Positions 1-64,000 of a stretch of DNA of 64,000 bases are shown piece by piece. The DNA is taken from NCBI RefSeq assembly GCF_025526975.1, contig NW_026515687.1:186001-250000 (forward strand), given 5' to 3'. The notes beneath the pieces were generated by a model. That model was not told the DNA's origin, did not search any database, and was given only the letters and a program-made list of their open reading frames with translations. The DNA comes from Fimicolochytrium jonesii. Lineage: Eukaryota. Position 1 is the stretch's first letter. Each line of letters opens with the position of its first letter. Position numbers and translations under genes: made by a program.

Positions 1-2073
1 TGCGTATTTGATTGAGCATTTCAATCGGGGGAAGGATCCGAGGGGAGAGGATGAGGTTCGTAGTTGAACTTGATGGGGCATTTGTGGGTCGACATTGTGG
101 GACTTATATATTTCTTGAATCTTGCGTAGGGGCAAAGGGTAGTGACATTTTTCCCGAACGGAGACACTCTCCATCTCGGGCAGAACGTCACCGTCACCCG
201 GAAAATGTTTCCTACTTTGCAAAGGGTAAGGCCAAAAACATGTTATTGTCCACTCACTCCTCCCCACGCCAACGCATCTCACCCTCAAACCCCCCCTCCG
301 CAGCTGATCGACCACCTAAACCACAAAATCCGCCTCATAACCGGCTCCATCCACAAACTCTACACCCTCTCCGGCGAACGCATCACCACCATCGACGCCC
401 TCGAGCACCAGCACGGCTACGTCGTCGTCGCGAAAGACGACCCCTTCATTCGCGCACAGTATAACCTGAACGCGATTGTGCCGTTGGAGCATCCGGAAAG
501 AAGTGTGGCTGGGAGTGCGGCGGTGAAGAAGATTAGGAGACGGAAGGGTGAGGAGGGAAGTGCGGGGGGCAGTCGGGTTGGGAGTGAGAAGGGTGAACGA
601 AAGGTGAAGAGGAGGAAGAAGAAGGTGAAGGCGAAGGAAGGCCATATTGAGGAGGAGGAGCATCAACATGAGCCGGTGCATGAAGAGGGACATGCAAAGT
701 CGCCACAACAACATAGGGAGGAGGATCACCCACCGGCTGAACGTAAGATCGTGTACACAAAACCGACCATCAAACCAGCCGTCGCAGCCGCCCCCGTGGT
801 TCCCGCACCGGCGCATGCAGGCACTACCTTCCTCACTGAACCCGCACACCCACCGCAACCACAGTACTCCACCCGCGACCTCCCCATCGTCGCCCCGCCT
901 CCTGCGCCGCAGCATGAACTGAAACCCACCGCCGAGCACCGCGACATCAAAGAACATGCGCACCACGCGGATACGGATGGAGATGGGGATGAACCACCCC
1001 CACAGGGCTTCTTCCGGCACCTTGGCCAGAAAGTCGACCAGATGCTTGACGGCGACGACTCCCCATCTCCCGTCCATGGGGAGAAGAAAGCTCAGAATCC
1101 CCAGGATCGCAAACATCGTAAGAAGCGACCCGATACCGATCAGGAATACGACAGTGGTGACGAACCCCCTTCCTCGGACCATGCGGAAAAAACAAAAACA
1201 ACAACCAAGAGCACCCAAAAACTAAACACGACGCTCGCTAAATCCCGCGACGAGATCCGCGCGGACGCAACAGAGAGCGTACGTAAATCCCGGGCGGCGT
1301 TGCGATCCGGCGGGAGTGGGGGTGATCACGAGTCTTCCACAACAACTCACACCACCACCGCCAAACTCGCCACTACCCGCAAACCCACGAAAACTGAGAG
1401 CAAGAGGCATCATAGGGCATCTTCGGTCCCCTCCTCCGATGGAGAGGATAACAGGGATAGCAGGAAGGATGAGGTAGAAACCGACCCCGAACCAGATGAC
1501 GCAAACGAAGTCTACGGCGACTCGCAGCTGCGGGAGCTTAAATCGACTACGGGGGGGAAGACTGTAAGGAGGGTGAGGAGGGTCAGGCGGAAGGGCGGGG
1601 ATGATGAAGGCGAGGAGGAGGAGGAGGAGGGCGAAGAGGTGGAGGTGGGGCAGAGTGAGGGTGGTGGGAAGACCGGGAAAGTGACGACGACCCGAAAAAT
1701 CCGTGACGGTCGTCGACGCACTACCCGAAAACAGGGCGGTGGCGGTGCTTCCGACGACGACGACAACGATGAAGAGGACGCTAGCGACACCGACCCCCGC
1801 ACTCACGCCAAATACACAACAACGACAACAACGCGCACGGAGACGAGTACACCTAACAGTAAACTCCCCGGCGCGGCAAAGGGCAAAAACGGGTTCCGGT
1901 TATTCGGGGGGAAGAAGAACAATAACGAAGGGAGCGGGGTTGAGAGTGGTGATGAAGGGAGGAGTGTTGGGGGGAGTGAGTATGATGGGGAGGAGGGGCG
2001 GGGGAGTGAGGTGAAGGAGAAGACGGCGGCGGCGGGATTGCCGGGGTTGCCGAGGAAGAAGAATGTTCTGTAG
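1..2073 (+). CDS. Doublecortin (DCX) domain protein with long charged disordered C-terminus; 5' end lies upstream of the window
   Basis: Spliced reading GQRVVTFFPNGD...FPTLQR|LIDHLN...IHKLYTLSGERITTIDALEHQHGYVVVAKDDPF matches the DCX pattern. Introns about 56-129 and 226-303 (GTAAG...CAG). Confidence 0.8.
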
Positions 2074-2333
2074 AGGTGGGATATTCTGAAGGGAGTAGTT
2101 CCCCGTGAAGAAGGGGAAGTAGATACATGGACAGCAAACGAATATTTTATTCTTTTTTATACGAAAAGATCTTTGAGGGGTGGTATACATCTGACACTAC
2201 ATGTTACAAGTCAGATACTAAGAGAAAGGACGGGGTTGTTTTGTCATAAAATCGAGAGTTCCTTTCCTCACTTCTTGCGTCTCTTCTGGAGGCGGGCGGA
2301 GCTCACATAACGGTTCGCAAAACAAAAAAAAAA

Positions 2334-4813
2334 TTACTTGATCATCTTGATGAAGATGACGCCCATAGCCATCACGATCCCCGCCGATATGGCTACATTT
2401 ACGGGCATCGGCGCTTCGCGCATGAATTTCAGTGCAGGGTGTTCGTTCTCATGCGCAGCGGCCACACCGCCGAGTTCGTTCAACGACATAGCTCGCTCAT
2501 CATACGTTCCCGATTGCGGGTGTGACGACGTGACCCGACGCCTCAGCATCGCAGGCGAGGAATGAGCTGAGACGGAGCTGACTGAATCGTCAATATGGTC
2601 TGTCGACCTGCCCAACAGCGCGACGGTGTTGTCGGTCGGGATGTCGCCGATGAAGAGTAGGAGGCGCTTCCAGCCTGCGCTGACGGCCATCTGCACGCCC
2701 TCTTCGAGGTCTTTGTCGGTCGTGATGGAGATGACGTCCCCTTCGTCGTCGATGTAGGTAATCTTTAGGTCGGTGGTCTCGTCTGCGCCGCTCTTCTGGC
2801 GTACCCTCTCCACGAGCTCTTCGTAGGAATCCCGTCGGGAGGCGAAGCGGTATACTTTTCCCGTAGCTCCATCACGGAGCTTGAACGCAAAGTTGACATC
2901 GTCCACCGCTTTCGAGAAGACGGTCGAGCCCCCGCCGTGGGACATTTCGTCGAAGCCGCGCCCGGGCATGCTGTCGTACATTGACCCGGGGCGGGGCATC
3001 GCGTATGAGGATGTGCGCTCCGAGGGTGGTGGAGGCGGTGGGTAGGAGACGGCGGATCCGGTTATCGAGTCGGAGGCTTGCGAATGGCGGTCGGATTCGC
3101 TTTCCATTGTGCCGGAGAATGTGGAGTTCCAGAATTTGTTCCACATGGGGCCGGACTCGCCGGGGGCTGCGTTGGGGTCGGGTGCTGTTCCGTCTTTGCT
3201 TATCTATGAGTTCACGAAGTTTAGATGTGCTTCTTGACAAACAAACGGGGTTTGACATGGAAGTGGCATCACTTACGAGGTATGTCAACATGGAAATTGT
3301 GAGTGTCATCACGTCCACCAGACCGACCGGGGTCCCGGCGTCCACGACCGGCAGGTGCAGGTAATGACCAGCTGAATCAAGACCAAAATGGTAAGTCCTA
3401 TGCAGCTACATTCTGACGGACTTCATGAACATCTGGCTCACATACCATGAAGCTTCTTGAGTGCGTCCAAAATCGAAGTTTCTGTGGCCACCGAGTCCGG
3501 GTGGGGTGTCTGTTTTGCAAAGGGGGCCAAATCAGTATGACTCGTCGCAAACGGCAATCTAAGTTGAAAATCACCCACCATCACTCTGACGACAGAAGTC
3601 GTATTGGGATCCAGACTGGCAGCCAAAACCCGCAAAACAATATCCTTGGTCGTACATATTCCACCAATTCGCTCATCCATCTCCCCAGCGCTGACCAAAA
3701 CAGCCGTTTGATGGTTTTCCTTCATAGCCTTTGCAGCGTCACGAACGGTCGCTTTGATGGAGATCTCGGGGACCATGTGGTCCATATGCTCAATTTCCAT
3801 GGTCGAGAGCACCGTCCCCACGTCCGGGCAGCCGTGTTGACTGCGAACCCGGCCGACGTGCTCGGAAGCTACCGAGCCACGTCGTTCGAGGGCCTCCATG
3901 GCGCTGATAATGTTCTCGTCCTCGTTGACTTTGCGTTCCAGATCGTCCAGACGTTCAAACACACACTTTGTAATGTCCAGAAGTCCGACTACGCTGGTGG
4001 ACGCACCAAACTCAGAGGTCGTCTCCTCCTGATCATCATCGTCGCCCCCATTGCCGCCACCGGGGCCGTCGCTGATGACGGGCAAGTGCCTGAACCGACG
4101 AGACACCATGATATTCAACGCCTCGTTCCTGTTGCCCTTGTCGTACACAGAGATCGGGTTTGGGGTCATGACCGCGGACACGAGAGTTGTGCGGACATCC
4201 AAACCAGGCGCCACGACGCGGTAAGCAATGTCTTTGTCAGTAAGAATACCACTCAGGGACCCTTCGGTGTTGACGACAAGAACAGCGTCGGTCCTCTTGG
4301 CGGCCATAAGCTGGGCCGCTTGGACGATACGTGAAGTTTCGAGGATGATGATGGCGGGGGCTGGTCGAAGAGATGAGACAGTGCCGGTCTTTGGCCGACG
4401 AGGGGTGGTGTTTCCGGGCTGTCCACCACGTCGGGTCGTCTTCTTCCTGTTTAGTTCCTGCTCGACCTGCGACAATGACGTGGAAACGGGAGGTCAGTTT
4501 CGTGGGAATGGAGTACCAACCTGGTTTTCCCCCGGTCGCTTAAAACCGCTCGCCTGAAGACCACAACCAAACTTTTATCGACCCTGCGCCTGGCTTCGAT
4601 CTCCGCAGTCCCCTCACCGCTCGGGCTCAGAATCTCCATTTTCCCACGCACGGTCTTTCCGAGGTCCCACCAGATCTAACTCGATGTATTACCCACCTTC
4701 TTCCTTATCGCGTCGTCCCTTTTCTTATTCCTCGTACGAAGGACGTCAGGAGCGGTTGAAGCCCTTGCGGGTGCGGAAGTTGAGTTCCGCGGGGAGTCTC
4801 CTGCAGCCATCAT
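2334..4813 (-). CDS. CBS-domain pairs + PB1 domain + C-terminal TM helix protein (Mug70/CBSCBSPB-like), multi-exon
   Basis: Exon 1 MMAAGD...KKRDDAIRKK splices to VEQELNRKK. CBS motifs GILTDKDIAYRVVA, FRHLPV and GICTTKDIVLRVLA. PB1 motif LKITYIDDEGDVISITTDKDL. Hydrophobic tail. Confidence 0.85.
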
Positions 4814-5433
4814 CGTTTCCGTGCTTTATGCTCACGGGTAATGTAGCGGGAGGGGTATCTTTTGCCGTGCTTTGACGGCGAGAACAAGTGGCGAGTACCG
4901 ACAGTCCGATCTTCGAAAGTCGACAGCAAGAGGATTACGACCGGGAACACTGCGCAGGGTTCTGCAGCCCAGAGGGATGAGACTTTCTACGTAGCTTTAG
5001 GCCGGTGGTTGTTCAACACTGGAGCTTTTCAAGACCTTCAAGTTGGCGCGCGTTCTCTCGGGTGCGTTTCTTGGACTGCATATGGTTGAAGGACACCGCG
5101 TGGCCCCCAAGCGGCGGCGTCATACCGTACTCCAACGCAAGAGTCACGTGGGGCGGCGTCCTCTTTTTATTTCTGCGCGTTGACTTTCTTCATGACTCGG
5201 CAAAGTTCAAATTCAACCTGCTCTGGAATCTGCATTTTGCCAACTGAGCGAAAAAGGAACCCTCCACACAACAAAACTCGCCTCAACCAACACCTTGCCA
5301 CAGCGACAGCGACACAGGCCAACGCAGTCCACACTGGCGTAAAGCTCATATCGCGGGCCGTACCCTTTGTCTAGGACGGGGTCCCTGTATTCTCACTCGA
5401 CTTGGCTTCCACGCTGATCGCCTGTCCCCAAAT

Positions 5434-6954
5434 ATGGTCAAACAACGCACCCTCAGCCCCAAGTCCCTATTCGACGAAGACTCCGTCCTTGAAGCCTTCG
5501 CCGCCCACAACATAAAGCCCCTAGCGGCCAAGAAGCTATGGCGGTACCTCATCCAACAACCCGACAGAATTGGCTCCTACCACGACATCCCCGAGTTCCC
5601 CAAAGCCGCCGCCAAACTCCTCGACGAAGAATTCGTGCTAACTACTAGCAAAGTGGTTTCCCGCACCGATGCAAAGGACGGGAGCACCACAAAGCTGCTG
5701 ATCGAACTACAGGATGGACAAAGGATCGAGAGCGTCATCATGCGGTACGGCGAGGTGGAGCTCGACTCCTTCCCCGCCGAGGAGGCTAAGCGCAAACGGC
5801 TTAAAACAAAAGACGGGGGGAGCGCAATATCGGGGGAGGGAGACGTAATCGAATCCCTCGAATTTAGCTCCAACAAACGCGCAACCCTCTGCGTCTCTTC
5901 TCAAGTCGGCTGCGCGATGGGCTGCACATTCTGCGCAACCGGCACAATGGGCCTGCTCTCCAACCTCACGGCCGGCGAGATCGTCGAACAGCTCTACCAC
6001 GCCAACAAAGTCGAAAAGATCCGCAATATCGTCTTTATGGGAATGGGCGAGCCGCTTGATAACTACAACGCCGTCCTCAGCTCCATCAAAGCCATGGTAG
6101 ACACCGCCCGCTTCGGTCTCTCGCCGTCACGGATATCAGTCTCAACCGTTGGCGTCGTCCCCCGCATTCGCTCACTAATGACAGACGCACCCAACGTCGG
6201 CCTCGCACTCTCCCTCCACGCCCCGACCCAACACCTCCGCCAACAAATCGTCCCGACCTCCAAGGCATGGCACGTCGACCGCATCCTCGCCGCCTGCGAC
6301 GCCTTCATAGCAAACCAAAACAAATCCGCAAAATCATCTAACCGCCGCCGCCATATCCTCGTCGAATACGTGCTGATCGCTGACGTGAACGATTCACAAT
6401 CCACCGCCCATGAACTCGGTCAACTACTGAAAGACCGCGAAGTGTTGTTGAATATCATCCCGTATAACGTCACTTCCGTACCCCACGACTACAAGACACC
6501 CGATAGGGAGACGTCGAGGAGGTTTGCGGAGACGGTGAGGGGGTACGGCGTGCACACGCTGTTGAGGCAGACGATGGGCGCGGATTCGGCGAGCGCGTGT
6601 GGGCAGCTGGTTATCGATAATGGCGGGCAGAAGGGGGCGAAGAAGGGGGCGGAGGCGGATGCTGCTTCCGTGTTGGATCTGGAAGATCTGATGTCGAATA
6701 ATGGGTCCACGTGTGCGAGCGGGAAGGCGACACCACCGCCAAGGACGCGCGCTGGGAGGAGTACGAATAGACGGGACGCGGCGAGATCTACGTTAGTAGA
6801 GAACAGCTCAGATCCGACAGATGTGGAGCCATCACAAGCATGGAGTGGGATACGGCGGAATATGCATGTAGATAGGTTGGTGCCTATCGTAGCTGCGGGG
6901 TTGGTGGCGGTTGTGGTGGGGAGGATAGCGGTTAAGGCGTTTAGGGGTACATAG
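5434..6954 (+). CDS. rlmN: RlmN/Cfr-family radical SAM RNA methyltransferase, intronless, with C-terminal hydrophobic tail
   Basis: LCVSSQVGCAMGCTFCATG (CxxxCxxC plus upstream Cys), FMGMGEPLDN, SLHAP, EYVLI and SACGQL motifs. Confidence 0.92.
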   Translation: MVKQRTLSPKSLFDEDSVLEAFAAHNIKPLAAKKLWRYLIQQPDRIGSYHDIPEFPKAAAKLLDEEFVLTTSKVVSRTDAKDGSTTKLLIELQDGQRIESVIMRYGEVELDSFPAEEAKRKRLKTKDGGSAISGEGDVIESLEFSSNKRATLCVSSQVGCAMGCTFCATGTMGLLSNLTAGEIVEQLYHANKVEKIRNIVFMGMGEPLDNYNAVLSSIKAMVDTARFGLSPSRISVSTVGVVPRIRSLMTDAPNVGLALSLHAPTQHLRQQIVPTSKAWHVDRILAACDAFIANQNKSAKSSNRRRHILVEYVLIADVNDSQSTAHELGQLLKDREVLLNIIPYNVTSVPHDYKTPDRETSRRFAETVRGYGVHTLLRQTMGADSASACGQLVIDNGGQKGAKKGAEADAASVLDLEDLMSNNGSTCASGKATPPPRTRAGRSTNRRDAARSTLVENSSDPTDVEPSQAWSGIRRNMHVDRLVPIVAAGLVAVVVGRIAVKAFRGT

Positions 6955-7142
6955 TCATTTTTTTGTTTGGTCATATCATTTTTGTTAAAATGTAAGCATG
7001 CCCTGGCCCTAGTCGGGTGCCAGTAGACTCGTATTAGACAACTGAAGCTATCACGGTGCTTTCCTTTTGTACATCCCTAAGAATATCGCCAATCACTATC
7101 AACACGTCCCCCTCACGCCCCATCCATCATCCCACCCCAAAC

Positions 7143-8376
7143 TCAAAGCTCGTGCTTCTTAGCAATCATCCCATCCGGCGGGGTCACCTCAACTTTCTTC
7201 TTCCCAATCTCCTCCCAATTCGTGCTCAACACCGTCCCGTTACTCTCGACATAGGACTTCATCATGGCGCGACGCGTGTCGTCGGAGGCGTCCTTGTAGA
7301 TTTGCTGGAATAAGGCGTTGAGGGCTTGCTCGCCTTCGGGTTTGTCGGTTTCGACGGAGGCGGCGAGGGCGTCCCAGTTGTGTTTCTGAGAGATAGCGGG
7401 GTGTGTGAGTATATAAATACTATTGAATGGAGGGTTTTGCATTGTAGAGGTATGGGATGCGAACCTTTTTGGATGATGTAGGGTACTCAACTTTCTCCAC
7501 CCCAGCAGCCCCCGCAATCATCCCCACCGGCCCTGTCTCCTCCCCCTCCAGCTCACCCCACCTAACCCCCACAACCTTCTTCCGCAACGTAATCTCCACC
7601 TTGGTCTTCATAACCACGAACTTGCTGTCCGCCGGCACAATCTCATGGGCCAGCGGGTCGAGTTCCAATGAATACTCGGTGGCCGCGTGCGGGAGCTTGA
7701 CGGTCACGGAGAGGGCGCGCTCGGAGAAGTTGATGAGGACGTTGGAGGGGTCGGCGTTTTTGACGAAGATGGTGACGGTTACGAGGGAGTCGTTTTGGAA
7801 CCATTCGTGCCGAATTTTGGAGGCGGACGCTGGGGTCGGGATGGTTGTTGGGATAGTGGTGGGGGGTGCTGTGGCCGGTTGAGGGGGCTGCTTGTGTGGT
7901 TCAGCGGTTACTTTCGGTTCAGGGGCTGGGGACGAGGGATGTTTTCGTCAGATCAAGATCATCGGCGGGTCACCAAACACAATGCAAAACCTCCAAGACA
8001 TACCTTTAGCACCAGCAGCAACACACTTCTCAATCCATCTCTGCACCCCGACCCCCTCCCCATACTCCCTCGCCTTCCCAAACGCCTCCACGGCATCCTG
8101 TGCCCTTCCCAATTCCAACAACGCCATCCCCTTCCTCGTCAACGCCTTCCCACGCGCCTTATCATCATCCGCAAACCTCAACGCGGCATCGGCGTCCTTC
8201 ACGGCGGCGTCGAAATGGGCGAGCTGGTGGTTGCAGGCGGCGCGTTTGAGGTGTGCGTCGGCGGTGGGGGAGAGGGAGATGAGTTGGGTGTAGAGGGGGA
8301 GGGCTTCGGAGTAGGACTCGGAGAGGAAGAGGGATGTTGCCGTTGTAAGGAGGGTTGTTGGGTCGGATTGGGTCAT
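7143..8376 (-). CDS. SGT1: SGT1 co-chaperone (TPR-CS-SGS), multi-exon
   Basis: N-terminal TPRs. CS domain (RHEWFQ..., KTKVEITLRK). SGS motif ALNALFQQIYKDASDDTRRAMMKSYVESNGTVLSTNW. Confidence 0.95.
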
Positions 8377-8683
8377 TGCTGAGGGCGTTGATGAAGCTTG
8401 TGGCTATGTGTATATGTACGTAGTGAGTTGAAGTGGTAGAATGAGACCGATGCTCGAGAGGTTCAAAAGGGGCTGTCAGTCGATCGGGGGAAGTCGTTTT
8501 GGGCTGTTTTGGAGGTTTTGGGAGCGTGAGCTTTCTTTTGGAGAGAGATCAGAGAGAGATGTCCCTAATCGGCTGTTTTCTACGCGCTTCTATAGGACAT
8601 TTGGCAGAGACATTCCCATGGGCACACGGGCACAGCCTTACTGATCCTCTTACCTTCAGCTTATAGCACTCAGTTAAGGAGCC

Positions 8684-9847
8684 ATGGAGGCTCCCACGGT
8701 TACCCCGATCGCCGCTCAGCCTGCCCCAACAGCAACATCCAGCGGCCCACCGTCAGAACAAAGAAAGTGGACCGAGGACGAAAAGAAGCGACTTGTACAT
8801 CTCCTCCAAAAGCATCCCTCAGACGCCATCAACTCTCACACACTGGCAGAAGCTTTGGGTGGAACCAAGAGTGTATTGGAAGTCGCTGTGTTTGTTGACG
8901 CGTTGAGAGAGAAAGGTAGGAGCGGAAGTTAACTTCTTTCGCCTTGACTTTCAAAGCATGACCCCTCATACCCAGGATTTTTTTTGCGGGAATAGCACCA
9001 CATCTCATCAGAAAGAGACCAGCAGAGGATGAACCCGAAAACCCAGTTCCACATTGTATGGAATGCATCGACCCTTTCGGCGAACCGTTGCCGAAAATCA
9101 TAAGGAAGAGGCGAGGGTCAAAGTGGGTACGGATGGACCCCCCACATTTGGTCTCGCGGGACCACCTTTTCAAGGGCTCGAAAATCAAACAGGCATGGGC
9201 AAAGTGAGTTTTGAGCGAAACCCCAGCTGTCTCTCCAATCCAAGGAGCAGAATCACTCATGAACCAATGTCCCCCACAGAGCCTGCATCCGCAACGGCGC
9301 CCCGCTAGCAGTCCCCTCAAAAGGCGGCTCGCTAACAAAAGACCAGATGATTGACCGGAACGCTGGACCGCCTTTGACACCGGAGATGGTCCCACCGCTG
9401 GTCTCCCGTTTCAAAACGTGGCTGACCACCATCATCGATGCGTCCGCTTTGCTTGCATATGAGCGGCACAAGTATGGGATCGTTTATCATCACCGTGTAT
9501 CCGCTGCGAAGGCTGCGAATGGGTTTTGTCCTGTAAGGATCTGTTTCCCTTTTTGTTATTTCTGTTCCGCTCTGTGTGATATCTCATTCAACTTGTTTCA
9601 AAAGGTACGGGCAAGAGACATCCACGCCGCCATCCGCCACCTGTACCCCGAATATCTGCCGGCGCTCACTTCTGGCGCGGATGGCGGCGACGACGCGATC
9701 GCGGAAGATGAGACTTTTGACACAGATGAGATGGATGGCGAGGAGGATGATGGGGCCACGAAAGCAGCAGAAGACGGTGAACCGGAGGAGCAGGATGATG
9801 CTGAAGATGATGAGGAGGAGGGAATGGATGTCGATGAGGATGGGTAG
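8684..9847 (+). CDS. SANT/Myb domain + histone-fold-like region + acidic tail; Rrn5-like Pol I upstream activation factor subunit candidate
   Basis: KWTEDEKKRLVHLLQKH...TKSVLEVAVFVDALR (SANT), then helical FKTWLTTIIDAS...VRARDIHAAIRHL. Several GT-AG introns. Confidence 0.55.
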
Positions 9848-10169
9848 AGATGGTCGGCGCAGGGGACCTTGTGACACATAGTTCGTCTTCCCGGTCTTCT
9901 CCGTGTTTTCGCGGCGAGCGGCCCATCCATAAGCGGCGAGAGTGTTGGAAAATGCATGCGACACGTTCTGGACGGGCCTACATGTATCTTCAAAGCGGCC
10001 TGCAGTCCAAAAACGCTTTGGGGAATGTGGTCCCTAGATTGCAACAATTTCGACGTGGCAACGGAGATGCGACCGTCATCAGCTGAACTCTGAGGTTCAT
10101 ATGCGTTGCCGTTCACCAACACGCACTTCCGCCGTTTACCCCTCTCTCTATTTATATCTTCACAGCGCA

Positions 10170-11156
10170 ATGGGCTCGGTCGCACCCACCGATAACGGTC
10201 CCCCACCAGAATTGCTCCCTCGCATTCTATGTCGCGTCGCATTCACAAATCCCCGTGACTTCCTCAACTGCCTACTAGTATGCAGGGCATGGAGCTCCGC
10301 TCTCTCGGCGAGGGAGCGCTGTCTGGTTAAGCACAGGTTTTCCGAAATCGATGATCTTGAACGGGCCGGGCAGATCTTCCGCGATGATGCTCGCGAGGCG
10401 AGCTTGGACACCAGTGCGTACGCCATATGGGACCAGCTGGACGTTGCCTTCTTGACGGCCGGCCATGGATTCCTTTCGCCTATGCAGCTCGACCTTCGTG
10501 ATGGTGTCGAGCCTCCCAAGTACTATGCAAACGCGCCACAAGAGGAGGCTCGGTGGTCTGCCCTGAGTGCCGACATCGACTTGCTCGCTGGCCCCCTCCA
10601 TGTTGTCAGCTTGGCTTCAAAAAACGAATTCGCTAAACCTGATGGGAGCAAAGGCTTCGTGCGCCGCCAGTATACCGGAGCTATGTCATGCCCGCTACTG
10701 ATGCCCCCCGTTCCTGAGCTGGATGCTCTGGATGTGCTTTCCGATTCGACTGCTTCCATTATGCTAGCATTACGGCTGCGGGTGTCACCACACCTTCGCG
10801 ACTACTACAGGATCAAAAGAATATCGCTAGCCGATGAGGAGGCAACCACAGCATACCTCATTCATCTGTTTCAATGGCTTTACGATGCCGACATGGACGA
10901 GTTTTGTTTTGAAAATGACGAGCACAGGCTGTTGCTTTCGGGGCTTTATCAAGCTTTGAAGGACAATAACATCGTGGAATTGATTGATGTGGACCTACCT
11001 GAAGGAACTCACGAGCATGCTGACGCACATGGGGGATGGGATGGAAACCTCTGCTTCTTCGTGCTGTGCCGAAGAGAAGAGCCCGGGCGCAACGTGGTGG
11101 GATGGATGATGTTCAATAGTTATCTTCCCCTTCCGTACGATCTGAGACATTATTGA
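10170..11156 (+). CDS. F-box-like protein with unknown C-terminal domain, intronless
   Basis: PPELLPRILCRV...DFLNCLLVCRAW near the N-terminus. Likely start ATG at 10170. Confidence 0.6.
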   Translation: MGSVAPTDNGPPPELLPRILCRVAFTNPRDFLNCLLVCRAWSSALSARERCLVKHRFSEIDDLERAGQIFRDDAREASLDTSAYAIWDQLDVAFLTAGHGFLSPMQLDLRDGVEPPKYYANAPQEEARWSALSADIDLLAGPLHVVSLASKNEFAKPDGSKGFVRRQYTGAMSCPLLMPPVPELDALDVLSDSTASIMLALRLRVSPHLRDYYRIKRISLADEEATTAYLIHLFQWLYDADMDEFCFENDEHRLLLSGLYQALKDNNIVELIDVDLPEGTHEHADAHGGWDGNLCFFVLCRREEPGRNVVGWMMFNSYLPLPYDLRHY

Positions 11157-11449
11157 TGCTAGCTGGAGTCCAATGTTACGACATGCAAACGCAGTTCCAT
11201 GTGAGCATGTGGGGCATGCGTAACATGTCTCTAGATGATATAATCGCTGATCAAATAAATCCTGCAACGTCCGAAACAGATGCAAAGGACTTCAATGGTA
11301 TTGAGAGGAAATCGTTCATCGCAAGATATAAAGCAGACAAGTGACGGAAAAATTTTCGGACATCCGCAGAGGGTGAGCACGAGCAAGCAATAGTGGAGAG
11401 GAAAGGAGAACAGTCGAAGTCGCCGTGTCCGACTTCCGCGACGGTCTCA

Positions 11450-13673
11450 TCAGAGCCCAGAGACCTGAACAGCATAGACGGCGCCTCTGTTTGACACGAC
11501 AACGATTTTATTGCCAGTTTTGAAAGCCTGCTTCTCGACGGGGATCCGCAGCGTCCAGGCATTGTTGGCAACTTTGGCGGCTGGACCGAAAGGAGACGCC
11601 ATCGGCTCCAAACGCGCCGTAATGACAGCGTCGCTCTCAGAGCACCACCCATCCATGCGCAGTACTCCTCCTGCCCACTCGCTGTTCAGGGGCACGACCA
11701 TGTCGGGGACTGCGGCCCCCTTTGTGTTAGACCAGGGGCTGATCCAGCCGTCTGTAGTTTTGGCCGCGACCGCGAAATTGTGACACGAAGCACAAAAAAC
11801 TCCCGGAAGTTTCTCATGTCGCGGGAACAGCGGGTACATCGCCGCCACCGTGCGAGTCGTCTCGCCACTTTGGGTCTCGTACGGCTCTCCGATTGGGATG
11901 GGCAAACCACCGAAGTCATCGAACTCTTGAATTATGAAACTTTGGATCCTCTGGTTATACAGCGGGTTCGGAGTCCAGAACCAACCAAGTGATGCTCCTG
12001 CCGGCTGAGGGTTGTAAGAGGCCAGGGTCGGAGCGGGGACAGCCGGCGCGGGTTTGAATTGGAAAGCCTTGAAAATAGTTTCCGTGCCGTAGGTAGTGCT
12101 CACTTCGATGAGGACGGTATTGTTGATGTAGATGCGCTCTCCAGAATACGGAATGGATTTGTTCGCCACCTTGCCTTTCGAATCCAGGACGGGGTTGACT
12201 ACGAAAACCGGCTTTTGGTCCGCTGTGAAGGCCGGTAGCTTGCTGGAATTCTTCGCCTGCTCCCTTACGGTGTAGTGCATATTCCACCCGTTGGAAGCAA
12301 AGGTGACGTACTGAGCCTCTGTGGGCGTGCCAGCCGTGGCATTCGAGGGGGTGGATGTCACTTCGAGAGCTTCGAGGCGAGCGGGAAAAGGGGCGGAAGA
12401 CCTGATATTCTCCGCCGTCGATGACTTTGCAACAAGCGCGCGGACTTCGAATGTGTACTGTTTTTCGGGGTGGACGCTGATGGCGATGTGATCAGCGTCC
12501 GCAGGGACACGGGTCCCGCGAACGGCATGGCTTGCTTTATCGATCGCAAGAACGTCATATCCAACCACCGGGTCCGCTCCCGGTGGAGACGAAACGGGCA
12601 GCCAAGCTATGTTTGCCCGGACCTTTGCATCGCCCTTCGGCGTGTCAATTGTCGCCGTGAAAGTCGACACCGGCGGAACATAGGCCCCAGGTCCAGCCGG
12701 GCAGCCCATTGCGGGCCCACCGACTTGCGAGGGTTCATGTATAGTAATACCTAGAGGGTTTCCAGCAGCGTCAGTGGCTAACCATCCGCGAACGTAGTAT
12801 CCGCCGCCAGATAACGCCACGCGGGCCGCCTGTCGGTCCTCGAATATGAATCTTGCCACGAAACCAAGGAAACCTAGCCGTAAAGTTATCAGAGCAATCT
12901 TAGTTTCGCTAATGAAGAGTATAAAGCCTGATTTCAGTGAGGTCGCTCGTCAGAACTGAGTGAGTAGATACCTCCGGTGATTAGCAGCGATGAACTGTAT
13001 CCTTGATTCACGGTGAGGACGCCTGCGGTGGCATTGGCGGGCTGCGAAGCGCGAAGGTCCGTGCCGCCAGTAAACGGTAGGAGGTCAGGATTGGCGATAT
13101 GGACCTCGTAATGGGAGCCAATGTGCATGTCCCTAGCTATAGCTCCGCTGAGCGTGATCGCGTTGGCCCCAAAAATGGGATCGAAAACCGGCGCTTCATC
13201 CATGTAGATATCCAACACTCTGCCGTTTGCCACTTCAACGCCGTTGAACCAAATGGACACCACGTCTTGGCTGACAATATCCGGGGTGACATCCATCCAG
13301 CATACCCCGCCTGGGAATCTGGAGGATGAACATTCGTCTCGACTCGGTAACGTCCCGAACAACTTTACAACTTGCCTGGATGATTGACCTCGAGGGCAAC
13401 CGTTTTGCCGCTGATTTTGCCACGGGCTCTTCCCACGACAACGAGGACCCGGTCCGGGTTCTCGATGATCGCCCCAGCCGGCTTCATCCAGCGACTGACT
13501 CGAATCTCCGCGGTCTGACCTGCATACTTTCGGAATCCTTGAACGCTCACCCTGTCCCGGTTGGGGTACACTACTAGATTGTCCGGGAAGTCCGGTAGAA
13601 GTGCTTCTACGAGGTGGCAGATCAGAACAAGAACGAAGAGCACAGGTAACTGGGCACGTCGAGTGAGGAACAT
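11450..13673 (-). CDS. Secreted beta-rich protein with fibronectin type III-like modules, 3 exons
   Basis: Signal peptide (VLFVLVLICHLVEA). Introns 13311-13375 (GC-AG) and 12874-12971 (GT-AG) join three ORFs in frame (NHPG|GVCW, ITG|GFLGFVARF). FN3-like segments (IAWLP...VGYDV...YTFEVRA; FAVAAKTTDGWISPWS). Confidence 0.75.
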
Positions 13674-14616
13674 CTTGGGAAAGTTCTTTGCGGAGGTGGT
13701 CGGCGACCACAGACGTAAGCTACCGCAAGGACGAACGCGAGATTTTTACGTCGGTGTTCGAAGAGACTCGGAGGAGCTTCTGCCGTTACAATCCAGGAAA
13801 ACGTCTCCTCAGTCTGAGTCGAGGCCAATCGTCAAGCGAAGTTTGCATGTGAACCTTTTTGCCGCTTGGACGAGGAGAAGCGCCGTTCCAATAAATAGCG
13901 ACGCCTCCCCGAAGCGTTTACGGTATGGGGCGCATTCAGGGTCATAAACGATGAAAGGATGAAGGAAAAAACGATGAATGGATAAAGGAAGGCAAGGGAA
14001 AGCGTTATTGTCCGGCGATAAACAAACGGACAACATCGAGCTACCACCCTGGCTACCACCTATGCAACTTTGTTGAAGGTCGTTTATAGCGTGTTGACTG
14101 TGTTCTCATGTCCGGCCCACTGTCAGTCCCTGTCAAAAGCTCCGAAGAAGAAGATCCGGATGGCTCCCCATAATTACGGTTAACCATATCGAGCTCGATT
14201 GTAGGAGGACCGTTCATTTCCCATTTCCCGTTAAGCGGTCAACCGACGGATGCTGTCGAAATCCTCGCTCATTTCGACAGCGTGTCGATTTGGGCCACGA
14301 TGCTCTTCAATACCTGCTAGATTTGACGTATAAAGAATGGACCTACCTTATCTGGCGCAATCGTCAGAAGACCATGAGGGATATACGCATGTACGCCGAC
14401 ATATTGGAGATATAGAAGCGACGACGCATGAGTTTGTGGATAGCGGGTTCTCACAATACAACTTGACATTACAGTCGCTCCCATATAAATCAACAAACTT
14501 TGTACATCAGAAAGAACAGTAGATGCAGCTCATCAGGCTGAGCATGGGCATAACCCCCAAAAATGAGACTGCGTACATAAAACCATACGTATGATACAGT
14601 CACCCAGCCGCGCCTT

Positions 14617-17600
14617 CTAACAAGCCTTCATTGCCGCAATCTGCGTTTTGAGTTCCTACGACATTGCGTCAAAGACCTTTCCCGAAGGACCAACGAGGAC
14701 GATAATGGGCTGTCACTCATGCGTACCTGATACCGCCGATAAGACTGCGCAATAGGTTGCCTGTCCTGCGCAGTCCGCACCGCCCGCCCGTTGGTGCGCT
14801 TGAAATCGTCTTGGAAACGGCGTAGGCGAAGCTGGATGCCTTTCTTCTCTAGTTCCAGGGCTTCTAAGACTTCCCTATAATCGAGCGTAAGCATTGATCA
14901 TAGATGCGCATACGCCTCGGCGCAAAGTGCTCCCCCCCTCGCACACATACCGATCCATACCCCCACTCTCACCCTCAGCCTCCTCACACCTCTTCCGCAC
15001 CTCCACATAACGCTTCCAAAGCCCTCTAGCGACCTTTTTCTCCTCCTCCGTTGACGAGGGTGTCTTTTTATAGATCGCCTTCAGAAGCACCAGCTCGTTT
15101 TTCAGTTCCGATTTCTCGCTCTGGCATTGCTGAAATGTCATCTGCGAAATGTCCGAGGGACGCCGGTGGTGTTGCCGGAGGAGGTGGAGACGCTCGAGGG
15201 CGAGGTGAGTGGGTGGAAGAGGGAGAGCGGGGGAGGTGGTCGAGCTGAGGGGGGTTGGGAGGGCCTCGGCCGCTGCGATTCGGGATGAAAATTGAATGAG
15301 ACTCCGTTGACCATATTTGGCGTTTCCTATGACCGCGGAAATCATTTCCTACTCACGTCGAACCTGCGCCTTGATCTTCTTGTATCGCGCCACGAGCGCC
15401 CTCAAGAACTCCTCGTCCCGATCCGGTGGGTTCGCCGCTTTCAGGCTTTTGATCTGCTTGTACAGTGCGAGCATCTCCGCTCGCAGGCCTACCTCCTTCC
15501 CATCGGCGTCCTCCGCGCCCCCTGGAGGTGGCGATGTGGGAGATAACAGCGTGGAGGTGTCTGCCGAGAGATGACGTCGCTGTTTTAGGGGGTAGGAGGG
15601 ATCGGCGGATCCAAAGGAGGCTGCTGATCGGCTTTGCGTGCTGTCGGGGAAGATAAGTGATTGCGGCGTAAGTGACGGAAAGAAATGTGTGCTTACATTT
15701 GCCCGGGTTGTCCGTTGGACGCATTTTCTATATGGCCGAGCCGCGCGCTCAATGGCCGAGAGGCGCTACGGTTGATACCATGTTTAGCATGACCAACCAT
15801 GCTGCTCTGGCTTAGTTCTTCCTCACCTCTCCCGCCGACCGGTTTTCGCATCCCCAAAAATTTGCGGCCGCGTCGTTGATGTCGGCGTAGGCAGCACTCC
15901 TCCCGGCTTGTCCTCCCAACTTCGCCGTCGGGGAGCGTCATGCTCGGAATGCTGAACCCTTGCTGTGTGATGAGCAGACTCCTGTTGTGGTGCGCGTGAT
16001 GAGACGGCGGATTTTGGCATGGCGTTTGTTCGTGGCGAGCTGCTTTCAGGTTGTAAGTTTTGATTGTTATGATGACGGTGTCAAGAGGAACGATGAAAGC
16101 GTTTGCTTACTACTGGTATGATTTCGCTTCTTCGGTTCTTGCCAACTGCAGTGGAATGCGAATCAATAATCGATCCTCGCTTAAAAACGTTGGGGTCCTT
16201 AGGTGCTCACGCTGTTCAGACTCCGGGTATGTAACTGCACATCGACCGGACTGCTCCGCCCCTTCCTTGCATCCATCGCATTGAGGGAATTCACCGAAAC
16301 CCGCCGTTCAACCTCACGCGACCCCGGCTTCGGCGAGTCCGCAAACACCATATCCCGGGCAAGTCGTCGTGTATCCAGCGGCGGCGGCGGGGCAGATTGC
16401 GCCGGGACCCCCGTCTTCTTCGCCGCATGCGGTTTCGTCTCAACTCTTGCAGGTTCTTCGTCCTCCACTTCAGACCCGGAGTCCGACGCTGATTGTTCGG
16501 TTCCACTGGCATCTACTTCATCTTGAGACTCTGACTCCTCCTCGCTGCCTTCTCCAGGATCGGAAGACGCTGTTGTAATGTCGTTGAGCGGGATGTTGAA
16601 CGAGACGGATTTTCGCTTGTCCAGTGGTCTGTGAAAATCATCCGTGTCGTTTTCCTCTGAGAACGAGTCTGACTGCGAATCATGACGCCTGGCAGGCACC
16701 TCTTCATCGTAATCGTCCTCAGACCCTGTGTGACTCGGCGATGTACTCCGCGACGAGATCGCTGTTGCGGTCTCCTGAGTTAAGCGGCTTGCATGTAATT
16801 TGCTGTGTGCACTCCGCCCGGTGCTGCCAGATGACGGACGGGTATGACTTGCAGTAGGCGGGGAGAGGTCCGTAGTCTATGGAAGCGCTCAATTCACGAT
16901 GCAAAAGGTTGGTACATTGATCTGGCGGTCCTTACCGATGTCGATTTCGCACTGAAGAGTTTTGGAGCGGATCCCCAGTCTAGTAGGGAGTTCGATGTGG
17001 ATTGTCTTTTGAAATGGTGATGCAAAACAATTAGGACTGTGCCAATGGCAGCCTCTGCTTTCATCCACTTGTCTCACCGGGAAACGGGGTTGCTCCCAGG
17101 ACCATCCGCGGCCAGAGGCGCCAATCGAGAAGGGGCATTCAGCGATGCGGTTGTCTTCTGAGGTGAATCCATCTTTTCAATTGGCTCTGGCGTTGTGGCT
17201 GGACTAGTGAAATCCGAATCATTGAGCGGAGAGTCCAATTCAGACGTGTCATCGTCTGTTGTTGTCACAGTCGTTGCAGGCCCGAGAAGAGGCCGTATCA
17301 GAGCCGTTGCTTGTGCATGCGAGGAAGCCAGTTTGCGATTCTACATTTTCGCATTGAGCCCCAGAAATCCTACGAGGATGAACGGCTTTGGATCGCTATT
17401 CCTCACCCTATGCTCTTCCTCAGGTGCATCGTCGCCCCGTTCTAGTCGCACAGCATTTTGAAGTGGGCTTGACCCCACAGTCTGCCCATCTTTCCTATCG
17501 CCCCCAATATCTGTAGTGCTCCCTGCACGCTTGGACTAAACCGCCGCGGTCCATGTGAGTGAGTTGCATGAATATGGACTGGTGATGCAGCGACCTCTTC

Positions 17601-18946
17601 TCACATCTGTAAAGCTTGATCCCCTTCTGCGACCGATTGAGAGAAGCGCCCCTCCAACGTTCCCTAGTTTCCCGAAATTGCGTTTTGGTGGCAATGACCC
17701 CGTAGCTGTCGGGGAATCCACTGTTGACACGGAATCGGTGATGCTTCTGCAGTAGTGGGAAATTACCCCTGTTAGTATCGGATGTACTTCAGCATGCTAG
17801 AACGTACATTCAAACATGCGCAACCTGCTGGTATCACCGTCATCTGCGACCGAAGCGCTTGGAGTTTCCCAATCGGGAACCGGTACTGACTCCTTGGGTG
17901 CCACAATATCCATCGAACTCTCGTTCTTCCGGAATATGGACAGACGGCGCTTGACTGGCTCCTCTTTCTCTTTTTCTTTGATGACCTTCGGCGGCTCCTC
18001 GTCAATAAACTCCGGTGGTTCCTCCTGCATCATTAATGTGGCCAATCAGATGATCCATCGGCAACGCAGCTCATCTGTCCTCCTGTCGATGCGCTATCGT
18101 TTCCCCAGACTCTCCCAACGTACCGATCACCTACCGCCCCGAGTATCGCCTCCATGTCATCCAGTATAGACGCCATGATCTTCGACACGATCATACTTTC
18201 CGCCACAAAGCTCGACTGGCCGCTCAGATCCGTGCTGCCAGGTTTTGGCTCCGACGGGCATTTGAACACATTCGGCGCAAAGACAACGCTCAGGTTTGAT
18301 GTTGTCATGCGGTTCCGGTCGGCGTGTGATGCGACGAGGCGGAGGTACCGACATAGGTACCGGAGGGAGTGATAGTTTATCTGTGGCAGCGTGGACAAAA
18401 CTGTTCGGAGCTCTTCAACTGATCCTGTTAAATGAGCAGGGCTGTTAGGTGGGCCCGTAAGCACGATATGCACAACGGCCGTTGAATGATCTACCTGCGG
18501 CATTCTCCAGTGGCTTGTAGAATGTTTCCGGTATAAGTCCATCGGGTAGTTCTCGTATCCATTGTTTGAGCAGTGATGCAACGGCGGGTATGTCGGCGAG
18601 TTGGACTTCGCTCAGATCTATGCTGTTCGCTTTGTCAAAACGCTCTCTGAGGTCTTTCAGCGTTTTGGCTTGGGCGCCAGTCCGGAAGATGCCTTCTGTC
18701 CCAAGAACTAAAAGACGACGCACATCGTTGATTGCAACGTTATTACCATGGGTATATTGCTTTAGCTACCGTACCTTCGTCTGAGCTCAGCCACTTGATC
18801 AACTTTTTCAGAATATATGGCACGTTGGGATCCCCACTCGTTCGTCCTGCGGCTATGTCTCTTGCCAATAGGATCTCAATGGGTGAACCAAAGAAAGACG
18901 GCGCACTCGACGCTGATGTCGAGAGCCGCCTGAGGAACCTCTTCAT
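14617..18946 (-). CDS. RhoGAP protein with FAM13-like C-terminal coiled-coil repeats, multi-exon
   Basis: FFGSPIE...VPYILKK, EGIFRTGA (Arg finger), ASLLKQWIRELP, NRMTTSNLSVVFAPN. C-terminal EKKGIQLRLRRFQDDFKRTNGRAV...YRRYQ|ELKTQI. Confidence 0.85.
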
Positions 18947-19443
18947 TATTGATCAGATGCGTGCCAGGTCTTTCCGCTGAGGGATACTGGATTGATCTAG
19001 ATGTCGCCTTGTCTCGTATAAAATGTTTCAGGCTGCTTCTCGGACTGGCAGTTGAGAGGAGTGGACCGCAGGCGTATAGATGTTTTAAGTAGGTGCAATG
19101 TAGTAGTCAGAAAAGCAACTGCGGGATTGCAAGACAAGGGTTTAGTCGCAGGGTACTAGTGCCCTTCAACGACCAGGGAGGCCCACGTCAAATAATGAGT
19201 AAAACTGCGAGCGGCGATTCGCGTTCCGGATATGACAGCGCGTTTGATGCAGCCGCGCCACCTGTCAGTGCCCCGATTTGCCACCACCAAGCTGCCCAAC
19301 GCACGTTTTTCCATCCCACCAAATCCTGTGAGAACGGGCGACGGACAGAAGAATCCATAGGATGTGTCATTATGTAAAGTCCCATTATCATGGAATGCAC
19401 GCTAAAAATGTTTCAGAGAGTAATTCCGTAGTTTCCAAGAACA

Positions 19444-22400
19444 CTAATGTGCTGCTTTGCCAGGGACAGGCACAGGCGTATTGTGTTGTCTCTCATGCTC
19501 CTGCCTCGACACAAACTTCCGTTTGCCCCCTACCGCACCACTCGCTCCCTCCATAAGCCACTGACAAATATAAGCAGCGCTCCCCACAAACCGCACCGCC
19601 GACAGAGCCGCGACACTCCAAAAAATGAACGAAAGATACGGGTTCACCGTCCCGCCTTTCGTATCCACATGCGCATACAACTTGTCCATGATCGTCTGCG
19701 TGGAAAACACAATAACCAGGACGGAGTTGGAAAATATCCAGGCGAGGACGACTCGTGTGCGGTACATTCTGAAATAATCGTCGATCTTTGTTTGACGGTC
19801 ACGGGAGGAGCGTTGTTTTTCCGGGCGGCGGACGAGCCCTTCGAGGGTTGAGGAGAAACGCGAATTAAGCTCGTCTGCGTCGTCGAGGGGTAGGTCGACG
19901 GTCACCTCCGCTTCGCTGGAATCGTTTTTCTTTACGGCTACGGAAGTGCCGGCAATGGCACCCTGTGCAACGTTATCTCCCTTTGTTCCCCTGCAACATG
20001 CAAGACGTGGTCCGTGAGCGGTTTGCGTATGAGGCTAGCGCCGCTAAACAACCGTCCAGCCGAAGTGGAAACTTACCAACTGATATCATGCAAATTGCAA
20101 ACTAAAGGATATCGATGTTGAGCTCACATGTGGTAACAAAGTCAACGAGTTCGTCTCGCTCAGACTTACATGCATAAACCATAAACACATTAATATAAAC
20201 CGGCAACAGCAACAAATACTGCACCATACTCGTCACACAATGCCACGGATCCAAATGCAAGACCGACGACCCGAAATACAACCCATACGTAGACCCGAGC
20301 GATATCACAATATCGCGGAACGACGGTTCGTTGATCAGCTTGTGTCCGATGTTGTCCCAATCCGCCGTTGTTTTGGGGATCCCCTTGTACACGGCGTTGC
20401 CGCCCATGAAGAGCAGGAAGCCCATTAGGATGGCGAAGAGAACAAGGATGGAGTAGTAGAGGGTTTTGGAGCCTTGTGGTCGATTCCCTAAATCAGAATG
20501 GCTCGAGGATTAGTAGGGTCCCCTGGAGTGTACACATGTCGGAATGATGAACGCACCGAAGGAAGCAATGACAAGGGCGACGATAGCCCCGATATAGAAG
20601 TAACGCAGAATGACGAACATCGTGGGGCCAGCCCCATTGAATGGATCTGTTGCTTCGTTATTCGTTCCTTGGAACAAAAAGTGGAAAGTGAGGTAGAAAT
20701 TGCCCTAAATAAACAATAGCGTGAGATGAGCACCGATAGTGTCTGTGCAAAATCCGGAAAAAGCAAACCTATACGTACAACAGAAAACCAACTAAAAATC
20801 AGATTGTAGATATTATAAATCTCTTGAAAGCTCAGAACGGCGATTCGCGACCCCGAGTGGCTCGACCGCCAGAGCAGCTTGAAATTCGTCACGGCATGTA
20901 CGGCGGCGAAGAAGCTCCCATTGAGCCAGCGCCGCCTTTGCGAGATCAGCTCAGGGAGAGCGCCGGGTACGTCGGTCTCCGCTGAGGCGTTCTTGACGTA
21001 TTTGAGGACCCAGTTCTCGTTTAGCTTCGTCACGAGCTCGAAGCAGAGGATCCGATCTAGGTGCGCACATGAGAATAAGCGGAAGGTGCTCACTGGTTGC
21101 GGCTGGAAAGACACTACCTTCTGCGAGATACATGTTTGCTTTGAATACGTCGGTTTGCCCGGAGTGATTCTCTCCTTGGAAGTAACTGGCCAGAGGACCG
21201 CTGGTGGGGGTGGAATTCTGCAGAGCCTTGTATCGGTAAGCCGAGAAAGCCCCGGGCAGGACTTGAATGTATCCGAAGACCTGGGAAAGCAAAGCCGCCG
21301 TGAGACGGAGTCATCCGTGGCGAGTCGCAGGGCGTATATGTAAGCTCGGAGTTCGCCCACATACCGACTCAAGAGGTTTATCGAGAATATTCGACATTCT
21401 TCGAGGACAGGGATATTGTCAGTGATCAGTAGCAGGCGTTGCTAGCATCAGCTGACTTACTTATACTCGAAATTCTGAGCCGCAACAAGCGGATTCAGAA
21501 GATTCTTCCATCCTTTCCCGAGCTCGGCCACAATCTCCCCACAGGCACCGCCAACCTGGGGATCGCGATCGAAGGCTACCCGAGGAAGGGGTTTATGGAC
21601 CCATCCAAGGCACAGATGCAAGGGTGTCATGAGCCTCACCTCTCCATAAGTGGTAGATAGATGTCCCTGTCGGCTTTGTTCCGACGTCCAGGAGGACGCA
21701 TACGTTGGGGTTCAGGACTGGATAGAGTGGTGTTCAGCGAACGCATGCTCTCAGGAAACCATTTACCCGCGTTTTCAAGTTACCTGGTCCAAAGGCGTTG
21801 AAGAACCATCGGTGGCTGTTGATCTGGGGAGAAAAGGTAAGCGGCTGATCGGCCCTAGTATGCAACGCTCGCATCTACCTTCTTCGCATTCTTCTCCTTC
21901 AGACAAAACAGCACCTTTGAAGTATCGTCTTCGTCAGAAAACAGTCTCCGCGCGGTATTTTACCGAAACGGGTCTAACCTGCACGGGCACCATCCCATTC
22001 CGATGAGTCCGAATATTCAACTCCTTATCGATCGCGATCTGGGTGGTAAACTCAAACAAGTGCGCAGACACAGGTTTGGTCTCCACCTGCGTCCTCTCCA
22101 ATCCGGGCGAGTAGACGCCCATGACTTGCAGCATGCTCAAGACCCGCTTGTCGACTTTTGTGCGGCCGTCGGAGACGACGCATACGACGATGTTTTGCCA
22201 TCCGTTGGGGCCCCATGTGTAGGGGCATTTGTCAGAACACATGTAGGCTATGTTCTTTTGGACGCTGGTCATCGTTTTTGCGAACAATTCTTCGTCCTTG
22301 CCAAACATAGAAGGTTAGTCATGCCGTCAAAGCGGGGGTTTCCTCTTCCTGCAGTACAACCACAAACGCACTTCATTGTACATGGTCATCACAATGAACA

Positions 22401-23355
22401 GCTCGGTATCCCGGGTAAAAAGCTTCGGTCTCAGCGTATACCCCGACTCCGGCTTCCCAAACTCGTCAGGATCACACGTAACAGCGGTATACCGCAAATG
22501 AGTAAACTCATGCCCTTCCTTTATGTTGCACATGTCGAGATACCGCTCAGATACGGGAAAGTCCACGACAAAGTTCCCCGTCTTCAGGGGCACTTTCCGG
22601 CGCACAGTTGTGAATCTCCCCGGTCCTACTGCAGCCCCCGCGCCTCCTACATCGCCCAATGTATCTATAGACGCTGAGCCCCGTGTTGGCAATGGGTCTT
22701 GTGACGGGTATTGCCGTCGGCCCGGGGCGGGTGAGACGGGATTTGATCTGGTGTAATCCTGCATTGGATACGATCCTGATGGAGGTGCCAGGGAATTCGC
22801 CGGCTGAGGCGTTGTTCGACGCGGCAGCTGCGGTGATGCATGGGCAGATGGATGCGGAGATGCACTCGGCGTGCCATGATAACCCCCTTGCCTATCATTC
22901 GGCGGCGGATTCGGATAAGCTCCCGCCGGTGGCAGTGGCACCTGGAAGCTGCCTACCGACGGCTTCCTGTCGTCATAACCCAGTCGCGGCCCCGTTACTT
23001 GCGAGCGCCTCGTATCATTCAACGTGCTGCTCGCCTCTGATGGGGTGAAGTTTTGTGCAGGCGGGTATGCATGGCTGACTTCCTCATAGCTCGAGTGGGG
23101 GTGGAGGGGAGGTGGTGGGTTGTAACTTCCAGCTAGGTGCGCAGGCCCTGCGGGTCCGGGAACAGCGGGTAGGGGTCCGCGACGCTCAGGTTGTGGGGAG
23201 CCGTACGGTGATGGAGAGGGTGATGGGCGGGTACTCCCGCCCCTGCTGCCTGGTGGCGGCTGCGTTTCAGAAGTAAGTGAGCTTTTGCCGGAACATAGAT
23301 GCTGTGCGTTTGCGGGCTTGACGAGACGGTCCACACATACCTGATAGTTAGCCAT
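19444..23355 (-). CDS. Chitin synthase (division 1 type), many introns
   Basis: [62 protein letters not shown] and SWGTKG motifs. Confidence 0.97.
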
Positions 23356-23769
23356 CTAGAATTCTAAAACCAGTTTGAGCACGGCTGGATATCGAGTTCC
23401 GAACACCTACTGTATTGTATCAAGGCAGCCCCAGTTCCCGCTGAGCTAGTTTTGGCTTTTTACGTCCTTGCGCTGGTGCGGACAGCAAATGCTTTTCCAT
23501 ATACGAGGCTGTGGATTTTGCTGCCAAGACTTGCTCCGCGCACGCCGTTCTCAAAAGACAACGCGTTATGTCACTTCTTGCAGCCCGCCAATGCCGCCAT
23601 GCGGTGCGACGCGGCGGGAGAACGTGCCCACTTCGCTGCTATGTGCAAAGCGGTGCTATATCTTTGGTCAAAAATATGGTTGGGTTGATGATGTGTTAAG
23701 TTACCGGGGGGTCGTCCGCCTGGGACATGAATGAATAAGTTACTATGTAGCTAAACGACAAGAACTCTA

Positions 23770-25684
23770 TCAATCCCATCCTCCAACCAGCAGGTCAGGT
23801 GCAGGCTGCGTTCCAGTCTTCGACACAGGTTTCATAGCAGCCGGCGTCGCAGCTGCCACAGCAGGATCGAACGCCGTGACGGCCTTCCGCGCTTTCGCCT
23901 TGACATCGACAACTGCGAGGACTCCTGATCGGGCTGGAGTTGTGTCTTCGACGGGCGGTCGAGGAGTGGGTTCTGTGCGAGGGTCGGGTGCCATGGGAGT
24001 ATTTGCATCCGGTTTCGGTGGTTGGGAAGCTTTCTTTGACGGCGATTCTCGCGTTGGTCCAGCTTCTGGTGCAGCTGTCTTTTTCCGGCCTTTGGCCCCA
24101 GCGGAGTCGGCTGCAGGCTTGCTGCCGGTAACGCCACTTGTCTCCGACCCTCTCTTTGCTGGCTTGGGTGATGCCGCTTTCGCATCCGCCCAGAAAAACG
24201 GGTCGGCTGCATCGGCTTCTGGTTTCTCCTTCGCTGCCCGCTTCTTTCCATCTCCCTTCACGTCTTTCCCATTTGCCTTATCCTTCGGATTCGTTTTCTT
24301 CGCCGGGACGACGGCTTTCCTGCCTTCTGTTCCTTGTTTCCGCGCTACGTCTGCTTTCGCCTTTGTTGAAATGGCTTTGTCACCTGCGAGCGACGCTATG
24401 CTTGCCTCAGGGCGAGGTCTCTTTTGTGAACGGTCAAAGGGCTTTCGCGCCGACGCTTCCGCATCGCGCTTACGCTTGAGCGGTAGATCGCCGGCCTTTT
24501 CCTTCTGCACCTCCATCTTCTCTCCGTCACCATCCGGTTTCGCTTTCGGCCCCTGCTCCCCTTCAATTCTCCGCTTCTTGGCAGGCCGACCCTCCCCCTC
24601 CTCCGCGCGTTCTGCTCCCTCCTCAAGCACCGGAACACTAGCCTTCTGGCTTTGGATATGCTTCTTCAATTCCAAAGCCTTCCGTTTCGTCTTCCTCTCC
24701 AAAAACTTCGGATCAAACCGATCATTATCCAACACCCTCAGCGACGGACACAAAGTCAATATGCTCTGTCGGTACTCATCGTCCGCCTTCTTATTCGCTT
24801 CCGCCGCCCTCTCCTTCTCCTTCTGCACCAACGGGTTGCCCTTCAGGTTCAGATTGACCAAAGCCCGTAGCGAGGCCAACGAGGCAATGTCGGCCATCCC
24901 CTTCAATAGATTGTTTCCCATGTCCAGGATTTCGAGCGCAGGTAATGAGCGGATGTGGTCGGGGATGTTGAGGATTTTGTTGTCGTTTAGGCGGAGTTCT
25001 TTGAGCGCGGGCAGTAAACGAAGGTCGGGGAAGAGGCGGAGCTGGTTGTGCGCTACAGAGAGCTTTGTGAGGTTGGATAGCGAACCGAGACCGTCGAGGC
25101 TTGATAGGTTGTTGTGGGATAGAACTAAAAACAGATCATGCAAATTAGATTATGACAATTCTCTCACAATGTTGGACGGCGACACCGAAATGCAATGCGT
25201 ACCAATGGTATTTAGATTCAACAGGGTCGAGATATTCTCTATCCGGGCAATCTTGTTGTGGTTCAAAATGAGAGCCTTCAATGCCGTACATTTGCTGACA
25301 TGATGCGAAATCCTATTCACTTGGTTGTGACTTAGATTGAGAACTGCGAGGAGACCAAAGAAGATCAATACGGCGCTTCACAAAAGACCCCAGCGACAAT
25401 TCCGCTCACTCACCCAACAACTTCTCCAGCGTCTCCACCCCCTGACAACTCTCCAGCTCGTTCCCGGACAAGTTCAACAACGTCAGTTCCTTGTTATGCT
25501 TTATCCCGCTCAACGCGTCGGCTTTTTTTATGGAGTTCTTGCTGAGGTCCAGTTTATGGAGGTTCACGGCGACGGACAGGTCCTCAATGTGGGATATCTC
25601 CATCCCGGAACATTTGGTGGAGACGAGCTCTGAGAGGGGGGTGGAGGGGTGCTGGGCGGCTAGCACTTTCGGTGTGAGCTTCAT
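23770..25684 (-). CDS. Leucine-rich repeat (SDS22-like) protein with LRRcap and long Lys-rich tail
   Basis: Repeated LxxLxLxxNxI units over three exons, LRRcap YRQSILTLCPSLRVLD, basic disordered C-terminus. Confidence 0.85.
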
Positions 25685-26318
25685 AGTGAGTGGACTTTGA
25701 ACGAGTGATGCGTAGAAGCGTCGGATAACGCAGAGGGCTCCTCAGCTCAAATAAAATAAGAAGATACTGTTATTACAAGTCTATCCGACCTTTTCTGTCC
25801 CGATGAGTGCACTGTTCAGCGTTCAGCAAAATGTCCATTTCGAAGTGATTTCGAAGTTGGCATCAAAATGTTGAAGGCCTCGCTGCGCCACGCGAACCGA
25901 CTTGAGCTTCCGGCGAAACTCTCAAAATTAGCACGTTCCGCAATGCACAAACCTCAATCGGCCTCGTCATCGGAACGTCCCGCACCGTAGTCGTCAGTAT
26001 CTCACGGAAGTGAATAGGATCTCGAGACACAGAAAAACAACTTGGATGACGTCGAAAGCCCCGGAAATTGTATTTAGGATGTCGTCGCGGAGGGGCATCA
26101 GCGCTGTGTTCCCGTCGAATAGAGGAGTAAACCGGCAGTCGTCGAGAGCAAGCGGGGCGGGAGTAGATTCCCGGAGGAATACGAGACGCTATGTGACCCA
26201 AAGCTGTCAGTGCCAGGCTTCGATCGCGGGGCTTACTGCGAATCGAATTCATTTGCGGGGAGTATCGATACCTGGCATAGCGTGCCAAAAGGCGCCAGTA
26301 TCAGAACTCTACCTTTCG

Positions 26319-26768
26319 ATGCTTTTCCAAACACGAGGTAGGCTCCTCCATCCGTTTGCTGCAATCAGCTTGGTATTAACGTTATATGTCAATTCTTTCC
26401 CAGCCAACACCACCGCATCCCGCCCGCAACCCCCCTATTCCCCTCCCCCGCCACCACCACCACCAACCTCCGACCCACATGAATCGGCGTACGACACCAC
26501 CGGCGAACCACGTTTAAAGTTCTCCCAACGCTTCGGCGCACCCATTAGTGCTCTGCTACTGTACAGCTCTCTGACGATGATCTCCCTGCAGTATCTGTGG
26601 GTGAGACTGACGTTCGAGGAGACGCGGTTGAAGGAGGAGGCAAGGATAGAGGGGTTGCAGAGGGAACTCGAGGAGTGGAAACGGAAGGCCGAGGAGAAGA
26701 AAGGGGATAGTGGGATTGGGGTGATAGGGACATTGACGGGGAAGAGCACTTGGTGGAAGTTTTGGTGA
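26319..26768 (+). CDS. Small single-TM + coiled-coil protein, possibly mitochondrial Ina17-like; start uncertain
   Basis: MLFQTR, in-frame intron 26338-26403, then FSQRFGAPISALLLYSSLTMISLQYLWVRLTFEETRLKEEARIEGLQREL. Confidence 0.5.
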   Translation: MLFQTRGRLLHPFAAISLVLTLYVNSFPANTTASRPQPPYSPPPPPPPPTSDPHESAYDTTGEPRLKFSQRFGAPISALLLYSSLTMISLQYLWVRLTFEETRLKEEARIEGLQRELEEWKRKAEEKKGDSGIGVIGTLTGKSTWWKFW

Positions 26769-27000
26769 TGACCCGCTGTAGAATCGGCGCTTTGTACAGA
26801 AGGGGGTACAGGGTCCAATTTCTAGATGTCAGAGTATAGAAGTGTCCACCACACGGCGTCCTGTATATATTACACTCTGCATTCACTTCACAAAGCCCCA
26901 GGTGCCAAAAGCACTGTGTTGTACAGTAGATGCAGAAATCTGATCAATGAGATCGCATGGCACATCAAACGTCCGCAGCTAATGCATTCAGTCCTGTTTC

Positions 27001-27567
27001 TCAGATGACGGCCCCCTCTCCAGATGCCGCCGGTGCTCCTGGATTCGCGGCCCCGCTTCCTTGCGCAGCTCCCTGAAAATGTTATATTCAGCGTCAACTT
27101 CTATGTTGGTTGAAGCCAGAAGAATGGTAAAATGCGTACCTGCCCCGCTCCACCCGCCCCACCAGCCTCATCCAGCCGCTGCTGCAGCTCCTCCACCTTG
27201 CGACGCAGCTCCTCGTTCTCGGACTTGAGCGCTTCTACGTCTACGTCGGATGGGCCGCCTAGAAACTGTTTCACGTACCTAGAGTACGGAATGTTCAGTC
27301 ACGATTAAACGAGAAGAGGAAAGTGCTATGGTTTCCCATACTCACTCCAATGCATTTTCCGGCTTCTCTGGTTCCTCGTACAGACCAACGAGAACTATAC
27401 AATCACAGAAGCAGCGTATCAATATTTGGCCAACCATTTCCATTTTTCACATGAGAGTGATGCTGACCTTTCGTCAGCGCATCCACGATCCCGTTCTTCT
27501 CCAGGTACTTCCGGAAGTCTTCTTTCTTGTGGTCTCCAGCCTGCAATATTGTATCTTTTTCAGTCAT
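27001..27567 (-). CDS. MYCBP: c-Myc-binding protein (MYCBP/AMY-1/FAP174) homologue, 4 exons
   Basis: Spliced KKEDFRKYLEKNGIVDALTK|VLVGLYEEPEKPENALE|YVKQFLG...DVEALKSENEELRRKVEEL. Confidence 0.9.
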
Positions 27568-28119
27568 GGTTCTTTCTGAACACAGCATCGTGGGACTTAC
27601 AGCCATTGCGACAACGTTCACTTCGGTCTTCGCACTATTCGCTTTACAGAGAGAGGTTGAATGCAGAGTCGGCGCTGTGGTTGCGTTGCTGAGTGCGTTG
27701 ATGGGGTAGCGACCTGCGCTGTGACCTTTATGTTATCTGGCCGTGGGAAAGTTGGAAGTTGAACCGGTGGTGGCCGGTTGTGAGCTTTACGCGTGCGACG
27801 AGATCCTCCTCCTCACGCGTTTCGCGTGCACAACTGGTATCCCGACCTTACAACGTCCCTTGCTTGCTCGAGTTCCTGCAACATATGCTCGTCACATCAC
27901 ATGAAAGTGACAAATGTATGTAATGCAATCTGGATCTTCTATATTTGAAAAGCGCTAATGAAAAGAGTATATACGCCAAAGGGGGTACAGGCTAGATGCG
28001 GGGATATGTTGTACAGAGAGATGACGAGCTATATGCAAAGATGTACGACAAGTACTGTGTTATATGGAAAGAACTATGTATACGCCGACTACCGGTAGAC
28101 CGAACGAGAAAGAAGGCGG

Positions 28120-29298
28120 TTATTGCTCCTCAACGACGTTGCCCAAGGCCTCCTTTGCATCGATGTCGAGGCCGGACCACACGATGGTAACCGTGGGTCG
28201 GAGACGGGCGAGTTCTTCGCGGAGGGGTTCATAGAGATCGGGGCACTGGCGGACAGTGAGGGTTGTCAGTTGCGTGCAGTGGATGAGGATGAGTTTTAGG
28301 TAGGATGTGTTGTGGCGACGGAATCTATAGGGGAAGAGGAGTCAGGGATGTTTCTCGTCGCCAATTCTCTGAGTGATGACTTACCTGAAGACACCTGAAA
28401 GGTCAAGGGTAGTGAGATTCGGGCATTTCGCAATCGCCTTCATTCCACGATTCTTCAGGTTAGAACACGACAAGTCCAGATGTTTGAGATTCGGCAGACG
28501 AACAATCGCCTCTTCAAACGAATACTCGTCGAACTGACAACCCGACAGACCCAAATACGTCAGGTTCGGGCATCTCAGGGAAAGAAGCACGAGCAAAGGC
28601 CCAACGGATCTGTGCGGCCATGCCCCGTATGGCGTCGGATTCGGGGTTGGGGAAGCGCCAAGGGAGCTGCTGTTGAGTATCATGTCCGCGGCCAATGCCA
28701 CGCTGTTGGGCACTGACTGCGGGCCAAGAGTCGGCGAGGATGTTGGTGTCGTAGTTCCCGATGACACCGGAGTGGGCGTCGGCGTGACAGAGGGGATCGA
28801 AACCGGCGCCAGTGCTCTGAACCCAAAGTCAATCCCCTTGATCACCCCCGTCGACGCACCCGGGATCGAAACTTCCGCCGCCTGCACAACACTAGGATAC
28901 AAAGCTAGCTGATCCAATTTGCCCGACAACCACTGCATCTCCATTGCAATCTCCGGGTTCTGCGGGCCCAGCTTGCCCGCGAAAAACGAGCTCCTCTGCT
29001 TCATCGACGTGAACGTGACGAGACGGTATAGCTGACGTTCGACCTGCGGGTACCATGTCTTTGAGACCGTCAGGAGCGGGTAAAGGTTCGCAGGCTGGCT
29101 GGCTAGCAGAGAGAAGACATGGTTCCATATTTCGGTGGGTAGGCCGGGGTGTAAGGGAGCCGGCTTTGTGACCGACTTGCGGGCAGGTGACTGTATGGCT
29201 TCTTTCGTTTTGTCCACACCGCTCAGACTTGTCGTTGAGCTTTTGCGATGCGTTGGTGGCGTTGCCGGTGGGGTAGGGAGGATAACTTCGGGCGACAT
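28120..29298 (-). CDS. F-box + RNI-like LRR protein, 2 exons
   Basis: LPTEIWNHVFSLL...LLTVSKTW F-box, CPNLTYLGLSGC / LPNLKHLDLS repeats. Intron about 28328-28384. Confidence 0.8.
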
Positions 29299-29840
29299 TC
29301 TCGTGGTTTGTCCAGGGTACCTTTTCGTGGGTCTCTTTCACAACCTAAGAGGAAGCAAGCTGTGCAGGTGTCCTCGTCTGGTCGTTTGGGCTTCCCTCGA
29401 TACTCCACAAGATGCTAGAAGATGGAGGTCTTTACGAGTCAACGAATGGCGACATGAAGCGAAAACGCCGTTATGGATAGTCTAGCAGGCCGACTAAGCA
29501 CATACACCTCTGACGTGTATAACCCCTTTGAAATCGTTCGTGGCCCTTCTTTCCCCTCTAATGTGGAGTATTGAGATGCGGGACAGAACGGTCCTGTTTG
29601 AAGGCGACGGTCGTGTTGCCAAACATAGAAACGAGTTTGGCCTTGTTCACGCATGGACTCACTGTCGAAAAGCTTTACATAATTCCATTTAATTCAGGTC
29701 CGACGATAGCTTGCCACTGTCAGTTTCCTCTACTTCTTTGCAAAGCGGCCTGCCTGCACCGACAGTAATTCGTATCAGTCCTGCATCGCACTTTCATCGT
29801 TCAATCGGCAACCTCAAAGCCTCCAGATACAGCCTTCATC

Positions 29841-30584
29841 ATGAGCGGTGGACCAGTGAACCCCTTGACCTACCAGCCTGCACAGGTCCATCTCGACCAG
29901 GTCGTCAAGTCCGAGAACGGCGAGACGTTCGCCCCTTCCCCAATCCGCCCATACAGCATCAACAACGAGCTCGAACGTCTCCGACTGGGCGAAGAAATCT
30001 TCCCAAACACCATCCCCACCAACAACCTCATCGAGGGCGGTTCCGGCGGGTTCCAAAGCTTCGGCGACTCGTCTCTGACCCCTAGATCAGCGTACTCGAA
30101 CCAAGCCACTGGTGGAACTCACTCGGGCAGCTCCTACTCCGGCAACGGTGGCGGTCAGCCCAGCCAGGCAGCCTCTGAAGCCTGGTCGGCACTGCAGCAA
30201 GGTCTCGGCAACAACCCCAACAACGGTACCATCGGCGGCCACGACCACAGCGCCTACGCTTACGGCACGGCCGCCTCCAACAGCGGTGGAGTCAACAAAT
30301 CTCTCTTCGGCCGCAACCACACCGACGTCAAAGCCGACCCGCAGACGCACACCGTGACCCTCAGCACAACGACCTACCAGCCGCGCGACAACAAGGTCGT
30401 CGAGGCCGTCGACACGTACACGTACCGCCGCCCGGAGACGACAAACGGGGAGTATGGCAACTTCCCGCGCAGGGGACATAATGAGCATTTTGTGAATGGT
30501 GGGCAGGTTGATCAGCTTTATGCCCATGGTGGGAAGGCGGTGAAGAATGGGGACAAGGTTGTGCCGTTGGGTGGGCCGGGGTAG
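29841..30584 (+). CDS. Hypothetical G/N/S-rich 247-aa protein, intronless
   Basis: ATG-initiated ORF with strong C-ending codon bias. No recognisable domain. Confidence 0.7.
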   Translation: MSGGPVNPLTYQPAQVHLDQVVKSENGETFAPSPIRPYSINNELERLRLGEEIFPNTIPTNNLIEGGSGGFQSFGDSSLTPRSAYSNQATGGTHSGSSYSGNGGGQPSQAASEAWSALQQGLGNNPNNGTIGGHDHSAYAYGTAASNSGGVNKSLFGRNHTDVKADPQTHTVTLSTTTYQPRDNKVVEAVDTYTYRRPETTNGEYGNFPRRGHNEHFVNGGQVDQLYAHGGKAVKNGDKVVPLGGPG

Positions 30585-31185
30585 GTGGGCATGCATTTTC
30601 CTGATGTACATCTGAGTTTCTCACATCCTTATTTCGTCGTCATAGATACTCTGAGGAGCGCCCCGGACTGGCCAGGCACGGCGGCAACCTGGTGTAATGG
30701 ACGGCTTACGGGACGGCAAACAAGCGCCTTCTCAAACGTCGAATTCGGACATTCACTGCCTGACACCAATGGCCCTTCCTCGCATATTCGTACTATAGAC
30801 CAATCAGTGTATTATAAAGAAAAATACAAAGTCATGAAACAGGAACCACGACGTTTTGCTTATACGAGACGCTGGCGGGTGGCCAGGGCCGCTCGCCTGC
30901 CCACTTTTCCTCTCTTTATCATCGATGCTTACTTTGGGTGAAGGCCAGTGCTCGGTGCCGTGGTGGTGCGATGTCGGCTACTTCGTTACGTTCCGGAAGT
31001 TCACTTGGATCACTTTTCATGAGAAAAGCCCAAGAGGTCCCCGAAGTTGTCTTTGTATTTCCACTCTAAACCAAGAGCGAAGGACATCTACAGAAAAACA
31101 AAACTGAAACTTCCAACTACTGCTACGCTAAAACGTCAAACCTATCCCAAAAAATTCACTACGCGGACTACCCCTAAGTGTTGAA

Positions 31186-33311
31186 CTACTCCTCTTCCTC
31201 CAAGTCCTCCTGAATAGCTGTAATCCCTTTATTCACCCTAACAGTCGGCTGCGGGCTACTCTGCTTCCTCGCCCGAATCAACGCCATCCGCTGCTCAACC
31301 ACCGTCTGAAAGCGCGCAGAGATGGAAGGGAAACCTTTGAGCGCCTCCTTGAGGTCGTCGCGGGAGAGGACCATGCAGAGGGTGTTTTCGAGCGCGCGGA
31401 CGGAGGCGGTGCGGGGGATGTCGAAGAGGACTCCTAGTTCGCCTACAAAAAAACACGGGGGTTTAAAAACATGTTTTTTTGTGGGATGGATGAGAAGATG
31501 GGTAATAACCTACCGAAAAAGGAGCCGGCACCGATGACACCATAGACCCTCATCCCATCCCCACTGACAACCTCGACCCTCCCCTTCCCGATAAAAAACA
31601 TCTCGCGTCCAATCTCGTTCTTCCGGATGATATACTCCCCCGCCAAATAGATCGACGCGCGCATACGCACGTTGAGCTCGCGCTCGAAGTTGGGCAGTTC
31701 CTTCGCGATGGCGGATTGCGAGGTCTTTGGGGTTGAGGAGGGGTTCACGTCGAAGGTGGAGGTGAACGTTGGCGGGGTTGGGTTAGAGTTGGAGCGGACC
31801 CGGCCGCGGCGGAGGGCGGCGATGGCGGGGTTGGAAAGTGGTGGGGCGGATTTGGGGTGAGTGTCGGGTATTACTGGGGTGGGTTTCGCGGGTGTTGGTA
31901 ATGGTTTGCTGCGGATGGAGGAGACGGTAGATCCTTTGAGGATAGGTTGCGGTTGGGTAGTGATGTTAGGGAGGGTAGAGTTTCCGGGGAGGGAGTAGCG
32001 ACGACTGCGGCCGCCTGTGGGTGTTGGCGCTTGACCCGCCGCTAATGCCGCTGCCTGTTGTAACGCTGCCATAGCCCCGCATTGTTCTTTTCCCGACGGA
32101 GGGAGCGAGGCGCGACGCTCGGGAGTTTTCGGGACAGACCTCCGGCGTTCGGGGGTCCCAGTACCTGCCCCATTCGCCCCCGCTCGTCCCAGCGTCCGGT
32201 CAAGAGACACCTGTGCGCCCCGGCCATTCGCAGCCGACCCAATCCGAATCGCATCCTCCATACTCGGCAAAACAACCCCAAAAGCAACTAAAGTCGTCAA
32301 CTCCTCCATCGTAGCGCTTCTTAGTTCACCGCCAACGACGATATCGTGCGTCTGCTGCGACAAATCCTCACACCGGGAGTTACCACAGCACGAGTCAGGA
32401 ATCGACGGCATTTGCAACGTAGTCGACGCAAACAAATCCTGCTTCTCCACCGGGTCCACCGCCTTACACTCCTCCTCAACCCTTTTCTCATCCGCAACCA
32501 ACGGCACACTCAATTCCGGGAAAAACGATTTCCTCAACGGTGACGACGAGGTAGGCGCCGGAACCACCGGCATCGCCGAAACGACTCTCTCATCACCCAA
32601 CCCGCTCCCACTCGAATGACTTCTTAACGTCAACGTCGCAGCCGTAGTCACCGACGCACCCGACCCGCGTCGCGAGGACATCAGCGGCGGTTCCCCGTAT
32701 GACGCCGAACCCCGGCGGGAGATCGGGCCGGGGATACACATCTCGGTATACTGTCCCGACCCGCTTCGCGAGGTCGGCCGGGATGTGGATGAAGCAGAGT
32801 CGGCGCTGTCCCGTCGGGAGGTTACGTGCACCGTGCTGTGGCTATCGTCTACGACTGGTGCCGCAGGCACTCCGTTTCCGTCCTGTGGTTTTGCCGCGGG
32901 GGCGAGCGGTTCCAGCCTCGCGCCTTTGGATAATCGGCGCTTAACAACCTCCTTCAACGACTGCCGACGGGGTTTGGGCGATTGTGAACCCGGCTTAACT
33001 GCCGCAATCGACTCCCCGACGCCCTCCATACTCCCCGCCGAATCATTCTCTTCCCGTTTCTCTTTCCTCCCCAACCCCGAGATCAGTTTGAAGAACGACG
33101 ACTTCCGCGGCGGTTGCTGGCCGACAGGCGGCGCTGCGACTCCTTGCTGCGTGTTCAATGACCCCTTCGACATCTGATGCGCTGTAGGGACTGCCGTGAA
33201 TTGCAGGGTGGAGTTGTCTACCGACATTTGCTTTCTAAATTCTGCTATACTGGTGTGGTAAGGGAATTCTTCGAATCCCTGCAGGCCCTCCGGAGGCTGC
33301 TCCTCTGACAA
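31186..33311 (-). CDS. Cyclic-nucleotide-binding domain protein with long disordered N-terminus; 5' end uncertain (first in-frame ATG 33227)
   Basis: GEYIIRKNEIGREMFFIGKGRVEV...GAGSFFG|ELGVLFDIPRTASVRA...LSRDDL, one intron about 31443-31513. Confidence 0.85.
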
Positions 33312-34220
33312 ACCGCGTTATTATGCTTTACGAATTAGGGGGGTGTAGTCTGGATAACGCTTGCGGAACGTAGGGTGCCGCTATTGTGCCTTCGGGGCGG
33401 CGTGGGACGGATTAAACCCGTTGGGGTGTCAGTGAGGCTATTGTGGTATGGGTTGTCGTGGAAGCTTCTTTCCCGCAAAAAGAGGGTTCGTATTGCGCTT
33501 CACGCATTGAATATGCGACGGAAAACAGCGTTAGGCGTCGGTTCTGGAGTACGTCGAAATGGCGGGCAGTTGGCTGGGCCTGATAAAGGGCCTGATATCT
33601 CCCTTCCCGCCCCTCCGTTCTTATGCAGTTTGCCAGGCCATGCGCAATGCGTAAACACAAGATGGTGCAGGCTTAGACGTGCAACTCCGTCCAGACGCGT
33701 TGTGAACCCTTTTCGCGTGGCTATTTTGGGAAATGCGAGATATGTGAATAGCGAGCGGGGCTTGACGGACCACCGGAAGTCCGATGGATGCATGGTGTGT
33801 TTGCTCGGAACTTGCTCCCCCTCCACCATAGCATTGGACCCAATCGGCGATGTAACGGCCATCGATTGAGTTTTAAGGCTTGCGGAAATCGGATGTGGCG
33901 ATATGACTGTGATGTGAGACTCCGCCAAAGGTTTGATGTAAATAAAGTCACAGGAAAGGGTCCTAATACGAATACCGAATTCCATGAACGATTCGATCTA
34001 TGAGATTATATGTTCCGGAGTACGCCGAACAGAAGGAGATGACAGTTGGGGGATCTAAATAGGGGGTCTATACTACAAAAGCTCTACGTGATAGCACGTG
34101 TGGAAGCCTCACGCCGGAGATGGGGCAGTTCGGAGCATATTCGGAGGTGGTGTCACCTCTGAAGACCAGCATCAAAGGAGGCGACCAACCAGTTCATGGA
34201 TCCTCACAAAAACCTCGGCA

Positions 34221-35585
34221 CTACTGGGTGGTCTGCTCCGCATTCCCAAACGTGCCTTTCCGCTCCACCGCCCGTTCGGAGTACCCAAAGGTCCCCGGAT
34301 AAAGCGAATTCTCCAGCGTCGGGTTCCTGACTGTCAGCGCCGGGGGTACGAGGGGGTACGTCACTGACGGGGAGGTCGGTCGCTGCTCCGAGGAGACATC
34401 GTGGGATTCGTACCCAAGCTCGTCGCTAGCGGAGGGGATCTCGTAATGTTGCGGCGCCGGCGAGTGGGAGTGGGACGCGGCGAAGTGTTCGCCGCCCGAG
34501 TGGGAATCGTAGTCTTCGTAGGCTTCGGGGATGCCCAGCATGTGGGGGACGTAGGTGCCGTGTGGTTGTTGAGGGTGGTCGGGGTTGCTCATGTACGATT
34601 GGCGGGGGTCTGACTTGTTGGATCCTGCCCCGGGTACCACGGGAGCAAACACGCCCGTCCAGTCTCCGCTCTGGTAGTATGGCGAACTGGGCCGTATTGC
34701 GTAGTGGGAGAAGGTTAAGCGACGCTGCTCCTCTGGCGAGAGATGTTCTGGTAGGTCTTCTCCGCCGAAGACCGCCGGCGGATGCGGGGATGGGCTATGC
34801 ATGCCGGAGTGCATGCTGGGGTATGGTGATGCGGCGGAGTAGCGATGGGACATGGTCACACGGCCTTCTCCGGGCAGCATTTCCTCTTCGCTCACAGCCG
34901 GAGTGGACGGCGACTGGGCCATCATCATCGGAGCCAGCGAGTTCGTAGAAGGACTCAACATTCCTGGCTCACCTGACCCATAACCCTTCTTTTTCCGGAT
35001 ATCCTTGTATCTCTTGTACAGAAATTTGCCAATGTAGAACGCTGCGACTGCGCCGAAGAGTGTCAATATGATGATCATCGCCGCACCGCCAGCAGTCTTT
35101 GCAAATGGAGGTTTCTCTAAGTTGGAAGGGTCGGCTGATTGCGTTGAGTTCGGTAGACCAGCGTTTTCCGTAGGGGTTATGACTTCGTCCACCCATACAA
35201 CTGTTGAGACGATTCTTCTAGTCGGGGTTCCATTGGCGGTATCATCAACAGTGGAGAGAACCGTTCGTGGAGCTGACCTCGTGATGGGGTCGGCAGTGGG
35301 TATTTTCGTTGGAACCACGGTTGGCTTTGTAGTAGGAGGTGGAGGTGGTGGATCTGTCGTTTTAGGAGGTGGAGGAGGTGGTGGTGGGTCCGTCGTCTTC
35401 GGAGGTGGTGGAGGTGGCGGTGGGTCTGTTGTTTTGGGGGGCGGAGGAGGTGGTGGTGGGTCTGTCGTTTTAGGAGGTGGTGGCGGACGTACAGTGGTGG
35501 GAGTGTCGGGAGGAGGTGCTGAGGTCGTCGGCTTTGGGTCCGGGTCGTTTGTTGACATCGTGGTGAGGACTCCACTCGAGCTCAT
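34221..35585 (-). CDS. Single-pass membrane protein with Pro/Thr extensin- or mucin-like ectodomain
   Basis: KTTDPPPPPPPP repeats, TM AAMIIILTLFGAVAAFYIG followed by a basic stop-transfer stretch, Tyr/Pro-rich tail. Confidence 0.8.
   Translation of the reverse strand: MSSSGVLTTMSTNDPDPKPTTSAPPPDTPTTVRPPPPPKTTDPPPPPPPPKTTDPPPPPPPPKTTDPPPPPPPPKTTDPPPPPPTTKPTVVPTKIPTADPITRSAPRTVLSTVDDTANGTPTRRIVSTVVWVDEVITPTENAGLPNSTQSADPSNLEKPPFAKTAGGAAMIIILTLFGAVAAFYIGKFLYKRYKDIRKKKGYGSGEPGMLSPSTNSLAPMMMAQSPSTPAVSEEEMLPGEGRVTMSHRYSAASPYPSMHSGMHSPSPHPPAVFGGEDLPEHLSPEEQRRLTFSHYAIRPSSPYYQSGDWTGVFAPVVPGAGSNKSDPRQSYMSNPDHPQQPHGTYVPHMLGIPEAYEDYDSHSGGEHFAASHSHSPAPQHYEIPSASDELGYESHDVSSEQRPTSPSVTYPLVPPALTVRNPTLENSLYPGTFGYSERAVERKGTFGNAEQTTQ
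35330..35485 (-). repeat. 36-bp coding tandem repeat (about 4 copies) encoding KTTD-P8
   Basis: Visible in translation and as TC(T/C)GT(C/T)GT...GG(A/T)GG units on the + strand. Confidence 0.9.
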
Positions 35586-36209
35586 CAGCGGTAGGTCTTA
35601 GCACTCTGCTGTCGGCGACTTCGACCCGACCGGAGGACCCTGATTGAACTCTCTGGCCGGCTTCTTTTCCGAGCTCTCCCAATTCCTTCGCTGAACGACG
35701 CCGATGCCCACTCCGATGTTTGGCCTTGCCCTGCAGATGTTGCGAAAGGGCTCGTCGTCTCCTTTTCTGCCGTCTTATCCTCGAGTGTCCTCCACAAAAA
35801 CAACGTTGAGCAACGAGGCACGTTGCGAAGAAATGACGGCCGCCCGCTAGAACGCATCCAGCTAGCCCATCCCGTCTTTACAGCTCCTACTGCCCTCTCC
35901 CGGTATTTGCCCTTCAAAGTGCTCGTTACCATGATCCCAACAACTTGAACCCATCACCGGCGGTTGGTCGCATAGGAAGCTTTTTGAAGTTTCTCCGTCG
36001 TCTCTTCATGGTTACGCGGCCGTCCCAGTCTCCCAGACTCCCAGTGAAGAATTTGCGTCCTATTTCATTTAAGGATCCTGTTATGGAACCAAGATCCGGC
36101 CGGCGTCGTCTCCAGCTTCATCCCTGTGCGACTGTGCCGTTCCTCAGGTTGTCTTTGAAATGGAATGCCCAGCCACACCCGCGATCAGAGTCTGAGCGAG
36201 AGTCGTGGC

Positions 36210-36230
36210 TGACTCATCACAAGTGACTCA
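36210..36230. promoter_or_regulatory. Pair of Gcn4/CpcA (AP-1-like) elements
   Basis: TGACTCAT at 36210-36217 and TGACTCA at 36224-36230, upstream of the trp genes. Confidence 0.5.
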
Positions 36231-36921
36231 CCCGTCAAAAAGTGAGATCCCCAAACTCGACAAAAGGGCAGCCAAGTCGGGCTTTTTTCCCACCCGCAAG
36301 CCATAGATCATCGGAAAACTATCTGACAACATCGGCAACAAGCCCCTCAAGGAATCAGGCTCTCACCGCCTCTTGGGGAATCTCTTCGTAACCGCCAGCA
36401 GGCCGTCTGCTGGTCTCCTTTTTCTCCTTTCATAGGAATTCCCACTCAACTCGCAATCGTGGCGTCCACAACGTTTCGCCTCGGTTGGAGTTGTCCCGTC
36501 TTCGGGTCCGCGTCGGCGGCAGCAACAAACAGGTCCTTTCAATGGACTGTTGCCGACAACGACCTCGGTGTTGTAGCGTCCTCCACCAAGGTATGTAGTG
36601 GAAGTAGGGCGGAGTGAGAAGTGTCGGAGTTTTCCCACAGGTCCCTGGAGATCAGTCGGCACCGAGCGGAGCGAGGTTTGGTTCGGTTTGGGAGTCCGAG
36701 CGATAGGGAGGTTGACCAGAGCCAAACGCCTTCGCTAGGGACAGAGAGCGCGAGCGGAGCGAGCCACATTGCGCCAAAGGCGCAAGACCCCGTAATCACG
36801 GGCTTAGCGAGCGGCGGATCTTTTGCGAGCGAAGCGAGCATCATTGATGGTTTATGGTTGATGGTTGATGGTTGACGACGGATGTGTGGCAATACTCTTC
36901 ATCATGCTCACTATGTCTTGA

Positions 36922-37632
36922 TCTACTCAGAGTGTTGAGGACCTCCGCCGCGACGGGCAAAGCACAGTCAGCAACCGCCAGGCCAAAAGGCGTGTTCGTC
37001 ACCGTGCTCAAAAGCGCTATCGGAAAGTAACCGTCGATGCAACCGGGGTGGAATCTGCCGCTTTCCCTTGCCTTCCTTCCAGCCACACTTCTGATCAGGC
37101 CGTCAAAATCATGACGCCTACGGAAGGTCTTACCTACAAAGAGGCTCTCAAGGCTCCTGTCCCAACCGCGAGAGTAAAGTTCTGCATTTCTGCCGTGAAA
37201 ACCACAAAAACCACAATCTCGAAGCTTCGTACCATTCGATACGCCAGCTCCGGGTTTCCCACGAAGAACGTGAGGTCCACCCACACTTTCACTCGTGCCA
37301 CGCAAGTCCACCCTACAAAGATCACTGCAGCTCCGGCGCAAGCACGATTGATGACCCTTCCGATGATTGACCTTTGCCGCGACCGTCGCCGGCGTATCAC
37401 GAGTGTCAAACGTGGATGCACCGCCACTTTTCCCTCAACCTCTGGTCTTACGAGAAAGAACATTGCGCGCCTTCTCAACGGCAGGAATACCATCGACCCT
37501 CGCAGCCGAAAGGGAAATGATACACAGTTCGGCTCTAGGAACACCCTCTTCACCCCTATCTGGGCGAAATTCTCAATGCAATGGGATAGTGCGGCTATGT
37601 TTACATCAAGAAGCGCTGCTCAATCCGCTTGA
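36922..37632 (+). CDS. Orphan basic Thr/Arg-rich ORF (ORF-X) directly upstream of TRP2; first ATG 37111, may receive upstream exons
   Basis: Frame open 36922-37632. Splice-acceptor-like GCTCAC...CTCAG ends at 36930, and a GTATGT donor at 36591 joins in frame. No known domain. Confidence 0.4.
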   Translation, partial: STQSVEDLRRDGQSTVSNRQAKRRVRHRAQKRYRKVTVDATGVESAAFPCLPSSHTSDQAVKIMTPTEGLTYKEALKAPVPTARVKFCISAVKTTKTTISKLRTIRYASSGFPTKNVRSTHTFTRATQVHPTKITAAPAQARLMTLPMIDLCRDRRRRITSVKRGCTATFPSTSGLTRKNIARLLNGRNTIDPRSRKGNDTQFGSRNTLFTPIWAKFSMQWDSAAMFTSRSAAQSA

Positions 37633-37667
37633 ATCACTTTCTGCGAATCCGAATCGAAAACATCGCC

Positions 37668-39242
37668 ATGACTACCCGACTGAAGCCCAGTTTTGAAGAA
37701 ATCAAAGGTTACGCCGCAAAGAAGACTGGGAACATCATTCCCGTTTTCCGTAGCATATCGGCTGACCTACTTACCCCAGTATCCGCGTATCTGCGTCTGT
37801 CCACCACATCCAACTACTCCTTCCTCTTTGAATCCGTTACCGGAGGGGAGAAAATTTCCCGATACTCCTTTCTCGGTGCCAACCCGTTCAAAGTCATCCG
37901 AACCGGCGACAACGAGAACATCAAGGGCGACCCACTGATCGTCATCGAAAGCGAATTGAACAGCGTAAAGTACGTGGACGTACCCGAATTGCCCGAGTTC
38001 ACCGGTGGTGCCATCGGATACATTTCATACGACTGTGTGCGATACTTTGAGCCCCGTACAGCTCGAGCCGACATTCGCGATCCGTTCGGAATTCCCGACT
38101 CTGTGCTTATGTTCTGCGACACCATTGTCATCTTTGACCATCTCCACCATCTGATCAAAGTGGTGAGTCATTTCCGAGTGGACAACACCGAAGGTCCCGC
38201 AGACGAAGACTCCTTCGAGCGAGAGTATCAACGCGTCACGTCAGAGATCGAGAAAGTCGTTGAAATCCTGCGCGACGAGCACATCCCCACCCCAAACCAA
38301 CCCCCCATCATTCTGGGCGAGCAAGCCGAGTCGAACGTCGGACAGGCCGGCTACGAAAATTTCGTGCACAAACTGAAGCATCACATCAACGAAGGCGATA
38401 TCATCCAAGCCGTCCCATCCCAACGCATGAGGAAGAAGACAACCCTGCACCCCTTCAACGCCTACCGCACCCTCCGCAGCGTCAACCCTTCCCCCTACAT
38501 GTTCTACGTTGACGTGAAAGACTTCCAGATCGTCGGCGCATCACCGGAGATGCTCGTCAAAGTCGAGAAAGGAACCGTATATACCCACCCCATTGCGGGA
38601 ACACGCAAGCGCGGGAAGACACCGGCGGAAGACGAAGCCCTCGCCGCGGATTTACTCTCGGATATCAAGGAACGCTCCGAACATATCATGTTGGTCGATC
38701 TCGGCCGAAACGATGTCAACCGGATATGTGATCCCTCAACAGTGAAAGTCGATTCATTGATGCACATTGAGCGATACTCCCACGTCATGCATATCGTGTC
38801 CAACGTCTCTGGTCAGCTTCGTGAAGGGAAGACTCCCTACGACGCCTTCAGATCCATTTTCCCCGCCGGAACAGTTTCGGGTGCGCCGAAAGTCAAGGCC
38901 ATGGAACTCATCTACGAGCTCGAGCAAGAAAAACGCGGCATCTACGCTGGCGCCGTCGGCTATTTTGCATACTCTGGGGGTATGGATACCGCCATTGCGA
39001 TCCGAACGATGCTGTTCAAGGACGGGTTCGTCTACCTCCAAGCTGGAGCGGGAATTGTCTATGACTCTGTTGCGACCAGCGAATGGGAAGAAACCGTGAA
39101 TAAGCTGAAGTCGAACTTTACAGCGATTGAGACCGCTGAGGCGTACTACCAGACCCTCCAAGTGGAGAAGAAACCACACACGGCCATGCTCGAGCGCATG
39201 TGGTCTGACAACAACATCCAGAACCTCCACAGCGTCGGGTGA
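37668..39242 (+). CDS. TRP2: Anthranilate synthase component I, intronless
   Basis: DLLTPVSAYLRL, SFLFES, GDIIQAVPSQR, NPSPYMFY, GASPE, HPIAGTRKRG, EHIMLVDLGRND, FPAGTVSGAPK, QAGAGIV. Confidence 0.98.
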   Translation: MTTRLKPSFEEIKGYAAKKTGNIIPVFRSISADLLTPVSAYLRLSTTSNYSFLFESVTGGEKISRYSFLGANPFKVIRTGDNENIKGDPLIVIESELNSVKYVDVPELPEFTGGAIGYISYDCVRYFEPRTARADIRDPFGIPDSVLMFCDTIVIFDHLHHLIKVVSHFRVDNTEGPADEDSFEREYQRVTSEIEKVVEILRDEHIPTPNQPPIILGEQAESNVGQAGYENFVHKLKHHINEGDIIQAVPSQRMRKKTTLHPFNAYRTLRSVNPSPYMFYVDVKDFQIVGASPEMLVKVEKGTVYTHPIAGTRKRGKTPAEDEALAADLLSDIKERSEHIMLVDLGRNDVNRICDPSTVKVDSLMHIERYSHVMHIVSNVSGQLREGKTPYDAFRSIFPAGTVSGAPKVKAMELIYELEQEKRGIYAGAVGYFAYSGGMDTAIAIRTMLFKDGFVYLQAGAGIVYDSVATSEWEETVNKLKSNFTAIETAEAYYQTLQVEKKPHTAMLERMWSDNNIQNLHSVG

Positions 39243-39298
39243 TCATTGGAAAAAACAACGAAGAAACAAATCTACGCCAAAAAAGAAAATCGATCACA

Positions 39299-41779
39299 AT
39301 GACTACGCTACTAATCGATAACTACGACTCCTTCACCTGGAACGTCTACCAGTTCCTTTCCGAACTCGGCGCCGACGTGGTCGTGCACAGGAACGACCAG
39401 ATCACGCTGGAAGAATGTATCGCCCTCAACCCGCGCAACGTCGTCATCTCCCCCGGACCGGGCAAACCCAGCGACGCCGCCGTCTCCAATGACGTCATCC
39501 GTCATTTCGCTGGGAAGGTGCCCATCCTCGGTGTGTGTTTGGGCGAGCAATGCATGTACGAGATCTACGGAGGTGTAGTCACATACGCGGGTGAGATTGT
39601 GCATGGGAAGACGTCCCCGGTTAGACATGACGGTAGGGGCTTGTACGAGGGCGTGTTGCAGGATATTGAGTGTACGCGGTACCACTCCCTAGCCGGCGAT
39701 CCAAAGACGTTACCAGCGTCGTTGGAAATCACGAGCACGACGCCGAGTGGGCTGGTGATGGGTGTCAGGCACAAGGAATACATTATGGAAGGGGTGCAGT
39801 ACCACCCTGAGAGTATTGCGAGCGAATACGGAAAGCGGATGTTTGCTAATTTTCTGCGATGGGAGGGCGGCTTATGGAAGGACTTGAAGGTGGATGATAG
39901 CGCGGTCAAATGGGATGTCGTCAACGCGTCCATCGGGGCGGCTGCCGACACGGGGTCGTCCGCCGTGGGCGGGGGCATACCGTTGTCGAAGGTGTCGAAG
40001 ATGAACTCGACGGGTGCCGCCGCTTTCAAGGCGTCACAACCACCGGGCGGGAGCGGCGAAGGGATGCAAGTAGAACAGAAACCCGCCTCTCTCAAAGCCC
40101 AAAGCATCCTCGAGAAGATCCATGCCCAGCGGCTTCTCGACATCCAACACGCCTCGGCACAACCGGGACAGTCTATCCACCACCTTCAGCGATCCTTGGC
40201 GCTTGGACTCGCCCCGCCTCTGGTCGATTTCAGAGCGAGGGTATTGTCCGCCGCGCAGCCTGTCGCCGTCCTGGCCGAAATCAAGCGTGCTTCACCATCG
40301 AAAGGGGACATCAACATCACAGCCCACGCACCGACCCAAGCATTGGCATACGCGCACGCGGGCGCGGCGGTCATCTCGGTCCTCACCGAACCGAAATGGT
40401 TCAAAGGCTCCCTAGACGACATGCGACTCGTCCGACAAGCACTCGACACCCTTCCCACATCCATCGCCCGCCCCGCCGTGCTAAGAAAAGATTTTATCGT
40501 CGATCGGTACCAGATCCTGGAAGCACGGTTGAACGGCGCCGACACCCTCCTTCTGATCGTCGCGATCCTCACCGACGCCCAACTCACCGATCTCCTCGCG
40601 TATTCACGTACGCTTGGGATGGAACCGCTGGTGGAGGTGGCGAACGAGGAGGAAACCCGCCGGGCTGTTAACGTGGGCGCGACGGTTATTGGCGTCAACA
40701 ACAGGGATCTGCATACCTTTAACATGGATATGGACCGCACGAGCCGGTTGAGCACGCTTGTGCCTGACGGGATCGTTCTGATCGCCCTGAGCGGGATCGT
40801 GGGGAAGAAGGATGTGGATGTGTATGTTGCGGCGGGCGCGAAGGGGGTGTTGGTGGGTGAGGCCTTGATGCGGACGAAGGATAAGGGCGCGTTTATTGCT
40901 GGCTTGCTGGGTCGTGATGATACCCCTGTGGATCAATCGAGATTGGAGGTGGAAACGACCCGCCCGCTGGTCAAGATATGCGGAATCACCAATCTTGAGG
41001 ACGCCATCACCGCCACGAACGCGGGCGCCGACCTTCTAGGCCTCATATTCGCCCCGCAGAGCAAACGATATGTGAGCCCCGAAGACGCCCGGGTGATCGT
41101 CGACGGCGTGTTTGAACATTGTGGAGCGGAGGGATCCTCGTCTTCGCGAGAAGGCTGGGCATCGCGTGTGCCTCCGCTGCCCATCCCTGCACAGGGTACG
41201 AAGACCGCCGAGTGGCTCGGGGATGCCGCAAGACATATCCGGAGTTACGCCCATAAATCACCAAGAATGGAGGGGAAACGCAACCCACCTTTGATCGTCG
41301 GCGTCTTCGTCAACGCACCTCTTGACCAAATGCTCCGCATAATTCACACCGCCCATCTGGATATTGTCCAGTTCCACGGGCACGAACCGGCCCATCTTGC
41401 CTCGCTGCTGCCGTGTCCTGTTTTCAAGGCCGTTCATGTGCGAACGGAGGATACGGAGGCGGATGTCGCTGGCCGGTTGAAAAGGGATGAATGGGTAGGG
41501 ATGGCGGGCGTGTTACTGGATACCGCGGGCGCATCATCAACCCCTCACCACGGCGGCACAGGCACCCCCTTCGACCACTCCATTGCCACCGCCATCACGA
41601 AGCATCACGGGGTGCCGATTATACTCGCGGGCGGACTGACGGTGGAGAATGTGGCGGATGCGGTGAAGGGTGTGAAGCCGTGGTGTGTGGATGTGGCGAG
41701 TGGGGTTGAGAGGAGTAAGGGGAGGAAGGATGGGGGATTGGTGAGGGGGTTTGTGGGGGCGGTTAGGGGGGTGGAGTAA
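39299..41779 (+). CDS. trpC: Trifunctional anthranilate synthase component II / IGP synthase / PRA isomerase (fungal TrpG-C-F), intronless
   Basis: LIDNYDSFTWN, ISPGPG, GVCLGEQ and QYHPES (GATase). AEIKRASPSKG, SVLTE, LRKDF and GVNNRDL (IGPS). VKICGI, QFHGHE, LAGGL and DVASGVE (PRAI). Confidence 0.98.
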   Translation: MTTLLIDNYDSFTWNVYQFLSELGADVVVHRNDQITLEECIALNPRNVVISPGPGKPSDAAVSNDVIRHFAGKVPILGVCLGEQCMYEIYGGVVTYAGEIVHGKTSPVRHDGRGLYEGVLQDIECTRYHSLAGDPKTLPASLEITSTTPSGLVMGVRHKEYIMEGVQYHPESIASEYGKRMFANFLRWEGGLWKDLKVDDSAVKWDVVNASIGAAADTGSSAVGGGIPLSKVSKMNSTGAAAFKASQPPGGSGEGMQVEQKPASLKAQSILEKIHAQRLLDIQHASAQPGQSIHHLQRSLALGLAPPLVDFRARVLSAAQPVAVLAEIKRASPSKGDINITAHAPTQALAYAHAGAAVISVLTEPKWFKGSLDDMRLVRQALDTLPTSIARPAVLRKDFIVDRYQILEARLNGADTLLLIVAILTDAQLTDLLAYSRTLGMEPLVEVANEEETRRAVNVGATVIGVNNRDLHTFNMDMDRTSRLSTLVPDGIVLIALSGIVGKKDVDVYVAAGAKGVLVGEALMRTKDKGAFIAGLLGRDDTPVDQSRLEVETTRPLVKICGITNLEDAITATNAGADLLGLIFAPQSKRYVSPEDARVIVDGVFEHCGAEGSSSSREGWASRVPPLPIPAQGTKTAEWLGDAARHIRSYAHKSPRMEGKRNPPLIVGVFVNAPLDQMLRIIHTAHLDIVQFHGHEPAHLASLLPCPVFKAVHVRTEDTEADVAGRLKRDEWVGMAGVLLDTAGASSTPHHGGTGTPFDHSIATAITKHHGVPIILAGGLTVENVADAVKGVKPWCVDVASGVERSKGRKDGGLVRGFVGAVRGVE

Positions 41780-41880
41780 TATTTTTGTCGTATATGTTTG
41801 GGTACCAATCTGGATTTGCATTTTTCACACAAACGGGATCAAGGACTTTGCTTGGGTTCCTTCACTGGGGCGTCCGGATT

Positions 41881-43118
41881 ATGGCATCGTTATCCATTTT
41901 ATTGTTGGTGTCTCCGGTCACCTTCGTATGCAAAGGGCCTGGGCGGTCCAGCAACATTAGGCTAGCAGGTCCTTGCCATAAACGAACCATCACCGCTCTC
42001 CCCCATCCGGAAACAAGATCAGTCGTTGTGGGAGTTGCGGGAGGGATTTGCGTGAGAGCGTTCGATTTGCAAGTCCCTTTCCTTGAACTCGATCTGCAAC
42101 GCAACTGCCCAAAACAACATCATTATCGACTCAGCGACCCTTCACAATCGCACCCGCCCAACCTAGCTCTCTCCTAACCCACCATCTTCTCAGCACCCTT
42201 CAAACCATTCCATCCAATCAACATTCACCCTCTCGGTACGGCCACGCCCTCTACGCCCTCGGCGACCCCCACTCCCCATCCACTTCCATCCCCGCCCAAT
42301 GCGCCACCCTCGCCGCCTACGCGCTTGCCAACCGCGATACACGAATAGCGTTGTTGGTCGGTCGGGGGGTGGGTGAGGAGGGACGATGGTGGACTGCTGC
42401 TGGCGTGGGTGATCACCATGCCGAGATCAAGAACACGACCACGACGAATGATGACATGATGTATGTCCCAGTCGACATCTTCGGCGGGGCGTTCTCCACC
42501 CCCTCATCATCATCCGACCCGCCGCTCCATCTCTGGTTATCATTCACATCCCCCGCCGACCTCTCCCACATCCCAAGTGGGATTGTAGATACGATCGTGT
42601 TCGATTACTCGACGTGGCGGTATATGGTGTTGACGGAGGATGTTGTGGCTGCGTGGGGCAGGGTGTTGAGGGGGCGCGGGAGGGTTGTGTTTGAGGCTGG
42701 GGTTGCGGGGGTGAGGGGGGGCGACGGGGGGTGGGAGTTTGATAACCCGACGCACGTTACTGTGGGTGATGTGGGGATGTATGAGCTGCTTTGTGGGATG
42801 TTTTGTAAGAGGGAGGGGAAGGGGAACGGTTGGGGTGGTCCTTTGGGGCGATTGGTGCCCAGCAAACGCAACGACCCCGCCACCACGGGGAAACCACCAC
42901 CGTTCAACACACGGACAGTCCTCCCAGCGCCACGACAGCCACACCCGCCGCATCCGCTGCTGGGATCGTTGCATGGGCAGTATAGGAGCATATTTACACT
43001 GGAGCGGGGCTTCAGCGATGTGTTATTGCACTCGCGGGCGGACGGGGAGGGATACCGGCCGTACCCGATTCGGACTCGTGGGTTTATTGGGGAGTGGTTT
43101 GAGGCTGTTAAAAAGTGA
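41881..43118 (+). CDS. Hypothetical protein with signal-peptide-like N-terminus and class I SAM-methyltransferase-like segments, 3 exons
   Basis: Frame-consistent introns 41926-41968 and 42052-42193. IALLVGRG, YVPVDI, IPSGIVDTIVFD and WGRVLRGRGRVVF resemble Rossmann MTase motifs. Confidence 0.5.
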
Positions 43119-43452
43119 AAGGAGTGGGTTCGGATGGGGTATCACAGAAAATGGCGTACGGAAAGACACTGGGAATGTGCTGTACATACATAGCTTTTGA
43201 TGTATGTATTCGGATGTTACGTGTTGAGTCATGGTACAAGTGAACAAACTGCATATATTCGATCCAAAAAAGGAGCACTGCTCCTTTCCAACCCATCGAG
43301 CGCATCTAACCTTTCCAAAAACTCACCGCAAACTAAGTGACCGAGTTTGGTGTACATTTGCCAAATCGTAAAACGTACAGCGCTCGGTCACCGATACGGA
43401 GCCGCCAGCGATATGTTGACAGCAAAGTTCCTTCCCTTACTCCTTCCCTCCC

Positions 43453-44346
43453 TCACGCCACACCCCTCCTCCCTGGCCGTCCCTTCTTCAGCTGCTGCAC
43501 AATCTCTGCCTGCCGTTCGTCCGTGCGTTTCAAGAAATCGACCTTCTCCAGGTACCCGTTCCTCCTGGCCCTGCTCAACTCATGCACGTCCCCCTGCGCC
43601 TCCACATGGCGTTTCCAGTCCATTTTGCTTTTTTCGAGGACGGTGAGCTTAGCGGCGTCTGCGAGGCCGTATTTTGCTGCGAGGGCGAGGAGGAAGGAGC
43701 GGCGGGGTCGGGGGGCGGTGGATGTGGGGGCGGGTGATACAGGGGGAGGTGCGGATCCAGTTGATTGTGGTGTGGGCGGTGGGGGTGGGCGGGATGGTGA
43801 TGGTGCTGCTGATGATGATGTAGTCCGGGATGCGGCTGTCCGAGGCTTCTGTTTTGATTCGACATTTCTTTAGTCCCACCGTCCCTGCACACCTCCGAAC
43901 AGCCTCGACATGAGTCAAAACGCACCATCGTAGCCGACGCATTCATCTCCCTCCAAAGCGCTTCAACGCGCCGCTTTCGCTCTTCTTCAGCGCGTTCGGT
44001 ATCGTTATTATCATCCCCTGTATCGCCCTCATCCTCGTTATCACCTATCCTCGTCTGCGGGAAAATGGACTCTATGTCAACCCCAACGAACACAATGCGT
44101 ATCGACCTTTTCCCGTTGACATCGCCTTACCCTCTTCCTCCCCCTCCCGCCCGCTCCTCCACTCCTCTTGCGTTTTGCCCCGTCACCCTCACCACCCTCA
44201 TAAACCTCCCGTTCGTCGTCGTCGCTAGATCCCGAGCCATCGTCGTCGTTGTCGTTATTGTCTGCGGCGTCGGGAATGAAGTCCTCGTCGCCGTCGTCGT
44301 CGTCGCTGGAGGAGGCGTAGGGTTGGGAGAGGATTGTTGCGGACAT
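43453..44346 (-). CDS. SWC5: BCNT-domain protein (Swc5/CFDP1), multi-exon
   Basis: Acidic N-terminus YASSSDDDDGDEDFIP, RVEALWREMN, BCNT motif KLTVLEKSKMDW...NGYLEKVDFLKRTDER. Confidence 0.88.
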
Positions 44347-44633
44347 GGTCGCCAAGGGTTGTTGTGTGTGGCTGGAGTGGCTGGGCGTTGAGGTGCTGGG
44401 GAGGGTTGTTCGTTTGGGCGCGTGCATTTCGCGCGGACTCACTCGATTCACTCTGCACTCAATCGGCACTCAATCGGCGCTTGCGGAGAGACTCCCCGCT
44501 CCACATTGCGGCATTCCCACAACGTGCACAGCATCGCATACATACTTGAAGACTCGGTTCTGCTTCAGCACTTGCGTTGGAGAGAGCATAAACACATCCT
44601 CACGCTCTGACTATTGCCCCCGTTCTATCCAAA

Positions 44634-46190
44634 ATGAGCAGTTTCGGAAGGTGAGCCTTCGGTTTCTCCGTCAACCCCATTTCTTCCGATAGTAATGTCG
44701 TTTACCGTTCTTTATAGCATATTCCGAGTCACGACCTTCGGGGAGTCCCACTGCAAAGCCGTCGGCGTGATAGTCGACGGTGTTCCGCCAGGTCTGGCGC
44801 TCACGGAGGAGGATGTTCAGATTCAGCTCAGTCGGAGACGACCGGGGCAGAGTGACCTGACGACGCCGGTGAGTCCCCGAGAGAGAAGCTATGCAAAGCG
44901 TTCCATCCAGGGATGGGCTGACTGACAACTCCCCTCTCTATTTCCCGCAGCGCGATGAAAAAGACAAAGTCTCCATCCTCTCCGGCACCGAGAAAGGCTA
45001 CACCCTCGGCACGCCCATCGGCATGATGGTCGCCAACCAAGACCAACGCCCCTACGACTACGGCGAGATGGATTTCTACCCTCGCCCGTCGCACGCCGAC
45101 TTCACCTACCTGCAAAAATACGGTCTGAAAGCCAGCAGCGGCGGCGGTCGGTCGTCCGCGCGCGAGACCATCGGGCGGGTCGCGGCGGCGGGGATCGCGG
45201 AGAAGTTCCTGCGCGTCTCGCATGGGGTGGAGATTGTGGCGTTTGTGTCGTCGATCGGGAACGTGAACATGGAGCCGATGACGGGGTATGGCGCGCCGGA
45301 GGAGGAGGCGGGGTGGTTGGCAAAGTGGAGGAGCTGGTGGGGTACGTTGAGGAGTATCAAGCGGGAGGATGTAGATAAGAACGACGTGCGGTGTCCCGAT
45401 GCTGCGATCGCTGAGAGGATGCGACAGCGCATCGTCGCCGCCCGTGACACCCACGACTCGATCGGGGGCAACGTCGTCTGCGTTATCCGCAACGTCCCCG
45501 CGGGCCTCGGCGAGCCGTGTTTCGATAAACTGGAGGCGAAACTCGCCCATGCTATGATGTCCATCCCCGCCACGAAAGGCTTTGAGATTGGGAGCGGGGC
45601 GGCGGGGACGGATATCCCCGGACACGTGCATAACGACCCGTTTGTGTTGAGGGATGGGAAGTTGGGGACCACGACCAACTTCTCGGGAGGTGTGCAGGTA
45701 AACCCGTTCCATTCCCCCCCCCCCCCCCCCCCCCCTCTTCTACGTTGTTCCATATCCGCTACACCGCACACACACTCACCCCCAATCGATATGATTGCAG
45801 GGCGGAATAACCAACGGCGAAGACATCTACTTCAAAGTCGCCTTCAAGCCCCCCGCAACCATCGGGCAATCCCAAGCCACCGCGACCTACGACGGCGTGC
45901 ACGGTAACCTCGCCGCCAAAGGCCGGCACGACCCCTGTGTGCTGCCGCGGGCGGTGCCGATCGTTGAGGCGATGGCTGCTTTGGTTGTTATGGAGTAAGT
46001 TTGGGGAATACGTAGATCGTTTGGGCGCTGATTCATCGGCTTATTGGTTTACTTTTCTCCCCTTAGCTCGCTGCTACAGCAACTCAGCCGTGAATCAGCT
46101 CGCGCACTCATCCCGGCTGAGATGCAAGCGCAGATCCCGCCGGTGCTGACGGGGAAGCTGGACCGCGTCACCGTCGCGCAGGTGTTGTGA
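44634..46190 (+). CDS. ARO2: Chorismate synthase, 5 exons
   Basis: [80 protein letters not shown]. Confidence 0.97.
45714..45735 (+). repeat. Poly-C tract (about 22 nt) in an ARO2 intron
   Basis: Direct reading. Confidence 0.9.
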
Positions 46191-46624
46191 GAAGACATCC
46201 GAAGATTTTTCGACGCCCCGCTTCCACTCCCCATCACTTTGTACCAATTTGGCGTATCCATGGCCCCCGAGCTCTCGCGTAGATTCATTATAATGATCAT
46301 TAGAAGAAGAAGATGAGGGGCTGGATTTGCGTGTAGAGACCTGTAGGCGCTACGAATCTTCACTATCTGTTCAGACCTTCTATGAGCCCTCAAAGCGGGT
46401 CTCATGTACATGTGTACACAGACACTGATCTGACTCCCGCGGGAAAACCAACAACGAAGAGACAATCGGCGACGTCCGTGACCGGGCTGACCCAGTTGAC
46501 GCAACACATGGGTATCGTGAGAAGCATAAATAGGGGTGAAGCGTGGACGGCGTCTGGGAGTGCGGTACATCTGCTACCTCCACTTTCAATGTTGGTGTGG
46601 TAGGGTTGGCCGTCAAATCATAAT

Positions 46625-47919
46625 CTAAACAGTCAACTCCTCATACGCCGGTATCCGCTCCTCCCAGTTCTTGTCGTGGTAATGGTGGAATTGGAACAGA
46701 ACCTACAAGGTAATCATGGGTAAGCGATGCGATCTGAAAGTGAGGCAAAAGTGGGATACGTGGTACGTACGACGAAATCCAAAAACATCGTCCCCAGACT
46801 TCCCAGCAGCCACGGGAGGTTGAGGACGATCCACCACGTTTCTGTTGATTCCAGGAAGATCGACTAACGAAAGTCCAGAATATCAGCATGGCGGTTTACG
46901 AAGGGCAGAGCAAGGGAACTTACGGCAGCAAAAGTAAGGTTTCCACACACGCTGAGAGCAAACATGAGAATGCTGAGCCCTTCGCAGCTGTGATTCTTGA
47001 AGTTGAGGAAGATTTGGGGGATTCGGGCTCCCACTGCAAAACAAAGGCGGGTCGAGTAACATCAGGAACCATCACTCAATCGACAACACGAGATGGAGTT
47101 GCAGACAACTTACTGTATAGTAAAGCAGAAGCATAACCCATCGAATCCGCCACCACCTTCATCGCGGGCGTCAACAACGTATGCTCGTCCACTTCACTCC
47201 CACTCCCATCTCCAAACACCCGCACATTCGCCGCAACATCGTACCCTCCCCCTACACCGCCCATCGCCGCACTCCGACCAAACAGATTCAAACACACGAC
47301 CCCCGCAATCGCAAGCAGCTGTACATTCTTCTGAGCTGTTGCCCGCGCATCAGACGGGGAGATGAGGGGTGTTTGTTCTGTGGCGGGGAGTTTGGGGGAG
47401 GTAGGTGCTGATGGGGTTGATTTGGGTGGGGAGGAGGAGGAGGGGTGGTAGAGGTAGACTTGGTAGAGGAGGGCGATTTCCACGGCTGCGTAGTAGAAGC
47501 CTACGCATATCTGATGGGGAGGAGGATATCAACATGTTCAGCAATATGCGTTATCAACGGTTCCGAGCTCTGGAAATAGCAACTTCGCTCTTTCCCAGCT
47601 TCTCCTCGAAAGTTGGGATATCCCGCCTACTCACCACAGTCCAAAGTAGCTGATTCATAATCGCCCCCGCAACACTAAACACGTCCCCAATCAGCCACAT
47701 CGCAACAAACCCCACCGACAGGCCTGCCGTCGACTTGCGCCTGTAGTTCTCATACAGTTGCCTGCAAGAAAGAAAGTTCGCATGGGTTACTCCCCGTCCT
47801 GGTAAATGGCCGTCACGGGTCCCTTCGGAACATAGTGACGCAAAGACTTACGGGGCAAAGACGCAGAGCCAGCATGCTAGGCTGGTGTAGCCTGCTATTT
47901 GGGATGACAGGGTCGGCAT
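46625..47919 (-). CDS. PQ-loop transporter (Ypq/PQLC2-like vacuolar amino acid transporter), multi-exon
   Basis: GYTSLACWLCVFAP|QLYENYRRKSTAGLS...WLIGD, second repeat RIPQIFLNFKNHSCEGLS, PWLLGSLGTMFLD, dileucine signal EQTPLI. Confidence 0.88.
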
Positions 47920-49302
47920 TGTACTTTCGCTTTGGGTGTAAGGCGGTGGGGAATTTACGATAGCGCGTGTGTGGGGTTACGAACAACCGCTTCTGTTCAA
48001 CGATTTCAAGGCGGGTCAGCGTCGCAACCAATACAGGGTTCGAGAAGCAGGCAGGAAGTGGACGAGAGAGCAGCCATTGCGAGAACCAATGGTTTTGTGA
48101 AGACAGCAATGCTCCGCCACCTGCTGCTGCTCCGCCTTCTTTTTTGCCTATTTTTTGTCGCGTAGATCAGGGCTCAGCTGGCGACGACCAGGTTAGATTG
48201 CAGATACCGATATATACGGGTTATTTAGATCAGGGGGTGAATTACTTTAGAAACTTGAGGTCAACATGAACTCATCATGGGGGGATGGTAGACGCGTGGG
48301 GTGGGGGAGATGGGGAGAGATCATCATCGGAGCTATCTTGTTTGACGGGAACCGACACTTTCTCTTCTTGCCTCCGGTCGAAAACTCAATAGAACTGTAA
48401 GTGACGATAACTTTCAACGATTCAGGGAGTCGACCATCTACGGTCTTCCAAGAGGCTCCCCCCGCACCTTATCAACCTTAGCACATGTCTTAGATGGCCA
48501 GGAATGCATCAGATCGAAATCGAGGCATCATGCGGGTCCGACACAACGGTGATGCCAACCGACGCATGTTCACAATACGGAGCCAGAGTTGAAGGGGCAT
48601 GATCCGCTCGAAGTAAGTTGCGACGGCAGACGGTTCGTAGCAATCATGCTATTATCGGAGCCTCACCTCCGTGCCCAATCCCGTCGAACTCCGACATGAT
48701 CCCCTCTATTATCTATATTCCGTGGAAGCGTAACCCAAAGCCGAACAAAGATTTCTCTAACCCCCGCCGACATCCGTTCCCCTCCGTTGCGCGAGACCTC
48801 CGATGAAAATAAAGTGTGTAGGAGGCTGCTGTTTTAGGGCATGACAACCTCTGAATCCGTGTAGGAGGAATGATGTGCTGCAAGTCTACCAAATCGGAAT
48901 GCTTCAAGATCGAGTATTCGACCATGCGGCTTTCCTTTTCTCACTTGCAAACTCCGGAAAACGTATATGCGGGAGCCTTCCGTACCATGTGTGGCGAATG
49001 TATGTATTGGGACGGACGATAGGTGGCAGGACGGAAAGCCCCGGAAAACACTCCAACTCGGAGTGCGGACCAACAGGTAGTTTTCGTCATGGAAGTCTGT
49101 CCGTCACATCTAACAAACAACAAGGCTTAGCACGGCCATACGGAAGGCCTGTTTATAGAATAGCGTAGATATCTTTCGGGCAAAAAAAAACATTTAAATT
49201 ACTCGTCTCGCCTATGCAAACACTATATACTGTACTACCACTGCAGGGAGAAGGGAGATACCTACAGCCCTAATCAACTATCCCAGACCCTTCCTACAAC
49301 AC

Positions 49303-52155
49303 CTACTTCCCAACCGCCTTCCTCCGTCTCTTCGCCGCGCCCTTATCCCCCGCCCCAACAGCCATAATCCTCCCCACCCCGCCATCCCCAAACTCACTCG
49401 CACTCGCCCTCAACAAAACCTCATTCCGCTTCTTATACATCGCACTCCCGGGCTTCTCCCTCCTCTTCATCTCCTCCCTCTCCATCTTCTTCTCCTTCGC
49501 CCTCCTCGCGTTCTCCACATCCGCGACATCCAGCGGCTTATCCCGCAGCGCGAACGCCTTCGCAATGTGGCCCAGATGCAGGTTCTTGATGTGGAAAAAC
49601 GCACGCTCGGCGGGTGTATGCGTCGCATAGGCGCGGAGATGCGACGTGTATGCCGACTGCGCCAGGGTGAGGGTGTCCGGGTGCGCGAGGGTGAACCGCT
49701 CGTACATCATGTGCAGGTTCGTCGCGGGGAGCTCGTACGGTCGGCGGCCCTTTGCGTTGTTCGCGCGGAGGGGTTTGAGGGGGTCGTGCGTGTCGATGAG
49801 GTACGCGAGGGCGGCGGCGATGTCGGCTTGCGATAGGTGGATGTTCTTGGTGGCGAGGTAGGGCGCGTATTCGGATTCGGAGGGGAGGAGGAAGAGCATG
49901 GCGTGGCCCTGTCGGCCCAGTCGGGCTGTTCTGCCGACTCGGTGGACGTAGTCGTTGACGTCTGCGGGGGGGTCGTACTGGATGACGGCGGCGACGTCGG
50001 GCATGTCGAGACCGCGGGCGGCGACGTCTGTGCAGAAGAGGACCGCGTGGGTTGGGGTGGTGGTGAAGGCGGTGTAGGCGGCTGTGCGGGCGGATTGAGG
50101 GAGGGAGCCGTGGAGTTTGTAGATGTGGGTTGGGGAGGGGAGGAGGGGGGTTGGGGACGGGTTGGTGGTTTGGAGGAGGGTGGGTGGGGGTGGGGCGAGG
50201 CTGGGGTCGGAGAAGCGGGGTTTGAAGCGGGGTTTTTGGAAAGGCTTGGCGTCGTTATTATAGTCCTCGCCGTCCCCCCGTTCGTCGCCTTCACCCTCTT
50301 CTTCCTCTTCCTCTTCCGCTTCAGCATCCTGCTCAGCCTCCCTTCTCCGCATCTCCTCATCCGACGGCGCCTTATGCCCATTCGCCAGGATATGGTAATG
50401 AAAATCCACCGAATCGGTGCTAGACACAAACATCATAATCTTGCACGGTTTTCTGTCCCCCCTCACCAACGCATTCGACTCCCACGTCCTGATGATCTGC
50501 CTGCACACGCCGACTAATGTGACCAGTCGCAGCTTCGCGGGGACGATCAGGTACTGCTGTTTGAGCTGCTTCGGGACAGTGATGTCCGCGCCCTCGTCCG
50601 CGCCGTCCATGTCCATATCATCCGCGTCGACATCCCCCTCGGCCGATTTGTTGGTCTTGACCCCGCCCGCGGCTTCGCGCTCCTCCTTCAACCGTTTACT
50701 CTTCTCCCGCCTTGTTTCCGCTTTGACGAATTCCGGGTCGGTCAATGCTTCCTCGGCCAGTTTCTGCACCCCGCCCTGGATAGTCGCCGAACAGAGAATC
50801 GTCTGTCGATTCGGCGGCCACGATTTAACCATCAACCGTTTCCTCATCCTTCCCGCAACCTCCTTCTTCTCCGCCAAAATCCGCAGAATATCCCTCAATG
50901 TCTCCTCAAAGCCCAACTCGAGTAGTCGGTCAGCCTCGTCGAGCACGAGCCAGCGGAGGTTGCCGACCTCGAACGCTTTGGTGGTTTTGAGATGGTCGAG
51001 GAGGCGGCCGGGCGTGGAGACGAGGATGGTGACGCCGCGGCGGAGACGGGCTTTTTCGGATTTCTTTTTTTCGCCGCCCATGACGTTGCCGGCGACGATC
51101 CAGTGGCGGTGCGTAGTGCGGGGGGTGTCGGGTGTTGGGCCGGTGGGTGTGGGCGGTTTCGCTTTTATTGGTGACACTCGCTTTTCCTTTTTCTGGCCAT
51201 CTTCACCATCATCTTCCTCGTCGTCGTCATCGTCATCTTCATCCTCATCATCGCCGTATACAGCCGCCGCCCCATGCGCCGAATACTTCAACAACGAATT
51301 AAGCACATTCTCAATCTGCTTCGCCAACTCGCGCGTCGGCGCCAACACGATCGCCAACGTGCCCAGATCCCGCTTCAGCATCTCCTGCGCGCTATCCCCA
51401 AACTCCTTCTCCGCCATCAGCATTCTGTGCAGGATGGGCAGCAGGAAGGCTAGCGTTTTCCCGGATCCCGTCTGGGCTTGGAGGACGTGGTCTTTGTCTC
51501 TGTTGCGGAGGAGGGATGGGAGCGCGGCGCGTTGGATGAGAGTGGGGGCTTTGAAGTTGAGCTTGGTTGCCAGGTGGGCGCACATCACGGGGTCGAGCCC
51601 TAGACCGGGGAAGGAGGTCGTGTCGAAGATTTTTGGGGGTTGTTGTTGTTGTGGTTCTGGTGTTGGCTCTTCGACTTTCGGTTCCTGTGTCTTTTCTGCC
51701 GGTGCGGCTGACACTTCCGCCTCGGGGTTCATTGTGAAAATCGACGAAATGATCTGTTTTGTTCCGGGTAGTGGTTGCTTCGGCCGCGCATAGGTCTGCG
51801 CTCCCGTTCCATTCTGTCCCGCCGCCGCGCTCGTCCCGTTGTTCGCCCGTTTGGAAGAAGTATGATCATGGTCCTCCTCCTCACCCTCCGGCCGCTTCCG
51901 TTTCTCCCCTGCTCCCTCTCCTTCTCCGACTGCACCAAATTGTTTCCTTAGAGTTTCTGCTGTTTCAGCGCGTTCCTGCTTCTTGACTCTCTGAATGACC
52001 TTTTTGGCTTCGAGGCGCTTAGCTCTCCAGCCGCCTCGCTTGTTGACGAGCGAGGCTGCGACGTCGTTTACTCTTAAGGAAGTCTTCTTTTTCGCCACGA
52101 CGGGAGTAGAGTCGTCGGCCGTGGCGAAGTTTAGCATTAAGCCGTCGTCGTCCAT
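49303..52155 (-). CDS. DBP7: DEAD-box RNA helicase Dbp7/DDX31, intronless
   Basis: MDDDGLMLNF start, AQTGSGKT, PTRELA, GGEKKKSEKARLRRG, DEADRLLELGFE, SAT, HRVGRTAR, LHLGHIAKAFALRD. Confidence 0.95.
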   Translation of the reverse strand: MDDDGLMLNFATADDSTPVVAKKKTSLRVNDVAASLVNKRGGWRAKRLEAKKVIQRVKKQERAETAETLRKQFGAVGEGEGAGEKRKRPEGEEEDHDHTSSKRANNGTSAAAGQNGTGAQTYARPKQPLPGTKQIISSIFTMNPEAEVSAAPAEKTQEPKVEEPTPEPQQQQPPKIFDTTSFPGLGLDPVMCAHLATKLNFKAPTLIQRAALPSLLRNRDKDHVLQAQTGSGKTLAFLLPILHRMLMAEKEFGDSAQEMLKRDLGTLAIVLAPTRELAKQIENVLNSLLKYSAHGAAAVYGDDEDEDDDDDDEEDDGEDGQKKEKRVSPIKAKPPTPTGPTPDTPRTTHRHWIVAGNVMGGEKKKSEKARLRRGVTILVSTPGRLLDHLKTTKAFEVGNLRWLVLDEADRLLELGFEETLRDILRILAEKKEVAGRMRKRLMVKSWPPNRQTILCSATIQGGVQKLAEEALTDPEFVKAETRREKSKRLKEEREAAGGVKTNKSAEGDVDADDMDMDGADEGADITVPKQLKQQYLIVPAKLRLVTLVGVCRQIIRTWESNALVRGDRKPCKIMMFVSSTDSVDFHYHILANGHKAPSDEEMRRREAEQDAEAEEEEEEEGEGDERGDGEDYNNDAKPFQKPRFKPRFSDPSLAPPPPTLLQTTNPSPTPLLPSPTHIYKLHGSLPQSARTAAYTAFTTTPTHAVLFCTDVAARGLDMPDVAAVIQYDPPADVNDYVHRVGRTARLGRQGHAMLFLLPSESEYAPYLATKNIHLSQADIAAALAYLIDTHDPLKPLRANNAKGRRPYELPATNLHMMYERFTLAHPDTLTLAQSAYTSHLRAYATHTPAERAFFHIKNLHLGHIAKAFALRDKPLDVADVENARRAKEKKMEREEMKRREKPGSAMYKKRNEVLLRASASEFGDGGVGRIMAVGAGDKGAAKRRRKAVGK

Positions 52156-52874
52156 GGTGGGCGAGGATATATAACTGATAGTTGAGGAACTTCGTATGAG
52201 ACCGGGTACGTATATCGAGGAGTGGCAGCACAGCAGCACGGGTATATATATATGGCGCTCCTCTTCTCGTGTATTTATGGGGTCTTCCAGCGGCGGTTTC
52301 TTGCAGGGTTCAGCACAGGTCTCCAGTGAGAGATGCAAAAAGGTGGGAGAGTGCGTGAAGGAACACGCCTTGTATGAATCGCACGTGACTGAGCATGGGG
52401 CGATGCAATTAATTGCCCCCCCCCCCGTCATTCCATCATCATCATCATCCTCAATTTGGCTTTTTGGCTCCCATTTGCCGCCGAGAACTCACTCACTCCC
52501 TTTGGCCGCTAGCTAACCCCTACCAGCGACGCAAACGAAACCCCCCCCCCCCCCCCCTCCCCCATACCCATACCCACAACACCATCGGCTTCCCCACCGC
52601 ACATCCGTCGCTTAGGCGCTTGCTTGGACCGCCTTTCAAACTGCCTCACTCGTGCGGTTGTCACTTTAGCAACCTCGCGAACGTGGAGAGCGCTGGCTGT
52701 CAAGTCTGCAGGCTTTGAGCTTCGCCAAACATCCAACCCCTCGTACGCGATCTGGAACTTACATCCCGTGGATTCCGGCTTCCGCTAGTCAATATTCGAC
52801 GGCACTCGTCCTCGTGTACTTAGTCTTCTTTTGGGGCAAGATTTGCTAGCTGCGGGCAGGCTAGCAAGACACTC

Positions 52875-55800
52875 ATGTCGTCGCCTCATACCCCTGGTGG
52901 AAGTGGGAGGCAAGGGAACAACAGTCCAGAAGTAGGGGCGGGAGACGGGCCGCCACAATATAGAGTAGCTTTCCCACAACCTATGGCATATCAAGAATCC
53001 GCGAGCAGCGCTCACGTCGGTCGGAGATCTTACACCCACAACGGCTATGCTGGCTCATCGCCACAACCGCCTTCTCGGAGTTTCCCAGCATTCCCGACTA
53101 TGCCGATGGAGGATCCGCTAGAACCTTCGTCCTCCAATGATCCACACGCAAGTAACGACGTCGGCAGTTGTCTGCATCTCTTACTCAGCTTAGCCGATGA
53201 GCTGGCACGGTTCCGGATCGAGGATATCCGGAATGCTGCCTTGACCCATGACGAGCCCGATGGCGTTCTGCGGACCGTCAGGATGGTTTCCGTGTTCTGC
53301 AGCGAGATCGAAACCGCGCTGCAAAACCGCACCGGGAGAGTCAACACATTGAAGGGGAAAGGCAAAGCACCAGCTGTCCTCTCCACACCTCCACTCTTTT
53401 CTGAGCGGCTGACACCGACACCGCACTCGGCTGGCTCAACAGATTATTATCCTGCAAACGAGCATTACCATGCAGCTGAAAGGCCGGTGGACGCGACGTT
53501 CGGGCACGATCCCATTGAACCTGCGCCAGTCGCAGGCAGCAGCGACGCTGCTTCCGCGCAAGATACAAATGTGTATACGTGCTACCATGAGGTAGTAGCT
53601 GACCCTTCAGACGAATTGGCAATCAACATCAAACTCATGGATCGCGTGAAGCTGGACATCGAGATGGACGATGGTCTTACCGGAATAGGGACGAACCTGA
53701 ACACCGGGGCGATGGGGTCTTTCCCTTTGAGTTGCATAGTCGTGCCAGACGACGTCGATACCGGACCATTACCTAGGCGTGGACCATCGCTCGGCTCTGT
53801 CAGAGGGTCTGGTACAGCAACCAGCAGCCCTGCACCGACTAGGAACTCGTCCATAACAGGGCACTCTGCCCCTTTCATACCAAACGTCAACCTCGCCGCC
53901 GCTCACGCACCCTCGCTTCCCGAGCCGGTTCTCGCGACGCCTGTCAATGATGTTACCGCATCTCCTGTTCTGGGACCCTCCTCGCACGCTATGCACCTCA
54001 GCACGGCTGACGGCCTCCCTCGCACAGGGAGCGTGAAAAGCCTATCTTCGTTCCATTCCGATGGATCTGGCCGCCCCATGTCAGGTCATCTCGGCGGATC
54101 ACCTTGGGGTGCCGCTACCGGCCCCGAAGAGTATCCAGCCGTCGGAAACCAACAACCTCTCCCCGTCCGCGCAGCCTCCATCCAAAGCAGCAGCTCTGCC
54201 ACCAGCAAAGCCGACGTCCCGCCCACATCACACACTCCATCACACACAGCAGTCGACGCCACCGGATTCGCCGACCCCAAATCCCGCCTCATCAACCCAT
54301 ACGCCAACCTCCAAGAGCACTCCCAACCACCCCCTCTCTCCGCTCAAGTCATCGAAAAGCGAAAATTCGCCCGCCAAGTTGTCACGGAGCTCTACGAAAC
54401 CGAAAAAAACTTCCGCGATGGCATGCAGATCCTCATCGACCAGTTCATGGTCCCCCTCGCCCAATGCATCTTCACCTCCACCACCACCTCCCCGGACTCC
54501 GAGAATGCCGTCATCACCAAGATGGAACATTCCATGCTGTTCCGCAATATCCCCGGGTTGAGAAATCTGAGTAAGAAGATTTGTGGGTTGCTGAAGGATG
54601 CGCTGGATAGAGCGGAGAGTGACCAGGAAGGACCGACGGGTGGCGGGGCTGTGACGGCGGTTGTAGATGTTTTCTTGTCGAATGTGGAGTTTGAGGAGTG
54701 GTCGACTTATGTGAGGTATATGGAGGGGTATGCGCATGCGAAGCAGACCTTGACGACTATGAAGAAACGGGTTGCTTTTACGACTATGTTGGAGGTAGGG
54801 TATTTGGTTTACACCTCGAATTTGGCGTTGAGAGAGTTTACGCTGAACATTTTGTTATTGTGGGGAATGTAGAGATGTGAGAGCGCTAAGGAATGCAACC
54901 GCTACACATTCGACCACTACATGATCCTCCCCGTCCAGCGGATCGGGCGGTACCACCTCCTCCTCGGCCGGTTAAAGAAAGTCACAGACGAAGAAGATCC
55001 CGTCCATCAAGCGTACGTTGTCTGTCTTTTCCCACCACTTCCTTTTTTCATGGAAATGTAATCCTGGAGGCTGATCTGCGAGTTGTTGTTTGTTTGTAGG
55101 ATCGAAACGGCGGAACAGTACATGAAGCAGATCGGCGACGTGCTGGAGAGCGTGCAGAAACAGGAGGAGGAATTGAGGAGGGTGTTTAGCGTGTTTCAGG
55201 AGATTAAGGGGTGTCCCGTACGTACCCCTGGCATTCGTCGTCCAACCCCGCAATTCCGTTTTCCATATTCTTACGTCTAACCGTTATCTTTCATCCCGCT
55301 CGCTAACGCTCGCCAGCCGGACATCATCTCAGCCTCCCGCCGCCGCCTCCTCTCCAACTTCGAAGTCGACGAGCTCTTCTCGGGTCTCACGCTCCAAATG
55401 CACGTCTTCAGCGACTGTCTCCTCCTCTCCATCGACCCACGGTCGGCTTCCATCTCAGCTTCCATATCCGCCCTGTCCTCGCACGCGAGTTCGTCGGGCA
55501 CCAGTGTAGGTGTTCGAAGGGCGAGTACCGCCATCTCGCACATGTACAACACCGGTCATGGATGGATGGGGAATGCGAATGCCAGTAGTCCGGCGCTGTC
55601 TAACACTACGTCGGCTGCGTCCTCTGCGTCGGCCCTGTTGCCGAATGGGACACCCGCTCAGCATAGACAGCGGGGGAGTGGGAGAGGTCAGACGAACGGC
55701 CTGTTGAGGATTGTCAGCGCATTTGCGGCCACTTCCGGTGTTGCCGGTGGGGGAAGTAGCAGCAAGAAACAACAGCAGCAGCCGAAACATACCCTCCAAT

Positions 55801-56480
55801 TCGTCATCCGCGTCACGTTGGGGGATCTGGAGGTTGAGAGTGTAGGAACACTGGACGATGAGCGGATCGCTTCGTTGTTGCCTAACGCGTCCAGGGCGTC
55901 GGAAAGATCGTCCTCCGCGGCAGACTCGACAACAGCAGGCCGCATCGTCGTCCTCCGCCATCTCCCAGGCGCCTCCAGCCGCGATAAACAGGTCAAGACG
56001 CCGGACAGCAGCAACGCACCACCCATCTCTCGCCACTCCTCCGCCCCAGAAACCGTGCACAACCACGTTTCATCGTCACATCCTTCCTATGACAACTACA
56101 CCAACACCAGCCGCCCGGCATCCATCCACGGGACCCTCCAACAATCCCCCTCCACGCCATCCCCCCACCACAACAACACGCATACGAGTCTCCCACCACC
56201 CATCACAACAACCCGCCCCCAGCACCCGCAAACCTCCACCCACCCGGGCGTCGACCGCTCGGCGTCGGGATACTTCACCGAGGCGGATCGATCAAGCAGT
56301 CTGGCGAGCCCGAGACCCATGTCGGGTGTCGATGGGGACGACCATCATGCAGCGTATGCGGGTGGGCAAGCCGACGCGGAGGAGCAGGAGATGTATGCGT
56401 TCAGAGCTCGGAACTCGAAACGCATGGCGGGCCTGTTGGCTGCACTCGGGTTGGCCGGCGTGGGGGTGATGAAGCCGTGA
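52875..56480 (+). CDS. RhoGEF (DH + split PH) with upstream SH3-like domain, 4 exons
   Basis: VVTELYETEKNF, LFRNI, DHYMILPVQRIGRYHLLL, MHVFSDCLLL. SH3-like DELAI...DDG...GTNLNTGAMGSFP. Introns about 54795-54872, 55013-55099 and 55218-55316. Confidence 0.85.
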
Positions 56481-58824
56481 GCCGATATTTCACCCCCACT
56501 CCCCCAGTCTTGTCCATGCATCGGGTGTTTGAACATGGTATAGTGGCAGGATGGGATGGGGCCACCCCGTTTCGCGGCCCCTGGACACCCCCCCCATTGC
56601 AATATATTACACGAACACACATATGCACCGGTTTGGCCGTTCGGGGCCCCCTTCCAAACCCTCAGTTTGGGGAGTTTTGTTTTTAGGAGCATTGATTTGC
56701 GGGGTGTTTTTTGCTTTCGTTGGAATGTACTGTACATACAGGAGAGGGAAAACCCCACATTCCTGGAAAGACAAGTTGGGGCGACCTGAGAGAGGTGGCT
56801 GGGACCCAATGATTCGTTGCACTATCGGAAGTCGTACCCCATCTGCTATTGGTTTTTTTTTCCGCGCCTTGTTAGCTACATCAAGCACCACATTCCTCCC
56901 GTCTCCGTCCGCAGCGCAACGGGCTTTCCGAGATTTGGCTCCTGCTCAGCGGGAATCTGGTGTTGGGGGCGAACCCCAAAGCTATTCTTTGTTTCTTCAA
57001 ACTGGTGTCGAGGAAATTCAGAAGTGAGGCGTATTCGGGAACCGCGGAATCACATCCCCATATTGGTTCGCGACAGAGAAGGCCACCTGGATATGTTCCC
57101 ACCCCCCAACGGATGCGGGACCTTGATGAGATGGCAGTGCACGTCCACGACCATTATATAGGTTCCCCCCTGCGCGTCGACGCATCTTGGGGAACACAAT
57201 ACCCCTTTGGGGGGGGAAACCCGCCGGATGTCCGTCAACGTCGTGTCCTCGAACCCGGTTGGGGCGGGTTTGCCCGGTGCAAGGTCCGGGGGGGCGGCGG
57301 AGGAAAGGTGGTGTCGTTTTGCTCGCTCGTTGTGGTTGAGTTGAGTTTTTTGCAGGTGGGACTCGTCTGAAACGTAGGGACGGTAGAAATTTCGGGCCGA
57401 AGGGGGGGGCGGGTTGCCGTTTGGCCGTTTGGACGCGCAGAAGGATTACAACTCGTGTGGTCCGTCGCTTGCGCCCTTGGGGACGGGTGCATCACTACTG
57501 GGCGCGCACCGGCATTGTGTGACGGCGTCGGGTAGACTCGGAACCCCCATTGGAATTGGAACCTCGCCCCTGAGGTCCACCCTGGCTAAGCCACTGACAG
57601 CTTTTTGACGACTTTTGGACTTAAAGAGGTTTTCGCAGACCCAAAGTTGCTGCACATGTTGAGCAGTATCTTGACAGCCAGACATGCTAGCAGAAAGATT
57701 GATTAGGCAGTTTGGTGAAGAAGGCACTGGTTCAGGGTTTGACACCTCTAACTGGCAAGTTTTACCCAAAAACGGCCAAGGAAAGACAGTTACTACTCAG
57801 ACTTTTGGGCCTCTGTGTTAAGTTTGTTGCAACAGCTACCCCCACAGACACTTAGAGGGGATTGGCCAAAGTAGGCAACTGGAGCCGTATGCAAATGGAA
57901 TAGGTTGTCCTGCATGTCTGTGGGATGGAATGGCTGCTCAAAAAAGAGGGTTTTGTGAGGAAACTGCTTTAATTTCCCTAATTGTGCCTTAAGGTAACGC
58001 GTAGAGCGTTTGGGTGGCGCAGCCAGGGTGGACCTGAGCCTCGCCCGTCAGTCGTCAGAGAGAGGAGGGGGCGAGAAGCAGGGAGAGCAACCGGAAGCCG
58101 AAGGGGGGCGGGGGGGGTGCAGGGGGGCGAACAAATCCACGGCCAGCGTCATGACCATCCATCCACCCATCTCCCAGTGTCTCCTGCAGATGGCTGCACA
58201 CCCACCCGCCCGTGTTGTGTGTCCCTGGCATACCGCATAGGAAAGACCTCTGGCGTGAAAGGCCCTACCCACACGCTGCACAAAAGTTCCCCAAACCATA
58301 TACACTACTACTGGAACCCAGCAACAACAACAACAAACAGGACAAAGAGAACTGATTTCACCTTCGTCCGTCTATCGCACTTTCGCTTTGTCCTCGGTCT
58401 CAACCCTTGTGAACAGTGCTCGCACGCACGCAATCTAGACTCACAAGCGTCGCACGCATACCCCGGCCGGAAGTGCGCAGAAAGTGAGACATTACGTCAA
58501 TTGCCGACCGCATACATAGAGCACGGTGAAGGCAAGCCCCATTGCACTTCTGCTCCGCATACTTGCAGCTTTGCACAGCATCGCCACGAAAAGCTTCCAC
58601 AATCGCCTTTCTCCGGCGTCAGATATAGGCACTTCCCACGGCACATTCGAGAGTTAGGCCCCATATAGGCGTCCGTGGGAAAATCCATTTCACACTTCGA
58701 CACTCGCTGCCCACTCGACCACGGCTCTCAGGGGCTTCAACTCGACACAGGCCGGGGCGTATACTGCTTCCCAGCGCGTAACTTTCACTCTACGAGCGAG
58801 GCATTCGTGCACGTTTGAGGTACC

Positions 58825-58943
58825 ATGGAGCTGCAAGATATTCCGGCCAACTACGGTGTAGTAAAGCACGAGCCGAGGCATTATGCAGACTACCTGATAC
58901 CCCCTGCCATGACGATGGGCATGCCCGACATCGCTCCTCCGCG

Positions 58944-58985
<42 letters not shown>

Positions 58986-61840
58986 GCTACACGACAACAC
59001 CACCATCAAGAGTCAGATTACCTCCGGCACCCTCGAGGCGCCATTAGCAGGTCCTGATGAGTTTGTGGAGGGAGGGGAGCTCACAACAGAGGATTCTTCA
59101 GCGCTAGACAGCCGGCGGCCCTCGGCGTCACGGCGACGCGACAGGCATGGTGCTGAGCTGGCGGCTTTCCAGAAGGATCGATTTCCTCCTCCAACAAAGG
59201 ACAATCGGTATCCGGATTTCTTGGAGCAGTTGTTAGATGAGTTTGAAGCTGCACAGCAGAATGTGGGCAGGGGGATAAAGGTGCAGTTTTCGAGAGAAAG
59301 TGTGAAGGAGGCGCGAGTCAAGATTGCTGGCTGCGTTCCAGCCTCAAAGGTACGGAATCAGTGCAGCTTGAGGAATACCCAGACGGAAGCACTCACCTAT
59401 CACACTCTCATTTTCTCAGGGATGGCGAATATGGTTGAAAGAGCCATTGTTCAATCGGTTCCGGGACATCAAGCAATCCTGTACCCCACCAGACACCACG
59501 CATTCAGAATTTGTCGAGCTCCTGCTTGATTTGCACGACGCCTATGAAGCAAAGAACTGGCACAAGATCCACCATACGCTGAGTGAAACTGCAGACGGTT
59601 CACGAGGAATGCCTGAGAGTCTGGTGGAGGCGATGATGGCGAAATCCTCGAGGGAGAGCCTGTCGATGAACAATCCTTTGGCCCACATGGGAGGCAGGCC
59701 GATACATCCACATTCACATCCACATCCACATTCATATACCCAACAGCCGTTGATGGGCAGTTTCGACCCGAACGTTGTTCCGTCAGCTGGTCTGGCCTTC
59801 ATGCACCCGAACGGATCGGCCGCGATGCATCCCATGAATGGAATGCCTCCCATCAACACGTTCCCGGCACTCTCCGCAGATTGGCTGGCAGGAAGCCCAC
59901 CTGCCGTAATGTCGATGCCGATGGGTCAGCTGGTGATGGACCCGAACCTCGCAGTGGGCGTTATGCCATCCCATCACTCGATAGACGGGCAGTCACCACT
60001 TTTTGACGAACTGGGGTTGGCGCCTCTGCAGGGAACACGGGGCGAGGTCAGGCGATCGTCGTCAACCCCAGGGCACTCGAGACAGAGGGGGATACCGCGG
60101 ACACCTCAACTCACGGAGACGCTCACGCGGACCAAGAGCATCCCGAACAAAAAGACTCGAGATGGCTCAGGAGGAAGCGCCCAGCGCCGGCCCTCGCAGC
60201 GATCAGTGAGCGGCTCACTAAGTCGGGAGGAGGTCTCTGCATTGACGGCGAGTTTCATAGGACATCGGCGAACGGGAAGTACGCTCAGTACAAGCTCCAT
60301 CCTGTCCCGATCGTCCACGAGTGCCGCCAGCGGTGTGTTTTATCAAGGCGACTCGCCCGTCATGCAGGGTATACCCCCGGACATAGCGCACTGGCCCGAG
60401 TCGGATATGGTCATGCAAGGTTTTGAGGGGATCACGTTGGGCGAAGCGGCGGCCGCCAACGCGTTTTTGGAACATCAGCAGCAACAGCATTTGGGTCTCG
60501 CCAACGGTGGCGGTGCGTTCCCGCAGTCGCCAGCAGGTTTGGTGAACTACTCACCGTCGCATTCGAGTTTGGACCGGAACGCGGCGTCCCCGCTCGCCAT
60601 GCGGTTGGAAGGGAAGTCTGGTATGATGCAGGGCAACCCGTCCAATATCCAGGGTGGAGCGATGCAGTCCGAGATGATGATGATGGACTCGAACTCGATG
60701 CCGCTCGAGGCGCCAAGCCAGATCCTAGGATCGAATATGTCGGGCAGCCACAGGGTCGAGAGCATGTACAACGCGATGATGAGTTCGCTGGAGCAGCAGC
60801 AGATGCTGGACATGCAGCGGCAACAGCAACAGCAACAACAACAACAACAGAGCATGGTCGGGTCCCACGGGTACGATCCCAGCTACGGGACCTACGACCA
60901 GCAGCAACCGTCCCCGAGTTACATGCAGCAGCAGGTCGGCCACTCCCCCGTCGCGATGAACATGCCCATGCAGCAGTCGATGTCGATAAGTCAACAGCTC
61001 AAACAGCTGCACGCAACGCAGCAGCAACAAGGACGGCTCGATCTGAATTCTCCTACCCGACACCCGAACCCGATGCACCTGCATCAGTCCTCCCAGTCGC
61101 CGCAGATGCAGAACTTTGCGATGCAACCGAGCCCCGGGACCCTGACATTCGAGCAACACGTACAGCAAAGCATGGCCGGCGGGTCGATGTTGGCGCAGGC
61201 GGCGATGATGCAGCAGCAGCAGCAGCAGGCGAACCAGATACGCGGGCACTCTGAGGGTGTGCTCAATGGGAACGCGTACAACGCGCTTGCCGAGTCGGTG
61301 AGCGAGCGGAACGGGCAAACGATGCAGTTACCTAACACCTCTGAAGCGCTGTTGACGGATGACCCGATGATACAGCAGCTTACGTCGCTTGGGTCGCCTT
61401 ATGCTCAATCGCCGATATCTGCCCAATTGCATCAACAACCAACACAACCGCAATCCCAACCCCATCAACAACCACCGCAGCCCCAACAACAACAAACGCA
61501 ATCCCAACCAACCTCATCAACAGAACAAAAACGCCTCTCGGGCTCCGGCAAAAAACGCCTCTCCAAAATAATGGGCAAGCTCCCCTTCATGCGCTCCAAC
61601 AGCGGTACCTCGGCCCAATCCCTCGGGTCCTCCACCACAACAAGTCCCTCGGAATCCACGAATGGTCAACCACCCTCCTTAGCGTTCCTACCCCCGCCGG
61701 GAGCCGCGGATAACGCGAGCGGTGTGTTGGTGTTTGGAGGGGAGGCAGGGGCAGGGAGTGCCACACCGACGAACGATGCCTCGCCGGTGATGAGGGGGGA
61801 TAGAACCGCCGCTGCGGTGCATATGCGGTATGCGCCCTGA
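58825..61840 (+). CDS. Gln/Met/Ser-rich putative transcriptional regulator, 2 exons
   Basis: Intron 59350-59419 joins the two ORFs in frame (PASK|GWRIWLKEP). PolyQ tracts, NLS-like KRLSGSGKKRLSK, one small folded N-terminal region. Confidence 0.75.
58945..58986 (+). repeat. (CAA)13CAG microsatellite encoding Q14
   Basis: Direct reading. Confidence 0.95.
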
Positions 61841-62789
61841 ACTCGCCCCGCCTGCGACAAAAAACTGTCCGACGACCTCGACGTGTGTACATAAAACGAG
61901 ATAGATGATCAGCATCCCCCCACATCCCATCCATCCCGCCCCGGACTTCTCCCCACTGCAAGTTTCCTTTTTCACCGCTTTCCCCTGGTTTACCTTTTTT
62001 TTTTTAGACGGACCGGTTACTTTCTATAACCTCCTCCCCCACCTTTTTTTGTCGTTCTGCGTCCACCCCACCACCTCTTTTTCTAGATTTGTCACTTTTT
62101 TTTTGTTGTTTTGTCGCCCCTTTGTTATGGACTTGCGAAAACTGTCACGCTCTCTATGATAATGATATATCCGCGATTTTTGAAATTGCCCCCCTACGAA
62201 CAAACCGTTTCTATGAGCCCTTTTACATACTTCCGAGATTCGGGCGCTCGAGATTCCACAGCGCCGAGATTGGGGGGGGGGGGGTGTCTGAAGCTTCTTC
62301 GTTTTATATGCATGGCGGTGGGAGGAGGGGAACGCCACCCAACCCGACGTCGGGAGAAGCCAGCGAAGGCACCCTCCAACGAGGCGCAAATGTGCGGCGC
62401 GCCGTCGGGGTGTGATAAGCGGCCGGGTTGAGGCTGTGCTGTCATTTTCGTGCCGTCAAAAACATGCTGTCTTGTCAGGCACCCCCATGGGTAGGTTACG
62501 CTTATCGCACACAGGCCTCCCCTTCTGGATATGGTCTGATATAAGCGGGGGGGGGGGGGGGGCGTTTTCCGAGGTCATCCACCTCTCCGCATCTGGCATT
62601 TGTGTGTTTTGATTTGCAGCCCTTCCTCTCGTTAGAGGACCGCTCGGAAAACGGATCCCGTTTGGATTACATCCCCACGTTCAGTGCGAGTGCGAGTCGG
62701 GGCATACGAGTACAGCCCGGGAGGGTTGTGAAGACGCTTTTGAGAAAAAACGAAGTGTGCCCGTTGAACGAACGGAACGAACGAAAATC

Positions 62790-64000
62790 ATGCCCAGCGA
62801 CCACCGGCCCGCAACGGCACCGGGGCGGGGCAGCGATGACGATCTGGATATCCGGATCGACACGGAGGAGGGCGGCCGGAGCGTCGCATGTGCGTCGGTG
62901 GCAGGACAGGATTCATCGCGATTAGCGCAGCCGGCGCAATCGCAAGCGCCATTCCAATCGCAAGCGCAATTACAGCAGCAAGCGCATCTGCAGGACAGCC
63001 CGTCAGCACCACCACTCCATGCCCACGATCCGATTCTTGATCACAGCGGGTTGACGTCCTCGCCCTCGCCCTCGCGCGTCCCGGAGTCGGTGCCGTCGGA
63101 TGCACGGGGGTCGTCGGGGGGTGGTGAGACATCGGGGCCGGGACATCACCCTCAGTCTGAAACGCGTATCGATGTGCCCACATCATCCTCGTGGGTGGAT
63201 GTTCGGCCGACGCTCGGGGCAGAGGGAGAAGGGGTTGGGAAGCCGGATGACGGGGGTGGGACGCACGGGGTGGATCTCAGCGACCGGGCAGCCTCCACAG
63301 TCCCCCGGTCATCCCCACCCCACACGCCGCGAAGTTCCTCGATCCCCACAACGACGGTCATCACGATCGAGAAACCCGACCCCGCGCCGCCTACCTACAC
63401 ACCCGCGACCGAACCACCCCCGCCGCCGCCGCCGACGTACTACCCCCCCGCCCCCCGCACGCCCTGCATCCGCATCGCCACCTGCTTGTGTTTTCCGTTT
63501 TACGCCGTCGCGTACCTCCTCCCCCTCGGGCTGTGGACCGCCCTGCGGGTCCTGGTTCGCACGCTGTGGGACGCGGTGAGGGCGGTGGGGACCGCGCTCG
63601 TCTGGACCGCAAGCGGTGTGTGGACGTGGGTGCTGGCGCCGCTCGGGGCCGCGCTCGGCTGGTTCATCCGCACCTGCATCGTCGCGCCGCTCCGCGCCCT
63701 CGGACGCGCGGTGGGCACGTACGTCCTGCACCCGCTGCACACCGCCGTCGTCGCGGTCCTGAGGGGCGTCGGGTGGGCCGTGGGGAGGATATGCGCGGGG
63801 GTGGCGGCCGTGGGGGGCGTCGTCGGACGGTGCGTCGGCGCTGTGGGTGGGTGGGTTTGGACCACCGTCCTCGCCCCGCTCGGACACCTCCTCGCGCTCC
63901 TCGCGCGCGGGATCCACACCGCCGTCCTCCGCCCGGTGTGGGGCGCGGTCACGCGGGTCGCCGGGTGGATGTTCGCGGCGGTCGCGGCCGTCGGGGAGGG
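62790..64000 (+). CDS. Membrane-associated protein with Trp/Pro amphipathic repeats; runs off the window end
   Basis: Manual translation from ATG 62790 (MPSDHRPATAPG...) is open to 64000. It is absent from the ORF track because it has no stop. Repeats such as VWTWVLAPLGAALGW and WVWTTVLAPLGHLL. Confidence 0.8.
   Translation, partial: MPSDHRPATAPGRGSDDDLDIRIDTEEGGRSVACASVAGQDSSRLAQPAQSQAPFQSQAQLQQQAHLQDSPSAPPLHAHDPILDHSGLTSSPSPSRVPESVPSDARGSSGGGETSGPGHHPQSETRIDVPTSSSWVDVRPTLGAEGEGVGKPDDGGGTHGVDLSDRAASTVPRSSPPHTPRSSSIPTTTVITIEKPDPAPPTYTPATEPPPPPPPTYYPPAPRTPCIRIATCLCFPFYAVAYLLPLGLWTALRVLVRTLWDAVRAVGTALVWTASGVWTWVLAPLGAALGWFIRTCIVAPLRALGRAVGTYVLHPLHTAVVAVLRGVGWAVGRICAGVAAVGGVVGRCVGAVGGWVWTTVLAPLGHLLALLARGIHTAVLRPVWGAVTRVAGWMFAAVAAVGE

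What the first reader, a model, noticed from the sequence alone, without database searches (positions are those of the whole stretch)
37668..41779. Operon-like fungal trp locus: TRP2 and trifunctional trpC head-to-tail with a 56-nt A-rich spacer
Seen: TRP2 stops at 39240-39242 and trpC starts at 39299. The 56-nt spacer is about 55% A (31/56), and both genes are intronless in an intron-rich neighbourhood. Known: these encode the two subunits of one anthranilate synthase complex and are unlinked in model yeasts and filamentous fungi. The domain order E then G-C-F mirrors bacterial trp operons, but the G-C-F fusion is the fungal type. Inference: 56 nt leaves little room for a terminator plus a promoter, so this may be a native eukaryotic bicistronic mRNA giving stoichiometric subunits, with the A-rich spacer aiding reinitiation or internal entry.
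Basis: partly seen in the sequence, partly recalled or inferred. Interest (0 to 1): 0.9.

Follow-up and report, generated by a model that had tools for sequence, protein, structure and literature searches.

The report
Three-gene tryptophan operon in chytrid fungi
In this chytrid fungus two tryptophan-making genes and an uncharacterised leader gene lie only 35 and 56 bases apart; the two enzyme genes are neighbours or fused in most swimming-spore fungi checked, and all three are likely read from one message, like a bacterial operon.

Summary
In detail: TRP2 (524 aa), a 56-nt spacer with 31 A, then G-C-F trpC (826 aa), both intronless and out of frame. The unit is larger than reported. A conserved 277-codon leader ORF, with a predicted GUG start and one intron, ends 35 nt before TRP2. 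Four relatives have CUG at the same codon, under two conserved hairpins that each hold a Trp codon. TRP2 and trpC are neighbours, on one contig, or in one gene model in 33 of 43 other zoosporic fungi, against 0 of 12 Mucoromycota/Zoopagomycota. Three spliced rumen-fungus-like contigs carry all three ORFs (spacers 25-29 and 26-87 nt), and one 124-nt internal exon holds both the leader's stop and TRP2's start. Best reading: one tricistronic mRNA whose downstream ORFs are likely reached by reinitiation, since 10 and 17 upstream AUGs argue against leaky scanning. It is not proven: there are no reads for this locus, short-read assembly can merge neighbours, and overlapping separate mRNAs remain possible. 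Ten literature searches listed no description. Bold reading: a Trp-sensing translational leader in a eukaryote.

The parts
36414..36431 (+). 18-nt pyrimidine tract before the leader: candidate promoter/start-site tract, or the 3' splice site of a 5'-UTR intron (TAG follows)
   Evidence: longest C/T run in 35900-42300; function inferred
36447..36493 (+). Hairpin 1; holds the predicted GUG start (36459-36461, context AUC GUG G) in its 5' arm and Trp codon 10 (36486-36488) in its 3' arm
   Evidence: z -5.2; same layout with ACC CUG G in L001-L004
36512..36557 (+). Hairpin 2; apical stem GGUCY/GGACY with a 7-nt loop, overlapping the second Trp codon (36543-36545)
   Evidence: z -2.75; apical stem kept in 5 of 5 sequences
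36459..36590 (+). Leader ORF exon 1 (44 codons, no in-frame ATG; start predicted at GTG)
36591..36930 (+). Predicted 340-nt GT-AG intron of the leader (phase 0); holds three CGAGCGRAGCGAG copies
   Evidence: joins SSTK|SVEDL as in relatives; repeats
36931..37632 (+). Leader ORF exon 2 (233 codons; motifs RHRAQKR, DLCRDRRRRI, FTPIWAKFSMQW; Trp codons at 37561 and 37582; TGA 37630-37632)
   Evidence: homologues; no family in Pfam, NCBIfam or PDB
37633..37667 (+). 35-nt spacer, leader to TRP2
   Evidence: 22-29 nt in L001-L004
37668..39242 (+). TRP2, anthranilate synthase component I, 524 aa, intronless
39243..39298 (+). 56-nt A-rich spacer, no ATG, no AATAAA/ATTAAA
   Evidence: 26, 87 and 65 nt in L001-L003
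39299..41779 (+). trpC (GATase-IGPS-PRAI), 826 aa, intronless
41780..41879 (+). T-rich 3' flank (37% T, TATATG, two T5 runs): candidate single 3' end of the unit
   Evidence: 18-19% T in the 100 nt after the other two stops

Best explanation
Three same-strand ORFs (a leader with a predicted GUG start, TRP2 and trpC) lie 35 and 56 nt apart and are likely transcribed as one spliced mRNA, from which TRP2 and trpC are likely made as separate proteins by ribosomes that reinitiate after finishing the ORF upstream. Shown: the three ORFs, the short spacers, the different frames, conserved TRP2-trpC linkage across zoosporic fungi, the conserved near-cognate codon, and the coding pattern of the leader's pre-AUG part. 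Predicted: the two hairpins. Inferred: one promoter before the leader and one 3' end after trpC (about 0.7). Inferred: reinitiation rather than scanning or internal entry (about 0.7 if the mRNA is single). Inferred and weakest: the weak start and the Trp codons make ribosome loading into the leader respond to tryptophan. Trp codon 10 lies 9 codons after the start in 5 of 5 sequences, about one ribosome length (spacing recalled). A pause there would queue the next ribosome on the GUG/CUG and send more ribosomes on to both enzyme ORFs. Adjacency is likely ancestral in zoosporic fungi; it likely became a fused E-G-C-F protein at least three times and was lost at least four times among chytrids.
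For: 0 of 12 Mucoromycota/Zoopagomycota share a contig length. 3 of 5 metagenome loci hold all three ORFs. L001-L004 lack introns seen in L005, whose exons are 91-99% identical to L002 in the three longest matches. L005's 124-nt internal exon holds the leader's stop, the spacer and TRP2's ATG. Spacers go down to 22 and 26 nt. In the window only trpC has a T-rich 3' flank and only the leader has a long pyrimidine tract upstream. CUG/GUG sits at the same codon in strong context in 5 of 5. Variable sites in the 25 pre-AUG codons fall 4/1/13 by codon position. The hairpins beat synonymous shuffles: 4, 1, 0, 0, 0 of 300. There are 10 AUGs before TRP2 and 17 before trpC within TRP2. trpC starts at the minimal Met in 18 of 21 linked but 1 of 10 unlinked species, which represent about four events. 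Fused forms are rejected as one clade (p-AU 3e-92; 7e-6 without Thoreauomyces).
Against: No full-length read or start-site datum was seen for any species. Short-read assembly merges neighbours: L001 also joins a divergent gene and L002 runs into a further ORF. TRP2's 3' 358 codons seem to be a single exon in related genomic contigs, so no splice links TRP2 to trpC. Several unnamed contigs of 2.3-2.4 kb (TRP2) or 2.6-3.0 kb (trpC) are too short for both genes (DNA not seen). The L001-L003 spacers contain AATAAA 1, 3 and 4 times (AT-rich). 10 of 43 species have unlinked the genes. For the 21 accession or contig pairs, orientation and distance are unknown. 35, 56, 65 and 87 nt exceed the ~30-nt limit reported for viral reinitiation (PMC10275272, passages). 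No conserved structure lies before either downstream AUG. In L001-L004 an in-frame AUG at codon 26 could bypass the CUG. Four Trp in 277 codons is no enrichment. Start codon and hairpins rest on two independent lineages only.
Confidence: 0.5

Rival explanations
1. Tightly packed but separately transcribed genes: TRP2 and trpC have their own promoters inside the upstream ORF, their mRNAs overlap, and any read-through is a by-product, as in mushroom polycistronic units.
For: Assemblies merge neighbours (L001, L002). Shorter single-gene contigs exist. 10 of 43 species unlinked the pair. An 80-nt block without synonymous change before TRP2 (0 of 23 codons, picked after the fact) and three intronic repeats could be promoter elements. 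Agaricomycete polycistronic genes are also transcribed independently (PMC4503453, passages).
Against: The shared internal exon between leader and TRP2; spacers of 22-29 nt; no T-rich flank after the first two stops in the window; 3 of about 4 unlinking events came with a new trpC N-terminus.
Confidence: 0.3
2. One mRNA, but the A-rich unstructured spacers recruit ribosomes internally, independent of upstream translation.
For: Spacer 2 is 55% A in the window and 69-72% A in L001-L003, and the junction regions of L001-L003 fold no better than shuffles (z +1.4, +0.8, -0.4).
Against: Length and sequence are not conserved (26-87 nt). Flanks in those genomes are also A-rich. Spacer 1 in the window is only 31% A.
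Confidence: 0.12
3. The leader encodes a real trans-acting protein (basic, mostly disordered, perhaps RNA-binding or a TRP2 partner) rather than a cis-acting sensor; exon skipping in intron-bearing species would fuse it to TRP2. This can hold alongside a single mRNA.
For: 233-277 aa, pI 10.2-11.5, with separate conserved blocks. Six public models join the leader's last Trp to TRP2's first residues, and L005's introns would allow that in frame.
Against: 4 of 4 spliced contigs keep the exon. The window has neither intron. The middle of the protein varies freely in length. There is no confident fold (pLDDT 47.5).
Confidence: 0.3
4. The two ORFs give one fused polypeptide by a -1 frameshift or an unannotated intron.
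For: The trpC frame is open from 39209, 31 nt before TRP2's stop. The motif-to-motif distance (90.7 codons) resembles most fused linkers (94-129 aa). True fusions exist in relatives.
Against: No XXXYYYZ site in 39191-39245. In-frame splices need an AAG acceptor with no pyrimidine tract. Spacer frame differs among relatives (mod 3 = 2, 0, 2). Spliced contigs keep the stop.
Confidence: 0.03

Closest known systems
Glarea lozoyensis glpks3-glnrps7 operon (PMC4471562, passages)
   Same: Fungal; two functionally coupled ORFs 26 bp apart on one mRNA, giving two proteins; no poly(A) signal in the gap
   Different: That case is secondary metabolism in one species and was shown by experiment. Here it is core metabolism, three ORFs, conserved across several phyla, with a non-AUG leader, and untested at the bench.
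Green algal polycistronic loci (PMC7896298, passages)
   Same: Closely spaced ORFs in no fixed frame, conserved between species
   Different: Those fit leaky scanning; here TRP2 has an A/G-3 start context and 17 AUGs ahead of trpC.
uCC leaders of AZIN1/ODC mRNAs (PMC2811004 and PMC11550727, passages)
   Same: Conserved upstream coding region with a non-AUG start in strong context, conserved residues near the C-terminus, ahead of a biosynthetic enzyme; pausing and queuing boost use of the weak start
   Different: uCCs are 22-100 codons, carry Pro-Pro and repress. This leader is 233-277 codons, has an intron, has many internal AUGs, and would have to deliver ribosomes rather than block them.
Agaricomycete polycistronic transcription units (PMC4503453, passages)
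   Same: Tandem fungal ORFs on read-through RNAs; ORF1 lacks U-rich 3' signals
   Different: Those genes are also transcribed independently; here the partners are subunits of one enzyme, with 22-87-nt gaps.
Bacterial trp operon with trpL leader (recalled; attenuation touched on)
   Same: Order leader, E, G, C, F; Trp codons inside predicted hairpins at the 5' end
   Different: Fungal-type genes with spliceosomal introns; no coupling of transcription and translation; long leader; no terminator hairpin; no sequence relative of the leader in prokaryote genomes (0 of 526 pattern hits).
Induced 80S reinitiation on bicistrons in yeast (PMC11952965, abstract and passages) and viral TURBS reinitiation (PMC10275272, passages)
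   Same: Reinitiation after a long ORF, favoured by short gaps
   Different: Those are engineered or viral. Here several gaps exceed 30 nt and no TURBS-like structure was found.

Membership tests
Fungal TRP2 and multifunctional TrpC (G-C-F) | Domain content and order; nearest relatives fungal | tested here: met
   best hits are chytrids at 76-80% (TRP2) and 59-63% (trpC)
Eukaryotic operon with unprocessed polycistronic mRNA (Glarea type) | Same-strand, functionally coupled ORFs with a very short gap and separate stop and start | tested here: met
Eukaryotic operon with unprocessed polycistronic mRNA (Glarea type) | One full-length transcript covers all ORFs | tested here: inconclusive
   3 of 5 loci are spliced contigs spanning all ORFs, and one exon is shared; assembly can merge neighbours
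Eukaryotic operon with unprocessed polycistronic mRNA (Glarea type) | No poly(A) signal in the gap | tested here: inconclusive
   none in the window's two spacers; AATAAA present in the AT-rich L001-L003 spacers
Eukaryotic operon with unprocessed polycistronic mRNA (Glarea type) | No start site for the downstream genes; separate proteins detected | not testable with these tools
   needs cap mapping and proteomics
Leaky-scanning polycistrons (green algal type) | Weak upstream start and few AUGs before the downstream ORF | tested here: not met
   10 AUGs before TRP2, 17 before trpC; out-of-frame AUGs in TRP2 4 vs 7.5 expected, P 0.10; 42-50 in L001-L003
uCC (AZIN1/ODC type) | [quoted passage not shown] | tested here: met
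uCC (AZIN1/ODC type) | 22-100 codons with a Pro-Pro motif near the C-terminus | tested here: not met
   233-277 codons; C-terminal motif is P.WA.F.L.W
uCC (AZIN1/ODC type) | Metabolite-dependent control of the main ORF | not testable with these tools
   needs reporters or ribosome profiling with and without Trp
TURBS reinitiation | Stop and start within about 30 nt, with a structured element upstream | tested here: not met
   gaps 22-35 and 26-87 nt; no conserved fold, 0 of 30 pairs covary; pairing to the fungus's own 18S rRNA not tested
Horizontally acquired bacterial operon (10.1101/399394, passages) | Genes nested among bacterial sequences | tested here: not met
   TRP2 groups with Spizellomycetales/Rhizophlyctidales (99/97; the tree had no bacterial rows); nearest hits all fungal; fungal G-C-F fusion; introns
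Known structured RNA family | Rfam match | tested here: not met
   0 matches at E<=1 in window 35500-42500 and in L002-L005

The most novel reading that the evidence does not exclude
Zoosporic fungi keep a native, ancient trp operon with its own leader. A hairpin-held GUG/CUG start and a Trp codon one ribosome-length downstream sense tryptophan by ribosome queuing. Ribosomes loaded on the leader are handed on, by reinitiation after long ORFs, to TRP2 and then trpC. This would be a eukaryotic, purely translational counterpart of trpL-trpEGCF, and the stepping stone to repeated E-G-C-F fusions.
Probability: 0.22. Interest if true: 0.94.

Novelty: new variant of a known kind. Interest (0 to 1): 0.8.

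Why it matters
Native eukaryotic polycistrons of core metabolism conserved across phyla are scarcely documented, and reinitiation after long cellular ORFs is an open question. This locus occurs in culturable fungi, in natural variants (linked, fused, unlinked). It makes three things directly testable: cellular long-ORF reinitiation, amino-acid sensing by a non-AUG leader, and the route from operon to gene fusion. It also flags a conserved protein family that annotations truncate or merge into TRP2, and gives native 22-87-nt spacers for multi-gene expression.

Tried and rejected
No whole genome is held for this window. No RNA holder was listed, so no reads were laid; this is not evidence either way. 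The HMMER search of protein representatives for the leader family was never accepted, so its range outside the species named is unknown. Complex prediction for leader + TRP2 was not available; no verdict. ESM Atlas: no usable hit for P0360; the second query did not complete. AlphaFold model of the leader: pLDDT 47.5, so no fold search was run. No match in Pfam, NCBIfam or PDB. Prokaryote genomes 0 of 526 and viral contigs 0 of 72 pattern hits confirmed. Rejected: two annotated introns in trpC; frameshift or splice fusion; leaky scanning to trpC; conserved structure before TRP2 or trpC (the window's z -3.9 fold at 39170-39290 is not seen in relatives); ApT counts as a promoter proxy were uninformative. 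One search used exon borders off by one base; corrected. The tree left out 11 of 66 rows that my motif cut missed. Left out of the 43: species with only one gene listed or no contig length (S. punctatus, Clydaea, Lobulomyces, Boothiomyces x2, Rhizoclosmatium, two Chytriomyces, Blyttiomyces JEL0837, Nowakowskiella JEL0078, the Hompol1 record, and the Neocallimastix, Piromyces and Pecoramyces records). Three papers asked for by id were not held (the last two are one work). Earlier scan notes: nothing relevant.
Full report
1. Observation. All coordinates and counts are right. trpC lies in the -1 frame to TRP2. The window's trpC is identical, outside two gaps, to a protein named Fimicolochytrium jonesii (P0095), and both window proteins are recorded on a 573,532-base contig. 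The two gaps are coding in relatives, so trpC is intronless.

2. Linkage. I scored every other named zoosporic species for which both genes were listed. Twelve have consecutive accessions: Powellomyces, Rhizophlyctis, B. dendrobatidis (8 accession pairs), two Gaertneriomyces, Phlyctochytrium arcticum, Anaeromyces, Polychytrium, Hyaloraphidium, Gonapodya prolifera, Polyrhizophydium (1 of 2 assemblies) and Paraphysoderma. Twelve have one E-G-C-F model. Ten are on different contigs: two Geranomyces, B. salamandrivorans, Zopfochytrium, Cladochytrium tenue, Physocladia, Chytriomyces MP71, Siphonaria, Obelidium and Podochytrium; some of these assemblies are fragmented. Total 33 of 43. Of 12 Mucoromycota/Zoopagomycota with both genes listed, none share a contig length. 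Accessions and contig lengths give no orientation or distance.

3. Fusions. Of the 12 single models, 8 lack the trpC Met and have 96-129-aa linkers. Five blastoclad linkers share a motif, so those fusions are likely real. Four look like merged neighbours: two keep MTT(L/I)L and two lose the GATase start. On a TRP2 tree (55 rows) the fused forms fall in separate starred groups. One clade is rejected in a 26-row test (the group was labelled before the trees were drawn, but the test was run after seeing them). Nucleariid TRP2 sequences are stand-alone. Adjacency with repeated fusion and loss is the simplest reading. The root is not inferred, so repeated fission is not excluded.

4. A third ORF. 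Long N-terminal extensions on TRP2 models, and a 210-aa neighbour of Neocallimastix TRP2 (P0360), match window 36465-37620. The window's ORF has a 340-nt intron and stops 35 nt before TRP2. It is seen directly upstream of TRP2 in Rhizophlyctis, Quaeritorhiza, Synchytrium microbalum, P. planicorne, Polychytrium (not in the profile; E 1.5e-8), Piromyces and Neocallimastix. Exon 1 has no in-frame ATG. L001-L004 have ACC CUG G and the window AUC GUG G, each nine codons before the Trp of (L/F)R(F/L)GW. The 25 codons before the first AUG vary mostly at third positions (4/1/13). Two hairpins are predicted over this start in 5 of 5 sequences (z -2.6 to -4.1) and survive synonymous shuffling. This 120-nt stretch was the most stable of 79 scanned in the window, the first of 60 in L003 and the third of 60 in L002. 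Each hairpin holds a conserved Trp codon. With two independent lineages, covariation cannot be judged. The product is basic, mostly disordered and of no known family.

5. Transcript evidence, from relatives only. The scan confirmed 5 of 595 pattern hits. L005 has GT-AG introns (two mapped exactly, 373-499 and 624-743; two more evident from alignment breaks) that L001-L004 lack, so the latter are likely spliced. L001-L003 carry leader, TRP2 and trpC, with gaps of 25/26, 29/87 and 25/65 nt. The exon between L005's two mapped introns holds the leader's last 29 codons, its stop, the spacer and TRP2's first two codons. This ties leader and TRP2 to one pre-mRNA more firmly than TRP2 to trpC. An unnamed Logan pair also shares a 4,925-base contig length (P0379/P0139). 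Against: L001 joins a divergent gene and L002 a further ORF; shorter one-gene contigs exist; no splice links TRP2 to trpC.

6. Mechanism. Scanning past 10 and then 17 AUGs is implausible. Frameshift or splice fusion has no signal. That leaves reinitiation, internal entry or separate promoters. Short gaps kept in both lineages, without a conserved spacer sequence or fold, fit reinitiation best; short gaps favour it in yeast (PMC11952965). Flank composition fits one start and one end, weakly. The leader gives ribosomes a frame through the internal AUGs. By analogy with queuing on AZIN1 (PMC11550727, passages), a pause at Trp10 would raise use of the weak start when Trp is scarce; the ribosome spacing of about ten codons is recalled. 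This step is a hypothesis, and the in-frame AUG at codon 26 of L001-L004 weakens it. The 80-nt synonymously invariant block before TRP2 is unexplained: it may be a reinitiation, splicing or promoter element.

7. Literature. Ten searches (listings only) showed no paper on this locus: 0 papers for polycistronic + chytrid + anthranilate synthase, and only unrelated ones for Neocallimastigomycota + polycistronic. The library lacks most subscription papers. I read passages, not whole texts, of PMC2871058, PMC4503453, PMC7896298, PMC2811004, PMC4471562, PMC11952965, PMC10275272, PMC12019607, PMC11550727, PMC3942023 and 10.1101/399394. No supplements were opened; gene-order or gene-fusion tables there may already list the pair.

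8. Verdict. The locus is real, conserved and larger than flagged. It works most likely like a eukaryotic operon with a non-AUG leader; membership in that class awaits full-length RNA. Interest 0.8; new variant of a known kind.

Noticed in passing
window ~44634-46000+, + strand: Chorismate synthase (Pfam Chorismate_synt), the enzyme making TRP2's substrate, lies 2.9 kb after trpC with two ORFs between; four GT donors seen by eye. Linkage in other species was not checked.
   Followed up: no
window 36663-36838: Three copies of CGAGCGRAGCGAG, spaced 88 and 75 nt, inside the leader's intron; 4 matches in 64 kb against 0.31 expected. Possible factor-binding sites.
   Followed up: partly
L005 373-743; models P0341, P0223, P0005, P0218, P0363, P0375: Phase-0 introns after the leader's last Trp and after TRP2 codon 2 would let exon skipping fuse the leader to TRP2. 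Six public models show that join; 4 of 4 spliced contigs keep the exon; the window lacks both introns.
   Followed up: partly
window 39150-39242 (TRP2 tail): TRP2 has a C-terminal tail with a loose LLEQ-like motif in many linked chytrids (median 60 vs 45 residues after AGxGIV in unlinked ones). Species are not independent.
   Followed up: partly
window 37581-37589; L001-L004 at the same Trp codon: A two-codon AUG-x-stop ORF overlaps the leader's last Trp codon in the window and in all four spliced contigs; its frame to TRP2 is not conserved.
   Followed up: no
proteins P0030, P0031, P0032, P0035: Unnamed ~2,100-aa proteins carry TrpE, GATase, PRT, IGPS, PRAI and PALP domains in one chain; unnamed E-G-C-F fusions P0008, P0024, P0025, P0028, P0034 and P0086 also occur.
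   Followed up: no
window 39170-39290: The end of TRP2 folds better than shuffles (z -3.9); the junction regions of L001-L003 do not.
   Followed up: partly
window 130-54872: Other genes by Pfam: doublecortin, PB1, CBS, radical SAM, CS, RhoGAP, chitin synthase, LRR and F-box/LRR, cNMP-binding, DEAD-box helicase (49303-52431, minus strand), RhoGEF. A CAA repeat lies near 58940.
   Followed up: no
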